Source: Thermoplasmata archaeon
Lineage (GTDB): Archaea > Thermoplasmatota > Thermoplasmata > Lutacidiplasmatales > UBA184
Length of the DNA stretch: 52,871 nucleotides
Direction of reading: 5' to 3'
NCBI GenBank assembly: GCA_050749765.1
Contig: JBOGRR010000002.1
Location: forward strand, 1-52,871
Shown here: positions 1 to 52,871 of the stretch, piece after piece
Position numbering within the stretch: position 1 is the first letter of the stretch
How the letters are laid out: each line of letters starts with the position of its first letter
Position numbers and translations under genes: made by a program
The notes under the pieces: generated by a model
The model's input: the letters and a program-made list of their open reading frames with translations, nothing else
The model's database searches: none
What the model was told of the DNA's origin: nothing

Positions 1-963
1 GATCCAAGTGACCGCGTGCGGCGTGCGGCGGTCCTCGCGCTGGGGGAGTCGGAGGAGCCCGACGCTTCGGAGCGGATCCGACCGATGTTTCACGACTCGG
101 CGCGCCGTGTGCGCAACGCGACGGCCGTCGTGATGGGGCGGCGACGCGACGCGGCGAGCGTGCCGATCCTTCTCGAGCGCGCCGATGGGCCGGACCGGTG
201 GGAGCGCCCGTCGGTGCTGGTGGCGCTCGGTCGGATCGGCGATCTCCGCGCGCAGGACGCCCTCGAGCGCGCGGCGAGGGATCCGGCCCATTACATCCGG
301 GTCTGCGGGCTGCACGCGCTCGGAGAGATGCGCGCGCCGGGGGCTCGCCGCGCGTCGCTCGAGCACGTCCACGATCCCGCGTGGGCCGTCCGTGGTGCCG
401 CCGTGATCTGCCTGGGGGAGGTGGGCACGCCGGGCGATCTACCGACCCTGCTCGAGCTCCTCGAGGATCCCCATCCCTGGCCGCGCAGCGCGGCGGTCTA
501 CGCGATCGGCCGCCTCGGAATGGTCGAAGCGCTCCCGCGGGTCCGCGAGGAGCTCGGCCATCCGGTCGCCGACGTGCGGCTGGCCGCGATCTGGACGCTC
601 GGACGCTTGCGCGACGACGGTGCGCGCGCCGATCTCGTGCGCTTGCTCGACGTCGATCCGTGCGACGCGTCGTCCCCCACGACCCTCTATGCGGAGGGCG
701 ACGGGGCGATCCGTCTCGCCTCCGACGCCGACGCGCGAATCTTCGACACCGTCGTCCAGGCCCTCGGGCGCCTGCGTCACGCCGAAGATCCGTTCATCGA
801 GGAGGCGCTCTCCGTCGCGCGCGCCCGCTTCACCGACGAGGAGCTCGACCGCGGCGCCCGGCTCCCGGCCACCGAGGGGCGGGGGGAAGACGCCGGCACG
901 ACCTTGCGCGAGCTCTTCGATCACGCGCTCCCGGCGGGGGGCGACCCGAGCGAGGCCGGATGA
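1..963 (+). CDS. HEAT-repeat (PBS-lyase-like) protein, 5' end cut by window edge
   Basis: The frame is open from nt 1 (the track starts it at GTG 16). It contains repeated ~30-aa units of the HEAT_2 type, e.g. VRNATAVVMGRRRDAASVPILLERADGPD, VRGAAVICLGEVGTPGDLPTLLELLEDPH and VRLAAIWTLGRLRDDGARADLVRLL. The TGA stop at 961-963 overlaps the next ATG (ATGA). Confidence 0.75.
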   Translation, partial: DPSDRVRRAAVLALGESEEPDASERIRPMFHDSARRVRNATAVVMGRRRDAASVPILLERADGPDRWERPSVLVALGRIGDLRAQDALERAARDPAHYIRVCGLHALGEMRAPGARRASLEHVHDPAWAVRGAAVICLGEVGTPGDLPTLLELLEDPHPWPRSAAVYAIGRLGMVEALPRVREELGHPVADVRLAAIWTLGRLRDDGARADLVRLLDVDPCDASSPTTLYAEGDGAIRLASDADARIFDTVVQALGRLRHAEDPFIEEALSVARARFTDEELDRGARLPATEGRGEDAGTTLRELFDHALPAGGDPSEAG

Positions 964-1901
964 TCCGCGATTTTCGGCCCACCCAGGCGACGCGGCTCTT
1001 TGATCTCCTCGTCGCTAACTTCCCCGTCGAAGAACGGCTGTACGGGATGCGCCCCGAATCCTGGGGGCGCATCGTGCGCCGGATCTATCGATGGGACACG
1101 CGCCTCATCCTCGGGCTCTTTCGCATGGTGCGGCGCCCGATCTTCCGTTTCTTCACGATCGAGGCGGATGGGCGGCTTGCCGCCACGACGATCCTCTCGT
1201 TCAGCGAACGGGCCGGCTACGTGAGCATGGTGATGGTCGACTCCCCGTACCGGCGTCGCGGCTACGCGCGCCGGCTCCTCGAGCGGAGCCATGAGGTCGC
1301 CCGGGCGGCCGGCAAGCGCTACGTCGCGCTGGACGTCTTCGAGGAGAACGCACCAGCGATCGCCCTCTACCGGGGGATGGGCTACGAGACGCTGCGCGAA
1401 TCCGGGCTTTTCGCCCGATCCCTCGACCCCGCCGCCAGCCCACCGACGGCGCGAGCCCCGAGCGGGTACCGGAGGTTCCGCTCGAGCGATCGCGACCCGC
1501 TCTTCGCCCTCGCTCTCGAGGCGACTCCGGCCCGGGTCGCCGAGGTGCTGCCACCGCGGCGCGCGGCGATCGGGGGATCCGATCTCGTCGACCGGATCCT
1601 TTCCGGGGAGTCGATGAGCTTCGTGCTCGACGGCCCGACGGCACCGATCGCATGGGTCGCGGTCTCCGTCTCGGACACGATGGAAGCGGCGGTCCTCTCG
1701 ACGCCCCTCGTCGGGCCGAGCGTCCCCGCGGAAACGGCCGCGGACCTCGTCCGCGAAGCGATCGACTGGGCCGGGCGCCACGGCGCCGTGCGGGTTGTCG
1801 CGCAGACCCCTCTCGAGAACCGGCGAGCGGTAGCGGCCCTCGAAGGCGCGGGACTCACGCTGGCCCATCGATTGTACACGCTCTACTGCTCCGTGAGGTA
1901 G
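960..1901 (+). CDS. GNAT-family N-acetyltransferase (tandem GNAT-like halves)
   Basis: This is the C-terminal part of track ORF 198..1901. ATG 960 overlaps the upstream stop. The acetyl-CoA motif region reads VMVDSPYRRRGYARRLLERSHEVARAAGKRYVALDVFEENAPAIALYRGMGYE. A second GNAT-like half ends in AVRVVAQTPLENRRAVAALEGAGLTL. Confidence 0.8.
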   Translation: MIRDFRPTQATRLFDLLVANFPVEERLYGMRPESWGRIVRRIYRWDTRLILGLFRMVRRPIFRFFTIEADGRLAATTILSFSERAGYVSMVMVDSPYRRRGYARRLLERSHEVARAAGKRYVALDVFEENAPAIALYRGMGYETLRESGLFARSLDPAASPPTARAPSGYRRFRSSDRDPLFALALEATPARVAEVLPPRRAAIGGSDLVDRILSGESMSFVLDGPTAPIAWVAVSVSDTMEAAVLSTPLVGPSVPAETAADLVREAIDWAGRHGAVRVVAQTPLENRRAVAALEGAGLTLAHRLYTLYCSVR

Positions 1902-1909
1902 GGGTCGGG

Positions 1910-3190
1910 ATGACCCCCCCGCTCGACGTCTACTTGATGCCCGCGGTCGTGGGCGGTGGGCGCGGGGACATCGATGAGGTCCTCGTCGCCGGCCACTATC
2001 TTCGACGGGCGGGCTTCGAACCGATGGTCTACCGACGGGCCGGCCGTCCGCTCCCGCGCGAGGTCGATGGGCCGTGGGATTGGCCGCGCCACCGGCGGAT
2101 CTCGGCGCTGCGGCCGAACGCGAGCCGAGCGCTCACGGTGACGCCGTGTTGGGGCGTGAGCGCCGCGCCGTCGCGCGATGAACCGTTCGGTCGCGGCGGA
2201 CCGTGGGAGCCGGAAGCGAGCGACATCGAACGCCGCTACGGCTCCGATCGCACGCTGCACGTGAGCCTCGAGGAGTTCGCTCGGACCCTGACCAGCCGGC
2301 AGGAGTCGGCCGAGCGCTGGCGCGAAGGAGGTCGAACCGCGCAGGAGATCCGTGCATGGACCCGACGCCCGGAGTTCTCGAGAGAAGCCGCCGCCTACCG
2401 ACGGGCCTACCGACGCTTTCGCGCGTTCGATCGAGAGAATGTCGTGCACCTCTACGCGACGTTCCAGCCCTCGATCGCGTTCGCGCGCGAGTACCCGGAA
2501 GCGATCCAGTGCGGTCCGCTGTGGCCGATCCACGGGCGTCGGGCGCGGTCCCGCCCCGCCCGGCGAGGGCGCTCGCGCACGCAGTGGATGTGGTACGCGA
2601 GCCCTTCGAGCGCCGAGCGGATCGCACCGCGTGTTCTCGAGGGCCTCGCCCGGGCCCCCGGGCGCCCACAGTTGATCGTCCGCGTACCGCGGAGGTGGGC
2701 GCTCGACCTTCGGGCCGAGGACGGAACAGTATCGACCGCCACCGACGTGCCGGTGCGGTGGCACCGCGCGCTCGCAGCGGCAGACCTGAGGATCGTCACG
2801 GGGAGCCGAACGCTGCTCGAAGCGATCGGTCTCGGTGGGCCGTTCCTCTACTTCAACGGGATCCTCGGCACGGGAGCTTCGACCCACCGCCACCGACCGG
2901 AGAAGCTCGATCGGATGCTCGCGGTCGCGCCGTTCCCTAAGGACGTGCAGCGCGATCTTCGCGACTTCGCGCGCGGGCGTCGGATCGCATCGGTCGTTCG
3001 TCGAGCGTCGCGGAGGGCCGGGGGCTGGGGACGGTGGCCGTCCGGGCCCTGGACGCAGGGGTTCCCTTCACGAGCCTCAGATGCGGGTCGCCTCCTGGTG
3101 TCGATCGCACGCTCCTTCGCCGCGACGACGGCACCGAGCCCGGACGTGGTCCGAGCGCTCCGAGCGGGGCGACCCCCTCCCAGTCGATAG
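1910..3190 (+). CDS. hypothetical protein, possibly GT-B-fold glycosyltransferase-like (EarP/DUF2331-like by eye)
   Basis: ATG 1910 lies 9 nt after the GNAT stop and in frame with track ORF 1652..3190. The composition looks coding, with no Arg/Pro-only shadow pattern downstream of the ATG. Weak resemblance to EarP-type motifs is described in the findings. Confidence 0.6.
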   Translation: MTPPLDVYLMPAVVGGGRGDIDEVLVAGHYLRRAGFEPMVYRRAGRPLPREVDGPWDWPRHRRISALRPNASRALTVTPCWGVSAAPSRDEPFGRGGPWEPEASDIERRYGSDRTLHVSLEEFARTLTSRQESAERWREGGRTAQEIRAWTRRPEFSREAAAYRRAYRRFRAFDRENVVHLYATFQPSIAFAREYPEAIQCGPLWPIHGRRARSRPARRGRSRTQWMWYASPSSAERIAPRVLEGLARAPGRPQLIVRVPRRWALDLRAEDGTVSTATDVPVRWHRALAAADLRIVTGSRTLLEAIGLGGPFLYFNGILGTGASTHRHRPEKLDRMLAVAPFPKDVQRDLRDFARGRRIASVVRRASRRAGGWGRWPSGPWTQGFPSRASDAGRLLVSIARSFAATTAPSPDVVRALRAGRPPPSR

Positions 3191-3276
3191 CCCGGGTCGG
3201 CCGCGCCGTGCGGTACGTACGGTCGGGGCTTCAATCTCACCTCGGTGCGGTCGTCGGAGGGGGAGCTGGCCCACCC

Positions 3277-5985
3277 ATGACGCTCGGACCCGATCGCCCG
3301 TCGATCTCCGGCGGCGACGGCGTCGCGGCCGACATCTTCGAGAAGCCGCCCGCGCTCACCCAGTACCTCGACCAGACCGAGGAGGCGATCCGCGCTCGCC
3401 TCGCGAAGCTGCGCATCTTCGACCGGGTCTTCCTGTTGCATCGCGACTGGATGACCCGGATCACGATGCTCATGATCGTCCTCGCCCTGTTCTGGGGGGC
3501 GGTCGGGGCGTTCGACGCCTTCGGCTTCCAGAGTCAGGTCGTCGCGTGGGTCGAGGTCGAGCAACTCCACCTCTCGAACCAGGAGATCTACTCCTCCGTC
3601 ACGCTGCACGGCATCCGAATGCTCTTTGGCTTCGCCCAACAGCTCGAGATGGCGATCTTCGGGCTCCTGGTGATCAACGCGCTCGGGATCGTTCCGCGCT
3701 ACAAGTGGCGCCTATACGCCTCGGTCGCGCTGATCAATCTCTCGATCATCCTCATTCAAGGTCCGATCTACCTCGCGCCGTTCAACGACAACTACTTCCC
3801 GTCGCTCGGGTGGTACTTCCTCTCCCCGCTCGGCGTCAACGGCCAGAGCCTCTACGTCGCTTCGCCGCTCTGGTTCCTCGGCTGGCTCGCCCTCTGCGCG
3901 TCGGTCTTCCTCTGGTCGTGGTGGATGCTCAGCCACTTCTGGGCGTGGTGGCGCCAGCGGAGCGTCGGTCATCCCGGCGAGCGGTTCCCGGTCTTCCTCC
4001 TGTTCATCCTCGCGACGATCGCCCTCATCCTCGTCAGCTACATTCCGCTCGTCGTCTCGACCGTCTGGGACCTCGGGACCTACTTCGGGAACTGGCCGAT
4101 CGACCCGCTCGTCAACCAGGTCATCTTCTGGCTGTTCGGCCACGGCGTCGTCTACGTGCTGTTCCTCATCCCGGTGACCGGCCTCTACCTGCTCCTGCCG
4201 ATCCTCGCCCGTCGGCCGGTCTACTCCTACCGATGGGCGTTCGTCGCAGCGGTCCTCTTCGTGCTGTTGACCCCGCTCCTCGGGGTCCACCACCTCTTCC
4301 TCGCCCCGCTTCCGTCGTGGTTAGTCTGGCTCACGATGGTCATCTCGTTCCTGATCATCATCCCGAGCGCGATCACCTTCTTCTCGCTCTGGATGACGCT
4401 CAAGGGGGTCCGCCCTTCGCAGTGGGAGTGGAACGCGGTCGCGCTCTTTTCACTCCTCGCCTTCGCGGGCTCGATCCTCGGTGGGCTATCGGGTCCGGCC
4501 GTCGCGACCGTTCCCTGGAACGTCGATCTCCACAACTCGCTCTTCGTGCTCAGCCACTTCCACGCGCTCACGATCCTCGCGATCGTGGCCGGTGGCTACG
4601 CATTCGTCTACGCGTTCTTTCCGATCCTCTCCGGGCGCGCGTGGTTCTCGGCGTGGCTGGCGCGAGCGCACTTCGCGCTTACGGCGATCGGCGGCGTCGC
4701 GCTCGTGGTCTCGTTCGACGACCTCGGGAATCTGGGGATCCTGCGTCGCGCGTTCATGGTCCCTCCGCTCCCACCGGTCATCCTGGGGGAGCTCCTCCTC
4801 TACGCCGCGATCATCATCCTGTGCGTCGGCCAGCTCCTCTTCGTCGCGAACGGCGTCCTCACTGTCTTCCGTGGCGCGCTCTTCTCGAGCGCCGGACTCT
4901 CGTTCGACGAGGCGGTGCGCAAGGCCGCCCAAGGAACGGTCCCGAGGCGGGGCCACCGGGTTCCCGTCGGGAATCTCCCCTTTGTGCGGCGCCTGCCCCG
5001 CTCGCGTCGCGAACGCACCGAGAAGATCTGGGTCTCTACGGTCGCCATCCTCGTCGCGCTCGTCCTGGTCGCGTATACCCCGGCCGCCTTCGGTACCTCG
5101 AACGCGATCGGGACCCCGGGCGCGTACCCGGCCGGGACCGAATTCGTGACGATGAACGGCCTGCAGTACTACTGGAGCGTGAACGAGAGCGGCGCCGTCG
5201 TGGGGTCGTTCGACAACGTGATCGTCGCCCAGGCCGGCCAGGCGGTGAGCATCAACGCGACGGCGAGCGGCGCGACGCAAGACCTCTACATCCCTCTTAG
5301 AAGTCAGCCGGTCGTCAGCATCCAGGTCGTCCCCGGATCGACCTCGTACACGCTCTTCACCGCGCCCACGGTCCCGGGCGTGTACGCGGTCCCGAACGGG
5401 GAGTTCAACGGGCCGTGGTTCGGCCAGGACGTCGCCGCCCTCGTCGTGATCCCGGCCGGCGGAGCGTACCCGACGCTCGACCAGTTCGTGTCGAGCGGGG
5501 GCGCCGGCGACATCTACAACCCCCCGGTCGTGCCGTCGGCCGGAACGGAGCTCGTCGGCAACCAGGAGGGCGTGTTCAACTCCTCCGCTCCCGGGCCGAC
5601 GCTGACGGCGAGCGCCGGACCGGTCTCGTTCCGCTGGACCGTGCCGCTCTCCTCGATCGGCATCGACAACTACCTCGTCAACGTGACGTCCAACGATCCC
5701 AACCAGCAGCAACAGTACGTGATCGACCAGAACTACACCCTCCCGTATCTCTTCGGGATCTGGCAGATCGATCCGACCGTCGGGCTGGTTCCGGTCGAGG
5801 CGGCGCCGCTCGTCATCAACTCGGACGTCACGGCGAGCGCGACGCTCCCCGGCGGCGCCTATCTCTACGGGATCACGGCCCCGATCGACTATTCCTACGA
5901 CCCGGACGGGCAGTCCGGGATCACGACGGGGAGTCAGACGGGCTACGTGATGGGCCTGTGGGGTGTTCTGTGGGTGAGCGGATGA
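3277..5985 (+). CDS. heme-copper oxidase subunit I fused to an extra TM helix and a cupredoxin-like (subunit II-like) ectodomain
   Basis: ATG 3277 is preceded by GGAGGGGGA at 3257-3265. All six canonical metal-ligand His are present: TLHGIRMLFGF (heme), FWLFGHGVVY (CuB His plus Tyr at +4), GVHHLF (CuB), LSHFHALT (heme a3 and heme a). After about 12 TM helices comes the TM segment IWVSTVAILVALVLVAY. This is followed by a ~300-aa beta-rich tail containing QYYWSV. Confidence 0.9.
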   Translation: MTLGPDRPSISGGDGVAADIFEKPPALTQYLDQTEEAIRARLAKLRIFDRVFLLHRDWMTRITMLMIVLALFWGAVGAFDAFGFQSQVVAWVEVEQLHLSNQEIYSSVTLHGIRMLFGFAQQLEMAIFGLLVINALGIVPRYKWRLYASVALINLSIILIQGPIYLAPFNDNYFPSLGWYFLSPLGVNGQSLYVASPLWFLGWLALCASVFLWSWWMLSHFWAWWRQRSVGHPGERFPVFLLFILATIALILVSYIPLVVSTVWDLGTYFGNWPIDPLVNQVIFWLFGHGVVYVLFLIPVTGLYLLLPILARRPVYSYRWAFVAAVLFVLLTPLLGVHHLFLAPLPSWLVWLTMVISFLIIIPSAITFFSLWMTLKGVRPSQWEWNAVALFSLLAFAGSILGGLSGPAVATVPWNVDLHNSLFVLSHFHALTILAIVAGGYAFVYAFFPILSGRAWFSAWLARAHFALTAIGGVALVVSFDDLGNLGILRRAFMVPPLPPVILGELLLYAAIIILCVGQLLFVANGVLTVFRGALFSSAGLSFDEAVRKAAQGTVPRRGHRVPVGNLPFVRRLPRSRRERTEKIWVSTVAILVALVLVAYTPAAFGTSNAIGTPGAYPAGTEFVTMNGLQYYWSVNESGAVVGSFDNVIVAQAGQAVSINATASGATQDLYIPLRSQPVVSIQVVPGSTSYTLFTAPTVPGVYAVPNGEFNGPWFGQDVAALVVIPAGGAYPTLDQFVSSGGAGDIYNPPVVPSAGTELVGNQEGVFNSSAPGPTLTASAGPVSFRWTVPLSSIGIDNYLVNVTSNDPNQQQQYVIDQNYTLPYLFGIWQIDPTVGLVPVEAAPLVINSDVTASATLPGGAYLYGITAPIDYSYDPDGQSGITTGSQTGYVMGLWGVLWVSG

Positions 5986-6209
5986 TCGATGCGCGCCCGC
6001 CTCCCGAGCCGAGCGGGTCGGTCTGGGCGAGCCCGTTCGCCATCTTCGGTTACGCGATGATCCTCGCGAGCGCCTACGCCATCTTCGAGATGTCGTACTA
6101 CGCCGGGGTCCCGGCGCTCTCCTCCGCGACGCTCGGGACGATCGGCGCGGTCGTCGCGGCGGTGGTCGCCTTCCTCATCCTGGGGGTCCGCGCGCCTCCG
6201 AACGAGTGA
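5982..6209 (+). CDS. small two-TM membrane protein, possible accessory oxidase subunit
   Basis: ATG 5982 overlaps the oxidase stop (ATGA, 5982-5985). The 75-aa product has two hydrophobic helices (FAIFGYAMILASAYAIF and LGTIGAVVAAVVAFLILGV). There is no homology call. Confidence 0.55.
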   Translation: MIDARPPPEPSGSVWASPFAIFGYAMILASAYAIFEMSYYAGVPALSSATLGTIGAVVAAVVAFLILGVRAPPNE

Positions 6210-6227
6210 GCGACCCCACGAACTCCG

Positions 6228-6920
6228 ATGCCGCGCTCCACGAGACCGGGTCGAGGGGTTCGCCTCGGCCCAGGGTTCTTCGACCGACGCACGACGCGCG
6301 TGGCGCGCGAGCTCCTGGGCGCCGAACTCTGGGTCGCTCAGGGCGCTCGGCGCCGGTCGATACGCATCGTGGAGACCGAGGCGTACATTGCCCGGGACGA
6401 GGCGAACCATGCGAATCTCGGCATGACACGCCGCAACCGTTCGATGTTCGGTCCGCCCGGGACCCTCTACGTCTACCGGATCCACCAAGTCGTCTGCGCG
6501 AACCTCGTCACGCGGCCCGGACAGGCCGTGTTGATCCGTTCCGGCGAACCGATCGGCCACCTCCACGGGCCGACCCACGGTCCCGGGCGCCTGTGCCGGA
6601 CCTTGGGCATCACGATCGAGGACGATGGTGCGGACGCCGTCCGGGGCCGTCGAGTGGGCGTGCGGGCCGCTCCCGAGCGAGGGTTCGCAGTCTGGGTCGG
6701 ACCGCGCGTGGGCGTCTCGAACGCGCGCGATCGACCGCTCCGCTTCGCGGTGATCGATTCCCCGTTCCTCTCCTCGCCGCGGCCGACGCGCGCGGCTCGA
6801 AGGTTTACTTCAGCTTCGCCCAGTCGTAGCTGCGGCGACGCGCCGTCGCGCCAAATCCGCACGACGCGCAGACCGCCTTCTGGCGGTGGTAGGAATGGCG
6901 GCCACACCTACGGCACATGA
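6228..6920 (+). CDS. DNA-3-methyladenine (alkylpurine) glycosylase, AAG/MPG family
   Basis: Family signature: IVETEAYIARDEANHANLGMTRRNRSMFGPPGTLYVYRIHQVVCANLV ... GPGRLCRTLGI. The conserved domain ends near nt 6785. The last ~45 codons run antisense through rpl37e. Confidence 0.85.
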   Translation: MPRSTRPGRGVRLGPGFFDRRTTRVARELLGAELWVAQGARRRSIRIVETEAYIARDEANHANLGMTRRNRSMFGPPGTLYVYRIHQVVCANLVTRPGQAVLIRSGEPIGHLHGPTHGPGRLCRTLGITIEDDGADAVRGRRVGVRAAPERGFAVWVGPRVGVSNARDRPLRFAVIDSPFLSSPRPTRAARRFTSASPSRSCGDAPSRQIRTTRRPPSGGGRNGGHTYGT

Positions 6921-6966
6921 CGTGAACGATCTTTCCTCCGCGGCGTGATGGTGTTCCTTTCCCCAT
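6805..6966 (-). CDS. rpl37e: 50S ribosomal protein L37e
   Basis: Not in the ORF track because it is under 60 aa. The hand translation is MGKGTPSRRGGKIVHVMCRRCGRHSYHRQKAVCASCGFGATARRRSYDWAKLK*. It has the CxxC...CxxC zinc ribbon and the position directly downstream of the Sm gene that is typical of archaea. Confidence 0.9.
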   Translation of the reverse strand: MGKGTPSRRGGKIVHVMCRRCGRHSYHRQKAVCASCGFGATARRRSYDWAKLK

Positions 6967-6990
6967 GTGCGTCCTCTTCCCGTCCTCATC

Positions 6991-7203
6991 CTACGGAGCG
7001 ATGTAGACGATCGAGTCTCCGCGCAGCAGGGTGGGGCCAGAACTCGGCGCGCTCGGCGTCACCCCGACCTCCTCGACGCCGGAGAGCACGAGGTTCAGGT
7101 GCTGGTCGAAGGCATCGAGCGTGCCGCGATAGGCGCGGCCTCCCTTCATCTCCACGAGGACCTTCTGGTGAAGGCGCTCCTGGAGGACTTCCGCGGGCTT
7201 CAT
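6991..7203 (-). CDS. Sm-like archaeal protein (LSm/SmAP)
   Basis: Only the last 70 codons of the 753-aa track ORF are real. They read MKPAEVLQERLHQKVLVEMKGGRAYRGTLDAFDQHLNLVLSGVEE...LLRGDSIVYIAP, giving Sm1 and Sm2 motifs. The ATG is at 7203. Confidence 0.9.
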   Translation of the reverse strand: MKPAEVLQERLHQKVLVEMKGGRAYRGTLDAFDQHLNLVLSGVEEVGVTPSAPSSGPTLLRGDSIVYIAP

Positions 7204-7235
7204 CGTCGGGAGCCCGCCCACGGACCGTTCGGTTC

Positions 7236-8024
7236 TTAACGTTGCCCCGGGCCCCGCGCGACCGTTCGGGCCGCGCGTTGCGATGTAGCGAGCGCCCCGT
7301 CCCGCCGGACCCGTCGCGCCCCCACTCGGAGATCGGGCTCGAGCCGTTGAGTCGATGCACGAGCCCGCGGTTCCCGGAGCGGGCTCGCCCTCCAGGCCCG
7401 CAACGCTCGGCCGACGACCGACGGGGCCGACTCTCCCGAGCGAACTCGAAGGCGTCGGACCGGCACGATCCGAGACCAGCGGCCGAGCCAGAGCTCGCGC
7501 TCTCCCCGGCTCGCGGCGAGGTGCCGTTCGAAGAGCATCGGAGGGTGGCGAAGCCGGTCGCGTGCGGCGCGCCGGCGCCGCTCCGCCACCGGGACATCCA
7601 GGTACAGGACGAGGTCCGGGGACCCGAGGCGACCGTCGCTCATCGCCGCCCGCAGTAGCCGCGCCACGTAGCGCAGCGTCCCCGGCCCCGCGCGACCGGA
7701 GCGCACCAGGCCATAGGTGTAGGAAAGTGGGCCCCACGGCGCCGTGTCGAGGACCACGGACCGTCCCGAGCGAGCGAGGCGCTCGGCCAGCGCCCATCGG
7801 TGGATCTCCCGACGAACGAGGCGCTCCTCGATCCGTTTGAGCTGCGCGTCGGTCGTGAAGCGGATCGACAGGGGCGCTCCGTAGTGGAGCGCCTCGGCGA
7901 GGCGGACGGATCCCTCGGCGAGTGCAAGCGCTCGGGCGATCGCGGTCTTTCCGGCGCCCGATGCGCCCTCGATCGCAAGGATCGTGCCGCGCGGGGTGCG
8001 GAGGGGGGTGCGAACGGCGGCCAC
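7236..8024 (-). CDS. P-loop kinase of the dNK/TMPK superfamily (third TMPK-like gene in the window)
   Basis: GTG start at 8024. The Walker A reads ILAIEGASGAGKTAIARAL and a later VVLDTAPWGPLSYTYG resembles the D-R-Y/S..AY region. The function is not assignable from sequence alone. Confidence 0.65.
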   Translation of the reverse strand: MAAVRTPLRTPRGTILAIEGASGAGKTAIARALALAEGSVRLAEALHYGAPLSIRFTTDAQLKRIEERLVRREIHRWALAERLARSGRSVVLDTAPWGPLSYTYGLVRSGRAGPGTLRYVARLLRAAMSDGRLGSPDLVLYLDVPVAERRRRAARDRLRHPPMLFERHLAASRGERELWLGRWSRIVPVRRLRVRSGESAPSVVGRALRAWRASPLREPRARASTQRLEPDLRVGARRVRRDGALATSQRAARTVARGPGQR

Positions 8025-8052
8025 TGGGCCTAGGGGGAGCTCCCGCGCCCTT

Positions 8053-9345
8053 ATGGGGGGTCGGGACGCTCGGTCGCCCGTGGCGGAGGTCCCCGTCGAT
8101 CGCCATCGCTTCGGGGCCCGCGTCCTCGAGACCCGCTCGGCATCCGACCTCGCTCACGAGATCGCCCGGACCGATTCCGATCCCGAGGGCGTCGGCATCA
8201 TCACCCGCAAGGGACGGATCCTGCCGGTCTGGCTCGAGCACGTCTCGCTGCGCGCCTCGCCGCTCCTCAAGCAGGAGGCGCTCGCGGTCGGGGCCGATGC
8301 GGCGCACGCCCGAGGGGTCGCGGATCACTCGGTCGCGGAGAGCGCTGTGGTCCTCGTCGCGACCTGGGGGCAGTACCAACGTCTCCTGCCGAAGTTGCGG
8401 CGCCAGCCGTTCGGCCTCCATCCGCTCGCCGACGAGCTCGAAGCGGCGCTGCGTCAGTGGGCACGTCGCGCGCCGCGGACCGTCCGCGGCGCCCACCGCT
8501 CGTTCGCGGTCGGCGACCGACCCCGGGTGATGGGGGTCGTCAACGTGACGCCGGACTCGTTCAGCGACGGTGGGTCGTTCCTCGACCCGATCGCCGCGAT
8601 CGCCCACGCGCAGACGCTCATCGCCGACGGAGCCGACCTCATCGACATCGGCGGCGAGTCGACGCGGCCGGGCGCGTCGCCCGTCGACCCGGAGGAAGAG
8701 TGGCGGAGGATCGCTCCGGTCCTCGAGCACCTCGGTGCGAGTTCCTCCGTGCCGGTGAGCGTCGACACGCGACACGCCGAGGTCGCCCGCCGGGCGCTCG
8801 CCCGCGGGGCCGACCTCATCAACGATGTCAGCGGGCTCTCCGACCCCGAGATGCGACGGGTGGTCCGCGACGCGGGAGCGGCGGCGATCGTGATGCACAT
8901 GCGTGGCTCTCCGATCACGATGCAGTCCGATACCCACTACGCCGACCTGCGCTCGGAGGTCTATCGCGAACTCGCGCGGGCCATCGATCGTGCCCAGGAT
9001 GACGGGATCGGAATCGAGCACCTCCTCGTCGATCCCGGGCTCGGCTTCGGCAAGACCCACGAACAGAGCCTCGACCTGCTCGCCCACGCGGGAGAGCTCC
9101 GCAGCCTCGGTTGCCCGGTCGTGCTCGGCGCCTCGCGAAAATCGATGCTCGGCTGGGCGACCGGCGGCGCGCCGCTCGAGGGGCGCTCCGAGGCCGGGAT
9201 CGCAGCCGCGGTCCTCGCGGCGCTCCAGGGAGTGGAGATCATCCGAGCGCACGAGGTCGCCCCGACGGTGCGGGCGCTCGCGCTCGTGCGCCGGCTCGGC
9301 GAGACCGACCGCGGCCTCGACGACCCGCTCGCCGGCAGCGATTAG
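8053..9345 (+). CDS. folP: dihydropteroate synthase with ~165-aa N-terminal extension
   Basis: Pterin-binding domain: VMGVVNVTPDSFSDGG, DLIDIGGESTRPGA, VSVDT, LINDVSG, DPGLGFGKT, VLGASRKS. ATG 8053 was chosen because GTG 7984 would overlap the divergent gene. The N-terminal domain (ITRKGRILPVWLEHVSLRASPLLKQEALAVGADAA) has unknown function. Confidence 0.85.
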   Translation: MGGRDARSPVAEVPVDRHRFGARVLETRSASDLAHEIARTDSDPEGVGIITRKGRILPVWLEHVSLRASPLLKQEALAVGADAAHARGVADHSVAESAVVLVATWGQYQRLLPKLRRQPFGLHPLADELEAALRQWARRAPRTVRGAHRSFAVGDRPRVMGVVNVTPDSFSDGGSFLDPIAAIAHAQTLIADGADLIDIGGESTRPGASPVDPEEEWRRIAPVLEHLGASSSVPVSVDTRHAEVARRALARGADLINDVSGLSDPEMRRVVRDAGAAAIVMHMRGSPITMQSDTHYADLRSEVYRELARAIDRAQDDGIGIEHLLVDPGLGFGKTHEQSLDLLAHAGELRSLGCPVVLGASRKSMLGWATGGAPLEGRSEAGIAAAVLAALQGVEIIRAHEVAPTVRALALVRRLGETDRGLDDPLAGSD

Positions 9346-9355
9346 CGCGTTCGGA

Positions 9356-9544
9356 TCACTCCGGCAGGGGGTCGCCCGGCTTCGGCGTGTCGATCTCGAG
9401 GATCAGCGAGCCGACGTAGTCGCAGTTCTGGCAATGGTAGACCTGGCCGGTGATGAGCCCCGCTTCGAAGACGATCTTTGCCGACCGACACTGCGGGCAG
9501 AGCAGCGTGACCTCACTCGGATCTCGACTTCGCTGATGGCGCAT
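9356..9544 (-). CDS. small zinc-ribbon protein
   Basis: The 62-aa product carries CPQC...CQNC. ATG 9544 lies 32 nt inside the 3' end of gyrA in another frame, which suggests co-transcription. There is no homology call. Confidence 0.5.
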
Positions 9545-12116
9545 CGTCCTCCGCCTCCTCGCCCGTCGGCGTGAGTTCTACGTCGGTCGCTTCGGGCGCC
9601 CCGTCCTCATCGTCTGGTTTCGGGGAGGCCTCCCCGTCCTCGCGCTCGGGGCCGGCAGGCCCGGGGAGGACGATCGCGTCGCGGACCTCGTCCTTCTCGT
9701 CCAGTCGGATCACCCGGACGCCCATCGTGCTGCGGCCCTGCGAGCGGATCCCGCGGACCGGTGCGCGGATCGTGATCCCGCCCTGCGTGGTGACGAGGAC
9801 CTCCGAGTCCTCGGCGGTCGGCAGCACGGCGACCACGGCGCCGTTGCGTCCCCCCGTCGCGATCGTGCGCACGCCCTTGGCACCGCGCTGCGTCTTGCGA
9901 TAGTCCTCGACCGGGGTGCGCTTGCCGTATCCCTGGCTCGTGAGCGAGAGGAGGAAGGGAAACTTCGGGCTCACGGGGGCCATCGCGACGACCTGGTCAT
10001 CCTTCTCGTCGCCTAGGCGCACGCCGATGACCCCGTAGGTCGCGCGCCCCATCGGGCGAACGTCCGAGAGCGCACAGCGCACGAGCTGGCCGGCGCGCGT
10101 CGCGAGGATGATCTCGACCGACTCCTCGTCGATGAAGGCGACGTCGACGAGCTCGTCCTGGTCGAGGAGGATCGCTTGGATGCCGCTCGTGCGGATGTTC
10201 TGGAATTGACCGAGCCCGGTGCGCTTCACGTAGCCCCGGCGCGTCGCGAAGAGGAGCCACCCCTCGGTCGAAAGGTCGTGCACGGGCAGCAGGGTCTGAA
10301 CGCGTTCGCCGTCCTTGAGACGTGGAAGGAGGTTGATGACGGCCTTCCCCTTCGAGTGCCGGCTCCCTTCGGGGAGCTCGTAGGCCTTGAGGGTGTAGAC
10401 GCGCCCGAGGTTCGTGAAGAACAGGACGTCGTCGTGCGTGCGCGTGACGAACGTCCGGATGACGAAGTCCTCCTCCTTCGTCTCCATCTGGACGAGGCCG
10501 CGTCCGCCACGGCGCTGCCGGCGGTACTGGTCGAGCGGGAGGCGCTTGATGTAGCCGTCGCGCGTGACGAGGACGACGACCTCTGCATCGGGGATGAGGT
10601 CCTCGAGCGTGCGCGCCGTGAACCCCGGCACGATCCGCGTGCGCCGTGCGTCGCCGAACTTCTGCTTGAGGTCGGTCAGCTCCGTGACGATGAGCTGATC
10701 GAGCTCCGCGGGAGCTGCGAGGATCGCTTGGAGGCGTCGGATCAGCGCCTCCTTCTCCGCTTTCTCCTTCAGGACCGCCTCGCGCTCGAGCGCCGTCAGG
10801 CGAGCGAGTCGCATGTCGAGGATCGCCTTCGCCTGCTCGCTCGAGAGCAGGAACTTGCCCATGAGCGACGCCTCGGCGGCGGCAACGTCCTTCGAGCGCC
10901 GGATGATCTTGATGACCTCGTCGATGTGGTCGATCGCCGTGAGGAACCCTTCGAGCAGGTGGAGTCGCTCCTCGGCCTTGCGGAGCTCAAAGCGCGTGCG
11001 CCGTGTGAGGACCTCGCGCCGCTGAGCGATGTGGTGGTGCAGGAGCTCGCGCAGCGGCAGGACCCGGGGTTGGCCGTCGACGATGCACAAGTTGATCACG
11101 CCGAAGCTCGTCTCGAGCGGGGTGTGCTCGTAGATCCGGTTGAGCACGATCTCCGCGGGGACGTCCCGGCGGAGCTCGAGCACCACGCTCGTTCCCGCGT
11201 GGTCGGATTCGTCGCGCAGATCGGTGATCCCATCGATCCGCTTCCCTTTCACGAGGTCGGCGATGAGTTGGAGCAGGCTCGTCTTGTTGACCTCGTACGG
11301 GATCTCCGTGATCACGACCTCGTCGCGCCCGTCGCGCTCCCGCGGCTCGGCGGTGCCACGCAGGTGGAGCATTCCGCGACCGGTCTCGTAGGCCTCGCGG
11401 ATCCCCTCTTGAGAGAGCGCTCCCCCCGTCGGGAAGTCGGGTCCCGGCAGGACCTTCATGACCTCCTCGAGCGACGCTCCGGGGTGGCGGAGCAGCAGCA
11501 AGAGGGCGTCGATGACCTCGCCCAGGTTGTGCGGCGGCATGTTCGTCGCCATCCCGACCGCGATCCCCGCGGAGCCGTTCACGAGCAGGTTCGGGAGCTT
11601 CGTCGGGAGGTAGAGCGGTTCTTTGAGCGAGCCATCGAAGTTGTCGGCCCACTCGACCGTCTCGCTCTCGATGTCCGTGAGGAGCTCCTCCGCGAGCGCG
11701 CTCAACCTCGCCTCGGTGTAGCGCATCGCGGCCGGCGAGTCCCCGTCGATCGATCCGAAGTTCCCTTGGCCATCGACGAGCGGGTAGCGCAGGCTGAACG
11801 GCTGGGCCATCCGAACGAGCGCATCGTAGACGGAGAGGTCTCCGTGGGGGTGGTACTTCCCGAGGACCTCCCCGACCGTGCGCGCGCTCTTGCGGTACGC
11901 CCGGTCGTGGGTCGCTCCCGATTCCCACATCGACCAAAGGATCCGGCGTTGTACCGGCTTGAGACCGTCCCGACCGAGCGGGAGCGCCCGGCCGATGATG
12001 ACGCTCATCGCGTAATCGATGTAGGAGGTGTGCATCTCGCGCTCGAGCGGCTGGTCGCGCGTCCGATCAGCCGGAGCCTCCTCCGTTTCGAGCCGAGGTC
12101 GGGGACGCTCGCTCAT
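9513..12116 (-). CDS. gyrA: DNA gyrase subunit A
   Basis: Signature motifs: [31 protein letters not shown], active-site [11 protein letters not shown]-terminal beta-pinwheel repeats and an acidic tail. ATG 12116 overlaps the upstream stop (ATGA at 12113-12116). The upstream part of the track ORF is Arg/Gly-rich shadow sequence. Confidence 0.95.
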
Positions 12117-13507
12117 GGAGGCCCCGATCCCGCGGCGTGGGCCGCGAGCTGACCCGCGATCTCCCGATCGCAGATCGCGAGAAAGGCGTCCCGTCGTCCC
12201 TCCGGGATCGTCGCCCCGCTCGCGACCCGGTGGCCCCCGCCCTCTCCCCCGACCTCCGTCCCAGCGATGCGCAGCGCGCTCGCGAGGTCGAGCCCGCGCC
12301 CGACCAGGCGTAGCGTCCCTCGCGCGCTGACCTTGAGGGGGCCGGTGCCGGGCGGGGAGAAGACGAAGAGCGGCCGCTCCGGATCGACGAGGTAGTTCAT
12401 TGCGAGGCCCGCCTGAGTGCCCGCGAGCGTGGTGTCGGGGCTCTCGAACCATTGTAGAGCGCTCATCGAATTTAGCCCCCCCTCCTCGACCCGACGGAGC
12501 CCGGCGAGGATCCCCTGCCGCCAAGTCGCCTCGGCCGCACGGCCCTCCTCGAGCGCCCGCGGGTCCCCGAGGGCGATCGCGACGCCGACGCCCGGTATCC
12601 CCGCCCGGCCGCACGCGTTCTGGCGGTTGGAGAGCCCTTCCGCATCGAGGCCGAGCGCGGGGAGCTCGTAGCGATCTTGGCGCAGGACCTGGACGAACTC
12701 CGGCAGGACGTGAGCCGCTTCGAGCCGGTCGGAAAGGATGGTGACGAGCCGCTCGGTCTCTTCCGGGGTCAAGGACGCGGGCGTGCGGTCGGGGGGAAGG
12801 TTGTGCGCCGAGAGAAAGGCCCGCACGGGCTCCGGCCGGCCGGAGAGCCCCTGGAAGAACGGATCGATACTGGAGGCGATCGCCTCGAGCACGGTCGCGC
12901 CATGGAGGGCGAGCCCGGGATGTCGCTGGACGAAGGAGCGCTCGATCGCCTCGTCGACCAGCTTCGCATTGAGCCCGTGGAAACCCCCTATGTGCTGGCG
13001 GTCGGCGATCGCGCCCGAGAGCCCCCAGGGAGCGTTGTCCCAGTTGCGCGGGTCAAGGAAGATCGTGTAGAGCCAGGTGAGCGTCGCTGCGCACATCTCG
13101 TCCATCCCGTCGACGCCCCAGTCGAGCGGGTTCACGAGCGCGACCCGTTCGGGGAGCGGGATGGACGGGGTGTAGCGGTGGTGGTCGAGCACGATCACGG
13201 GGTGAGCGTGCGCTGCGTAGAGGTCGAGCCAGCTCGACCCGGTGTCGACGATCAGCGCGGGGCCGTTCGTCGACCGCAGGAGGTCGGCCATCCGCTCCCG
13301 CTCTACGGCGAGAAGCGGCGTCGCCTGAGCGGGGTAGCCGAGACGGGCGAGCGCTCGCAGCGCGCTCGAAGCGCTCGCGATCCCGTCTCCGTCGTAGTGG
13401 TAGATGACCCGCCAACGGGCCGGTGTCGACCGCAGGAGCTCAACGGCGCGTTCGAACTCTTCGGTGTAACGCGGATCGGAAACGAATCCGTCCGGCCCCG
13501 GGGGCAT
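12113..13507 (-). CDS. RecJ-like DHH/DHHA1 phosphoesterase (archaeal RecJ/Cdc45-GAN family)
   Basis: Motifs present: [17 protein letters not shown] and the DHHA1 motif [13 protein letters not shown] 13507 shares one nt with the rps15 stop (TGATG). Confidence 0.85.
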
Positions 13508-13962
13508 CACCCCACCTGGAGCGCGGCCCCTGCGGCCGAGTACCGCCAGGTCTCCGGAAGGACCTTGTGGTGGCGGTAGTAGCGAGCGAGCCGTCGGATC
13601 CTCGCCTCGATGAGGTTGAGGCCCCGTCGATTCGAGTGGTCCTTGGGGTGGGTCTGAAGGTGGTGCTGCAGGTGCACGACCCGCTTGAGAAGCGCTTGAA
13701 GGTCCTCCGGAAGGTCCGACTTCACGCCGTGCTCCCGAAGGAGGTCGGTGAGGCGCTCGCCGGTGACCGCCCGCGAGGACGGCACGCCGTAGGAGTCGCG
13801 CAGCCGCTGGCCGACCTGCGCCGAGGAGAGTCCAGTCTTCGAAAGCTGGACCGCCTGTTCGACGACCTCTTCTCGGGTCGCCGTGACCCATGCCGGCTTG
13901 ACGAGGGGATAGGGCCGGTGCGACCCGGCACGACCCTTGCGGCTCGAGTGCATTCGCGACAC
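13507..13962 (-). CDS. rps15: 30S ribosomal protein S15 (uS15, archaeal S15P/S13e type)
   Basis: Begins MSRMHSSRKGRAGSHRPY and contains HLQTHPKDHSNRRGLNLIEARIRRLARYY. The 151-aa length is typical of the archaeal form. Confidence 0.95.
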   Translation of the reverse strand: MSRMHSSRKGRAGSHRPYPLVKPAWVTATREEVVEQAVQLSKTGLSSAQVGQRLRDSYGVPSSRAVTGERLTDLLREHGVKSDLPEDLQALLKRVVHLQHHLQTHPKDHSNRRGLNLIEARIRRLARYYRHHKVLPETWRYSAAGAALQVG

Positions 13963-14063
13963 GGCCCCGCGCGGATTAGAGACCCCTACTTAACGGTGGC
14001 CGGGGGCCGGTCTGCGAGCGCCCTGCTGACGGGGCGGGGAGGGCGCGGGCTTTAGGGGAGGAG

Positions 14064-15230
14064 GTGGTGGCGGAGTCGGTCATCGTGGCGGAACACGACG
14101 AATTCACGGTCACTCCCTACGAGGTGAAGGGGCGGATCGACTACGCGAAGCTCCGCGAGCAGTTCGGCACCCAAGAGGTGAGCCCCAAGCTCCTCGAAGA
14201 GCTGAAGGCGCTGACAGGCGGGGAGGTCCACCCGCTGCTCGCGCGCGGGATCTACTATTCGCACCGGGACCTCGAGCACCTCCTCAGCGAATACCGCAAG
14301 GGGAACCGTTTCTTCCTCTACTCCGGGCGGGGTCCCTCCGGACCCCTCCACCTCTCCCACCTCGCTCAGTTCGAGCTGTGCCGCTGGCTCCAAGCGAAGC
14401 TCGACGTGCCGATGTACATCCAGATCACCGACGACGAGAAGTTCTGGGCACGGAGCCAGCTCGATCGAGAGGAGACCGTCCGCTGGGGTTACGAGAACCT
14501 GCTGGACATCCTCGCGCTCGGCTTCGATCGGACGCAGACGCACATCTTCTTCGACTCGCGCTCGATCGCCGCCCTCTACCCGCTCGCGATCCGGGTGGCG
14601 CGGAAGATCACCTTCTCGAACGTCAAGGCCGTCTTCGGCTTCGTGCCCAGCACGAACATCGGCTTGATCTTCTACACCGCCCTTCAGACGGTCCCGTGCT
14701 TCTACCCCTCCTGGGAGTCCGGGCGCAGCGTCCCGTGCCTGATCCCTTGCGGGATCGATCAGGACCCGCACTTTCGGCTCACCCGGGACATCGCGGAGTC
14801 GCTCGGCTACCCAAAGCCCGCCCTCCTCCACTCCCAAATGATCCCCGGCCTCCAGGAGGGGGTGATGTCGACGACGGGGAACGCGGTGGACAACGCCCTT
14901 TTCCTCAACGACCCACCCAAGGAGGTCGAACGAAAGATCCGCCGGGCCTTTACCGGTGGTCGCACGACCGTCGAGGAACAGCGTCGACTCGGCGCCACGC
15001 CCGAGATCTGCTCGATCTGGGCGATGTGGAGGACCCGCTTCGCCGATACCGATGCCAAGTTCGAGCAGATCACGAGGGACTGTCGCTCCGGGGCGTTGCT
15101 TTGCGGCGACTGCAAAGGGGAGATCCTCGAGAGGGTCCACGCGTTCTATCGAAACCACGCGGACGCGCGCGAGAAGCTCCGCGGCGAGATCGATCCGTTG
15201 ATCATCCGCGATCCTCCGAAGGCCGACTGA
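14064..15230 (+). CDS. trpS: tryptophan--tRNA ligase (archaeal/eukaryal type)
   Basis: Motifs: SGRGPSGPLHLSHL (HIGH region), IQITDDEKFW (Trp-specific) and GVMSTTGN (KMSKS position). The GTG start at 14064 is preceded by GGGGAGGAGG. Confidence 0.88.
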   Translation: MVAESVIVAEHDEFTVTPYEVKGRIDYAKLREQFGTQEVSPKLLEELKALTGGEVHPLLARGIYYSHRDLEHLLSEYRKGNRFFLYSGRGPSGPLHLSHLAQFELCRWLQAKLDVPMYIQITDDEKFWARSQLDREETVRWGYENLLDILALGFDRTQTHIFFDSRSIAALYPLAIRVARKITFSNVKAVFGFVPSTNIGLIFYTALQTVPCFYPSWESGRSVPCLIPCGIDQDPHFRLTRDIAESLGYPKPALLHSQMIPGLQEGVMSTTGNAVDNALFLNDPPKEVERKIRRAFTGGRTTVEEQRRLGATPEICSIWAMWRTRFADTDAKFEQITRDCRSGALLCGDCKGEILERVHAFYRNHADAREKLRGEIDPLIIRDPPKAD

Positions 15231-15415
15231 CGGAGCTCGCCGTCGGCGGAGGACTTTTATAGTCGACGCAGGGTGCTCCGTTCGAGAGAACCCAAGCCTG
15301 AGGCCGACTTCAAGCGTCCCGCCCGTCCTATTTTTGGATCTGGTCGTTCGCGAGAGTGGGTCCGGGCCCACGGAACCCTCACCCAAACGCGAAAGAAAGC
15401 GAAGAGGCAAACGAC

Positions 15416-15946
15416 ATGGAGAAGACCCTGACAAAAGTGCGAGACCTAACGCCGAGCTCGAAGCAAGTGAACGTGATGGCCAAGGTGGTCAACGTCGGAG
15501 AAGCCAAAGAAGTGATGGGCAAGTTCGGCGACCCGAGGAAGGTGGCGGAAGCGGTCGTCGGCGACGAGACCGCGACGATCATCCTCTCCCTCTGGAACGA
15601 GCAGATCGGATCGATCGCGAAGGACGAGGTCGTCCTGATCGACAACGGCTATGTGAGCCTCGTCCGGGGCCACATGCGCCTCAACGTCGGGCGATACGGT
15701 AACCTCACGAAGTCGACGGAAGCGATCGCTGAGGTCAACCAGACGCTTGACATGAGCCAGCAAGAGTTCGAGAGCGAGCGCCGAAGCTACGGCGGCGGTG
15801 GCGGAGGCTACCGCGGCGGTGGCGGCGGCGGTGGTGGCGGCGGCGGCTACGGCGGCGGATCCCGCTATGGTGGCGGGTCTGGCGGCGGTGGCGGCGGCGG
15901 CGGCAGTGGCGGCCGGGACCGCTCCGACTCCTACAAGCGCTACTAA
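15416..15946 (+). CDS. ssb: single-OB-fold ssDNA-binding protein (Sulfolobus-type SSB) with Gly-rich tail
   Basis: KVAEAVVGDETATIILSLWNEQIGSIAKDEVVLIDNGYVSLVRGHMRLNVGRYGNL parallels the S. solfataricus SSB core ([28 protein letters not shown]..., recalled from memory). ATG 15416 was chosen over GTG 15356. The C-terminal tail is GGGGGYRGGGGGGGGGGGYGGGSRYGGGSGGGGGGGGSGG. Confidence 0.85.
   Translation: MEKTLTKVRDLTPSSKQVNVMAKVVNVGEAKEVMGKFGDPRKVAEAVVGDETATIILSLWNEQIGSIAKDEVVLIDNGYVSLVRGHMRLNVGRYGNLTKSTEAIAEVNQTLDMSQQEFESERRSYGGGGGGYRGGGGGGGGGGGYGGGSRYGGGSGGGGGGGGSGGRDRSDSYKRY
15790..15918 (+). repeat. GGC/GGT trinucleotide low-complexity tract (encodes the poly-Gly tail of SSB)
   Basis: Directly visible as ggcggcggtggcggaggc...ggcggcggtggcggcggcggcggcagtggcggc. 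It is in frame within the ssb CDS. Confidence 0.85.
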
Positions 15947-15982
15947 GCCCCGAAGGGCCGCGGCGCGCACAACCCTTTCCTT

Positions 15983-16005
15983 CCCCCGCCCCGATGGGGC
16001 GGGGG
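15983..16005 (+). terminator. perfect 10-bp G/C hairpin downstream of ssb (candidate terminator or RNA-stability element)
   Basis: The sequence is cccccgcccc-gat-ggggcggggg, located 37 nt after the ssb stop and flanked by pyrimidine tracts (ccctttcctt and cccctcttcc). Archaeal terminators are usually oligo-T, so the assignment is tentative. Confidence 0.35.
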
Positions 16006-16024
16006 CCCCTCTTCCCCGCCGAGG

Positions 16025-16032
16025 ATTAAATA
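16025..16032 (+). promoter_or_regulatory. TATA-box-like element (ATTAAATA)
   Basis: This AT-rich octamer in GC-rich DNA is centred ~31 nt upstream of ATG 16060, consistent with a leaderless mRNA. Confidence 0.45.
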
Positions 16033-16059
16033 CCCTGACACGGTCATTGCGCATTGTCC

Positions 16060-16746
16060 ATGACCGACCCCAGCCCGCACGAGCTCACGATCTACGTTGA
16101 ATCTCGCAAGACGATCCGAAACTTCTATCGCCAAGTCGGCACGGTCACCCCCACGTCGCCGGCGATCGGCACCGCCCCGGTCGCTCAGGGAGAGACCCGC
16201 AGCATCAGCTCGGGGACTTCGGTCACCGATGAGCCCGTCTACTTCCTTTCCGACGATCAGGCGCGCTGCGTCGCTCTTGCCGAGGATCTCGGAAAACGCC
16301 GCGGCTACATGATCAAGGTCGTCGACATCGCGAAGTCGGGACGCCTCGAGCGCCTCGTCACGGAGCGTCTCAAAGGGATCGCCAAGCTGCCGGCCCTCGT
16401 GAGCGACGGGGAGGCCCGCATCGAAGGCGTCGAGGAGTTCACGGAGGAGCGGATCTGCGAATTGATGCCGTGCGACCTCAAGAACGTCCGCGCGTTCACC
16501 TACCTCAAGGTCAAGGGCGGGAACTTCGACGCGCTGCGCGAATCGCTCGTAACCTTCGCCCAAGTGAAGGAAATGCACTTCCTGACGGGGGACTGGGACA
16601 TCTTCGTTGTCCTCGAGTTTCCGCCGGGCTCGGGGCGCAAGCGCGAGGTCCTCGACTTCGTGACCGAGCGACTCCGCGCCCTCCCCGATATCGTGGACAC
16701 CTCGACGGTCGTGCCCGAGTACACGATCACGAAGTACCCCTACTGA
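16060..16746 (+). CDS. Lrp/AsnC-type ligand-binding (RAM) domain protein with N-terminal glutaredoxin-like domain lacking CxxC
   Basis: The C-terminal RAM domain reads AFTYLKVKGGNFDALRESLVTFAQVKEMHFLTGDWDIFVVLEF...LRALPDIVDTSTVV. The N-terminal half has a thioredoxin-fold-like pattern (LTIYVES..., YMIKVVDIAKSG, LPALVSDGEARIEG). No HTH domain is present. Confidence 0.75.
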   Translation: MTDPSPHELTIYVESRKTIRNFYRQVGTVTPTSPAIGTAPVAQGETRSISSGTSVTDEPVYFLSDDQARCVALAEDLGKRRGYMIKVVDIAKSGRLERLVTERLKGIAKLPALVSDGEARIEGVEEFTEERICELMPCDLKNVRAFTYLKVKGGNFDALRESLVTFAQVKEMHFLTGDWDIFVVLEFPPGSGRKREVLDFVTERLRALPDIVDTSTVVPEYTITKYPY

Positions 16747-16750
16747 TCCG

Positions 16751-19700
16751 CTAGCTCGATCGGCGCGGAGCTCGGCGTCGGCGGCGACGCGCGGTCTTGG
16801 GCCGGACCGCCCGCGGAGCGCGGGCCGGCTCGACGCTCGCCGGCTCCGGACTCCCGTAGAGCGCGTCGACCGTGAGCGCGTGCTCGGCGAGCCACGCGAT
16901 CCCTTCGACGTAGGCGGCGAACGTTTCGAGGCTCGTGAAGACGGGGACGCCGAGCTCGACCGCCCGACGGCGCAGGACGTACTCGTCCTCGAGCATGCGC
17001 TCGAGCTTCTCCTGGGTGAGCGAGCTCGGGACGTTGAGCACCAGGTCGACCTTGCCGGCATCGAGCGACTCGAGCAGGTTCGGACGGCGCTTGGGCTCGC
17101 TGACCTTGTAGAGGACCTTGACGTTGCGCACGCCGTGCTCCGTGAGGTAGCCGGCGGTGTCCTCGGTCGCAGCGATGCGCAGACCGAGCTCGGCGAGTCG
17201 GCGAGCGACCGGCAGGAGGCGTTCCTTCGGCTCCGGTCCCCCGACGCTCACGAACGCCGTCCCACCCTTCGGCACGAGGCGGACGCCGGTCGCGAGGAGC
17301 GCCTTGACGAGCGCGTCGCTGAACGTCGGCCCGAAGCACGCGACCTCGCCGGTCGACTGCATCTCGACCCCGAGCAGCGGATCCGACCCGCTCAGTTGCA
17401 CGAAGGAGAACTGGGGGACCTTCACGCCCCAGCGCCCGGGCGGGAGCGGTGCGACCCCATCTCGGGAGATCGGGCGACCGAGGAGCGCTCGAGCCGCGTC
17501 GACCATCAGCGGGACCCCGGTCGCCTTCGCTAGGAACGGGAGCGATCGGCTCGCCCGCAAGTTGAGCTCGATGATCTGGTACGCCCCGTCCTTCACCAGG
17601 AATTGGATGTTGAACGGGCCCCGGATCGAGAGCTCCTTCGCGAGGGTGCGGGCCGCGTCGACGAGATCGCGTTGCACCGCGTGCGGGGTGTGCCGGGGGG
17701 GCAGACAGAAGATCGCGTCGCCCGAGTGGACGCCCGCGCGCTCGACGTGCTCGAGGATCCCTCCGACGAGCAGGCGTTCCCCGTCGGAGATCGCATCGAG
17801 CTCGACCTCATCGGCTCCCTCAACGAACTTCGTGATCACGACCGGGTGCTCTGGCGAGACCCGCGAGGCCTCCGAAAGGAAGACCGCGAGGTCGTGCCGG
17901 CCCGAGATCACCCGCATCGCCTGGCCGCTCAGCACATAGGAGGGCCGCACGAGGACGGGGTAGCCCACGTCGTCGGCGAACTCGCTCGCGGCCTCCACGG
18001 TCGTGAACGCGCGCCAGGCCGGCTGCGGGATCTGCTTCGCCTCGAGCAGAGCGGAGAAGCGCGCGCGGTCCTCGGCCATGTCGATCGAGTCGCTCGACGT
18101 GCCGAGGATCGGGAGGCCGCAGGCGTTCAGGAGCGGCGTGAGATTCTGGGCGAGTTGGCTGCCGACGCACGTCACGATGCCGCGGAATCCTTCGAACTCC
18201 TGGATGTCGCGTACCCGCTCGAGGGTGATCTCCTCGAAGTACAAGCGATCGGAGCGGTCGTAGTCGGTCGAAACGGTCTCGGGGTTCGAGTTGAGGACGG
18301 CGACCGCCGGCACACCTTCCGCCTTGAGGCCGTCGGCGAGGTTCATCGTCGACCAATCGAACTCCACGCTCGACCCGATCCGGTACGGGCCCGCGCCTAG
18401 GACGAGCACCGAGCCGGGCGAGACCGGCGCTACGTCGTGGGCGTCGGCACGGTAGGTCATGTAGAGGTAGTTCGTCCGGCTCGGCCACTCGCCGGCGAGC
18501 GTGTCGATCATGCGGGCGTACGGCCGGATCCCCGCCGCGATGCGTGCGGCCCGGAGCGCCTCCTCATCGAGGCGCAGCGCCCGCGCGATCGCCCGATCGG
18601 AGAGGCCGAGCTCCTTGGCACGTCGCAGGAGCGCGGTCGCCGGGATCGCGCCGGCGACCCCTTCGAGTTCTCGATGTCCGCGCTCGATCTCCTGGAGCTC
18701 CCCGATGAACCACGGATCGATGTAGGTCGTCCGTGCGATCGTCTCGAGCTCGATGCCCGCGCGCAGCGCCTCGAGCACGCGGTAGAGGATCTCGGGGGTC
18801 GGCGCCGAGAGATCGGCGAGGATCTCCTCGCGCGGACGCACCGTCCCCGGGGGAAGGAGGTCGGCCCGAGGGTCGAGCATGCGCACGGCCTTCTCGAGTG
18901 CTTCGGGGAACGAGGCGCCGATGCCCATCACCTCGCCGACCGATTTCATCGACGGGCCGAGCCGCCGATCGGCCCGAGCGAACTTGTCGAGGTCCCAGCG
19001 CGGATGCTTCACGACGACGTAGTCGAGCGCCGGCTCGAACGCGGCGCTCGTGACCCCGGTGACGCGATTCTTGAGCTCGGGGAGCGTGTAGCCGAGCGCG
19101 AGCTTCGCGGCGACGTAGGCGAGCGGGTAGCCCGTCGCCTTGGACGCGAGCGCGCTCGACCGCGAAAGGCGGGCGTTGATCTCGATCGCATAGTACTCGA
19201 GGCTGTTCGGGTTCAGGCAGAACTGGATGTTGCACTCGCCGACGATCCCCACGGTCTCGACCGCCCGCAGCGCCGCCTGGCGGAGCATCTGGTACTCGGT
19301 GTCGTCCAGGGTCTGGCTCGGCGCGATGACGATGTTGTCACCGGTGTGCACGCGCATGCTCAGGACGTTCTCCATGTTGCATACGGTGAGCTTGTTGCCG
19401 AGCCGGTCGCGGACGACCTCGTACTCGAGCTGCTTGAACTCGCCGACGTAGCGCTCGAGGAGCGCTTGACCGACCGGGCTCGCGCGCAAGCCTCGGCCGA
19501 CGACGTCGACGAGCTGCGCCGGGGTGCGCGCGATGCCACCCCCCTTGCCCCCGAGCGTGTAGGCGACGCGGACCATGACGGGGTAGCCGATCTCCTTCGC
19601 GGCGCGCTCGGCCTCTTCGACCGTGTAGACCGCCCGACTCGGCAGGGTCGGCACCCCGGCCCGGCCCATGGCCCGAACGAACTTCGCCCGGTCCTCCGTC

Positions 19701-20071
19701 GAGCGGATCGCCGCGAGCGGCGTCCCCAGGACGCGCGTTCGGTTCGCGTGGAGCGCTCCGCGATCGGAGAGCCCGATACCGCAATTGAGCGCGGTCTGCC
19801 CGCCGAACGAGAGGAGGATGCCGTCCGGGTGCTCGGCCTCGAGGATCGGCTCGACGAACTCCGGGGTCAGCGGTTGGAAGTACACCCGGCCATAGTGCGG
19901 CGCGTCGGTCTGCAGGGTCGCGATGTTCGGGTTGACGACGACGGTGTAGATCCCCTCCTCCTCGAGCGCCTTGAGGCACTGAGAGCCGGAGTAGTCGAAC
20001 TCGCCGGCCTCGCCGATCTTGAGCGCACCAGAGCCGAGCAGCACGACCTTGCGGGGGAGCACGAGCGTCAT
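16751..20071 (-). CDS. carB: carbamoyl-phosphate synthase large subunit
   Basis: Begins KVVLLGSGALKIGEAGEFDYSGSQCLKALEEEGIYTVVVNPNIATLQTD. It has duplicated ATP-grasp halves and an MGS-like C-terminus. ATG 20071 overlaps the carA stop (ATGA). Confidence 0.97.
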   Translation of the reverse strand: MTLVLPRKVVLLGSGALKIGEAGEFDYSGSQCLKALEEEGIYTVVVNPNIATLQTDAPHYGRVYFQPLTPEFVEPILEAEHPDGILLSFGGQTALNCGIGLSDRGALHANRTRVLGTPLAAIRSTEDRAKFVRAMGRAGVPTLPSRAVYTVEEAERAAKEIGYPVMVRVAYTLGGKGGGIARTPAQLVDVVGRGLRASPVGQALLERYVGEFKQLEYEVVRDRLGNKLTVCNMENVLSMRVHTGDNIVIAPSQTLDDTEYQMLRQAALRAVETVGIVGECNIQFCLNPNSLEYYAIEINARLSRSSALASKATGYPLAYVAAKLALGYTLPELKNRVTGVTSAAFEPALDYVVVKHPRWDLDKFARADRRLGPSMKSVGEVMGIGASFPEALEKAVRMLDPRADLLPPGTVRPREEILADLSAPTPEILYRVLEALRAGIELETIARTTYIDPWFIGELQEIERGHRELEGVAGAIPATALLRRAKELGLSDRAIARALRLDEEALRAARIAAGIRPYARMIDTLAGEWPSRTNYLYMTYRADAHDVAPVSPGSVLVLGAGPYRIGSSVEFDWSTMNLADGLKAEGVPAVAVLNSNPETVSTDYDRSDRLYFEEITLERVRDIQEFEGFRGIVTCVGSQLAQNLTPLLNACGLPILGTSSDSIDMAEDRARFSALLEAKQIPQPAWRAFTTVEAASEFADDVGYPVLVRPSYVLSGQAMRVISGRHDLAVFLSEASRVSPEHPVVITKFVEGADEVELDAISDGERLLVGGILEHVERAGVHSGDAIFCLPPRHTPHAVQRDLVDAARTLAKELSIRGPFNIQFLVKDGAYQIIELNLRASRSLPFLAKATGVPLMVDAARALLGRPISRDGVAPLPPGRWGVKVPQFSFVQLSGSDPLLGVEMQSTGEVACFGPTFSDALVKALLATGVRLVPKGGTAFVSVGGPEPKERLLPVARRLAELGLRIAATEDTAGYLTEHGVRNVKVLYKVSEPKRRPNLLESLDAGKVDLVLNVPSSLTQEKLERMLEDEYVLRRRAVELGVPVFTSLETFAAYVEGIAWLAEHALTVDALYGSPEPASVEPARAPRAVRPKTARRRRRRAPRRSS

Positions 20072-21237
20072 GCGCGCCGTCGCACCTTCCCCGCGAAGAG
20101 ATCGAACACGAACCCGGCCTCCTGGGGGCCGGGGTGACCTTCGGGATGACCCTGCAGCGCCAGGAGTCGGCCGCCCGAGTCCCGGAGCCCCTCGATGGTC
20201 CCATCGTCCGGGTTCGTCGCCCAGACTTTGAGCCCGGTCCCTTCGAGGCTCGCCGCGTCGACGGCGTAGCCGTGGTTCTCGCTGACGATGAGCGCCCGCC
20301 CGTCCGGCAATACGACGGTCTTGTTCTGCCCACGGTGGCCGAACTTGAGCTTGAAGGTGCGCGCGCCGCGGCTCAACGCGAGCAACTGGATGCCGAGGCA
20401 GATCCCGAGGGTCGGGAGCGTCCGAACGCTCGGGCGTCGCAGCTCCTCGATGGTCCGGGTGAGGTGCTCGGGATCGCCGGGGCCATTCCCCACCAGCAGT
20501 CCGGCGACCCGGCGCCCTTCGAAGCGTGCGGGGACCGCCGCATCGTAGGGGAGCCGAAGCACCCCGAGCCCTCGGTCGAGCAGTGCGCGCAGGATGCTCA
20601 CCTTGACCCCGCAGTCGAGGACGGCGACGAGCGGGGCGCGGCGAGGTCCGAGGACCGTCGGGCCGATGGGGGCGACCTGGGCCATGTACTCCTCATCGGC
20701 GTACGGCGGAGCCGCCGCGATCGCGGCCAAGAGCTCGGCATCGGTCGGCCGGGCGTCGGCCGGGCCGACGTCGACGATCCCGCGCACGACGCCCTCGTCG
20801 CGCAGGTGCTCGGTGAGGCGGCGCGTGTCGATCCCTCGGACGCCCGGTACGCCCTCCGAGTCGAGCCACTCCTCGAGCGAGCGCTCACTGCGCCAGTGGT
20901 GCGGCGCGGTGAGACCCCGCGCGATCATCGCCCGGACCTGCACCTCCTCCGACTCTCGGCCGAGCGGGAGCTGGTGGGCGTCGCGCGCCTTCGGATCCGG
21001 CACGCCGTAGTTGCCCAGCAGCGGGTAGGTGAAGGAGAGGATCTGTCCGCGGAAGGAGGGATCGGTAAGCGACTCCGGGTACCCGGCCATTCCGGTCGTG
21101 AAGACGACCTCGCCGATCCGTCGGGTCGCCCGGCCGAAGCCGATCCCATCGAATCGCGTCCCGTCCTCGAGAAATAGCGTCCCCCCGAGAGCGGCCTTCT
21201 CGGGTGCGTTGGTCACAGCGCGGGAACCCAGGGGCAC
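20068..21237 (-). CDS. carA: carbamoyl-phosphate synthase small (glutaminase) subunit
   Basis: Motifs: LFLEDGTRFDGIGFG, VVFTTGMAGYPESLTDPSFRGQIL and the catalytic GICLGIQLL with HRGQN. The start is GTG 21237. GTG 21216 is an alternative and is favoured if the TATA-like box at 21255-21261 is used. Confidence 0.92.
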   Translation of the reverse strand: MPLGSRAVTNAPEKAALGGTLFLEDGTRFDGIGFGRATRRIGEVVFTTGMAGYPESLTDPSFRGQILSFTYPLLGNYGVPDPKARDAHQLPLGRESEEVQVRAMIARGLTAPHHWRSERSLEEWLDSEGVPGVRGIDTRRLTEHLRDEGVVRGIVDVGPADARPTDAELLAAIAAAPPYADEEYMAQVAPIGPTVLGPRRAPLVAVLDCGVKVSILRALLDRGLGVLRLPYDAAVPARFEGRRVAGLLVGNGPGDPEHLTRTIEELRRPSVRTLPTLGICLGIQLLALSRGARTFKLKFGHRGQNKTVVLPDGRALIVSENHGYAVDAASLEGTGLKVWATNPDDGTIEGLRDSGGRLLALQGHPEGHPGPQEAGFVFDLFAGKVRRRA

Positions 21238-21254
21238 GGAGGAAGGTCGCGAAG

Positions 21255-21266
21255 GATAAGTCTTGC
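21255..21266 (-). promoter_or_regulatory. BRE/TATA-like 12-mer GCAAGACTTATC (minus sense), copy 1
   Basis: Lies upstream of carA. An identical 12-mer occurs at 47515-47526 upstream of tRNA-Leu in the same orientation. Confidence 0.4.
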
Positions 21267-21347
21267 GATACGCGACGGCCGAAGCCGCCCGCCGCGGACC
21301 GTGCGGTCGACACGAGGGGCGAAATACGCCGCCTCGCTCCCTCGAGC

Positions 21348-22343
21348 ATGCCCGGCTTCCCCAAGGTCCGCGAGGAGTACGACGTGCTCGTGCTCGGCGG
21401 GGGCCACGCCGGTCTCGCGGCCGCGCTCAAGGTCGGCCTCATGGGCTACTCGGCGCTCCTCGTCGATCGTGGGCCAAAGTACGGGCGCTCGTACTACGCC
21501 CCCACGATGGACAACATCCCGGGATTCCCGGATGGGATCTCGGGGCACAAGCTCCTCGACCATCAGATCGCAGCGCTCCAGCGCGTCGAGCCCGCCGTCA
21601 CCTACGTCACCCCGGCGACGGTCGTCTCGCTTGGCCGCAAAGGCACCGGCTACGAGGTTCGCTTCGACTGGCTCCGACAGAGCCGGGCGGTCGCCGGCCG
21701 GGCCGCGGTCCTTGCGCTCGGCGTCGTCGATCGGATGCCGGTCGTCGGGGGCAAGATCGACGCGATCTTCCCATGGGCCAATCAAGGGCTCGTCGATTTC
21801 TGCATCATCTGCGATGGTCACACTCTGCCCGGTAAGCGCGTCGCGGTGCTCGGTCACGATGCCTTCGCGGCGCGCACGGCGCTCGACCTCGTTCACTTTC
21901 GCCCGAGCGCCCTCGAGATCCTGACCCACGGTCGCCCGCTCTTCGAGGGGGTCGACCGCGCCGAGCGCTCCGAGCTCGAACGGGCCCTCGCCGCGGCCGG
22001 GATCTCGCACTTCGACGCGGAGATCGCGGGCTACAATGGGATCCGCGAGAAGGAATTCCACGTCAAGTTCGCGGATGGATCGGTGCGCCGCTACGACAAG
22101 GGATTCAGCGGACTAGGGTGGTACGATCTGCATTCGACGATCCCGCTCTCGCTCGGAGCGAAGCTCGACGAGGAGGGGTTCGTCGTCACCGACGAGGACT
22201 GCCGGGTCCTCGCGGCGTCCGACGGCGCGGCGATCCCGGGGCTGTACTGCGTCGGAGACCTACGGAACGGATGGAATCAGATCCCCGAGGCCTGGGCGAC
22301 GGCCGAGCGGGCGATCATCCACGCCTGGGCCCACTACCTCTGA
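21348..22343 (+). CDS. thioredoxin-reductase-like FAD-dependent disulfide oxidoreductase with degenerate NAD(P)H site
   Basis: Motifs: YDVLVLGGGHAGLAAA (FAD GxGxxG), FCIICDGH (CxxC as in TrxR CAxCDG) and GLYCVGDL. The second dinucleotide motif reads VAVLGHDAFAART instead of GGGNSA, and no HRRxxxR is present. Confidence 0.8.
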   Translation: MPGFPKVREEYDVLVLGGGHAGLAAALKVGLMGYSALLVDRGPKYGRSYYAPTMDNIPGFPDGISGHKLLDHQIAALQRVEPAVTYVTPATVVSLGRKGTGYEVRFDWLRQSRAVAGRAAVLALGVVDRMPVVGGKIDAIFPWANQGLVDFCIICDGHTLPGKRVAVLGHDAFAARTALDLVHFRPSALEILTHGRPLFEGVDRAERSELERALAAAGISHFDAEIAGYNGIREKEFHVKFADGSVRRYDKGFSGLGWYDLHSTIPLSLGAKLDEEGFVVTDEDCRVLAASDGAAIPGLYCVGDLRNGWNQIPEAWATAERAIIHAWAHYL

Positions 22344-22347
22344 GCCG

Positions 22348-23121
22348 TCAACCCACCCGGACCGGCGGCTCGGGTCGGTGGGCGTCGTCGCTCGGAGCAT
22401 AGACATCGAGCTGGCGTGCGAGCTCCGTGAGGTCTTGGGCGACGGCTTCCGCGCCGGCGGCGAGGAATCGATCGACGCTCATGGAACCGGTCGTCGTCTC
22501 GCCCGGATCCGGCAGGACCGCGTAGAAGCGGACCTGGGCGCGCGTGGCACACTCCGCATCGAGCAGATGGTCCCCCACGTAGAGGGCGCGGCCGGGCGGG
22601 ACTCCCATCTCCTGCAGGAGGTGCCAGAGCGCCTCCGGGGAAGGTTTCGCGGGACCCGGGGAGCTGCGCGAGCGCAAGTAGGGGAAGAAGTCGGCGAGAC
22701 CGGTGCGCACGAGCGCGGCCCGCGCGAACGCTTCGGAACTCCGCGTGAGGATCCCGGCCCGGAACCCTCGCTCCGTGAGCCCACGGACGAGCTCGCGCGC
22801 CCCCGAGCGCACGACGGTGTGCTCGAGGGCCTGCATCTCGATCCCATCGATCTTCTGATGGAACTCGGCCTCGAAGCGCAGCAGGAGCGTATCCGGGGCG
22901 CCGGACGTGCGGATCGACTCGCGCGCGGTCTCGAGGATCCGGTGCATCGGCATCTCGACCGTCAAGTTCGCCGAGCTCACGCCGTAGTGCTCGGCGAGGC
23001 GGATCACTTCGCGTCGCATCCGGTAAAAATCGTGCTGGGACACGACGAGGGTCCCATCGAGATCGAAGACGACCCCGAGGAGAGGCTCGAGAAATCGCGG
23101 CGTCGCTTGACGGACGGGCAT
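22348..23121 (-). CDS. HAD-superfamily hydrolase (phosphoglycolate-phosphatase-like subfamily IA)
   Basis: Motif I is VVFDLDGTLV, motif II is ILTRS, and motif III/IV is KPSPEAL...YVGDHLLD. Confidence 0.85.
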   Translation of the reverse strand: MPVRQATPRFLEPLLGVVFDLDGTLVVSQHDFYRMRREVIRLAEHYGVSSANLTVEMPMHRILETARESIRTSGAPDTLLLRFEAEFHQKIDGIEMQALEHTVVRSGARELVRGLTERGFRAGILTRSSEAFARAALVRTGLADFFPYLRSRSSPGPAKPSPEALWHLLQEMGVPPGRALYVGDHLLDAECATRAQVRFYAVLPDPGETTTGSMSVDRFLAAGAEAVAQDLTELARQLDVYAPSDDAHRPEPPVRVG

Positions 23122-23202
23122 CGTGCTCCCCTCGACGCCCTCTACGAGCCGGGGACCCGTACCTAAGCATTTGCCTCGAGCGGGCGGCCGGCCCTGGCCG
23201 AC

Positions 23203-24708
23203 CTAGCTCGCAGGGCCCGGTCGGCGTAGGGTGATGATCGACTCCCGGAGCCGGAAGCGGCGTCGCTGACCGGAACGACGGGTCCGGGCGACCGCGACCG
23301 TCTCGATCTCAAAGCCGATCCGTCGCCCGATCCGCGCGAGGAGGAGATCGCCCGGGACGTAGGTTCCGGCGAGCAGGGAGTCGCCCACGACGAGGACGAA
23401 CCTTCCCCCGGGGACGAGCGTGCGATGGACCGACCGCAGGACCTGGGCGAGGTCGTGGAAGTAGCGATGGACGATCCCGTGCATATCGTTGCGCCGATAC
23501 GACCCCTTGCGCCGAACGTTCTCGCGGATCTGCCGGAGGATATCTCCGAGCCATGGGTCGGGGGTCGAATCGGTGCCGAGGTAGTGGGCGGTCGCGTCGC
23601 GCGGAAGGTTGTCGCAGGCGACCTCGGCGTGACGCAATGCGGCGAGATCGCGGTAGGAATCGGCGTAGCCGAGCCAAGCGAGGTCGAGCTTGTAGTTCAT
23701 CACGTAGTCTAGACCATTGACGTACGGCGGGCTCGTCAGAGCGAGGTCAACGCTCTCCGCTGGAAGAGCGATCGTGCGGGCGTCGCGGTCTACGACCTCC
23801 GCCCGCGGTCCCCAGCGCGCGCGTTCGGGCGCCAGCGCTTGCAGGTCGTCGGCCATCGCCGCGATCGTCCGCTCGATCTCGTCGTAGGGCCGAGGACGGC
23901 CGCTCGGATTCGGATCGTAGCCGAGGCATGGGGACCGCCGCAATCGGCTGCACGGAACGAGGGTCGCCCCGAAGGCGAGTCGAACGGCCTCGTCGATCCG
24001 ATCGCCCGACGCGCGGGGGAGCGCCGCCCGCAGTCGACGCAGCTCGCCGAGCGCCTCCGACGAGAACTGGCGCCGGGTCTCTCGCAAGAACGGGAGCGGT
24101 GCTGGGGGACCACGAGCCGCGTGTTGGAGCATGCGTCGGGAACGTGCTCGGAGCGCGACCGGGTCGAGTTCGAGGTCGGTCTTCACTCGGGCGGCGAGCG
24201 CGGCCGGAGCGAGGAGCTCGAAGCCGATTGCGCGCGCTCCCGCCCGTCGAGCCTCGACGAGGGTCGTGCCGCTGCCGGCGAACGGGTCGAGCACCGTGGT
24301 GCCTCGACCGATTTCGGCCTCCGCGAGAAGCGTCGCGACGAACTCCGCGGAATACCCCTGAACGTACGGCCACCATCGGTGGACGGGGAGTCGGTCGTTC
24401 GAGCGGAACGTGATCGGACCCGAGTACCGCCCCAGGGTGACCCCGTCCTCCCGAGCGAATCGCTCGAGGAAGCTGGCCGGATCGAGGAAGTCACCGCGCT
24501 CCTCGAGGTCAGCGAACGACTGCAGGATCCATAGCCCGCGACCGATCCGGAGCACCTCCCCTCGCGATTCGAGGAGCGCGAGCCGAGTCTCGACCGCCAC
24601 CGGCGCAGAGCTCAGGCGCGAAGCGAGCTGACGGACCGTGGCGCCCAGCGCACCGGATTCGTTCAGGGCGATCCGGAGGTCCGCGACGGGCGCGGCGGTC
24701 GCCGACAC
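23203..24708 (-). CDS. amino-(N6-A/N4-C) DNA methyltransferase with N-terminal winged-helix domain; apparently orphan
   Basis: GTG start at 24708. SAM motif I (VLDPFAGSGTT) precedes catalytic motif IV (LTSPPYVNG) by ~200 aa. The N-terminus (ATVRQLASRLSSAPVAVETRLALLESRGEVLRIGRGLW) looks like a wHTH. No nuclease-like neighbour is present. Confidence 0.8.
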   Translation of the reverse strand: MSATAAPVADLRIALNESGALGATVRQLASRLSSAPVAVETRLALLESRGEVLRIGRGLWILQSFADLEERGDFLDPASFLERFAREDGVTLGRYSGPITFRSNDRLPVHRWWPYVQGYSAEFVATLLAEAEIGRGTTVLDPFAGSGTTLVEARRAGARAIGFELLAPAALAARVKTDLELDPVALRARSRRMLQHAARGPPAPLPFLRETRRQFSSEALGELRRLRAALPRASGDRIDEAVRLAFGATLVPCSRLRRSPCLGYDPNPSGRPRPYDEIERTIAAMADDLQALAPERARWGPRAEVVDRDARTIALPAESVDLALTSPPYVNGLDYVMNYKLDLAWLGYADSYRDLAALRHAEVACDNLPRDATAHYLGTDSTPDPWLGDILRQIRENVRRKGSYRRNDMHGIVHRYFHDLAQVLRSVHRTLVPGGRFVLVVGDSLLAGTYVPGDLLLARIGRRIGFEIETVAVARTRRSGQRRRFRLRESIITLRRPGPAS

Positions 24709-24738
24709 GACCGCCCATCGACCCCTTCGGCTATCTCG

Positions 24739-25629
24739 CTATCGCCCGCGCACGCGTGCCGGACCGAGATGGCGGCGCGGGTGCAACTGAGCGATCTCGG
24801 CGATCAAGCTCGCCCGTAACTCCTCGCGCCCCTGATGGAGTCGGCGCCCCCAGGCGCTCGCACGGTGCTGGGGGGCGACGCGGATGAGATGCATCGCCAG
24901 CAGATCGCGATCATGGAGCTCTCCCAATCGGCGCTGTAGGCGGGCGTAGCGCGTCGGGAACGATGGTCGCTCCCGGCCCGCGAGCGAGTCCTCGAGGTCG
25001 GTGAGATATCGCAACTGGCGGACCCGGATCCGTAGGTCGTGCATGCGGTGCGGCTCCGCGGCGGCGAGCGAGCGGCGACGGGCCCGCGCGGTTGCGCGGG
25101 CGAGCCGCCCACGCTCGCCGTCGAGGGCGGCGCGGAGCGCGCCGAGGCTCCGAGGAGCGTCGACGCGGGCGAGGTGGTTCTCGAGCTCACGGAAGAGCCC
25201 GGTCGCCCGCTCCGCGCGCAGGGAGGCGCGCAGGAGCTCGCGACCGGTCCGCGCTGACTCGCGCAACCGCAGGCCGAACGAGTCGAGGTCGCTCCCGCGG
25301 TCCGAGGCCGGCCGATGCACGTGCTCCCACAGCCCGAGCTCGACATCCAGATCCCGGACAGACCCTACGAGACGCGAGAGGCGACGCAGGTGGGCGCCGA
25401 TCGAGCGGAGACGCTCGCGTTGGCGAGCCGGACCGACCCGTCCCCACCAACGTACGAGGGTGCGCAGCCGGCGAAGGTCGCGGTGGAGCTCGTGCAGAAC
25501 CTCGGTGGACGGGTGGAGATGGTCGACCACGGCATCCGTCGCCTCCCGAGCCCGTTCGACCTCTTGACGAGCGTAGAGCGCCAGCGCGGACGTAGAGGGG
25601 CCGAACCGCGCTCCCGTGTTGCTCGGCAT
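24739..25629 (-). CDS. CHAD-domain protein (polyphosphate-granule associated family)
   Basis: ATG 25629 lies within the longer track ORF. Repeated helical His/Arg motifs are present: VLHELHRDLRRLRTLVRWWG, HLRRLSRLVGSVRDLDV, MHDLRIRVRQLRYLTDL and LQRRLGELHDRDLL. Confidence 0.85.
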   Translation of the reverse strand: MPSNTGARFGPSTSALALYARQEVERAREATDAVVDHLHPSTEVLHELHRDLRRLRTLVRWWGRVGPARQRERLRSIGAHLRRLSRLVGSVRDLDVELGLWEHVHRPASDRGSDLDSFGLRLRESARTGRELLRASLRAERATGLFRELENHLARVDAPRSLGALRAALDGERGRLARATARARRRSLAAAEPHRMHDLRIRVRQLRYLTDLEDSLAGRERPSFPTRYARLQRRLGELHDRDLLAMHLIRVAPQHRASAWGRRLHQGREELRASLIAEIAQLHPRRHLGPARVRGR

Positions 25630-25702
25630 CCTCGCGTGCGGCCGCCCCCAACCCGTAGCGGCCGCGGGCCAAAACAGTATTCCGAGCAGAGAGTTCGGTC
25701 CG

Positions 25703-27298
25703 ATGGCTCTTAGCCCGGCGACCGATGAGGTCCTCGTGGCTCGGGGCCGACTCCAAATGGCCGATCGCACCCTCGATCTCACCCCCGCGCACGGACCAAA
25801 CGCGATCGGCGTCGTCGATGTCGGTTCGAACACCGCCCGGCTCGTGGTCTTCGACGCCAGCCGCTCGAGGGTCGTTCGCCCGATCTTCGAAGCCAAGGAG
25901 ATCCCTCGGCTCGGGGCGCATCTGAGCGCGGATGGGTCGCTCGCGCCCGAGGCGATCGAGCGCGGCGTCGAGTCGCTGCGTCGATTCGCTCAGACCCTCC
26001 GGGGTCTCGAGGTGCGGCGGACGCTCGCGGTGACGACGAGCGCGGTGCGCGACGCGCCGAACGGCCGGGAGTTCGTGCGCGCCGCCGAACGCGCGACCGG
26101 GATCCTGCTCCGGGTACTGACCGGGGCGGAGGAAGCGCGCTACGGCTACCTGGGCGTGGCGAGCGCGTGGGAGTTGCACAACGATCTCGTCGTCGACCTC
26201 GGCGGGGGGTCGCTGCAGGTCGTGGAGACCCGCAAGGGACTGCTCGCGAACTCGGTGAGCCTGCCCCTCGGCGGGCTGCGCCTCACCCAGCGATTCATCG
26301 CGCACGACCCGCCGAAGGACCGCGAACTCGAGGATCTGCGCGACGAGGTGCGAGGGTCGATCCACTCGACCCTCACCGCGTTCGCGGGGGGGGAGTACCG
26401 CGTCTTCGCGATGGGCGGAACCGTGCGCGCGGTCGCCCGGGCGGCGATCGAGCTGCGCGAGTATCCGATCCCGAGGGTCCACGGCTACGCGATCCGCCAG
26501 CACGACCTCGACGCGCTCCGGGGGCTCGTCGCCGAACTTCCGACGGGAAAGCGACGGGCGATTCCGGGGATCGGCCAAGAGCGCGCCGACGTGATCGATG
26601 CGGGACTCGTCGTGCTCACCGAGCTACTGCGCGTTTCGAAGGCGTCCGAGATCCTCGTCACGGGGACGGGGATCCGTGAGGGACTCGCGCTCGAGGCGAT
26701 CGACGCCTCGCTCCCCGCCTCGGCCGAGGCGCTCGCGGACCGGTCGGTGGAGGCGGCCGCCGAACGGTTCACGTTCTCGATCGATCGCGGGCGCGAGGTC
26801 GCCGACCTCGCGAGCCAGCTCTTCGATCTCCTCGCGCCCGCGCGCGAGTGGGGAGCAAGCGAGCGACTCGCGCTCCGGGTCGCCGCCCAGATGCACGACG
26901 CGGGGGTCTCGATCGACCTCTGGCGCCACGCGCACCACTCGGCCTACCTCATTCGCAATTACCCGATCTGGGGCCTCACCCACCGTGAGACGCTGCTCGC
27001 CGCAACGATCGTCGCGCTCCATGCCGGGGACGATCTCCCGAGCGGGCTGCGCAAAGGGCTCCAGCCGGTCCTCCGCTCGGGCGACCCCGGGCTCGCGCGA
27101 CGGCTCAGCGCACTCCTTCAGCTCGCCGGGCTCCTGGCCCCCGCCGGTCCCAAGTTCGCACTGAGCGCGAGCGGCGAGGCCCTGGCCGTGACCTTTACAA
27201 GTCCCCCGGCTACGACCCTACCCCCCCGAGCCGTGGAGAAATCCAAGAAGCCCATCGAACGCGAACTCGGCCTGGAGGTCCGCTTCCGCGATGGCTGA
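25703..27298 (+). CDS. ppx: exopolyphosphatase (Ppx/GppA family)
   Basis: ASKHA motifs: VVDVGSNTARLVVF, AVTTSAVRDAPNG and VVDLGGGSLQV. The C-terminal HD-like domain reads QMHDAGVSIDLWRHAHHSAYLI. ATG 25703 was chosen; ATG 25757 is a possible alternative. Confidence 0.9.
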   Translation: MALSPATDEVLVARGRLQMADRTLDLTPAHGPNAIGVVDVGSNTARLVVFDASRSRVVRPIFEAKEIPRLGAHLSADGSLAPEAIERGVESLRRFAQTLRGLEVRRTLAVTTSAVRDAPNGREFVRAAERATGILLRVLTGAEEARYGYLGVASAWELHNDLVVDLGGGSLQVVETRKGLLANSVSLPLGGLRLTQRFIAHDPPKDRELEDLRDEVRGSIHSTLTAFAGGEYRVFAMGGTVRAVARAAIELREYPIPRVHGYAIRQHDLDALRGLVAELPTGKRRAIPGIGQERADVIDAGLVVLTELLRVSKASEILVTGTGIREGLALEAIDASLPASAEALADRSVEAAAERFTFSIDRGREVADLASQLFDLLAPAREWGASERLALRVAAQMHDAGVSIDLWRHAHHSAYLIRNYPIWGLTHRETLLAATIVALHAGDDLPSGLRKGLQPVLRSGDPGLARRLSALLQLAGLLAPAGPKFALSASGEALAVTFTSPPATTLPPRAVEKSKKPIERELGLEVRFRDG

Positions 27299-27989
27299 TC
27301 CTGCGGCGCCGGCCCGCGGCTATCCCGGGCGACTGCTCGTGTTCGAGGGCCTCGACGGGAGCGGGAAGTCGACCCAGGCCCACCTGCTGGGGAAGTGGCT
27401 CGGTTCTCGCGGCTATCGTGTCTTCCATACCGAGTGGAACTCTTCCGACCTCGTGAGCGAGATCATCCGACGGGGGAAGAAGCGCGGTTTGCTCACGCCG
27501 ACGACCTTCAGCCTGTTGCACGCGACCGACTTCGCCGACCGCTTCGAGCGGCAGATCCTTCCGCCGCTGCGGGCCGGCTACCTCGTCATCTGCGACCGTT
27601 ATGCTTACACGGCGTTCGCGCGCGACGCGGCGCGGGGCTGCGCGCCGGATTGGGTGCGCAACCTCTACGCCTTCGCTCCGCCGCCGGACCGCACGTACTA
27701 CTTCCAGGTCCCGGTCGCGCTCACGTTGCGTCGCAAGACGGCGTCCCGCCTCAAGATCTCCTACTACGAGGCCGGCATGGACCTCGGGCTCTCCGACAGT
27801 CTGCACGACAGCTACCTGCTCTTCCAGTCCCGGCTCAAGCGCGAATACGACCGGATGGTGAAGACCGACGGCTTCCACGTCCTCGACGCGCGAGGCACCG
27901 TAGAGGAGATCCAGCAAGGGCTGCGCGCCGATCTCCGGGGATTGCTCGAGGCATTCCCGACGAGGGGGAGGCTCGCACATGAAGGGTAG
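27291..27989 (+). CDS. thymidylate-kinase-fold P-loop kinase A (annotatable as dTMP kinase family; candidate polyP-kinase subunit)
   Basis: Motifs: LLVFEGLDGSGKSTQ (canonical Walker A), LLHATDFADR and ICDRYAYTAF. The ATG overlaps the ppx stop by 8 nt (ATGGCTGA). Confidence 0.85.
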   Translation: MADPAAPARGYPGRLLVFEGLDGSGKSTQAHLLGKWLGSRGYRVFHTEWNSSDLVSEIIRRGKKRGLLTPTTFSLLHATDFADRFERQILPPLRAGYLVICDRYAYTAFARDAARGCAPDWVRNLYAFAPPPDRTYYFQVPVALTLRRKTASRLKISYYEAGMDLGLSDSLHDSYLLFQSRLKREYDRMVKTDGFHVLDARGTVEEIQQGLRADLRGLLEAFPTRGRLAHEG

Positions 27990-28719
27990 GACCTACGGAA
28001 CGCGGCTCCCGGGGATGACGGAGGATCCCCTGAACGGTCGGCTGATCGTGATCGAGGGGGCCGACGGCTCGGGTCGCACGACCGAGGTCGGGCGCCTCAA
28101 GGAGTCGCTCGAGATCGACGGCCACTCCGTCGTCGACACCGGCCTGCGACGTTCCACGCTCGTGAGCGAACAGATCGACCAGGCGAAGCGGGGCCACACC
28201 CTCGCCCCGACGACGATGGCGCTGCTCTACGCGACCGACTACGCGGATCAGCTCGAGAACAAGATGATCCCCGCGCTCGCCGCCGGGAGCACCGTGCTCG
28301 CGGACCGGTACATCTACACGCTGATGGCGCGGGCCATCGCCCGGGGAGCCTCGCGGCGCTGGGCCGAGGAGCTCTACGGGTTTGCGCTGCGACCGGACCT
28401 CGTGATCTTCCTGGACGCCCGGCCCGAGATCCTCCTGCACCGCGCGATCTCGAAGTATGGGAGCCTCGACTACTGGGAGTCGGGAATGGACCTTTCGATC
28501 TCCGCGGACCGATTCCAGAGCTTTCTCGAGTACCAGGCCCGACTGCGCCGCGAGTTCGCGTGGATGGAGGGGGCCTATGGCTTCCACATGCTGGACGCGA
28601 ACCGCCACCCCGACCAGGTCCACGCCGATGTCGCGCGCTGGGTCGCGCCGCTCTACGGGGGCGAACGCCCCCGCCCCAAGCGACCTAGCGGCGGGCGGCC
28701 CCCCACTGCTTCCGAGTGA
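27979..28719 (+). CDS. thymidylate-kinase-fold paralog B with Walker A Lys replaced by Arg (candidate non-catalytic or regulatory subunit)
   Basis: Motifs: LIVIEGADGSGRTTE (Arg codon cgc at 28075-28077), LLYATDYADQ and LADRYIYTLM. It aligns along its length with kinase A. The ATG overlaps the upstream stop by 11 nt, and GGGGGAGG ends 7 nt upstream. Confidence 0.85.
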   Translation: MKGRTYGTRLPGMTEDPLNGRLIVIEGADGSGRTTEVGRLKESLEIDGHSVVDTGLRRSTLVSEQIDQAKRGHTLAPTTMALLYATDYADQLENKMIPALAAGSTVLADRYIYTLMARAIARGASRRWAEELYGFALRPDLVIFLDARPEILLHRAISKYGSLDYWESGMDLSISADRFQSFLEYQARLRREFAWMEGAYGFHMLDANRHPDQVHADVARWVAPLYGGERPRPKRPSGGRPPTASE

Positions 28720-29191
28720 GCAACCACTCCAGCCGGCCGGCCCCGGGGGCGACCCGGCGGGGGAACTCGATCGCGGCCGTCCCGGCCTTGCGGAGGTGCG
28801 CGATCGGGACCGTCTCGGCGGTCAGGGCGAGCCCGACGAGCTGGGCGAGACCCGGTGCATGCCCCACGAGCACGACCGCCCCCGACGGGCGAGCCTCCCG
28901 CACCAGCCGCTCGAACGCCTCGAGCGGAGCCCGGCCGATCCCGAGCTCGGGCCACGACCGGAGCGAGGGCGCGGGTTCGAGCTCTTCCGCGAAGATCTCG
29001 GCGGTGCGGGTGGTTCGGCGCGCGGGGCTCGTGCCGATCCAGTCGACCGCTCCGACCACCCGCGCGAACGCGCGAGCGACCGCGCGCGTTTCGCGCGATC
29101 CCTGCGGGGAGAGCGGTCGGGCCGTGTCGCCCGGCCACCGAGCCGGATCTCGGGGATACGCCGGTCCGTGGCGCACGAGATAGAGCTTCAT
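28685..29191 (-). CDS. sixA: SixA-type phosphohistidine phosphatase (histidine phosphatase superfamily)
   Basis: Motifs: MKLYLVRHGPA (RHG motif), SPARRTTRTAEI and VLVGHAPGL. The 3' end overlaps kinase B by 35 nt in a convergent arrangement. Confidence 0.8.
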   Translation of the reverse strand: MKLYLVRHGPAYPRDPARWPGDTARPLSPQGSRETRAVARAFARVVGAVDWIGTSPARRTTRTAEIFAEELEPAPSLRSWPELGIGRAPLEAFERLVREARPSGAVVLVGHAPGLAQLVGLALTAETVPIAHLRKAGTAAIEFPRRVAPGAGRLEWLLTRKQWGAARR

Positions 29192-29241
29192 ACGGGCTCG
29201 AGCGCGACGAGTCGCAGTCCCCCTTGAGCGTTCGGGCGGGG

Positions 29242-29943
29242 TTAGGCCCGGGCCGTGCGACCCCAGCGCTCACCGAGGGCGAGGCCGAGCGCGGCGCGAA
29301 CCAGCAGAAGAGCGACCACAAAGAGCGGGATCAGGAACACGTCGCCCGCCGGCCACGCGAGGCCGAGGGCTTCCCCGCCCCAGAAGGTCGCGAACGCAAA
29401 GAGGAGCGAGGTCGCGCCGAGCTTCAACCACGGGGCCTTGATGCGCCGGATCCGCTCGTGGACGAGTGCGACGTAGATCGCGAGCACCGCTCCGGCCGCG
29501 AGGGCGCCGACGAGCGCCGAGCCCGCCGCGCCCCCCGCGGCGAGTGGGACGAGCACGGCGACGGCCTCGGTCGCCTCGACCGCGCCGACGGTGAACCCCG
29601 CCGCGAAGTGGACGGGCGCGGACGGCGGGGGCCCCCGCTCCGAAGCCGGTTGGCGCGCGCGACGGTAGCTCCGCAGCGTGCTTCGGAACAGGAAGACCCC
29701 GAACGCCGCGAGCACGATCGCGGATGCGGCGAGGAGCTCCGCCGAGGGGATCGCCGCGAGCGTCGCACCGGCGACGGCGGCGACTCCAGCGACGAGCGCG
29801 ACGCCCGCGGCGGCCCCCATCGCGCCGTGGCGTACCGAGCCGTGTTCGATCCCGAGGGCGAAGATCAGGAGGACGACCTCCGTCATCTCGAGCAGCGTGA
29901 TCACGAAGGCGAGCAGGAGCGGCGCTGGCGCGAGGAGGCTCAT
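29242..29943 (-). CDS. integral membrane protein with internal two-fold repeat (E-x-T-E motifs)
   Basis: About 6 TM segments. LLEMTEVVLLIFALG in the first half is mirrored by AVEATEAVAVLVPLA in the second. ATG 29943 is preferred to TTG 29958. The family was not recognised. Confidence 0.65.
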   Translation of the reverse strand: MSLLAPAPLLLAFVITLLEMTEVVLLIFALGIEHGSVRHGAMGAAAGVALVAGVAAVAGATLAAIPSAELLAASAIVLAAFGVFLFRSTLRSYRRARQPASERGPPPSAPVHFAAGFTVGAVEATEAVAVLVPLAAGGAAGSALVGALAAGAVLAIYVALVHERIRRIKAPWLKLGATSLLFAFATFWGGEALGLAWPAGDVFLIPLFVVALLLVRAALGLALGERWGRTARA

Positions 29944-29988
29944 TGCGCCGGGTCGCAATCGCGCCGAGGCTAAAGGTTGCGCGCGGAC

Positions 29989-30753
29989 CTAGGTCGACGA
30001 CGGTCGTGACTTCGTCGGAGCATGCAGGCAGTCGAGCTGCTCGTGGATCGTCGGCCAGCTCGGCTGATCGAGCAAGTGACCGGCCTTCACCCGCTTCGTC
30101 TCGAGGTAGCGCGCATTGTAGCGGTTCGGGCGGACCACGAGCGGGATCCGCCCTTCGACGATCGTCCCGTGCACCTGAAGGTCGGCGATCTTCGCGGGGT
30201 TGTTCGACAGCAGGAGGACCGAGCGGACTTCGAGGGCGTCCAACATGCGGGCCGCGACCTCGTAATCGCGCTCGTCGGGCCGAAAGCCCAAGGCCTCGTT
30301 CGCCTCGATCGTGTCGAGACCGAGTTCCTGAAGACGGTAGGCCTTGATCTTGTTCTCGAAGCCGATCCCGCGACCTTCCTGGCGCAGGTACAGGAGGACC
30401 CCGCAGTCCTGGCGCCCGAGCTCATGGAGGGCGAGTTCGAGCTGTTCGCGGCAGTCGCACCGCAACGAGCCGAAGACATCTCCCGTGAGGCATTCCGAGT
30501 GCAGTCGGACCGGCACCCGCGTCCCCTCGGCCACGTGGCCCCGGACGAGGGCGGCGTGCTCTTTGCGATCGAGCCGGCTGTGGAAGGCGACGACCTGGAA
30601 GTCGCCGAAGCGGCTCGGAAGGTCGGCGACCGAGCTGATGCGCACCAACGGGCCGCTCGAGCCGTCGCCCGGGTCGTGAGCCGGGTCGTTTAGGATCTCC
30701 TCCGCAGAAGGTTTGGGAACGCCCATCGTCCGAGGCTCCGCGATCGGAGCCAT
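29989..30753 (-). CDS. ribA: GTP cyclohydrolase II
   Basis: Motifs: VRLHSECLTGDVFGSLRCDCREQL (Zn Cys triad), LLYLRQEGRGIGFENKIKAY and DERDYEVAARML. ATG 30753 was chosen because a TATA-like CGTTATG (30777-30783, minus sense) is centred 27 nt upstream. GTG 30771 is the maximal ORF start. Confidence 0.88.
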   Translation of the reverse strand: MAPIAEPRTMGVPKPSAEEILNDPAHDPGDGSSGPLVRISSVADLPSRFGDFQVVAFHSRLDRKEHAALVRGHVAEGTRVPVRLHSECLTGDVFGSLRCDCREQLELALHELGRQDCGVLLYLRQEGRGIGFENKIKAYRLQELGLDTIEANEALGFRPDERDYEVAARMLDALEVRSVLLLSNNPAKIADLQVHGTIVEGRIPLVVRPNRYNARYLETKRVKAGHLLDQPSWPTIHEQLDCLHAPTKSRPSST

Positions 30754-30843
30754 TGGGCGAATGGAGGTCACCGGTCCATAACGTTACCGGGCGAGCCGCT
30801 CGGACCCTCCGTACTCCGCGTCGGCGGCACCCCCCCGCGCCGC

Positions 30844-30852
30844 CCTATATCC
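30844..30852 (+). promoter_or_regulatory. TATA-box-like element (CCTATATCC)
   Basis: Centred ~25 nt upstream of ATG 30873. Confidence 0.4.
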
Positions 30853-30872
30853 TCGCGGGCGCTTCGATCGCC

Positions 30873-31247
30873 ATGGGGCTTCGATACACGGGGATCCGCG
30901 TGACCGACCTCGATCGGTCGATCGAGTTCTACACCGAGGTCATGGGGCTGCGCGAGCAGCGGCGGGGCCGGACGGGCCATGGAGGGATCTGGGTCCTGCT
31001 GGCCGATCCCCGCACCCACCAACGTCTCGAACTGAACTGGTACCCTCCCGCCTCGCCGTTCGCGACGCGCTACACTCCTGGCGATGGGCTCGACCACGTC
31101 GGGTTTCGCATCGCCCGGAAGGCGGCGTTCGTGCGCCGAGCGCTCGCCCGCGGAGTGAAGCCCGCCCTCCAACCGTCGGACCAGAACGGGGTCCCCGGGG
31201 TCTACTACTTCCACGATCCGGATGGCAATTGGGTCGAGGTCTTCTGA
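30873..31247 (+). CDS. VOC-family (glyoxalase I-like) protein
   Basis: Motifs: YTGIRVTDLDRSIEFYTEVMGL, GLDHVGF and YFHDPDGNWVEVF. ATG 30873 lies within the longer track ORF. Confidence 0.8.
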   Translation: MGLRYTGIRVTDLDRSIEFYTEVMGLREQRRGRTGHGGIWVLLADPRTHQRLELNWYPPASPFATRYTPGDGLDHVGFRIARKAAFVRRALARGVKPALQPSDQNGVPGVYYFHDPDGNWVEVF

Positions 31248-31280
31248 GCTCCCGCCCCCCGAGCGACGGCGCGGAGGGGA

Positions 31281-31353
31281 TGGGCCGGGACGGATTTGAA
31301 CCGTCGATCTCCGCCTTGTAAGGGCGACGTCCTAACCGCTAGACCACCGGCCC
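31281..31353 (-). tRNA. tRNA-Val (anticodon TAC)
   Basis: The minus-strand reading is GGGCCGGTGGTCTAGCGGTTAGGACGTCGCCCTTACAAGGCGGAGATCGACGGTTCAAATCCGTCCCGGCCCA. It folds with a 7-bp acceptor stem, a D-arm, the anticodon loop CTTACAA and a GTTCAAATC T-loop. CCA is not encoded. Confidence 0.93.
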
Positions 31354-33174
31354 GTCGACCGCCCGACGCCGCTCCTCGGTCATGGCCCTGTCGGTGACCG
31401 AGTGCACGCGGTGACGCAGCCGTACGGCGGTCCCCCGAGCGAGTTGCGTCATCATCGGCCCCGGAAGCATCGCCTCGCCGACCGCGGCGAGCGCTCCGGC
31501 GCGCACGACCACCACTGCGTCCCCCACTCGGATCAACGGGTCCGCTCCGCGGACGCCGGGGACGAAGAGATCGCCCGTCAGCGGAACGCGCGGATCGATC
31601 TCGACCGCGAGGGGGGGATCGGGCATCAACCGCTCGCCGCCCGCGACGGTGAGCTGGAAGATCCCGCGCTCTTCCTGCCACGTCGCGAGATCGGTCCCAT
31701 GCCCGTCGGTCAACCGCTGGAACCACGGCCGCCCCGCGAGCCGGATCGGGGCGCGGAAGAGTCGCGCGGCGCCCGCGCGGCCGAACTGCCAGGAGGCGAC
31801 CTCGGCGAGCTCCTCGCGCACGACGCTCAAGGGACCGCCCGCGACCGGCCGGGAACCCTCGAGGGCGGCGACGAGCGCGGAATGCAGCGAGGCGATCGCC
31901 ACGTTCGAGGTCGTGCGATCGTCTCCGATCGTCCAGACGACCGGTCGCGTCGAGCCGAGGACGTCGGTGAGGAAGCCGTACTCGGCCGGGTCGAGGTGGG
32001 CGATGACGCTGCGATAACCTCCCGTCTCGAGAAGGTGGCGGAGCCCGTGTCGAACGGCGTCACGTTCCGCCTCCGACCAATCGCCGGTGACGGGTATGTC
32101 GTAGTGTCGGGCCGGGTAGACGTCCTCGAGCTCGCGAGGGACGACGCCGATCGGGGAGCTGACCGACACTACGTGGACTCGTTCGAGGGCGTTCAACCCC
32201 TCACCGGCGCTCGCGAATCTCCGGTGGGAGCGCGAACGACGATACGGTTTCGTTCGGCTGCACGGAACGAGCAGGAGCACCTCCTTCGCGTTCGGTGGTC
32301 GGTACCGTTCGATGAGCCGTCGGCGGAAGCGGCGCATTTCGGCGCGGCGCAGCGATTCCGCGAGCACGTAGCGTCCCTGATGGTCTCCGAAGTAGACCGG
32401 GGCCCGCTCCTCGAGGAGTGGGCCGAGGTCGCGATCGGCGTAGCGGAGCATCTCGGCGAGCACCGGCTCGGAAGCCAGACGGGCCTCGACGAGCTCGCGA
32501 AGGCGGCCCGTGGCGATCGCGCGTCGAGTCCGGTCGAGCGCCCGCTCGAACTCCGCGCGCAGGGCCGTCCCCCCGTCGTCGGCCGGGGCGCGCCGAGGTC
32601 CTTCCTCGACTCCGAGCGATTCATCGACCTCGCGCCCGCGAGATCGTTCGAGGAGCCCCTCGGTCGCATCGAGGAGATCGACCCCGAGGTAGGTGAGCAA
32701 CGGCACGCGGTGCGGGAGGGTGACGCGGGGAGCCCAGAGGAGCGGTCCGGCCCCGAGGCGTGCGCGCATCTCGCCGACGCACCGGACGAACGAGTCGCCC
32801 TCGGCCCACATCGCGCGCGCGTTGCCGAGGACCACGAGCTCGGCTCCGGCGAGCCGCGCCCACTCCTCGGCCGAGAGCGGGCCATGGACTACGACGACGC
32901 CCGGCGCGGCGACCTCGGTCCGGGCGCGGCCTCCCGAGATCTCGGGGGCCGAGATGGTGAGGTCGAGGTCGAGCGCGCAGGGGCCGGAGCGGATCGTGAG
33001 GTAGCGGTGGCCGCTCGGCGCGCCGGGCCGTTCGAGGAGCACCGGACCGCGGGTCGGCTCCTCCTCAGCGTCCGAAGCCGGCCAGAGGAGCGTCGGCAAC
33101 TCGAGGTGGATCGGTCCCACCGTCGCATCGCCCGCACACGCGAGCCCTTCGAGGGTGTGGACCGACCGCGTCAT
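31339..33174 (-). CDS. arcS: archaeosine synthase ArcS-like (TGT-related N-terminus, DUF5591-type core, C-terminal PUA)
   Basis: Core motifs: LLLVPCSRTKPYRRSRSH...VHVVSVSSPIGVVPRELEDVYPARHYDIPVTG. A PUA-like C-terminus reads VGDAVVVVRAGALAAVGEA. The last 15 nt overlap the 5' part of tRNA-Val. Confidence 0.8.
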   Translation of the reverse strand: MTRSVHTLEGLACAGDATVGPIHLELPTLLWPASDAEEEPTRGPVLLERPGAPSGHRYLTIRSGPCALDLDLTISAPEISGGRARTEVAAPGVVVVHGPLSAEEWARLAGAELVVLGNARAMWAEGDSFVRCVGEMRARLGAGPLLWAPRVTLPHRVPLLTYLGVDLLDATEGLLERSRGREVDESLGVEEGPRRAPADDGGTALRAEFERALDRTRRAIATGRLRELVEARLASEPVLAEMLRYADRDLGPLLEERAPVYFGDHQGRYVLAESLRRAEMRRFRRRLIERYRPPNAKEVLLLVPCSRTKPYRRSRSHRRFASAGEGLNALERVHVVSVSSPIGVVPRELEDVYPARHYDIPVTGDWSEAERDAVRHGLRHLLETGGYRSVIAHLDPAEYGFLTDVLGSTRPVVWTIGDDRTTSNVAIASLHSALVAALEGSRPVAGGPLSVVREELAEVASWQFGRAGAARLFRAPIRLAGRPWFQRLTDGHGTDLATWQEERGIFQLTVAGGERLMPDPPLAVEIDPRVPLTGDLFVPGVRGADPLIRVGDAVVVVRAGALAAVGEAMLPGPMMTQLARGTAVRLRHRVHSVTDRAMTEERRRAVDGPVV

Positions 33175-33319
33175 GAAGCGCCCGGAGGGTGCCGAGCCGG
33201 GGCGAGGGGTAAGGTTGACGATAGGTCCCCCTCGGTCGGCTCATCGCGCGGCGCCCGTCGTCCTCGCCGCTCGCGAGGGGGCCGATTCCCGAAGGGAGCG
33301 ACCGCGGTGGAGCGAGGGA

Positions 33320-34183
33320 CTACACGGCGAAGATCGCGACCAAGACCCCCGCCAGGTAGAGCGCGCTGGAGAGGAAATGCCGCTCGAAGATCGGACGGGT
33401 CGCCGTCGGGTGTCGAGCCAGCTCCCAGTCTCCCCACGCCGCGACGACCGCCATCGCGACCAACGCGACGTAGTAGGGATAGGCGAGGTGAAGCGCCCCG
33501 CCAAATGCCGCGAGCAGTACGAGCGCCGTGGCGTGAAGGGCAACGACCAGCCGGAGGCTTACCGAGACGCCGAAGCGCACCGGGATCGAGCGGAGCCCCT
33601 CGGCCCGGTCGCTCTCGAGGTCTCCGAGGCTGTGGATCGTCTCGAACGCCGTTCCCCAACAGAGCATCCCTCCGACCGCGAGGAGGACGGCCGGCGGGAG
33701 CGTGCCCACGACGGCGATGTAGATCGCCGCCGGTGTGACGGCCTCGACGAGGCCAAGGACCGCCGTGGTCGCGCTCGTGTAGCGCTTCGTGTACGAATAC
33801 CCGAAGACCAGCGCGATCGCGACCGGAGCGAGCACGAAGGCGAGCGGGCTCAGCAGGTAGGCCGCGACGACGAGCACGCCCGCGTTAGCGAGGGCGAACG
33901 CGAGGGCGAATCTCGGCGAGATCCGACCCGTCACGAGCGCTCGGTTCGCGGTGCGCGGGTTGCGGGCGTCGAGGGTCCGGTCGGCCCAGCGGTTGAAGCT
34001 ATGTCCCGCGTTGCGCGCGGCGACGAACGCGATCACGATCCATACGAGCTTGTCCAGGGACGGGACTCCGCCCGAGGCGAGAACGAGGAAAGCGAGCGCG
34101 AACGGCAGGTTGAGTCCCAGGTTCTGGATCTCAAGGAACCGGCCGATCGCCGCGGCCCCGGCGCGCGACGTCGGTTCGCTCAC
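33320..34183 (-). CDS. UbiA-family aromatic prenyltransferase
   Basis: The NRWADRTLD motif (NxxxDxxxD) is present with a second Asp-rich region LGDLESDRAEG. There are about 8-9 TM helices. The GTG start overlaps the UbiD stop (GTGA). Confidence 0.88.
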   Translation of the reverse strand: MSEPTSRAGAAAIGRFLEIQNLGLNLPFALAFLVLASGGVPSLDKLVWIVIAFVAARNAGHSFNRWADRTLDARNPRTANRALVTGRISPRFALAFALANAGVLVVAAYLLSPLAFVLAPVAIALVFGYSYTKRYTSATTAVLGLVEAVTPAAIYIAVVGTLPPAVLLAVGGMLCWGTAFETIHSLGDLESDRAEGLRSIPVRFGVSVSLRLVVALHATALVLLAAFGGALHLAYPYYVALVAMAVVAAWGDWELARHPTATRPIFERHFLSSALYLAGVLVAIFAV

Positions 34184-35661
34184 GGCTGCGGAGCGCCGAA
34201 CCAGCGCGACAGCACGGGATCGGCGCTCAGGAGCCGATCGATCGCCGCCCGCGTGGCCGGGTCGGCCTGGACCTCCTCCGGCCAGGGCCGCGGGAATCCG
34301 TCCTCGGCTCGCTTGCGCGTCGCGTCGATGCCGATCTTCGCCCCGATGTTCGCGACCGGGTTGGAGATCGAGAGCTGATCGACCGGTCCGTGGCTGAGCT
34401 CGAGGTCCCGCTCGGGGTCCGCTTGGAGGCCGACCCGGTAGAGCACCTCGGAGAGATCGTGAACGTCGACGTCCTCGTCGACGACGACGAGGTAGCGGGT
34501 GAACATCATCTGCCCGAGCCCCCAGAGCGCGTGCATCACCTTGCGCGGTTGGCCCGGGTAGGACTTGTGGATCGAGACGATTCCGACGTTGATGAAGAGC
34601 CCCTCGATCGGGAGCTCCATATCGACGATCTCGGGGAGCACGAGCCGCACCACCGGCAGGAAGATCCGCTCCACCGCCTTGCCCAGGACCGCGTCCTCGG
34701 TCGGAGGCTTACCCGTGACCGTCCCGAGGTAGATCGGCCGTTCGCGATGCGTGACGTGGGTGACGTGGAGGACCGGGAAGGGCTCCGGAGCCGAGTAATA
34801 GCCCGTGTGGTCGCCGAACGGACCCTCGACCTTCTCCTCGGCCGGATCCACGTAACCCTCCAGCACGTACTCGGCCTCGGCCGGAACCTCCAGGTCGATC
34901 GTTCGGGCGCGCACCAACTCGAGCGGCTCGCGCCGCAACAGGCCGGCGAACACGAAGTTCGAGATCCCCTCCGGCACCGGTGCGAGGCCGGAGAAGAGGG
35001 CGACCGGATCGGCGCCGATCACGACCGCGACCGGCATCCGCTCGCCGCGGGCGGCCCATTTGCGCAGATTGCTGCGGCCGACCCGGTGGATCTGGGCGTG
35101 GAAGCCGAGAGAATCCGCGCCGTACTGCTGCAGGCGATAGATCCCGGTGTGCGCCTCCCCCGTTTCAGGGTCGGACGTGATCACGATCGGGAAGGTGATC
35201 GTGCGTCCTCCGTCGTGAGGCCAGCACTTGAGGATGGGTAGTCGGCCCAGATCGACCGTCGTCTCCTCGACCTCCTGGCACGGCCCGGAGCGGACGCGCT
35301 TGGGAGCGAGCGAGCGGAGCGTGGAGAGCGTCTCCATCGTCCCGCCGAGGTCGCGCACCGCGCCGAGCACCCCCGCCGGCGGACGCAGATGGGCGAGCCG
35401 CTCGACCCGGGCTGCCGTGGCGGCGAGATCGGGGTCGCCAAAGGCGAGCGCGATGCGTCGGGGCGAGCCGAGCACGTTCGTGACGACCGGGACCGACGCG
35501 TCGCGGACGTTCTCGAACCAGAGCGCCGGACCGTCGCGCCGGACGATGCGCTGGGTGATCTCCGTGATCTCGAGATCGCGGGAGATCGGGGTCCGGATGC
35601 GCAGCAGATCCCCTCGCGTTTCGAGGGTGGAAAGGAAGTCGCCGAGCGAGCGGAACGCCAT
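34180..35661 (-). CDS. UbiD-family (prFMN-dependent) decarboxylase
   Basis: Begins MAFRSLGDFLSTLETRGDLLRIRTPISRDLEITEI, with later HTGIYRLQ and GPFGDHTGYY. ATG 35661 was chosen over TTG 35709 because of the TATA box centred 27 nt upstream. Confidence 0.9.
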   Translation of the reverse strand: MAFRSLGDFLSTLETRGDLLRIRTPISRDLEITEITQRIVRRDGPALWFENVRDASVPVVTNVLGSPRRIALAFGDPDLAATAARVERLAHLRPPAGVLGAVRDLGGTMETLSTLRSLAPKRVRSGPCQEVEETTVDLGRLPILKCWPHDGGRTITFPIVITSDPETGEAHTGIYRLQQYGADSLGFHAQIHRVGRSNLRKWAARGERMPVAVVIGADPVALFSGLAPVPEGISNFVFAGLLRREPLELVRARTIDLEVPAEAEYVLEGYVDPAEEKVEGPFGDHTGYYSAPEPFPVLHVTHVTHRERPIYLGTVTGKPPTEDAVLGKAVERIFLPVVRLVLPEIVDMELPIEGLFINVGIVSIHKSYPGQPRKVMHALWGLGQMMFTRYLVVVDEDVDVHDLSEVLYRVGLQADPERDLELSHGPVDQLSISNPVANIGAKIGIDATRKRAEDGFPRPWPEEVQADPATRAAIDRLLSADPVLSRWFGAPQP

Positions 35662-35683
35662 CGCGCTCGGCGAGCCCTCCTCG

Positions 35684-35692
35684 CTATTTAAC
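35684..35692 (-). promoter_or_regulatory. TATA box (GTTAAATAG in minus sense) for the UbiD-UbiA operon
   Basis: This is the only AT-rich block in the 83-bp divergent gap. It is centred 27 nt upstream of ATG 35661. Confidence 0.5.
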
Positions 35693-35744
35693 GCGCGGAG
35701 CGCGGACAAATAGGTTCATATCGAAACCTCCCTCCTCGTTCGCG

Positions 35745-36479
35745 ATGCAGACCGTCACCCTCGAGTTCGCGACCGAGCACCTCGTCGCGCTTGGCCTGCT
35801 GCCGGCGCGCTTCTTTGAGCGGTATGAGGAGGTCGAGCTCCTCGAGACGCTTCGGCTGGAGCGCGGCTGGCGTCTGCAGCTCGTGCGCGTCCGGCGCCGA
35901 GGACCGCTGAAGACCGCCGCGGAGCTCGCGCGCGAGTCCCGACGCATCCGAAGGGCCTACGGGCTGTCCAGTTTCGAGTTGCTCGAGCGCCGCCCTCGCA
36001 CCCGCGACTATATCCTGCTGATCCGGCAGCGCAACCCCGAGCACCTTCAGGGATGGATCGGCCTCGCGGGAGGACGGATCGCGCCGACCGCACCGTTCCG
36101 CCTGACCCCGACCAAGGTCATCGCCTCGTTCCACGGGGAGGAGGCGACCCTGCGCCGGGTCCTCCGCCGCCTCGAGCGCGAAGGGTTCCCGTTTCACGTC
36201 CGACGCGCGTCGCGGCGGCCGTACCCCGAAGAGAGCCGCTCGCCCGAGCCGACGCCGCTCCAATCGGATCTCGTCGCCCGTGCGTGGGTGCTCGGCTACT
36301 ACGCGGTTCCTCGACGGATCACGCTGACCCGGCTCGCGCGCCTCACGGGGCGCAGCGCCCCGGCGCTCGGGAAGATCCTGCGGCGAGCGGAGGGACGTCT
36401 CGTCGCGCGCTACCTTGCCGAGGAGGTTTCCGCGACCTCGGAGAAGACCCCGAACTCCCCCCCCGACGCCGCGGCATAA
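35745..36479 (+). CDS. HTH_10 (bacterio-opsin-activator-type) DNA-binding protein
   Basis: The C-terminal HTH reads TPLQSDLVARAWVLGYYAVPRRITLTRLARLTGRSAPALGKILRRAEGRLV. It is divergent from the UbiD operon. Confidence 0.7.
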   Translation: MQTVTLEFATEHLVALGLLPARFFERYEEVELLETLRLERGWRLQLVRVRRRGPLKTAAELARESRRIRRAYGLSSFELLERRPRTRDYILLIRQRNPEHLQGWIGLAGGRIAPTAPFRLTPTKVIASFHGEEATLRRVLRRLEREGFPFHVRRASRRPYPEESRSPEPTPLQSDLVARAWVLGYYAVPRRITLTRLARLTGRSAPALGKILRRAEGRLVARYLAEEVSATSEKTPNSPPDAAA

Positions 36480-36504
36480 AGAGCCGCTGCGTCTCGACCC
36501 CGCG

Positions 36505-36942
36505 ATGGCGCGCACCCCCCGGTCGATCCGGCTCGAACGGCTGCATCCCGACGCTCAGGTCCCGCGACGCGCCACGCCGGGTTCAGCGGGGTTCGACCTC
36601 GCGAGCGTAGAGTCGGTCGTGCTCCGGGCCGGCCAGGTCATGCTCGTGCGCACGGGGTGGCGCATGCGCGCGCCGCCCGGGTGCTTTCTCGAGGTCCGGC
36701 CGCGCAGCGGTCTGAGCTCGAAGGGCGTCCTGATGGTGAACGCGCCCGGGACGATCGATCGGGACTACGCGGGCGAGGTCTTCGTCCCTCTGACCTACCT
36801 CTTCCGCGGGACGTACCGCATCGCGGCGGGAGACCGGATCGGCCAGATGCGGGTCGTCATCGATCGCGCGGCGCGCTTTCGGCTCGGCCGCGTCCGCCCG
36901 GTCGGGTCCCGCCGAGGCGGGTTCGGCAGCACCGGCCGCTAA
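36505..36942 (+). CDS. dut: dUTP diphosphatase
   Basis: Motifs: GSAGFDL, RSGL, GTIDRDYAGEV and the C-terminal RGGFGSTG. ATG 36505 lies within the longer track ORF. Confidence 0.87.
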   Translation: MARTPRSIRLERLHPDAQVPRRATPGSAGFDLASVESVVLRAGQVMLVRTGWRMRAPPGCFLEVRPRSGLSSKGVLMVNAPGTIDRDYAGEVFVPLTYLFRGTYRIAAGDRIGQMRVVIDRAARFRLGRVRPVGSRRGGFGSTGR

Positions 36943-38546
36943 CCCTCGAACTCGTCGAGCATCGTCTGGACGGAGGGACCGGTCGGTGGAGGCCGGATCG
37001 CGCCAGCGCGCGCATCGTCCTCGACCTCTTCGAGCATCGTGTGCATCCGACGCTCGCGCGCGAAGGCGGCCCGGTGGAGCCCTTCGTCCCGGGTCCCTTG
37101 GGCGACGAGCACGACGGCGCGGCCCGCGCGCGCGCGACCGGTCCGCCCGCGACGCTGGATCGTACGGATCACGTCCGGGATCGGCTCGTAGAAGACGACG
37201 AGGTCGGTCGACGGGATGTCGAGCCCCTCCTCGGCGACCGACGTCGCGACGAGGCAGTTCACGACGCCACTTCGGAAGCGATCGAGCAGGCCGACCTGCT
37301 CCTTCTGCGAAAGGCCGACGTCGCCCCCGTGCGTCGCTTGTCCCACGAACCGAGCGGGACGCACGGGGGTCATCGGATCCTTCGAGAGCTCCTGGACGAG
37401 GCGGTCGACCGTGTCGCGATACTGCGAGAAAACGATCACGCGGGCCGCGGGGTGGGCCTCGACCTCGGCGCGCACGATCCGCGCCGCCGTCGCGAGCTTC
37501 GGGTGCTCGGCGACCCCCGCCGTCAGGCGCCGACGCAGCTCCTCGAGGTCCGGATCGGCGAGGAACGCGCGCTGCGCTGGAGTGATCCGACCCCGCTCGG
37601 GCGCCGCCTGGCGGGCGAGGAAAGCGCGCAGGGCCTCGACCCCCTGGCTCTCGGCAAGTTCGAGGGCGTGCAGGGCCTTCATCGCGATCGCCTGCGCGGT
37701 GACGGCGGCCCAGACCGAGGCCGGGGCCGCCTCACCGCGGGCCCGATAGGCCGCGAGCTCGCGGTGCAAGCGACCGCCGACCTCCAAGAGCGAGCGGCGC
37801 GAGCTGTCGCCCGGCGCGAGGAGGCCCGCCCGGGCGAGCCGGTCGATCGGTCGTGCGGCCACGCTCTTGAGCAGCACCGCGAGGTGCTGGACCTCCGCGG
37901 GGACCGCGACCTCCACCGTCTCCACCCCGATCGAGTGGATGTACGGCACGACATCGGGCGAGAGCTCGGTGCGGTACTCGAAGTGATCGAGGTGAAGGTT
38001 GAACCAGACCTCCTCGATCCGTCCTTTGCGCGAACCGGGGGAGGCGGTCATGGCGAGGGTGCGCGCGCCTCGTCCGTCGGCGTTCGCCCGGCCGATGGCG
38101 ACGTAGGGGTAGTCACCGACCGCGCGGTGCGCCTCATCGAAGACGATGAGCCGGAATGGGTCGAGCGAGATCTCCCCCCGGACGAGGTCGTTCGCGATCA
38201 CCTGGGGCGTCGCGACGACGATCTGGGGCGGGCGCACGAGTTCCGAGCGGCGCTCGGGGGTGATCGCACCCGTCAGCACCAGGGGCTCCGGACCAATGAG
38301 CGCGTCGGCGATCGATCGAGCGTGCTGGACGACGAGGGGGCGCGTCGGCGCGAGGAAGAGGATCGAGTCGGCCGGATAGCGCTCGAGGGTCTCGGCCGAG
38401 ACGCGCAGCGCGATCGCCGTCTTTCCGAGGCCCGTCGGGAGGACGACCAGGGTGTTCCGACGGAAGGCGACCTCGGCGATGTCGGCCTGGTACCGACGGT
38501 CCTCGAGCTTCCCGGGCCGGACCCTCGGGTGCTCGACGGTCGGCAT
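36939..38546 (-). CDS. Hef/FANCM/Mph1-type SF2 helicase (helicase module only; no ERCC4 nuclease domain)
   Basis: Motifs: RRYQADIAEVAFRRNTLVVLPTGLGKT, VFDEAHRAVGDY, LAMTASPG, VATSVAEEGLDIP and IQRRGRTGR. ATG 38546; the 535-aa product ends right after the helicase core. Confidence 0.85.
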   Translation of the reverse strand: MPTVEHPRVRPGKLEDRRYQADIAEVAFRRNTLVVLPTGLGKTAIALRVSAETLERYPADSILFLAPTRPLVVQHARSIADALIGPEPLVLTGAITPERRSELVRPPQIVVATPQVIANDLVRGEISLDPFRLIVFDEAHRAVGDYPYVAIGRANADGRGARTLAMTASPGSRKGRIEEVWFNLHLDHFEYRTELSPDVVPYIHSIGVETVEVAVPAEVQHLAVLLKSVAARPIDRLARAGLLAPGDSSRRSLLEVGGRLHRELAAYRARGEAAPASVWAAVTAQAIAMKALHALELAESQGVEALRAFLARQAAPERGRITPAQRAFLADPDLEELRRRLTAGVAEHPKLATAARIVRAEVEAHPAARVIVFSQYRDTVDRLVQELSKDPMTPVRPARFVGQATHGGDVGLSQKEQVGLLDRFRSGVVNCLVATSVAEEGLDIPSTDLVVFYEPIPDVIRTIQRRGRTGRARAGRAVVLVAQGTRDEGLHRAAFARERRMHTMLEEVEDDARAGAIRPPPTGPSVQTMLDEFEG

Positions 38547-38577
38547 CGCTCGGGACCGACGGCCCACCGGGCGGGGC

Positions 38578-38584
38578 TTTATTA
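38578..38584. promoter_or_regulatory. near-symmetric TATA-like element TTTATTA in a 59-bp divergent gap
   Basis: Centred 25 nt upstream of ATG 38606 (+ strand) and 35 nt upstream of ATG 38546 (- strand). Confidence 0.4.
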
Positions 38585-38605
38585 CGCTCGGTCTCGGCGA
38601 GGGGG

Positions 38606-39763
38606 ATGCTGCCGATCGCGCTGGTCGTCGTACTCCTGCTGCTCGCGGTGATCACCCTGCTCTACCAGGGGGTCGCGATCTGGTTCGCTTACGAGATGCC
38701 GCGCGTCGATCCGGCGCCCGGGGCGTCGACCCGCGCGCCCCGGGTGAGCGTCGTGATCGCGGCCCGCAACGAGGGGGACGAACTCGCCGCGACGCTCGAC
38801 TCGCTCCTCGCACAGGACGAGCCGCTCGCCGAGATCGTCGTCGTCGACGGGGCCTCGACGGACGCGACCGCCGCGATCGCCCGCGCGCGAGCACCGCGCG
38901 TTCGGCTCCTCGAGGAGCCCTCGCTTCCCCCGGAGTGGGTGGGCAAGAGCTGGGCGTGCGCGACCGGGGCCGCCGCAACGCGCGCGGAGTGGATCCTCTT
39001 CCTCGACGCCGATGTCCACCTTCACCCCGCGGCCGTGCGGAGCGTCCTCGACTGGGCGACCCGGGAGTCGGCCGATCTCGCGTCGATCGGCACACGCATC
39101 GAAATGGGAACTTCCTGGGAACGGATCGTGATGCCGTTCTACGTGCAGATGGTCCTCACCCACTTCCGCTCGCCTCACGTCAACCGAGACCGCTCCACCG
39201 CCGCGGTCGCGAACGGTCAGTTCCTCCTCGCCCGTCGCTCCGTCTACGCGTCGTTGGGCGGGCACGCGGCGATCCGCTCCCACCTCCTAGAGGATGTCGC
39301 GCTCGCGGAGCGATTCCGCGGGGCGGGACGATGCTTGCGCTTCGCCTGGGCCCCCGATCTCGCCGCGACGCGGATGTACCGGTCCCGGGTCGACATGGCC
39401 GAGGGGCTTCTGAAAACGGTGCACGGGACGGAGTATTCGACCTCCCGCCAGCTCGGTCGGATCGCGGGAGTCGTCGGGCTCTTCCTCCTGCCCCTCGGTC
39501 TCCTTCCGCTCGGTCTCGCGCTGGGAGATCTCGCGCTGATCATCATGGGCGCCGTCCTCTACGTCGCGCTCTTCGGAAAGCACCTCGCGTTCGCCCGGGC
39601 CCTCGGCTCCACCGCGCGCGCGGGGCTCGCCTACCCGGTCGCGGCGGCGTTCTACGTCCTACTGCTTGCCCGCTCGATCCAGCACGGTGGGCGGAAGGGG
39701 ACCGTGCGCTGGAAGGGGCGCGAGTACGGGGTGCGGCCGCCCCCCCCTGCGCCGAAGACATAA
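38606..39763 (+). CDS. family 2 glycosyltransferase (membrane-anchored)
   Basis: Motifs: VSVVIAARNE, IVVVDGASTDAT, FLDADV and a later QFLLARR. TM helices are present at the N- and C-termini. Confidence 0.85.
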   Translation: MLPIALVVVLLLLAVITLLYQGVAIWFAYEMPRVDPAPGASTRAPRVSVVIAARNEGDELAATLDSLLAQDEPLAEIVVVDGASTDATAAIARARAPRVRLLEEPSLPPEWVGKSWACATGAAATRAEWILFLDADVHLHPAAVRSVLDWATRESADLASIGTRIEMGTSWERIVMPFYVQMVLTHFRSPHVNRDRSTAAVANGQFLLARRSVYASLGGHAAIRSHLLEDVALAERFRGAGRCLRFAWAPDLAATRMYRSRVDMAEGLLKTVHGTEYSTSRQLGRIAGVVGLFLLPLGLLPLGLALGDLALIIMGAVLYVALFGKHLAFARALGSTARAGLAYPVAAAFYVLLLARSIQHGGRKGTVRWKGREYGVRPPPPAPKT

Positions 39764-39792
39764 TTCCCTCTGAAGGCTCGGAGCGGGTCGCC

Positions 39793-41271
39793 ATGAGCGC
39801 TCCCGAGCCCGCTAGGTTCGACCTGTTCATCGACGGTGCCGAGGTCGAGGGGGCCCACACCGAGCGCTCCCTGCTCACGAACCCCGCGACGGGCGCGGCG
39901 GTCGCCTCGGTCGCAATCGGGGCGGTCGACGACGCGCGGCACGCGATGGAAGCCGCCGAACGGGCCTTCGCCGGCTCGGGCTGGGCGGGAGAGGACGGTG
40001 GCCAACGCGCTCGCACACTCCACCGGATCGCCGAGCGGCTCGAGGCGGAGGTCGAGGCGTTCGCGCGGCTCGAGACCCTCAACATGGGCAAAACGCTGCG
40101 CGAGGCGCGCGGGGACGTGCTCTACGTCGTCCGGACGCTCGAGTACGTGAGCGGCCTCGCCGACAAGATCGAGGGTTCGACGATCCCGGTTCCCGGCCCG
40201 CGCCTCGACTACACCCTGCGCGAGCCGCTCGGCGTGACCGTTCATATCGCGCCGTGGAACTACCCACTGCTGCTCGCGGTCCGCTCGGTCGCTCCCGCGC
40301 TCGCTGCGGGCAACTCGGTCGTGCTCAAGCCGGCGAGCCTCACCCCGTTGACCGCGCTCTCGTTCGCCCGGCTCGCCATCGCGGCCGGCCTACCGAAGGG
40401 GATCCTCAACGTGGTCGTAGGTCCCGGCCGAGAGGTGGGCGAAGCGCTCGTCACCGACCGACGGTGCCGCCACGTCTCCTTCACGGGGAGTGCCGAGGTC
40501 GGAATGCGGATCGGCGAGCTCGCGGGCCGGCGGAGCCTCCCGCACACGCTCGAGCTCGGGGGCAAGAGCCCCGTCCTCGTCCTCGCGGACGCCGATATCG
40601 ACCGAGCGGCGAAAGGGATCGGCTTCGGGATCTTCGGGAACGCGGGCCAGATGTGCTGGGCGGCGAGCCGCCTCGTCGTCCACGAGAGCGTGCGCGCGCC
40701 GCTCCTCGAGCGCCTCTCCAAGATCGCGAACGCGATGAAGCTCGGTCCGGGGACGGAAGAAGGGGTCGAGATGGGACCGCTCGTTTCCGCGGACCAGGCG
40801 GTCCGCGTCCTCGACTACATCGCGAGCGCGACCGGCGACGGAGGCACGATCGTCGCCGGGGGCGTCCGTCCGGCCGACCCCGAGTTGGCGCACGGTCACT
40901 TCGTCCGGCCCACGGTCCTCGACCGGGTCCCCGAGAGTTCTCGCGCCGTTCGAGAGGAGATCTTCGGCCCGGTGCTCTCGGTCTTCGGGTTCGAGGAGAT
41001 CGACGACGCGGTTCGGATCGCGAACGACACGACGTTCGGGCTCTTCGCCGCGCTCTGGACCCGCGATCTCGGCAATGCGCATACGGTCGCCCGCCGCCTC
41101 GCGGCGGGGATGGTGAGCGTGAACGAGCCGCCGAACACCTACCCGCAGACCCCCTTCGGGGGGGTCAAGGAGAGCGGGGTCGGCTCCGAGCAGGGCCGTC
41201 ATAGCGTCGAACTCTACACCCGGACCAAGAACGTGCTGATCAACCTCGGCGCACCGAGGAAAAAGGCCTAA
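39793..41271 (+). CDS. NAD(P)+-dependent aldehyde dehydrogenase
   Basis: Motifs: IAPWNYPLL, FTGSAEVG, LELGGKSP, catalytic GQMCWAASR and EEIFGPV. ATG 39793; the upstream 1.3 kb of the track ORF is shadow frame. Confidence 0.92.
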   Translation: MSAPEPARFDLFIDGAEVEGAHTERSLLTNPATGAAVASVAIGAVDDARHAMEAAERAFAGSGWAGEDGGQRARTLHRIAERLEAEVEAFARLETLNMGKTLREARGDVLYVVRTLEYVSGLADKIEGSTIPVPGPRLDYTLREPLGVTVHIAPWNYPLLLAVRSVAPALAAGNSVVLKPASLTPLTALSFARLAIAAGLPKGILNVVVGPGREVGEALVTDRRCRHVSFTGSAEVGMRIGELAGRRSLPHTLELGGKSPVLVLADADIDRAAKGIGFGIFGNAGQMCWAASRLVVHESVRAPLLERLSKIANAMKLGPGTEEGVEMGPLVSADQAVRVLDYIASATGDGGTIVAGGVRPADPELAHGHFVRPTVLDRVPESSRAVREEIFGPVLSVFGFEEIDDAVRIANDTTFGLFAALWTRDLGNAHTVARRLAAGMVSVNEPPNTYPQTPFGGVKESGVGSEQGRHSVELYTRTKNVLINLGAPRKKA

Positions 41272-41297
41272 GGTTCGTACGGAACCCCCAAAGAACC

Positions 41298-41320
41298 ACC
41301 CCCCGTCGACCGTGGGGGGT
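41298..41320 (+). other. G/C hairpin (accccccg-tcgac-cgtggggggt region) in the aldH/next-gene gap
   Basis: C6/G6 arms flank gtcgaccgt. It is preceded by a second small hairpin, ggttc-gtacg-gaacc, at 41272-41286. The function is unknown. Confidence 0.3.
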
Positions 41321-41324
41321 CCGC

Positions 41325-41939
41325 GTGACGGAACCGATCGCCGAAGGGACGTGGGGCGAGTGCCTGTACTGCGGCGACGCGGTCCCCCCCGGCTCGAAGG
41401 TCTGCCCGATCTGCGGCGCGGAGAACCCGATCCGCGCGAGCCAGATCCCGATCGCCCCGAAGAAGATCCGCCGCCGCCTCAAGGGGCTGGGCGCGCTCCG
41501 CACCGCGATGGTCGTCGGGGCGATCCTCCTGCTGGCCTACGCGGTCATTTCGCCGGTCTTTTCGGGCCCGCCGGTCATCGCCGATCCATTGACGGCGAGC
41601 GGGACCTACTTCATCTCGACCGGGAACAGCACGGTGCTCGCGGGCGAAGTGACGGGCGCGGACTACATCCTCGGGAACTGGACCGTCCTCGCCCCGTTCG
41701 GGACGTCCGTGGGGCTCACCGTCTACAATAGCACGGAGTACAACGACTCGCTCCATGGGATCCCCACGGGCAACCAGCTCTCCTATGCTCCCGCGAACGA
41801 GCAGAACATCGTCTTCACGGCCGAGGTCACCGACACCTACTACTTCGTCTTCGCGAACCCGTACCCGCTCAGCAGCGGGCTCAACCTGACGGTCTTCATC
41901 TCGACCGCGTACACGCCGAGCGTGAACTCCGTCACCTGA
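41325..41939 (+). CDS. membrane-anchored protein: N-terminal zinc ribbon, one TM, Asn/Thr-rich ectodomain
   Basis: GTG start. Zinc ribbon CLYCG...CPICG, TM segment LRTAMVVGAILLLAYAVI, and an ectodomain with sequons NST, NWT, NST, NDS and NLT. There is no homology call. Confidence 0.6.
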   Translation: MTEPIAEGTWGECLYCGDAVPPGSKVCPICGAENPIRASQIPIAPKKIRRRLKGLGALRTAMVVGAILLLAYAVISPVFSGPPVIADPLTASGTYFISTGNSTVLAGEVTGADYILGNWTVLAPFGTSVGLTVYNSTEYNDSLHGIPTGNQLSYAPANEQNIVFTAEVTDTYYFVFANPYPLSSGLNLTVFISTAYTPSVNSVT

Positions 41940-41960
41940 GCTCGAGGGGACGCGGGGCGA

Positions 41961-42614
41961 TCAGGAGGGCGGACCGGCGGGCGTCGCGGCGCGCTTCAGG
42001 TGCTCCGGCGGAACGACGTCGACGAGATAGACGGTCGTACCGGCCCGCATGATGACGAGGCCCGCGGCCCGCGCGGCTTTCGTGTCGACCTCGAGGATCA
42101 CCGGCTGCGGGGTGCGCACGGCGCCGGCCGCCCGCGCGTCGTCCGCGGTCTTCGATAGGTGTACCTTCTTGCGGTCGGAGGGTTTCAATCCGACCTCGAG
42201 CACGACCGCCGCTTCCGCCTCGGTCACGGGATAGTAGAGGGCGTCGGGGATGTTCTCCGTCGGAAGGTCGAGTTGAATGTCGAGCGTATGGCCATAGGTC
42301 GCCCGCACGAAGTCGTCGCGCACCTCGTAGCGGCCCTTCGCATCCGTCTCGGCGATCGCGACCAGGTGGTGCACGCGCAGCCAGGGGTAGCCCCGATGCC
42401 GCTGGCTCACGGCCCGAACGATCTGAGGGAGCGAGACCCATCCGTGGGCGTCCATCGTGAGGCCGTACCGGTCCGGAAAGTGGCGCAGGATCCCCGTGAG
42501 CACTCGGCCAAGGTGGTCGAGTTCGCGATCGTCCATCAGAAAGCGGCCCTCTTGCGCGCAGACCGGGCACTCGGTCCCGCGGAAGTAGCCGTGCTGCTCG
42601 CACTCCTTCAGCAT
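41961..42614 (-). CDS. kptA: RNA 2'-phosphotransferase (KptA/Tpt1)
   Basis: Motifs: LGRVLTGILRHFPDRYGLTMDAHGWVSL, YEVRDDFVRATYGHT and KKVHLS. An N-terminal CEQH...CPVC knuckle is present. Confidence 0.88.
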   Translation of the reverse strand: MLKECEQHGYFRGTECPVCAQEGRFLMDDRELDHLGRVLTGILRHFPDRYGLTMDAHGWVSLPQIVRAVSQRHRGYPWLRVHHLVAIAETDAKGRYEVRDDFVRATYGHTLDIQLDLPTENIPDALYYPVTEAEAAVVLEVGLKPSDRKKVHLSKTADDARAAGAVRTPQPVILEVDTKAARAAGLVIMRAGTTVYLVDVVPPEHLKRAATPAGPPS

Positions 42615-42633
42615 GGACGGGCGGGTCCCCTTC

Positions 42634-42921
42634 TTACGCCTTGACCTTGTCCGCTTTCTTGTCGAAGTCTGCGAGCAGATCCCCGTAGGAATCGGCGAGA
42701 TCCTTGAGGACGCGCTTGAGCACCTGTTGGGGTTTTTCGCCCTTCGTCTTCACGTAGAGCGTGGGGCGGTCGAGGTAGGGATGACCGAGGTAGTAGCGCG
42801 CCTCGACGACCTTCTCCTCGTGCTGGAGCGCCTCGACGAGCGGGATGAGCAACGTCTCCTCCCCCTTCGGGATCTCGAGACGAAGGCTGTCGTGGTCCTT
42901 TTCAGCGACACGAACGTCCAT
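42634..42921 (-). CDS. rpoL: DNA-directed RNA polymerase subunit L (Rpo11)
   Basis: The last 95 codons of a 371-aa track ORF are real. They read MDVRVAEKDHDSLRLEIPKGEETLLIPLVEALQHEEKVVEARYYLGHPYLDRPTLYVKT. Confidence 0.9.
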   Translation of the reverse strand: MDVRVAEKDHDSLRLEIPKGEETLLIPLVEALQHEEKVVEARYYLGHPYLDRPTLYVKTKGEKPQQVLKRVLKDLADSYGDLLADFDKKADKVKA

Positions 42922-43006
42922 GAGCGATCCTGAGAGCGGCCCACTTTCGCTCGGTTCATAAGCGTGGCGGCGCGCGAGGCTCCGCACGGGGCGCCCTCCC
43001 GACGGC

Positions 43007-43014
43007 TCTATAAC
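43007..43014 (+). promoter_or_regulatory. TATA-box-like element (TCTATAAC)
   Basis: Centred ~31 nt upstream of ATG 43042. Confidence 0.4.
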
Positions 43015-43041
43015 CGCTGCCGCTTCGTGGACGACGTCCGA

Positions 43042-44445
43042 ATGCGAGCCCTGATCGTCGGCGGGGGAGCCCGAGAGCACGCGATCGCCCAAGCGCTCGT
43101 GACCGCCGGGGCGGAGATTGTCACCGCTTCTCCTCAACCGAACCCTGGCCTCGAACGCCTCGGGCGAGGCGCGCTGCGCGTCGACGTGACCGCCGCCGAC
43201 CGCATCGCGGAGTTCGGGGAGCGCCAGGAGGTCGACTACGCGGTGATCGGGCCCGAGGCCGCGCTCGCCGCGGGGGTCTCCGACGCCTTGCGCGGGCTCG
43301 ACATCGGGGTCGTCGGCCCCTCCAAGGCGGCGGCCCAGATCGAATCTTCGAAGCTCTTCTGCCGCGAGCTGCTCGCGCGTCATCACGTCAGCGGCCAACC
43401 GGCGTGGCGGGCGCCGCGAACGATCGAGGAGGTCGACGGCGCGATCGCGGAGCTCGACCGACCGTTCGTCGTGAAGCCGAGCGGGCTCACGGCGGGCAAA
43501 GGCGTCTGGGTCCAAGGGGCCGACTTCCCGGACCCCAAGCCGGGAGCGGCCTATGCGAAGAGCCTGCTCGCCCAGGGCGGACGCGTCCTCCTCGAGGAGA
43601 AGCTCGAGGGCGAGGAGTTCAGCCAGATGGCGTTCGTCACCGATTCGGGGATCTACCCGATGCCGGCGGTACAGGACTTCAAGCGCGCGCTCGAGGGGGA
43701 CCGTGGAGGGAACACGGGTGGAATGGGGGCCTACTCCCAACGCGACCATCTATTGCCGTTCCTCAGCTCGAATTCGCGCGACCGCGCGATCGGCGTGCTC
43801 GAAGGGGCCGTCGCCGCCCTGCGGGCCGAGGGGATCGAGTACCGAGGCGTCCTCTACGGCGGGTTCATGCTCACCGCGAACGGCCCGCTGTTGCTCGAGT
43901 TCAATGCGCGCTTTGGGGACCCTGAAGGGGCGAACGTGTTGGCGCTCTACGAGGAGGGGAACTTCGACGAGCTCCTCTTCGGGGTCGCGACCGGGAAGGT
44001 CGATCCGAACCTCGTGCGCTTCCGGCTCCGCGCGACGGTCCTTCGCTACCTCGTCCCGCCCGGATACGGTGACCGGCCCCAAACCGGGGGCGTGATCGAG
44101 CTCGACGAACCCGCGATCGAGGCGGAAGGGGTCCGGGTCCTCTACGGGAGCGTCGAGCCGGCCGGTCCGGCGGCGGTGCGCCTCGGCTCGGGGCGCGGCG
44201 TCGCGCTCCTCGGCGAGGCGAGCGCGATCCATGAGGCCGCGGTGCGCGTCGAGGCCGCCCTCGCCCACGTGAAGGGGGACTACTACGTCCGCCACGACAT
44301 CGGAACTCTCGCGGACCTCGCGCGTCGACGCGAGCACATGCGCCAGCTCCTGGCTCCGGGAGCGAAGTCCTCACCGTTGCCCTTGAGCGTCGCCGCGGCG
44401 GACGCACCCCCCTCGAGCGCCGCGCCGGACGAGATGCGCGTATAG
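43042..44445 (+). CDS. purD: phosphoribosylamine--glycine ligase
   Basis: Motifs: MRALIVGGGAREHAIAQAL, VIGPEAAL, SKLFCRELL, FVVKPSGLTAGKGV, GDRGGNTGGMGAYS and FNARFGDPE. Confidence 0.93.
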   Translation: MRALIVGGGAREHAIAQALVTAGAEIVTASPQPNPGLERLGRGALRVDVTAADRIAEFGERQEVDYAVIGPEAALAAGVSDALRGLDIGVVGPSKAAAQIESSKLFCRELLARHHVSGQPAWRAPRTIEEVDGAIAELDRPFVVKPSGLTAGKGVWVQGADFPDPKPGAAYAKSLLAQGGRVLLEEKLEGEEFSQMAFVTDSGIYPMPAVQDFKRALEGDRGGNTGGMGAYSQRDHLLPFLSSNSRDRAIGVLEGAVAALRAEGIEYRGVLYGGFMLTANGPLLLEFNARFGDPEGANVLALYEEGNFDELLFGVATGKVDPNLVRFRLRATVLRYLVPPGYGDRPQTGGVIELDEPAIEAEGVRVLYGSVEPAGPAAVRLGSGRGVALLGEASAIHEAAVRVEAALAHVKGDYYVRHDIGTLADLARRREHMRQLLAPGAKSSPLPLSVAAADAPPSSAAPDEMRV

Positions 44446-44458
44446 ACCGCGAGATTGG

Positions 44459-45016
44459 ATGACGACCTCTCGAGAGTTCTGCCGATTCGCCCCGTCCCGT
44501 GAACCGATCCCGCTCGTGACCGTGTGGGCGTCGCCGCGCCGCGCGTGCCTCTCCGTGTTTCTCCTCCTCACGCCGGCCGAGCACCCGACGCACGTCCTCG
44601 CGGGGAAGATCGACCCTCGAGCCGATTGGGAGGAGATCGGCGCCCTCTCGGCGCCGATGGTCGAGGCCAACCGCGAACGATGGATCCTCCCCAGCTCGCA
44701 CCTCATCATCGGCGAGGGACCGACCGCCGCCGCCGCACGGATCCTCGCGGAGCAATTGGGTGGTTTCCCCGCCGATCTCGCTCCCCCGCTCGTGATCCAC
44801 GATACCTACCCGCAGCGCGGAGCCCCGGAGGCCCCGCCGCATTGGGACATCGGCTTCGTATTCCGCGGGCGAGTCGACCCGGCTCGGCTCCCGGCGACGA
44901 CCGCGTTCCGGGAGTTGCGCTTTCTCGACCTCCCCGCCGTCGAGCGCGCGCAGTTCGGACGTATGCACGACGAGGTGCTCGAAGAGGCCGGCTTCTCGTG
45001 GACCCCCGGCCGATAG
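44459..45016 (+). CDS. hypothetical protein with degenerate Nudix-like box
   Basis: WILPSSHLIIGEGPTAAAARILAEQLG resembles the Nudix pattern W.LPGG..E.GE....AA.RE..EE.G but lacks most catalytic Glu residues. Confidence 0.55.
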   Translation: MTTSREFCRFAPSREPIPLVTVWASPRRACLSVFLLLTPAEHPTHVLAGKIDPRADWEEIGALSAPMVEANRERWILPSSHLIIGEGPTAAAARILAEQLGGFPADLAPPLVIHDTYPQRGAPEAPPHWDIGFVFRGRVDPARLPATTAFRELRFLDLPAVERAQFGRMHDEVLEEAGFSWTPGR

Positions 45017-45038
45017 GCCCCACCGGCGCTCGGCGAAG

Positions 45039-45048
45039 GATAAAATAC
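45039..45048 (+). promoter_or_regulatory. TATA-box-like element (GATAAAATAC)
   Basis: Centred ~30 nt upstream of ATG 45074 (tfs). Confidence 0.45.
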
Positions 45049-45073
45049 GCTGCGCGGGGTAGAATCCTCTCCG

Positions 45074-45385
45074 ATGTTCTGCCCCAAATGCCACCGGCTG
45101 ATGCGGCCGGACAAGAGCGCGAAGGCCTGGCGCTGCGCCACCTGCGGGACGAAGGTCCCGCTCGGATCGGGCGTCGAGGTCGGTCGCTCGGCGCCGTCCG
45201 GGCGTACGGTCGATGTCGTGGAGGAGTCGGCGACGCCCACCCTTCCGACGACCCAGGAGCAATGCCCGAAGTGCGCCAACGACACCGCCTACTGGGTCCT
45301 GCGTCAAACCCGGGGCGCCGACGAGCCGGAAACCCGCATCTTCGAGTGCACGAAGTGCGGCCACAAGTGGCGGGAATATCAGTGA
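45074..45385 (+). CDS. tfs: transcription factor S (TFS; RNA polymerase subunit M-like)
   Basis: N-terminal Zn ribbon CPKC...CATCG and C-terminal Zn ribbon CPKCANDTAYWVLRQTRGADEPETRIFECTKCGHKW, with the acidic-loop DE. Confidence 0.92.
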   Translation: MFCPKCHRLMRPDKSAKAWRCATCGTKVPLGSGVEVGRSAPSGRTVDVVEESATPTLPTTQEQCPKCANDTAYWVLRQTRGADEPETRIFECTKCGHKWREYQ

Positions 45386-46686
45386 CCGATGCCCCCCGGG
45401 TCGCGATCCGCGAGGTCTTTCTCGAGGAGCGCCTCGGAGCGGTCGTGCGCGTGCGCGGCTGGGTGCAGCGGACGCGCTCGAGCGGAGGGATCCTCTTTGC
45501 GAAGATGCGCGACCGCACCGGCTCGGTCCAGGTCACGGCCCGACGCGACACCCTGGGCGACGCCGCGTTCGAGGCCTTCGAGCACGTTCAGGTCGAGGGG
45601 GCGGTCATCGTGACCGGAGAGATCGTCGCGGACCCGCGCAGTCCGGGAGGCCGCGAGGTCCGCGCGCGTTCGATCGTGGTGGTCGACTCGGGCACTCCGT
45701 TCCCGATCTTCCAAGAACAGACCGAAGAGTTCCGGCTCGATCAGCGCCATCTCGTCGTGCGCTCGGCGGACTTCGTCGCGACGTTCCGAGTCAAGGCCGA
45801 GCTGTTGCACGCGATCCGCGAGTTCATGGACCAGGAGGAGGTCCTCGAGATGACCCCACCGATCCTCACCGGCAACAGCGCGGAGGGAGGGGCCGAAGCG
45901 TTCGCGATCGACTACTTCGGCCGTCCCGGGTATCTCTCTCAGACCGCGCAGCTCTACCTCGAGGCGCTCCTCGTGCCGAACGAACGGGTGTACGCCTTGA
46001 CCCCGTCGTTCCGCGCGGAGAAGATGCGCACCCCTCGCCACCTCACCGAGTACCTCCACCTCGAAGGGGAGTTCGCCTGGTGCGATCTCGAAGAGCTTCT
46101 GGGGTTCATCGAGCGGATGGTCGTCTTCGCGGCGCACCGGATCGCCGAACGGCGGCCCGCGGAGCTCGCGGAGCTCGGCCGACCGCCCGCCGAGCTCGCC
46201 CAGTTGAGCGCGCCGTTCCCGCGCATCACCTACTCGCAAGCGATCGCCGAGCTTCAGCAGAAGGGCCACTCGATCGAGTGGGGGAGCGATCTCGGTACCG
46301 CCGAGGAGCGCGCGCTCACGCTCGAGCGGAACGTCCCCGTCTTCGTCACCCACTTTCCGCGGGAGCTCAAGGCGTTCTACATGCTGCGCAGCCCCGGCGA
46401 TCCTCGGACCGTCGAGGCGGCCGATCTGCTCGCCCCCGAGGGGTACGGCGAGGTCGTCGGAGCGTCGTGCCGCGAGACCGACATCCGCGCGCTCGTCGAT
46501 CGCCTGCACGCGCTCGGCGCGGATCCCGCGGGCTACGAATGGTACCTCGATCTCCGTCGCCACGGTAACATCCCGCACGCAGGATTCGGCCTCGGCGTGG
46601 AACGGCTCGTCCGCTGGATGGTCCGACGCGAGCACATCCGCGACACGACGCCGTTCCCCCGCACCCCGAGCCGCCACACACCCTAG
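45382..46686 (+). CDS. asnS: asparagine--tRNA ligase
   Basis: GTG 45382 overlaps the tfs stop (GTGA). N-terminal OB domain (VRVRGWVQRTRSSGGILFAKMRDRTG), then class II motifs FRAEKMRTPRHLTEY, KAFYM and GFGLGVERL. The Glu in that last motif indicates Asn- rather than Asp-type. Confidence 0.9.
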   Translation: MTDAPRVAIREVFLEERLGAVVRVRGWVQRTRSSGGILFAKMRDRTGSVQVTARRDTLGDAAFEAFEHVQVEGAVIVTGEIVADPRSPGGREVRARSIVVVDSGTPFPIFQEQTEEFRLDQRHLVVRSADFVATFRVKAELLHAIREFMDQEEVLEMTPPILTGNSAEGGAEAFAIDYFGRPGYLSQTAQLYLEALLVPNERVYALTPSFRAEKMRTPRHLTEYLHLEGEFAWCDLEELLGFIERMVVFAAHRIAERRPAELAELGRPPAELAQLSAPFPRITYSQAIAELQQKGHSIEWGSDLGTAEERALTLERNVPVFVTHFPRELKAFYMLRSPGDPRTVEAADLLAPEGYGEVVGASCRETDIRALVDRLHALGADPAGYEWYLDLRRHGNIPHAGFGLGVERLVRWMVRREHIRDTTPFPRTPSRHTP

Positions 46687-46727
46687 CGGCCGCGCCGAAG
46701 GGGCAAGGTTCAAGAGCGACGGCGCTG

Positions 46728-47366
46728 GTGACCTCGCTGCGCTCTTCCGTCGGAGATCCTAGCGTGGGTAGCCAACACAGTTCGGACCGAGGAGAGCGGG
46801 GGACCGACCTGCCACCGAAATCTGCGCCGGGGGGCGATGCCGCCGGCGCCAAGCCGGAGCCCGTGCCACCGGCGAAGGAACTCCCCCCGCCCGAAAAGCC
46901 CGCGCTCAGCGTCGAACGCCTCACGCATCTCGATGTCAACGAGGTCTGCGGCCTGTACAAGAAGGTCTGGGACGCTCAGCGCGCCGATCTCTCCCCGGAG
47001 ATGGTGAAGGCGTGGGAGCCCACTCCGCTCGAGTTCACGAGCTGGATGGAGGGAGTGACCTACTTCGCCGCGCGACGCAACGGACGCCTGGTCGGCGTCG
47101 TGGGACTCGAGACCTCGCACGGAAGCGGCCGGTTCGTCCACCTCGCCGTCGAACCGGAAGGGCGTCGGCAGGGCGTCGCGACCGCGCTCATCCGCACGAC
47201 GATCGAGTGGGCGAAGAAGAATGGCTGCGCGTCGGTGTGGGCCGATACCCTCGCGAGGTTCACGAGCGCCGCCCAACTCCTCAAGCATCTCGACTTTGAA
47301 GAGTCGGGGGTCCTCCACCGCCACGAGTGGAGCGAGGACGTTCGGTTCTTCGAGCGTCTTCTATAG
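46728..47366 (+). CDS. GNAT-family N-acetyltransferase with low-complexity N-terminal extension
   Basis: Motifs: LVGVVGLETSHGSGRFVHLAVEPEGRRQGVATALIRTTIEWAKKNG. GTG 46728 is the maximal start. In-frame GTG 46863 is an alternative that removes the Pro-rich leader. Confidence 0.72.
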   Translation: MTSLRSSVGDPSVGSQHSSDRGERGTDLPPKSAPGGDAAGAKPEPVPPAKELPPPEKPALSVERLTHLDVNEVCGLYKKVWDAQRADLSPEMVKAWEPTPLEFTSWMEGVTYFAARRNGRLVGVVGLETSHGSGRFVHLAVEPEGRRQGVATALIRTTIEWAKKNGCASVWADTLARFTSAAQLLKHLDFEESGVLHRHEWSEDVRFFERLL

Positions 47367-47400
47367 GTCCCGGGCCGACCGCCCCGAAGGGCGGAGAGAG

Positions 47401-47485
47401 TGCAGGGGGTGAGATTTGAACTCACGAACTCCTACGAGACCAGGACCTCAACCTGGCGCCTTTGACCAAGCTGGGCCACCCCTGC
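47401..47485 (-). tRNA. tRNA-Leu (anticodon GAG)
   Basis: The minus-strand reading is GCAGGGGTGGCCCAGCTTGGTCAAAGGCGCCAGGTTGAGGTCCTGGTCTCGTAGGAGTTCGTGAGTTCAAATCTCACCCCCTGCA. It has a 7-bp acceptor stem, the anticodon loop TTGAGGT, a long variable arm and a TTCAAAT T-loop. Confidence 0.93.
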
Positions 47486-47514
47486 ACCAACGGCTCGGCC
47501 TACAGGAGTCGGAC

Positions 47515-47526
47515 GATAAGTCTTGC
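47515..47526 (-). promoter_or_regulatory. BRE/TATA-like 12-mer GCAAGACTTATC (minus sense), copy 2
   Basis: The TATA part is centred 33 nt upstream of the mature tRNA-Leu 5' end. It is identical to 21255-21266. Confidence 0.45.
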
Positions 47527-47562
47527 CAACGCGCGGTCGAACGAGATCGGTCCCGGGCAAAC

Positions 47563-47570
47563 CCTATTAG
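47563..47570 (+). promoter_or_regulatory. TATA-box-like element (CCTATTAG)
   Basis: Centred ~26 nt upstream of GTG 47593 (alba). Confidence 0.4.
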
Positions 47571-47592
47571 TCGAGTCCTCTCGCATCGCGTT

Positions 47593-47940
47593 GTGACGGA
47601 GGGCGCTGCGGCCGCGCGTCCCGAGAGCCCCTTCGGGCCACCGCGGGTCTTCATCGGATCGAAGCCGACGATGACCTACGCCTTCCAGGTCGTCGCTCAG
47701 CTCAATTCAGGGGCCGATCCCGTCCTCGTCAAAGCGCGAGGCGCGGCGATCGGCAAGGCGGTCGACGTGATCGAGGTGATCCGTCGGCGCCTGCTCCCGA
47801 ACGAGGTCGCGGTCGGAACGATCGAGATCGGCACAGAGCGGCTCACCAACCGCGACGGGCGCGACGCGAACGTCTCCTCGATCACGATCCCGGTGCGTCG
47901 GACGACACCGGTCCCGCCGATGCCACCCCCGAGCGCGTAG
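47593..47940 (+). CDS. albA: chromatin protein Alba
   Basis: RVFIGSKPTMTYAFQVVAQLNSGADPVLVKARGAAIGKAVDVIEVIRRRLL...SSITIPV matches the Alba fold signature. GTG 47593 is the only start that keeps strand beta-1. Confidence 0.88.
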   Translation: MTEGAAAARPESPFGPPRVFIGSKPTMTYAFQVVAQLNSGADPVLVKARGAAIGKAVDVIEVIRRRLLPNEVAVGTIEIGTERLTNRDGRDANVSSITIPVRRTTPVPPMPPPSA

Positions 47941-49771
47941 CGCGAGGGACCCGGAGCACCCAAGTTCCGGCCCAAAGATCACCGATGCGCTGGTGCTCCG
48001 CCGACAGATAGATCGCAGCGATACCGACCGCCGCCTCCACGAGGACGGTGATCGCGATGAACACCACGAGCGCGACGAAGAGGAGCGTTCCCGAGATCGC
48101 AGGGAGACCCGAGAGGCTCGCATTTTGTCCCTGGGCCACGGCGACGATCGTGGGGCCGAGCAGCCCGATCGCGCTCAGTTCGATGAGCTTCGGCGACTCG
48201 CGCACCATCGAGCGGAGCCCGCCGACCGTCGCACCGCTCCGATCGCAGACCTCGAGGCCGACCACCCACTTGCCCACCGTCGTTCCGAAGAGCACCGGGC
48301 CGAGGACGAAGTAGAGGAACGAGATCCCGACGAAGCCGTAGGCCGCCGTCACGATCGGGATCCCGCTGACCGCGGAGGAGAGCGAGCTCGACCCGCTCTC
48401 GAGCTCCCACCACAACGCGAAGGCGGGCGCGCTCACGAGGAGGAGATCGATCACGAGCGCGATCGCCCGAGCCCCGATCGACCCGAATCGCTCGACGGTG
48501 AGACGGCGCCCTACCGCGACGAGCGCCCGCGCGGTCTGGGTCCCCCGTTCGGCTTCGACCTCGTTCACGACGCGCTCGCGAGCGACGGCGTCGAGGTTCG
48601 CCTGGTCGGCCACGACCCACCCCGGCACCGACAGCCCCTCCCAAGGGTGGGCCGGATCGACCGGTGGCCGACCGAGCAATCGCTGGGCCTGGTCGGCCGC
48701 CGCGTGGCTCGCATCGCGAGCTCGCTCCACCGCGAGGCGGTTCTCGCCCATCACCGCGGCTCGCGTCCCCTCCGAGAGCAGGCCGAACGGGCTCGGCGCC
48801 GGGGCGCGCGACGCGGGTAGGACCGTCCGCAGGGGCGAGTCTCGGTAGCGCACGAGGAGGTAGGCGACCGCGAGCGCCACGAGCCCCGAGAGGTAGACGA
48901 GGTCGAAGAAATCCGCCCCCCCGATGACGTAGAGCCCCTTGGTCGCTGAGGAAAAGAGCGGCGGTTCGCGAAGGAGGTCGGCCCCGATGAGGACACCGAA
49001 GGTCGTGCTCGCATAGGCGAGCGGGAGGGCGCGGCTCGACTCCGTACCGAACAGGGTGGGGGACGCGGCGACCGCGAGCGCGCCGGCGCTGATCGGCGCG
49101 ACGAGGTACGCCGGGAAGGCGACGACGATCCCCTCACCGGGGATCGACTGGGAGATGAGGTACGTGACGACCAGGACCCCGGAGCTTAGGGCGACCATCC
49201 CCACGAGCGGACGCGCCGCTTCGCGCTCCACGGGAAGGACTCCGGCGGCGAGCGTGGCGGCGACCCCTACCGCGGTCACGCCGATCGCCGGAAGTAGGGT
49301 ACCGGGGAGCCACACCACCACCGCGAACGCTCCGATCGCCTCACCGCCGAAGACGGCGAGGTAGAGGAGGAGCGAGCGCGCCCACGGCGGGGCGAACCGC
49401 TCAAAGAGGTAGGCCGAGAGTGCGACCGGGATCAGTCCACCCCCGACGCTGATCGCGATGACGTTGCCCGAGAACGGGAAGAGCGGGACGATCGTGAACA
49501 GGCAGAGGATGACCGCGGGTACCAGGAGCCAGAAGACGAGGCGCTCGAACCCGGCATCGCGAGCGAACTCCCGGTTCTCCCAGACGAAGAGGAAGAGGAA
49601 GAGCCAGAGCAGCGGAACGAGGAAGAGCGCTGCGGTCACGTCCGCAATGTCGTATCCGATCGTCACCGGGCCGATCAACGTCTGCGTCCGGCCGGGCCCG
49701 GCCGACCGGTCCGGCGAGGGTGAGACGACCGAAGGTCCACCTAAAGGGTTTTCTAAGCGGCGACTCGTCAA
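47882..49771 (-). CDS. polytopic membrane protein with C-terminal RDD-like domain
   Basis: The N-terminal ~330 aa has many TM helices. A soluble linker follows, then a C-terminal RDD-type module (RAIALVIDLLL...GKWVVGLEV...RIGDLWAGTWVL). The start is uncertain: TTG 49771 or GTG 49666. The 3' end overlaps alba by 59 nt in a convergent arrangement. Confidence 0.68.
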   Translation of the reverse strand: MTSRRLENPLGGPSVVSPSPDRSAGPGRTQTLIGPVTIGYDIADVTAALFLVPLLWLFLFLFVWENREFARDAGFERLVFWLLVPAVILCLFTIVPLFPFSGNVIAISVGGGLIPVALSAYLFERFAPPWARSLLLYLAVFGGEAIGAFAVVVWLPGTLLPAIGVTAVGVAATLAAGVLPVEREAARPLVGMVALSSGVLVVTYLISQSIPGEGIVVAFPAYLVAPISAGALAVAASPTLFGTESSRALPLAYASTTFGVLIGADLLREPPLFSSATKGLYVIGGADFFDLVYLSGLVALAVAYLLVRYRDSPLRTVLPASRAPAPSPFGLLSEGTRAAVMGENRLAVERARDASHAAADQAQRLLGRPPVDPAHPWEGLSVPGWVVADQANLDAVARERVVNEVEAERGTQTARALVAVGRRLTVERFGSIGARAIALVIDLLLVSAPAFALWWELESGSSSLSSAVSGIPIVTAAYGFVGISFLYFVLGPVLFGTTVGKWVVGLEVCDRSGATVGGLRSMVRESPKLIELSAIGLLGPTIVAVAQGQNASLSGLPAISGTLLFVALVVFIAITVLVEAAVGIAAIYLSAEHQRIGDLWAGTWVLRVPRATRSGVASAGPVSSDAPGS

Positions 49772-49780
49772 TCGATCGCG

Positions 49781-51181
49781 ATGAGCGCCCCGCGCGTGGA
49801 AGAGGACTCTCTCGGAACGCGCGAGGTGCCGTCCGAGGCGTACTGGGGGATCCAGACGCTGCGGGCCTGCGACAACTTCCCCGTCAGCGGTCGAACGATC
49901 TCGCCGTACCTACGGCGGGCGTATGCGCTCCTCAAGCTCGCGACCGTGCGCGCGAACCTCGAGCTCGGAGGGATCGACGAGCGACGCGGGCGCGCGATCG
50001 CGCAGGCCGCCGAGGAGATGGTCGCCGGACGGTTCGACGATCAGTTCCCGATCGACGTCTTCCAGGCGGGCGCGGGTACGAGCACGCACATGAACGTGAA
50101 CGAAATCCTCGCCAACCGCGCTCTCGAGATCCTCGGCCTTCCCCGGGGGCGGTATGCGGAGGTGAGTCCCAACGATCACCCGAACCGGGGCCAATCGACG
50201 AACGACACGTTCCCCTCCGCCGCTCAGGTAGCGACGCTCCTCGCCCTGCGGGACCTCCGGCCGTCGATCGGAGCGCTGATCGCGAGCCTACGCCGCAAGG
50301 GGGAGGAATTCGCCCGCTTTCCTAAGGCCGGCCGAACGCACCTCAAGGACGCGCTCCCCGTGACCCTCGGCCAGGAGTTCCACGCCTACGCGACGGCGCT
50401 CGAGCACGTCGTGGAAGCGCTGGCCCCCGTCGAGCACGCGCTCGCCGAGATCCCGCTCGGCGGGAGCGCGGTCGGCACGGGGGTCAACTCGGTCGTCGGG
50501 TTCCGCGTCCGAGCCGTGCACCTCTACGGGGAACTCACGGCGCTTCCGTTGCGGGCCGCCCGCGACCCGTTCGAAGCGATGCAGAGCCGATGGCCGCTCG
50601 CCTTCGCCGCGGCGTGGCTCAAGCTGCTCGCCCTCGAGCTGATCCGCATCGCGGGCGATCTCCGCCTCCTCTCGAGCGGGCCGCACACGGGTCTAGACGA
50701 GATCCGACTCCCCGAGATCCAGCCGGGGTCGTCGATCATGCCGGCGAAGGTGAACCCGTCGGCGGCCGAGTGCCTCACGATGGTCGGCTACCATGTCGCG
50801 GGCGCCGAGGCCGCGGTCGCGTTCGCGACGCAGGGAGGGCAGCTCGAGATCAACGTGATGATGCCGCTCGCGGTCTACGAGACGCTCTTCTCCGCGGAGA
50901 TCCTGATCCGCTATCTGCCCGTGTTCGCACGGACGTCGATCGATGGGGCCACCGCGAACCCGGCGCAGCTCGAGCGGTTCTTGCGCGCTTCCGGAGCGCT
51001 CGCGACCGTGCTGACCCCCCGCCTCGGCTACCTCAAGGTCGCCGAGCTGATCCACGCGGCCGAGCGGACCGGGCGAACGGTCCAAGAGCTCGCGGTGGAC
51101 CAGGGACTGCTCAGCGCCGGGGAGGTCGAGACGCTCCTCAGCGCCGCTGCGCTCCTGAAGCTCACCGTTCCCGTGCGCTGA
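49781..51181 (+). CDS. aspA: aspartate ammonia-lyase (class II fumarase/aspartase family)
   Basis: Motifs: RVEEDSLGTREVPSEAYWGIQTLRA, GTSTHMNVNE, QSTNDTFP and GSSIMPAKVNP. The Ala in GSSIMPAKVNP indicates aspartase-type, whereas Gly is typical of FumC. Confidence 0.9.
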   Translation: MSAPRVEEDSLGTREVPSEAYWGIQTLRACDNFPVSGRTISPYLRRAYALLKLATVRANLELGGIDERRGRAIAQAAEEMVAGRFDDQFPIDVFQAGAGTSTHMNVNEILANRALEILGLPRGRYAEVSPNDHPNRGQSTNDTFPSAAQVATLLALRDLRPSIGALIASLRRKGEEFARFPKAGRTHLKDALPVTLGQEFHAYATALEHVVEALAPVEHALAEIPLGGSAVGTGVNSVVGFRVRAVHLYGELTALPLRAARDPFEAMQSRWPLAFAAAWLKLLALELIRIAGDLRLLSSGPHTGLDEIRLPEIQPGSSIMPAKVNPSAAECLTMVGYHVAGAEAAVAFATQGGQLEINVMMPLAVYETLFSAEILIRYLPVFARTSIDGATANPAQLERFLRASGALATVLTPRLGYLKVAELIHAAERTGRTVQELAVDQGLLSAGEVETLLSAAALLKLTVPVR

Positions 51182-51237
51182 GCCGTAGTCCTCGCACTCG
51201 GGGCACCGTTAAGTGGCCCCGCTCTCCTGAAGGGCGG

Positions 51238-51996
51238 ATGGCGACCGCAGACGGGTCGAGCGTCGCGCTCGCCAACCGCTCCTCCGAGGAGTTCCGCCAG
51301 GCGGCCGAACTGCTCGGACGGGTCGGTCTGACCCAGTACGAGGGTCGGGCCTACATCGCGCTCGTGGCGCGGGGCCTCGGCGACGCGGCCGCGATCGCCC
51401 AGGCGTCCGGGATCCCTCGCACCTCGGCGTACAAGGTCCTCGAGTCGCTCGCGCAGAAGGGCTACGCGAAGGCGACCGGCGGCAAGCCGATCCTCTTCCG
51501 GCCGACCCCACCGCTCGACGTCGCCGAGAGCCTCAAGGGCGCGATTCAGGAGGTGTTCGAGGCGCTCGCCGACCTCCACCGCGAGGTCGCGGAGCACGGC
51601 GAGCCCCAGCTCGTGTATCTCCTGAGCGGCCGCGACAAGGTCCTCGCAAAGATCGTCGAGCTGCTCGACCAATCGACGCGCTCGTTCATCCTCACGACCC
51701 CGAAGTTGGCCGAGTTGCGCGAGGAGCTCGACAAGAAGGTCCAGCACGCCGTCAAGCGAGGGATCGCCGTCACCTTCGTGACCGCGGCCCTGCAGCGGAT
51801 CCCCGAAGGGGTGCAGTACGTCGACCGAGAGAACCTCATGGCGACCGAGGTCCTCGCGGACGACCAGCACGCGCTGCTCGCCGCTCCGGGCCTCGAGGCG
51901 TGCGGGTTCACCGACAACCCGATCCTCATCGCCCACCTCCAGCAGTTCCTCGAATTGATCCTCGACCGGGAGCCCGAAGCGCCTCCGGCGCCGTAG
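51238..51996 (+). CDS. TrmB-family transcriptional regulator
   Basis: The N-terminal wHTH reads LGRVGLTQYEGRAYIALVARGLGDAAAIAQASGIPRTSAYKVLESLAQKGY. A TATA-like CGTTAAGT (51207-51214) is centred 27 nt upstream of the ATG. Confidence 0.8.
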   Translation: MATADGSSVALANRSSEEFRQAAELLGRVGLTQYEGRAYIALVARGLGDAAAIAQASGIPRTSAYKVLESLAQKGYAKATGGKPILFRPTPPLDVAESLKGAIQEVFEALADLHREVAEHGEPQLVYLLSGRDKVLAKIVELLDQSTRSFILTTPKLAELREELDKKVQHAVKRGIAVTFVTAALQRIPEGVQYVDRENLMATEVLADDQHALLAAPGLEACGFTDNPILIAHLQQFLELILDREPEAPPAP

Positions 51997-51999
51997 ACG

Positions 52000-52869
52000 A
52001 TGCGTCGGGGGGGTCGTCGCCCGACTCCGAGCGAGCGGGTCCGCGCGGCGCTCGCCGAGCATGCGGGCGCGGAGATCGCGCGGCGGATGCCGGCCGGCTA
52101 CCATCGCATGGGTCGGGTCCTGCTGCTCCGGCTCCCGACCGAGCTCTCGCCGTACCGGCACTTCATCGGTGCGGCGTGGGTGCGCGAGCTCGGCGTGCAG
52201 ACCGTGATCGCTCGGACGGGGCCGATCACGGGCGAGGCCCGCGAGCCTCAGGTCGAGCGCATCGCGGGGTCGTCGACCGAGACCGAGGTCATCGAGCACG
52301 GCGTGCGCTACCGCTTCGACGCCGCCCACACGATGTTCGCGACGGGGAATCGGACCGAGCGCCAGCGGATCGCCACCCTCGTGCGGCCGGGAGAGGTCGT
52401 CGCCGACCTCTTCGCCGGCATCGGTTACTTCACGGTGCCGATCGCGGCGCACGCCCGCCCCGCACGCATCGAGGCCGTCGAGCGGAATCCGGTCGCCTAC
52501 CGCTACCTCGTCGAGAACCTCCGTCCGTACCGGGACCGAGCGACGGTCGTCCCTCACCTCGGGGACAATCGGACGGCCCCACTACCGGTCGCGGCGTTCG
52601 ATCGCGTCGTGCTCGGCTACCTTCCCTATTCCGACCCGTGGATCGCCCGGGCGGTCGAGCTCGCGCATCCCGACGGCGCGTGGCTCCATGTCCACCGCAT
52701 CGATGCAGTGCGTCCCCCGCTCAACGTGAACGCGGAGATCGTGGCGCGCGAGGTCGCGGACGCCGGTGGGCGCGTCCTCGGAACTCCGATGGTCCGAGAG
52801 GTCAAGCCGTACGGGCCGGGGCGTCGCCACGTCGTCGTCGACGTACGGGTCCAACCGGCGCCGCGCTAG
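52000..52869 (+). CDS. Trm5/Taw2-family SAM-dependent tRNA methyltransferase
   Basis: Motifs: YRFDAAHTMFATGNRTERQRIA, VVADLFAGIGYFTVPIA and VLGYLP (NLP/NPPY-equivalent position). The gene is complete, with a TAG stop at 52867-52869. Confidence 0.85.
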   Translation: MRRGGRRPTPSERVRAALAEHAGAEIARRMPAGYHRMGRVLLLRLPTELSPYRHFIGAAWVRELGVQTVIARTGPITGEAREPQVERIAGSSTETEVIEHGVRYRFDAAHTMFATGNRTERQRIATLVRPGEVVADLFAGIGYFTVPIAAHARPARIEAVERNPVAYRYLVENLRPYRDRATVVPHLGDNRTAPLPVAAFDRVVLGYLPYSDPWIARAVELAHPDGAWLHVHRIDAVRPPLNVNAEIVAREVADAGGRVLGTPMVREVKPYGPGRRHVVVDVRVQPAPR

Positions 52870-52871
52870 GC

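What the first reader, a model, noticed from the sequence alone, without database searches (positions are those of the whole stretch)
24739..29191. CHAD, PPX, two TMPK-like genes and SixA: candidate archaeal polyphosphate module with a two-subunit thymidylate-kinase-fold polyP kinase
Seen in sequence:
- ppx (25703-27298) is translationally coupled to two consecutive paralogous thymidylate-kinase-fold genes.
- The overlaps are 8 nt at 27291-27298 (ATGGCTGA) and 11 nt at 27979-27989, with GGGGGAGG ending 7 nt before the second ATG.
- The two paralogs align end to end: LLVFEGLDGSGKSTQ / LIVIEGADGSGRTTE; LLHATDFAD / LLYATDYAD; ICDRYAYTAFARDAARG / LADRYIYTLMARAIARG; YYEAGMDLG / YWESGMDLS; GFHVLDA / GFHMLDA.
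- A CHAD-domain gene is divergently transcribed 73 bp upstream.
- A SixA-type histidine phosphatase converges on the operon and overlaps its 3' end.
- No PPK1 or PPK2 gene is in the window.

Established knowledge:
- CHAD proteins associate with polyP granules.
- PPX degrades polyP.
- PPK2 is itself a P-loop kinase of the TMPK fold.
- Many archaea make polyP without PPK1 or PPK2.
- From my recollection, which must be verified, a heteromeric polyP kinase built from two proteins annotated as thymidylate kinases and encoded beside ppx was recently reported for Sulfolobus acidocaldarius (PPK3).

Inference: these genes are not duplicated housekeeping tmk. They are the synthase half of a polyP synthesis, degradation and granule module. 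Finding it in a GC-rich, gyrase-bearing, Thermoplasmata-like genome with CHAD and SixA attached would extend and enlarge that system.
Basis: partly seen in the sequence, partly recalled or inferred. Interest (0 to 1): 0.9.

Follow-up and report, generated by a model that had tools for sequence, protein, structure and literature searches.

The report
PPK3-type polyphosphate kinase operon, Thermoplasmata

Summary
All sequence observations hold: the five genes, the 8-nt and 11-nt overlaps, the GGGGGAGG, the 73-bp divergent gap and the convergent SixA overlap.

Gene A (27291-27989) is the ortholog of the catalytic PPK3 subunit. It is 47% identical to Saci_2019 and scores 202 bits to the S. tokodaii structure 2plr/5h70, against 56 bits to any canonical Tmk. 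Gene B (27979-28719) falls in the regulatory-subunit clade with Saci_2020 (96% bootstrap). PPK3 separates from canonical Tmk (99.5%).

PPK3 is published (Hofmann et al., JBC 2026, PMC12995831). The S. acidocaldarius operon already contains SixA, PPX, both kinase paralogs and CHAD, so CHAD and SixA do not enlarge the system.

Modestly new points:
- The module is conserved in about 39 species-level Thermoplasmata MAGs, a class the paper's main text does not name. At least 558 stretches in GTDB species genomes encode relatives.
- B keeps the DRY arginine that the paper says rPPK3 has lost, and carries a Walker-A Lys-to-Arg change instead. That holds for every non-Sulfolobales B-type sampled, so the characterised Saci_2020 is a degenerate outlier.

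Genome-wide absence of PPK1/PPK2, and enzyme activity, could not be tested.

Verdict: new member of a known kind, interest about 0.35.

The parts
24739..25629 (-). CHAD-domain protein (296 aa), divergent from ppx; presumed polyP-granule-binding protein
   Evidence: Pfam PF05235 E 2.3e-19, covering 20-248 of 296 aa. Called as CHAD in the public MAG annotation. Weak local similarity to the Saci_2021 product (E 1e-5). Found on the minus strand upstream of PPX in most Thermoplasmata loci.
25630..25702 (.). 73-bp divergent intergenic region with an AT-rich TATA-like box (about 25671-25681) roughly 22-32 nt upstream of the ppx ATG; inferred archaeal promoter giving a leaderless or short-leader ppx-A-B transcript
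   Evidence: Sequence read. Comparable AT-rich boxes lie 20-30 nt upstream of the predicted ppx start in many Thermoplasmata loci. No sigma-70-like promoter or intrinsic terminator in 24500-29400. Promoter function is inferred, not shown.
25703..27298 (+). Exopolyphosphatase PPX/GppA family (531 aa), first gene of the ppx-A-B operon
   Evidence: Pfam Ppx-GppA E 7.4e-56 and Ppx-GppA_III E 8e-16. TIGR03706 exo_poly_only scores 276.7 bits against a 307 cut-off. 113 bits to the S. acidocaldarius Saci_2018 product.
27291..27989 (+). Gene A: ortholog of the PPK3 catalytic subunit cPPK3 (232 aa); start overlaps the ppx stop by 8 nt (ATGGCTGA)
   Evidence: 202 bits, E 1e-58 to S. tokodaii ST1543 (2plr/5h70), against 56 bits to the best canonical Tmk. 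47% identity, E 3e-70 to Saci_2019. Lies in the A-type clade with Saci_2019 and STK_15430 (79% bootstrap). Carries the family-invariant motifs GSGKST, TEWNSS, GKKxxLLTP, HATDFADR and DRY, and a basic lid.
27964..27971 (+). GGGGGAGG Shine-Dalgarno-like element 7 nt upstream of the ATG of gene B, inside the 3' end of gene A
   Evidence: Read directly. A function in translational coupling is inferred.
27979..28719 (+). Gene B: ortholog of the PPK3 partner (regulatory) subunit rPPK3 (246 aa); start overlaps the stop of A by 11 nt. Walker-A Lys is replaced by Arg (GSGRTT) while DRY is retained
   Evidence: 33% identity, E 2e-33 to Saci_2020. Saci_2020 scores 98 bits to B against 63 bits to A. B-type clade including Saci_2020 has 96% bootstrap. 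Motif table. AF2 model has pLDDT 88 and pTM 0.84; its best PDB matches are the ST1543 structures, target-normalised TM-score (TMt) 0.87-0.92, ahead of canonical Tmks.
28685..29191 (-). SixA-like histidine phosphatase (168 aa), convergent with the 3' end of B and overlapping it by 35 nt
   Evidence: His_Phos_1 E 1.3e-11. TIGR00249 sixA E 4.5e-16 but 59 bits against a 74.5 cut-off. RHG and VGHAP motifs are visible in the translation. 36 bits to the Saci_2017 product. Conserved at this position in most Thermoplasmata loci.

Best explanation
The region is a polyphosphate (polyP) metabolism module of the published PPK3 type.

- ppx, A and B form one transcription unit, translationally coupled by 8-nt and 11-nt stop/start overlaps. 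The coupling should produce the two kinase paralogs in matched amounts.
- A is the catalytic subunit (cPPK3). It has a thymidylate-kinase fold in which the dTMP site is replaced by a basic cleft for the polyP chain. It reversibly transfers phosphate between ATP/ADP and polyP.
- B is the partner subunit (rPPK3). By analogy with S. acidocaldarius it dimerises, binds one A on each side (alpha2beta2) and raises A's activity.
- By analogy with SaPPK3, the complex mainly regenerates ATP from polyP plus ADP when energy charge is low, and builds polyP only at a high ATP/ADP ratio.
- PPX hydrolyses polyP. The divergent CHAD protein coats the polyP granule. The convergent SixA-like phosphatase has a still unknown accessory role.

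Shown here: gene content, orthology, conserved order and coupling, and fold.
Inferred from the Sulfolobus enzyme: activity, stoichiometry, preferred direction and the role of B.
For: - Orthology of A. 202 bits to ST1543 (2plr/5h70) against 56 bits to any canonical Tmk. 47% identity to Saci_2019.
- Orthology of B. 33% identity, E 2e-33 to Saci_2020. Saci_2020 scores higher to B than to A.
- Tree. NJ with 165 sequences and 200 bootstraps. A-types including Saci_2019 are monophyletic at 79%, B-types including Saci_2020 at 96%, and PPK3 separates from E. coli, Vibrio, Pseudomonas, Aquifex and Thermus Tmk at 99.5%.
- dTMP site. The canonical 'REPGG', 'LLF.A.R' and 'AYQG' motifs are replaced by TEWNSS, LLHATDF and A-RD (alignment). 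This matches the paper's statement that dTMP-binding residues are not conserved.
- Charge asymmetry. A has net charge +8 and B has 0. The lid of A reads LRRKTASRLK and that of B reads LHRAISKYGS. This matches the conserved basic cleft in cPPK3 but not rPPK3.
- Context. The same five-gene set occurs in the experimentally studied Saci_2017-2021 operon.
- Conservation. The A>B tandem is present in every untruncated locus among 80 genomes. The order CHAD< PPX> A> B> SixA< recurs in most of the 39 species-level Thermoplasmata loci. The 11-nt A/B overlap occurs in 37 loci and an 8- or 11-nt PPX/A overlap in 36.
- Rosetta-stone fusions. Natural c-r fusions exist (L078, P0242, P0339). Other relatives fuse the kinase domain to PPX domain III, an inorganic pyrophosphatase or an SPX domain.
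- Biochemistry of the orthologs. Saci_2019 makes polyP and shows no dTMP kinase activity. Saci_2020 is inactive but stimulates it.
- Structure. The AF2 model of B matches the ST1543 structures best.
Against: - No biochemistry exists for this or any Thermoplasmata pair.
- B does not show the lesion used in the paper to explain rPPK3 inactivity. It keeps DRY (R110). It shares 45 positions that are at least 95% conserved across phyla with the other non-Sulfolobales B-types, and Saci_2020 keeps only 26 of these. 'Inactive scaffold' may therefore not transfer from Sulfolobus.
- Both proteins pass the NCBIfam dTMP-kinase equivalog cut-off (90.9 and 83.5 against 83.25).
- I could not establish that the genome has a separate canonical tmk, or that it lacks PPK1 and PPK2. 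Only the 52.9-kb window was searchable.
- The tree is distance-based, and support for A-type monophyly is moderate (79%).
Confidence: 0.8

Rival explanations
1. Same PPK3 module, but B is not a dead scaffold. In Thermoplasmata, and in all sampled non-Sulfolobales lineages, B would be a second functional site. Its Arg-substituted P-loop, intact DRY and conserved E-S-G-M-D would bind a ligand (a nucleotide, or a polyP end) or catalyse a second phosphotransfer. Regulation would then differ from the Sulfolobus model.
For: - All 75 non-Sulfolobales B-types carry G(S/V)GR(S/T)T and DRY. 45 positions are at least 95% conserved across archaeal and bacterial phyla, including R33, D109-R110-Y111, R118, R155 and E167-S168-G169.
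- Saci_2020 and the S. tokodaii rPPK3 keep only 26 and 24 of those 45 positions, and sit on long branches.
- B-types evolve only slightly faster than A-types: mean distance 0.76 against 0.61.
Against: - From general knowledge, Walker-A Lys-to-Arg substitutions usually cripple phosphoryl transfer in P-loop enzymes.
- B lacks the basic lid and the net positive charge of A.
- The only tested rPPK3 is inactive.
- Strong conservation could equally reflect the subunit interface and nucleotide-dependent regulation.
Confidence: 0.22
2. A and B are duplicated genuine dTMP kinases for housekeeping nucleotide metabolism, and their position next to ppx is coincidental.
For: - Both hit Pfam Thymidylate_kin, and both pass the TIGR00041 cut-off.
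- Public annotation calls them dTMP kinase.
- No clear canonical tmk is present in the window. There is only a distant 262-aa P-loop protein at 7236-8024.
Against: - Their closest characterised relatives, Saci_2019 and Saci_2020, have no dTMP kinase activity.
- They form a clade apart from canonical Tmk (99.5%).
- The dTMP-site motifs are replaced.
- Linkage to PPX, CHAD and SixA is conserved over dozens of species and several phyla.
- Relatives are fused to phosphate-metabolism domains.
Confidence: 0.03
3. A polyP- or ATP-dependent kinase complex of the PPK3 fold, but with a different preferred acceptor or donor. Candidates are AMP, GDP or other NDPs, or a link to guanosine penta/tetraphosphate through the PPX/GppA gene. 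The physiological output would then not be ADP to ATP buffering.
For: - PPX/GppA-family enzymes can act on pppGpp. NF008260, the pppGpp (GppA) diphosphatase model, gives a 148-bit sub-threshold hit.
- SaPPK3 shows some activity with GDP.
- Substrate choice cannot be read from sequence. PPK2 classes differ in exactly this respect.
Against: - The ADP-contacting residues are reported as highly conserved across PPK3s.
- A is 47-49% identical to the ADP-bound S. tokodaii protein, and the P-loop and lid motifs are identical in type.
- The PPX scores best to the exopolyphosphatase-only model.
Confidence: 0.08

Closest known systems
SaPPK3 of Sulfolobus acidocaldarius (Saci_2019 cPPK3 + Saci_2020 rPPK3) and its operon Saci_2017-2021 (Hofmann et al., J Biol Chem 2026, PMC12995831; preprint 10.1101/2024.08.28.610084)
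   Same: - The same five gene families: SixA, PPX, cPPK3, rPPK3 and CHAD.
- c precedes r, with overlapping stop and start codons.
- A is 47% identical to Saci_2019 and B is 33% identical to Saci_2020.
- Both subunits have a thymidylate-kinase fold without the dTMP-site residues.
- The catalytic subunit is basic and the partner is neutral.
   Different: - Gene arrangement. Here CHAD is divergent upstream and SixA convergent downstream. In Sulfolobus all five genes are co-directional as sixA-ppx-c-r-CHAD.
- B keeps the DRX arginine (DRY), which Saci_2020 has lost (DGY), and has a Walker-A Lys-to-Arg change, where Saci_2020 keeps Lys.
- The host is a 70% GC, apparently soil-derived Thermoplasmata MAG rather than a thermoacidophilic crenarchaeon.
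- PPX is 531 aa with domain III, against 411 aa.
- No biochemistry is available.
ST1543 / STK_15430 of Sulfurisphaera tokodaii (PDB 2plr, 4nzy, 4rzx, 5h70), deposited as 'dTMP kinase' and now regarded as a cPPK3 homolog
   Same: Best solved-structure match for both A (E 1e-58) and B (E 1.4e-31). Also the best structural match for the AF2 model of B (target-normalised TM-score, TMt, 0.87-0.92).
   Different: It is a single catalytic-type chain. No structure of a partner subunit or of a heteromer has been solved.
Canonical thymidylate kinase (Tmk; Pfam PF02223, TIGR00041), for example E. coli Tmk (4tmk) and T. thermophilus Tmk (5x7j)
   Same: Fold, P-loop, DRX motif and lid architecture. HMM scores are above the family cut-offs.
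   Different: - Separate clade (99.5% bootstrap).
- dTMP-binding motifs are replaced.
- Always found as a linked pair beside polyP genes.
- The characterised orthologs lack dTMP kinase activity.
Two-domain class II PPK2 (for example P. aeruginosa PA3455)
   Same: An analogous design: an active P-loop kinase unit paired with an inactive paralogous unit that mediates oligomerisation. Equilibrium favours polyP-driven nucleotide phosphorylation (discussed).
   Different: A different family. There is no PF03976 hit. Two separate polypeptides here rather than one fused chain. The ADP and polyP sites are reported to be swapped relative to PPK2.

Membership tests
PPK3 (Hofmann et al. 2026) | Catalytic subunit belongs to the cPPK3 clade (with Saci_2019 and STK_15430), distinct from canonical dTMPK | tested here: met
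   A scores 202 bits to ST1543 against 56 bits to the best canonical Tmk. 47% identity to Saci_2019. A-type clade 79% bootstrap and PPK3 versus Tmk 99.5%.
PPK3 (Hofmann et al. 2026) | A second, adjacent paralog belongs to the rPPK3 clade (with Saci_2020) | tested here: met
   B is 33% identical to Saci_2020, E 2e-33. Saci_2020 scores 98 bits to B against 63 bits to A. B-type clade including Saci_2020 has 96% bootstrap. The A>B tandem is present in all 80 related loci that are not truncated.
PPK3 (Hofmann et al. 2026) | rPPK3 has lost the catalytic arginine of the DRX motif (the paper's explanation of its inactivity) | tested here: not met
   B reads ADRYIYT, while Saci_2020 and the S. tokodaii rPPK3 read ADGY. 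All 75 non-Sulfolobales B-types keep DRY. They share a Walker-A Lys-to-Arg change instead (GSGRTT). This feature therefore appears specific to Sulfolobales rather than defining the family.
PPK3 (Hofmann et al. 2026) | dTMP-binding residues of Tmk are not conserved, while the ATP/ADP site (P-loop, lid) is conserved in the catalytic subunit | tested here: met
   Alignment with E. coli, Pseudomonas, Thermus and Aquifex Tmk. REPGG becomes TEWNSS, LLF.A.R becomes LLHATDF, and AYQG becomes A-RD. GSGKST and DRY are intact in A. Which Tmk residues contact dTMP rests on my own knowledge and on the paper's statement.
PPK3 (Hofmann et al. 2026) | Basic polyP-binding cleft conserved in cPPK3 but not in rPPK3 | tested here: inconclusive
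   Consistent at sequence level. Net charge is +8 for A and 0 for B. The basic lid (LRRKTASRLK) and GKK are invariant in A-types and absent in B. No surface electrostatics or docking could be computed.
PPK3 (Hofmann et al. 2026) | Operonic association with ppx, sixA and a CHAD gene | tested here: met
   All three are present and adjacent. The association is conserved in the Thermoplasmata loci. The same set occurs in S. acidocaldarius.
PPK3 (Hofmann et al. 2026) | Genome encodes a separate canonical dTMPK and (in most cases) no PPK1 or PPK2 | not testable with these tools
   Only the 52.9-kb window could be scanned. It has no PPK1 or PPK2 hit and no clear canonical tmk.
PPK3 (Hofmann et al. 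2026) | Reversible ATP:polyP phosphotransferase activity, alpha2beta2 heterotetramer, activation of c by r | not testable with these tools
   This needs biochemistry.
Canonical thymidylate kinase (TIGR00041 / PF02223) | HMM score above the curated cut-off | tested here: met
   A scores 90.9 bits and B 83.5 bits against a cut-off of 83.25. Pfam scores are 82 and 78 bits against 27. This explains the public 'dTMP kinase' names.
Canonical thymidylate kinase (TIGR00041 / PF02223) | Groups with biochemically proven Tmk and keeps the dTMP-site residues | tested here: not met
   Separated from five proven Tmks at 99.5% bootstrap. The dTMP-site motifs are replaced. The nearest characterised proteins have no dTMPK activity.
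PPK2 (PF03976) | Match to the PPK2 profile | tested here: not met
   No PF03976 hit at E <= 0.01 for A or B. No PPK2 structure among the top 50 fold matches of B.
SixA phosphohistidine phosphatase (TIGR00249) | Equivalog score above the cut-off; RHG catalytic motif | tested here: inconclusive
   59.1 bits against a cut-off of 74.5, aligned end to end (1-156 of 168). His_Phos_1 is above its cut-off. RHG and VGHAP motifs are present. Best described as SixA-like.

The most novel reading that the evidence does not exclude
The typical PPK3 partner subunit, as in this Thermoplasmata operon and every sampled bacterial and Nitrososphaeria pair, is not the degenerate inactive scaffold described for Sulfolobus. 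It would be a conserved second site, with an obligatory Arg in place of the Walker-A Lys and an intact DRY. It would bind a nucleotide or the polyP chain end, and so gate or take part in phosphotransfer. On this reading the published mechanism of rPPK3 (loss of the DRX arginine) describes a lineage-specific decay. Most PPK3 enzymes, present in at least hundreds of species, would then work and be regulated differently.
Probability: 0.22. Interest if true: 0.6.

Novelty: new member of a known kind. Interest (0 to 1): 0.35.

Why it matters
- **Unrecognised PPK3 hosts.** Soil Thermoplasmata can be added to the organisms with an identifiable polyP kinase. In the S. acidocaldarius enzyme this kinase acts as a polyP-to-ATP energy buffer.
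- **Wider distribution than published.** The published summary is Sulfolobaceae, Nitrososphaeraceae and a few bacteria. Here at least 558 stretches in GTDB species genomes encode relatives.
- **Systematic misannotation.** Both subunits pass NCBI's dTMP-kinase equivalog threshold, so thousands of MAG proteins are named dTMP kinase. Surveys of phosphorus cycling that count only PPK1 and PPK2 will miss them.
- **A specific, testable discrepancy.** The only characterised regulatory subunit is atypical of its clade. This affects how far the Sulfolobus mechanism can be generalised.

Tried and rejected
1. **PPK2 membership.** No PF03976 hit for A or B. Rejected.
2. **Housekeeping tmk.** Rejected on phylogeny, site motifs, conserved context and the biochemistry of the orthologs.
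3. **A/B as a recent Thermoplasmata-specific duplication.** Rejected. A and B each group with their Sulfolobus, Nitrososphaeria and bacterial counterparts, so the duplication predates the spread.
4. **Paper supplements (Figs S16 and S19, Data S1).** I wanted to see whether Thermoplasmata or the Walker-A change were already recorded. No supplementary files are held. The main texts of the paper and the preprint do not mention Thermoplasmata, Euryarchaeota (in a PPK3 context) or Walker A. No paper in the library combines PPK3, polyphosphate and Thermoplasmat*.
5. **A canonical tmk in the window.** Only a 262-aa P-loop ORF (7236-8024) with sub-threshold Tmk-like similarity and no DRX motif was found. 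Undecided.
6. **Bacterial-type promoter and terminator scan of the locus.** Nothing found, as expected for an archaeon.
7. **Heteromer structure prediction.** The monomer model of B confirmed only the fold.
9. **Tree method.** No maximum-likelihood program was available, so I used neighbour joining on Kimura distances with 200 bootstraps.

Full report
**1. Observation**

The five genes are present at the stated coordinates.
- CHAD, 24739-25629 (-): PF05235, E 2e-19.
- PPX, 25703-27298 (+): Ppx-GppA E 7e-56 plus domain III.
- Gene A, 27291-27989 (+), and gene B, 27979-28719 (+): both Pfam Thymidylate_kin, E 5e-23 and 1e-21.
- SixA-like histidine phosphatase, 28685-29191 (-): His_Phos_1 E 1e-11. 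The TIGR sixA model scores 59 bits, below its 74.5 cut-off.

Reading the DNA confirms each junction.
- The ATGGCTGA overlap lies at 27291-27298, and the 11-nt overlap at 27979-27989.
- GGGGGAGG lies at 27964-27971, 7 nt before the ATG of B.
- The divergent CHAD-ppx gap is 73 bp.
- B and SixA converge with a 35-nt overlap.

A and B are 41% identical over 196 residues (E 4e-48). No ORF of the window hits PPK1 or PPK2.

The window is 69.7% GC. It carries GyrA together with archaeal markers: an archaeosine-synthase-like DUF5591+PUA protein, HTH_10, archaeal/eukaryotic-type ribosomal protein S15 (Ribosomal_S13_N + Ribosomal_S15) and TYW2/Trm5. The same DNA occurs in NCBI MAGs GCA_974218075.1 and GCA_050749545.1 with the same gene calls. 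Close homologs of A and B are named 'Thermoplasmata archaeon'.

**2. What it is**

Hofmann et al. (J Biol Chem 2026, PMC12995831; preprint 2024) reported these findings for S. acidocaldarius.
- Saci_2019 (cPPK3) and Saci_2020 (rPPK3) were both annotated as thymidylate kinases. Together they form a heteromeric polyP kinase.
- Saci_2019 makes polyP and has no dTMP kinase activity.
- Saci_2020 is inactive but stimulates Saci_2019.

I fetched that operon (L085) and the S. tokodaii one (L086).
- A is 47% identical to Saci_2019 (E 3e-70).
- A scores 202 bits to the S. tokodaii structure 2plr/5h70, against 56 bits to the best canonical Tmk.
- B is 33% identical to Saci_2020 (E 2e-33).
- Saci_2020 scores 98 bits to B but 63 bits to A.

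I built a neighbour-joining tree of 165 sequences: A- and B-types from 80 genomes, the two Sulfolobales pairs, and five proven Tmks as outgroup.
- A-types including Saci_2019 and STK_15430 form a clade in 79% of 200 bootstraps.
- B-types including Saci_2020 form a clade in 96%.
- PPK3 separates from canonical Tmk in 99.5%.

The duplication therefore predates the spread of the pair. A is a cPPK3 ortholog and B an rPPK3 ortholog.

The canonical Tmk motifs around the dTMP site are replaced in both proteins, as the paper states for PPK3. An AF2 model of B (pLDDT 88, pTM 0.84) matches the ST1543 structures best (target-normalised TM-score, TMt, 0.87-0.92). Canonical Tmks rank lower.

**3. Conservation**

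The best 80 loci break down as follows.
- 39 Thermoplasmata MAGs at 68-82% identity.
- Nitrososphaeria at 50-59% identity.
- Many bacterial phyla at 50-59% identity, including Bacteroidota, Acidobacteriota, Nitrospirota, Chloroflexota, Sumerlaeota, Verrucomicrobiota, Binatota and Proteobacteria.

Searching six-frame ORFs of these loci with the five window proteins gave these results.
- The A>B tandem is present in every untruncated locus.
- The arrangement CHAD< PPX> A> B> SixA< occurs in most Thermoplasmata loci.
- Other phyla carry the same gene set in other orders.

The stop/start overlaps are conserved too. The A/B overlap is 11 nt in 37 loci, and the PPX/A overlap is 8 or 11 nt in 36 (start codons were chosen heuristically). 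Both Thermoplasmata subtrees are monophyletic, at 99% and 85%.

**4. How it most likely works**

- ppx-A-B is one translationally coupled unit. It is probably transcribed from an archaeal TATA-like box about 25 nt upstream of the ppx ATG. Similar AT-rich boxes occur in relatives. This step is inferred.
- A has an intact GSGKST P-loop, DRY, a basic lid and net charge +8. It is the catalytic subunit that moves phosphate between ATP/ADP and polyP.
- B has net charge 0 and a non-basic lid. It is the partner that assembles and activates A.
- By analogy with SaPPK3, the complex should be reversible and favour polyP + ADP to ATP. It would build polyP only at a high ATP/ADP ratio.
- PPX degrades polyP and CHAD binds the granule. 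The role of the SixA-like protein is unknown, also in Sulfolobus.
- Activity, stoichiometry and direction are inferred, not shown.

**5. Where it differs from the published system**

(a) The gene set is the same, so CHAD and SixA do not enlarge the system. Only the arrangement differs: CHAD is divergent and SixA convergent.

(b) The paper explains rPPK3 inactivity by loss of the DRX arginine. That holds for Saci_2020 and the S. tokodaii rPPK3, which read ADGY. It does not hold for B, which reads ADRY, nor for any of the 75 non-Sulfolobales B-types sampled.
- Those B-types all carry a Walker-A Lys-to-Arg change instead (GSGR[ST]T or GVGRST). Saci_2020 keeps Lys.
- Non-Sulfolobales B-types share 45 positions that are at least 95% conserved, including R33, D109-R110-Y111, R118, R155 and E167-S168-G169.
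- Saci_2020 keeps 26 of those 45 and the S. tokodaii rPPK3 keeps 24.

The characterised regulatory subunit is thus a degenerate outlier of its clade. Whether the typical B is catalytically dead, as the K-to-R change suggests, or has a ligand-binding role remains open.

(c) The main texts of the paper and the preprint name Sulfolobaceae/Sulfolobales, Nitrososphaeraceae and 'a few bacteria'. They do not name Thermoplasmata. No paper in the library links PPK3 with Thermoplasmata. The supplements could not be read, so prior inclusion in their trees cannot be excluded.

**6. Rivals**

- Housekeeping dTMP kinases. Both proteins pass the TIGR00041 cut-off, which explains the public names. Phylogeny, site motifs, context and ortholog biochemistry argue strongly against this reading.
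- A functional B site. This is the main live alternative, with probability about 0.2.
- A different nucleotide preference. This cannot be excluded from sequence.

**7. Limits**

- I could not scan the rest of the MAG for PPK1, PPK2 or a canonical tmk.
- I could not run a heteromer prediction.
- No maximum-likelihood program was available.
- The window's only other Tmk-like ORF (7236-8024) is a distant P-loop protein without a DRX motif.

**8. Verdict**

The system is already described, so this is a new member of a known kind. It adds a taxonomic extension and one mechanistically relevant sequence discrepancy. Interest is about 0.35.

Noticed in passing
Proteins P0245, P0261, P0321, P0335, P0351, P0354, P0362, P0369, P0380 (representatives search with B): Long multidomain proteins carry a cPPK3-like (GSGKS) kinase domain fused to phosphate-related modules. 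The fusion partners are two Tmk-like domains plus PPX domain III/HD; an inorganic pyrophosphatase (InPase, 1610 aa); SPX + DUF2252; and MFS transporter + APH/DUF2252. The SPX and MFS partners hint at eukaryotic members tied to phosphate sensing or transport.
   Followed up: partly
L078:5911-7374 (Vicinamibacteria MAG); also P0242 and P0339: Natural single-chain fusions of the catalytic-type and partner-type domains, in c-then-r order. This supports a physical c-r complex outside Sulfolobus.
   Followed up: partly
window 7236-8024 (-): A 262-aa P-loop protein (ILAIEGASGAGKT, lid-like RRRRAARDR) with only sub-threshold Thymidylate_kin and AAA_33 similarity and no DRX motif. It is 27% identical to E. 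coli Tmk over 175 aa. Its 5' end overlaps a divergent folP-like Pterin_bind gene (7984-9345). It is an unassigned kinase, and could conceivably be the lineage's divergent nucleotide kinase.
   Followed up: partly
L001:11452-12540 (GCA_050749545.1), equivalent to the B/SixA junction at window ~28719: A sister MAG with identical A and B proteins has an extra 362-aa gene with no Pfam hit inserted between B and SixA. This removes the convergent overlap seen in the window. It may be a mobile insertion.
   Followed up: no
window 25630-25702 and the equivalent regions of L005-L043: In a roughly 70% GC background, AT-rich TATA-like boxes sit about 20-30 nt upstream of the predicted ppx start in many Thermoplasmata loci. 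A second box lies further upstream, presumably for the divergent CHAD gene. This suggests leaderless or short-leader transcripts.
   Followed up: partly
B-type proteins of L044, L045, L047, L054, L071 (Bacteroidota / Chlorobiaceae): These partner subunits carry a 12-residue insertion in the lid region (for example HTLHKRYWVEQSGEG) that all other B-types lack.
   Followed up: no
window 27291-28719 and thousands of database homologs: Both PPK3 subunits pass NCBIfam's dTMP-kinase 'equivalog' cut-off: 90.9 and 83.5 bits against 83.25. They are accordingly named dTMP kinase or thymidylate kinase in public MAG annotation. This is a systematic misannotation that hides polyP kinases in metagenomic surveys.
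   Followed up: yes
L085:7572-9447 (S. acidocaldarius, downstream of the PPK3 operon): A resolvase plus a Cas12f/TnpB-like gene pair (an IS-type element) lies about 0.7 kb beyond the CHAD gene of the reference operon.
   Followed up: no
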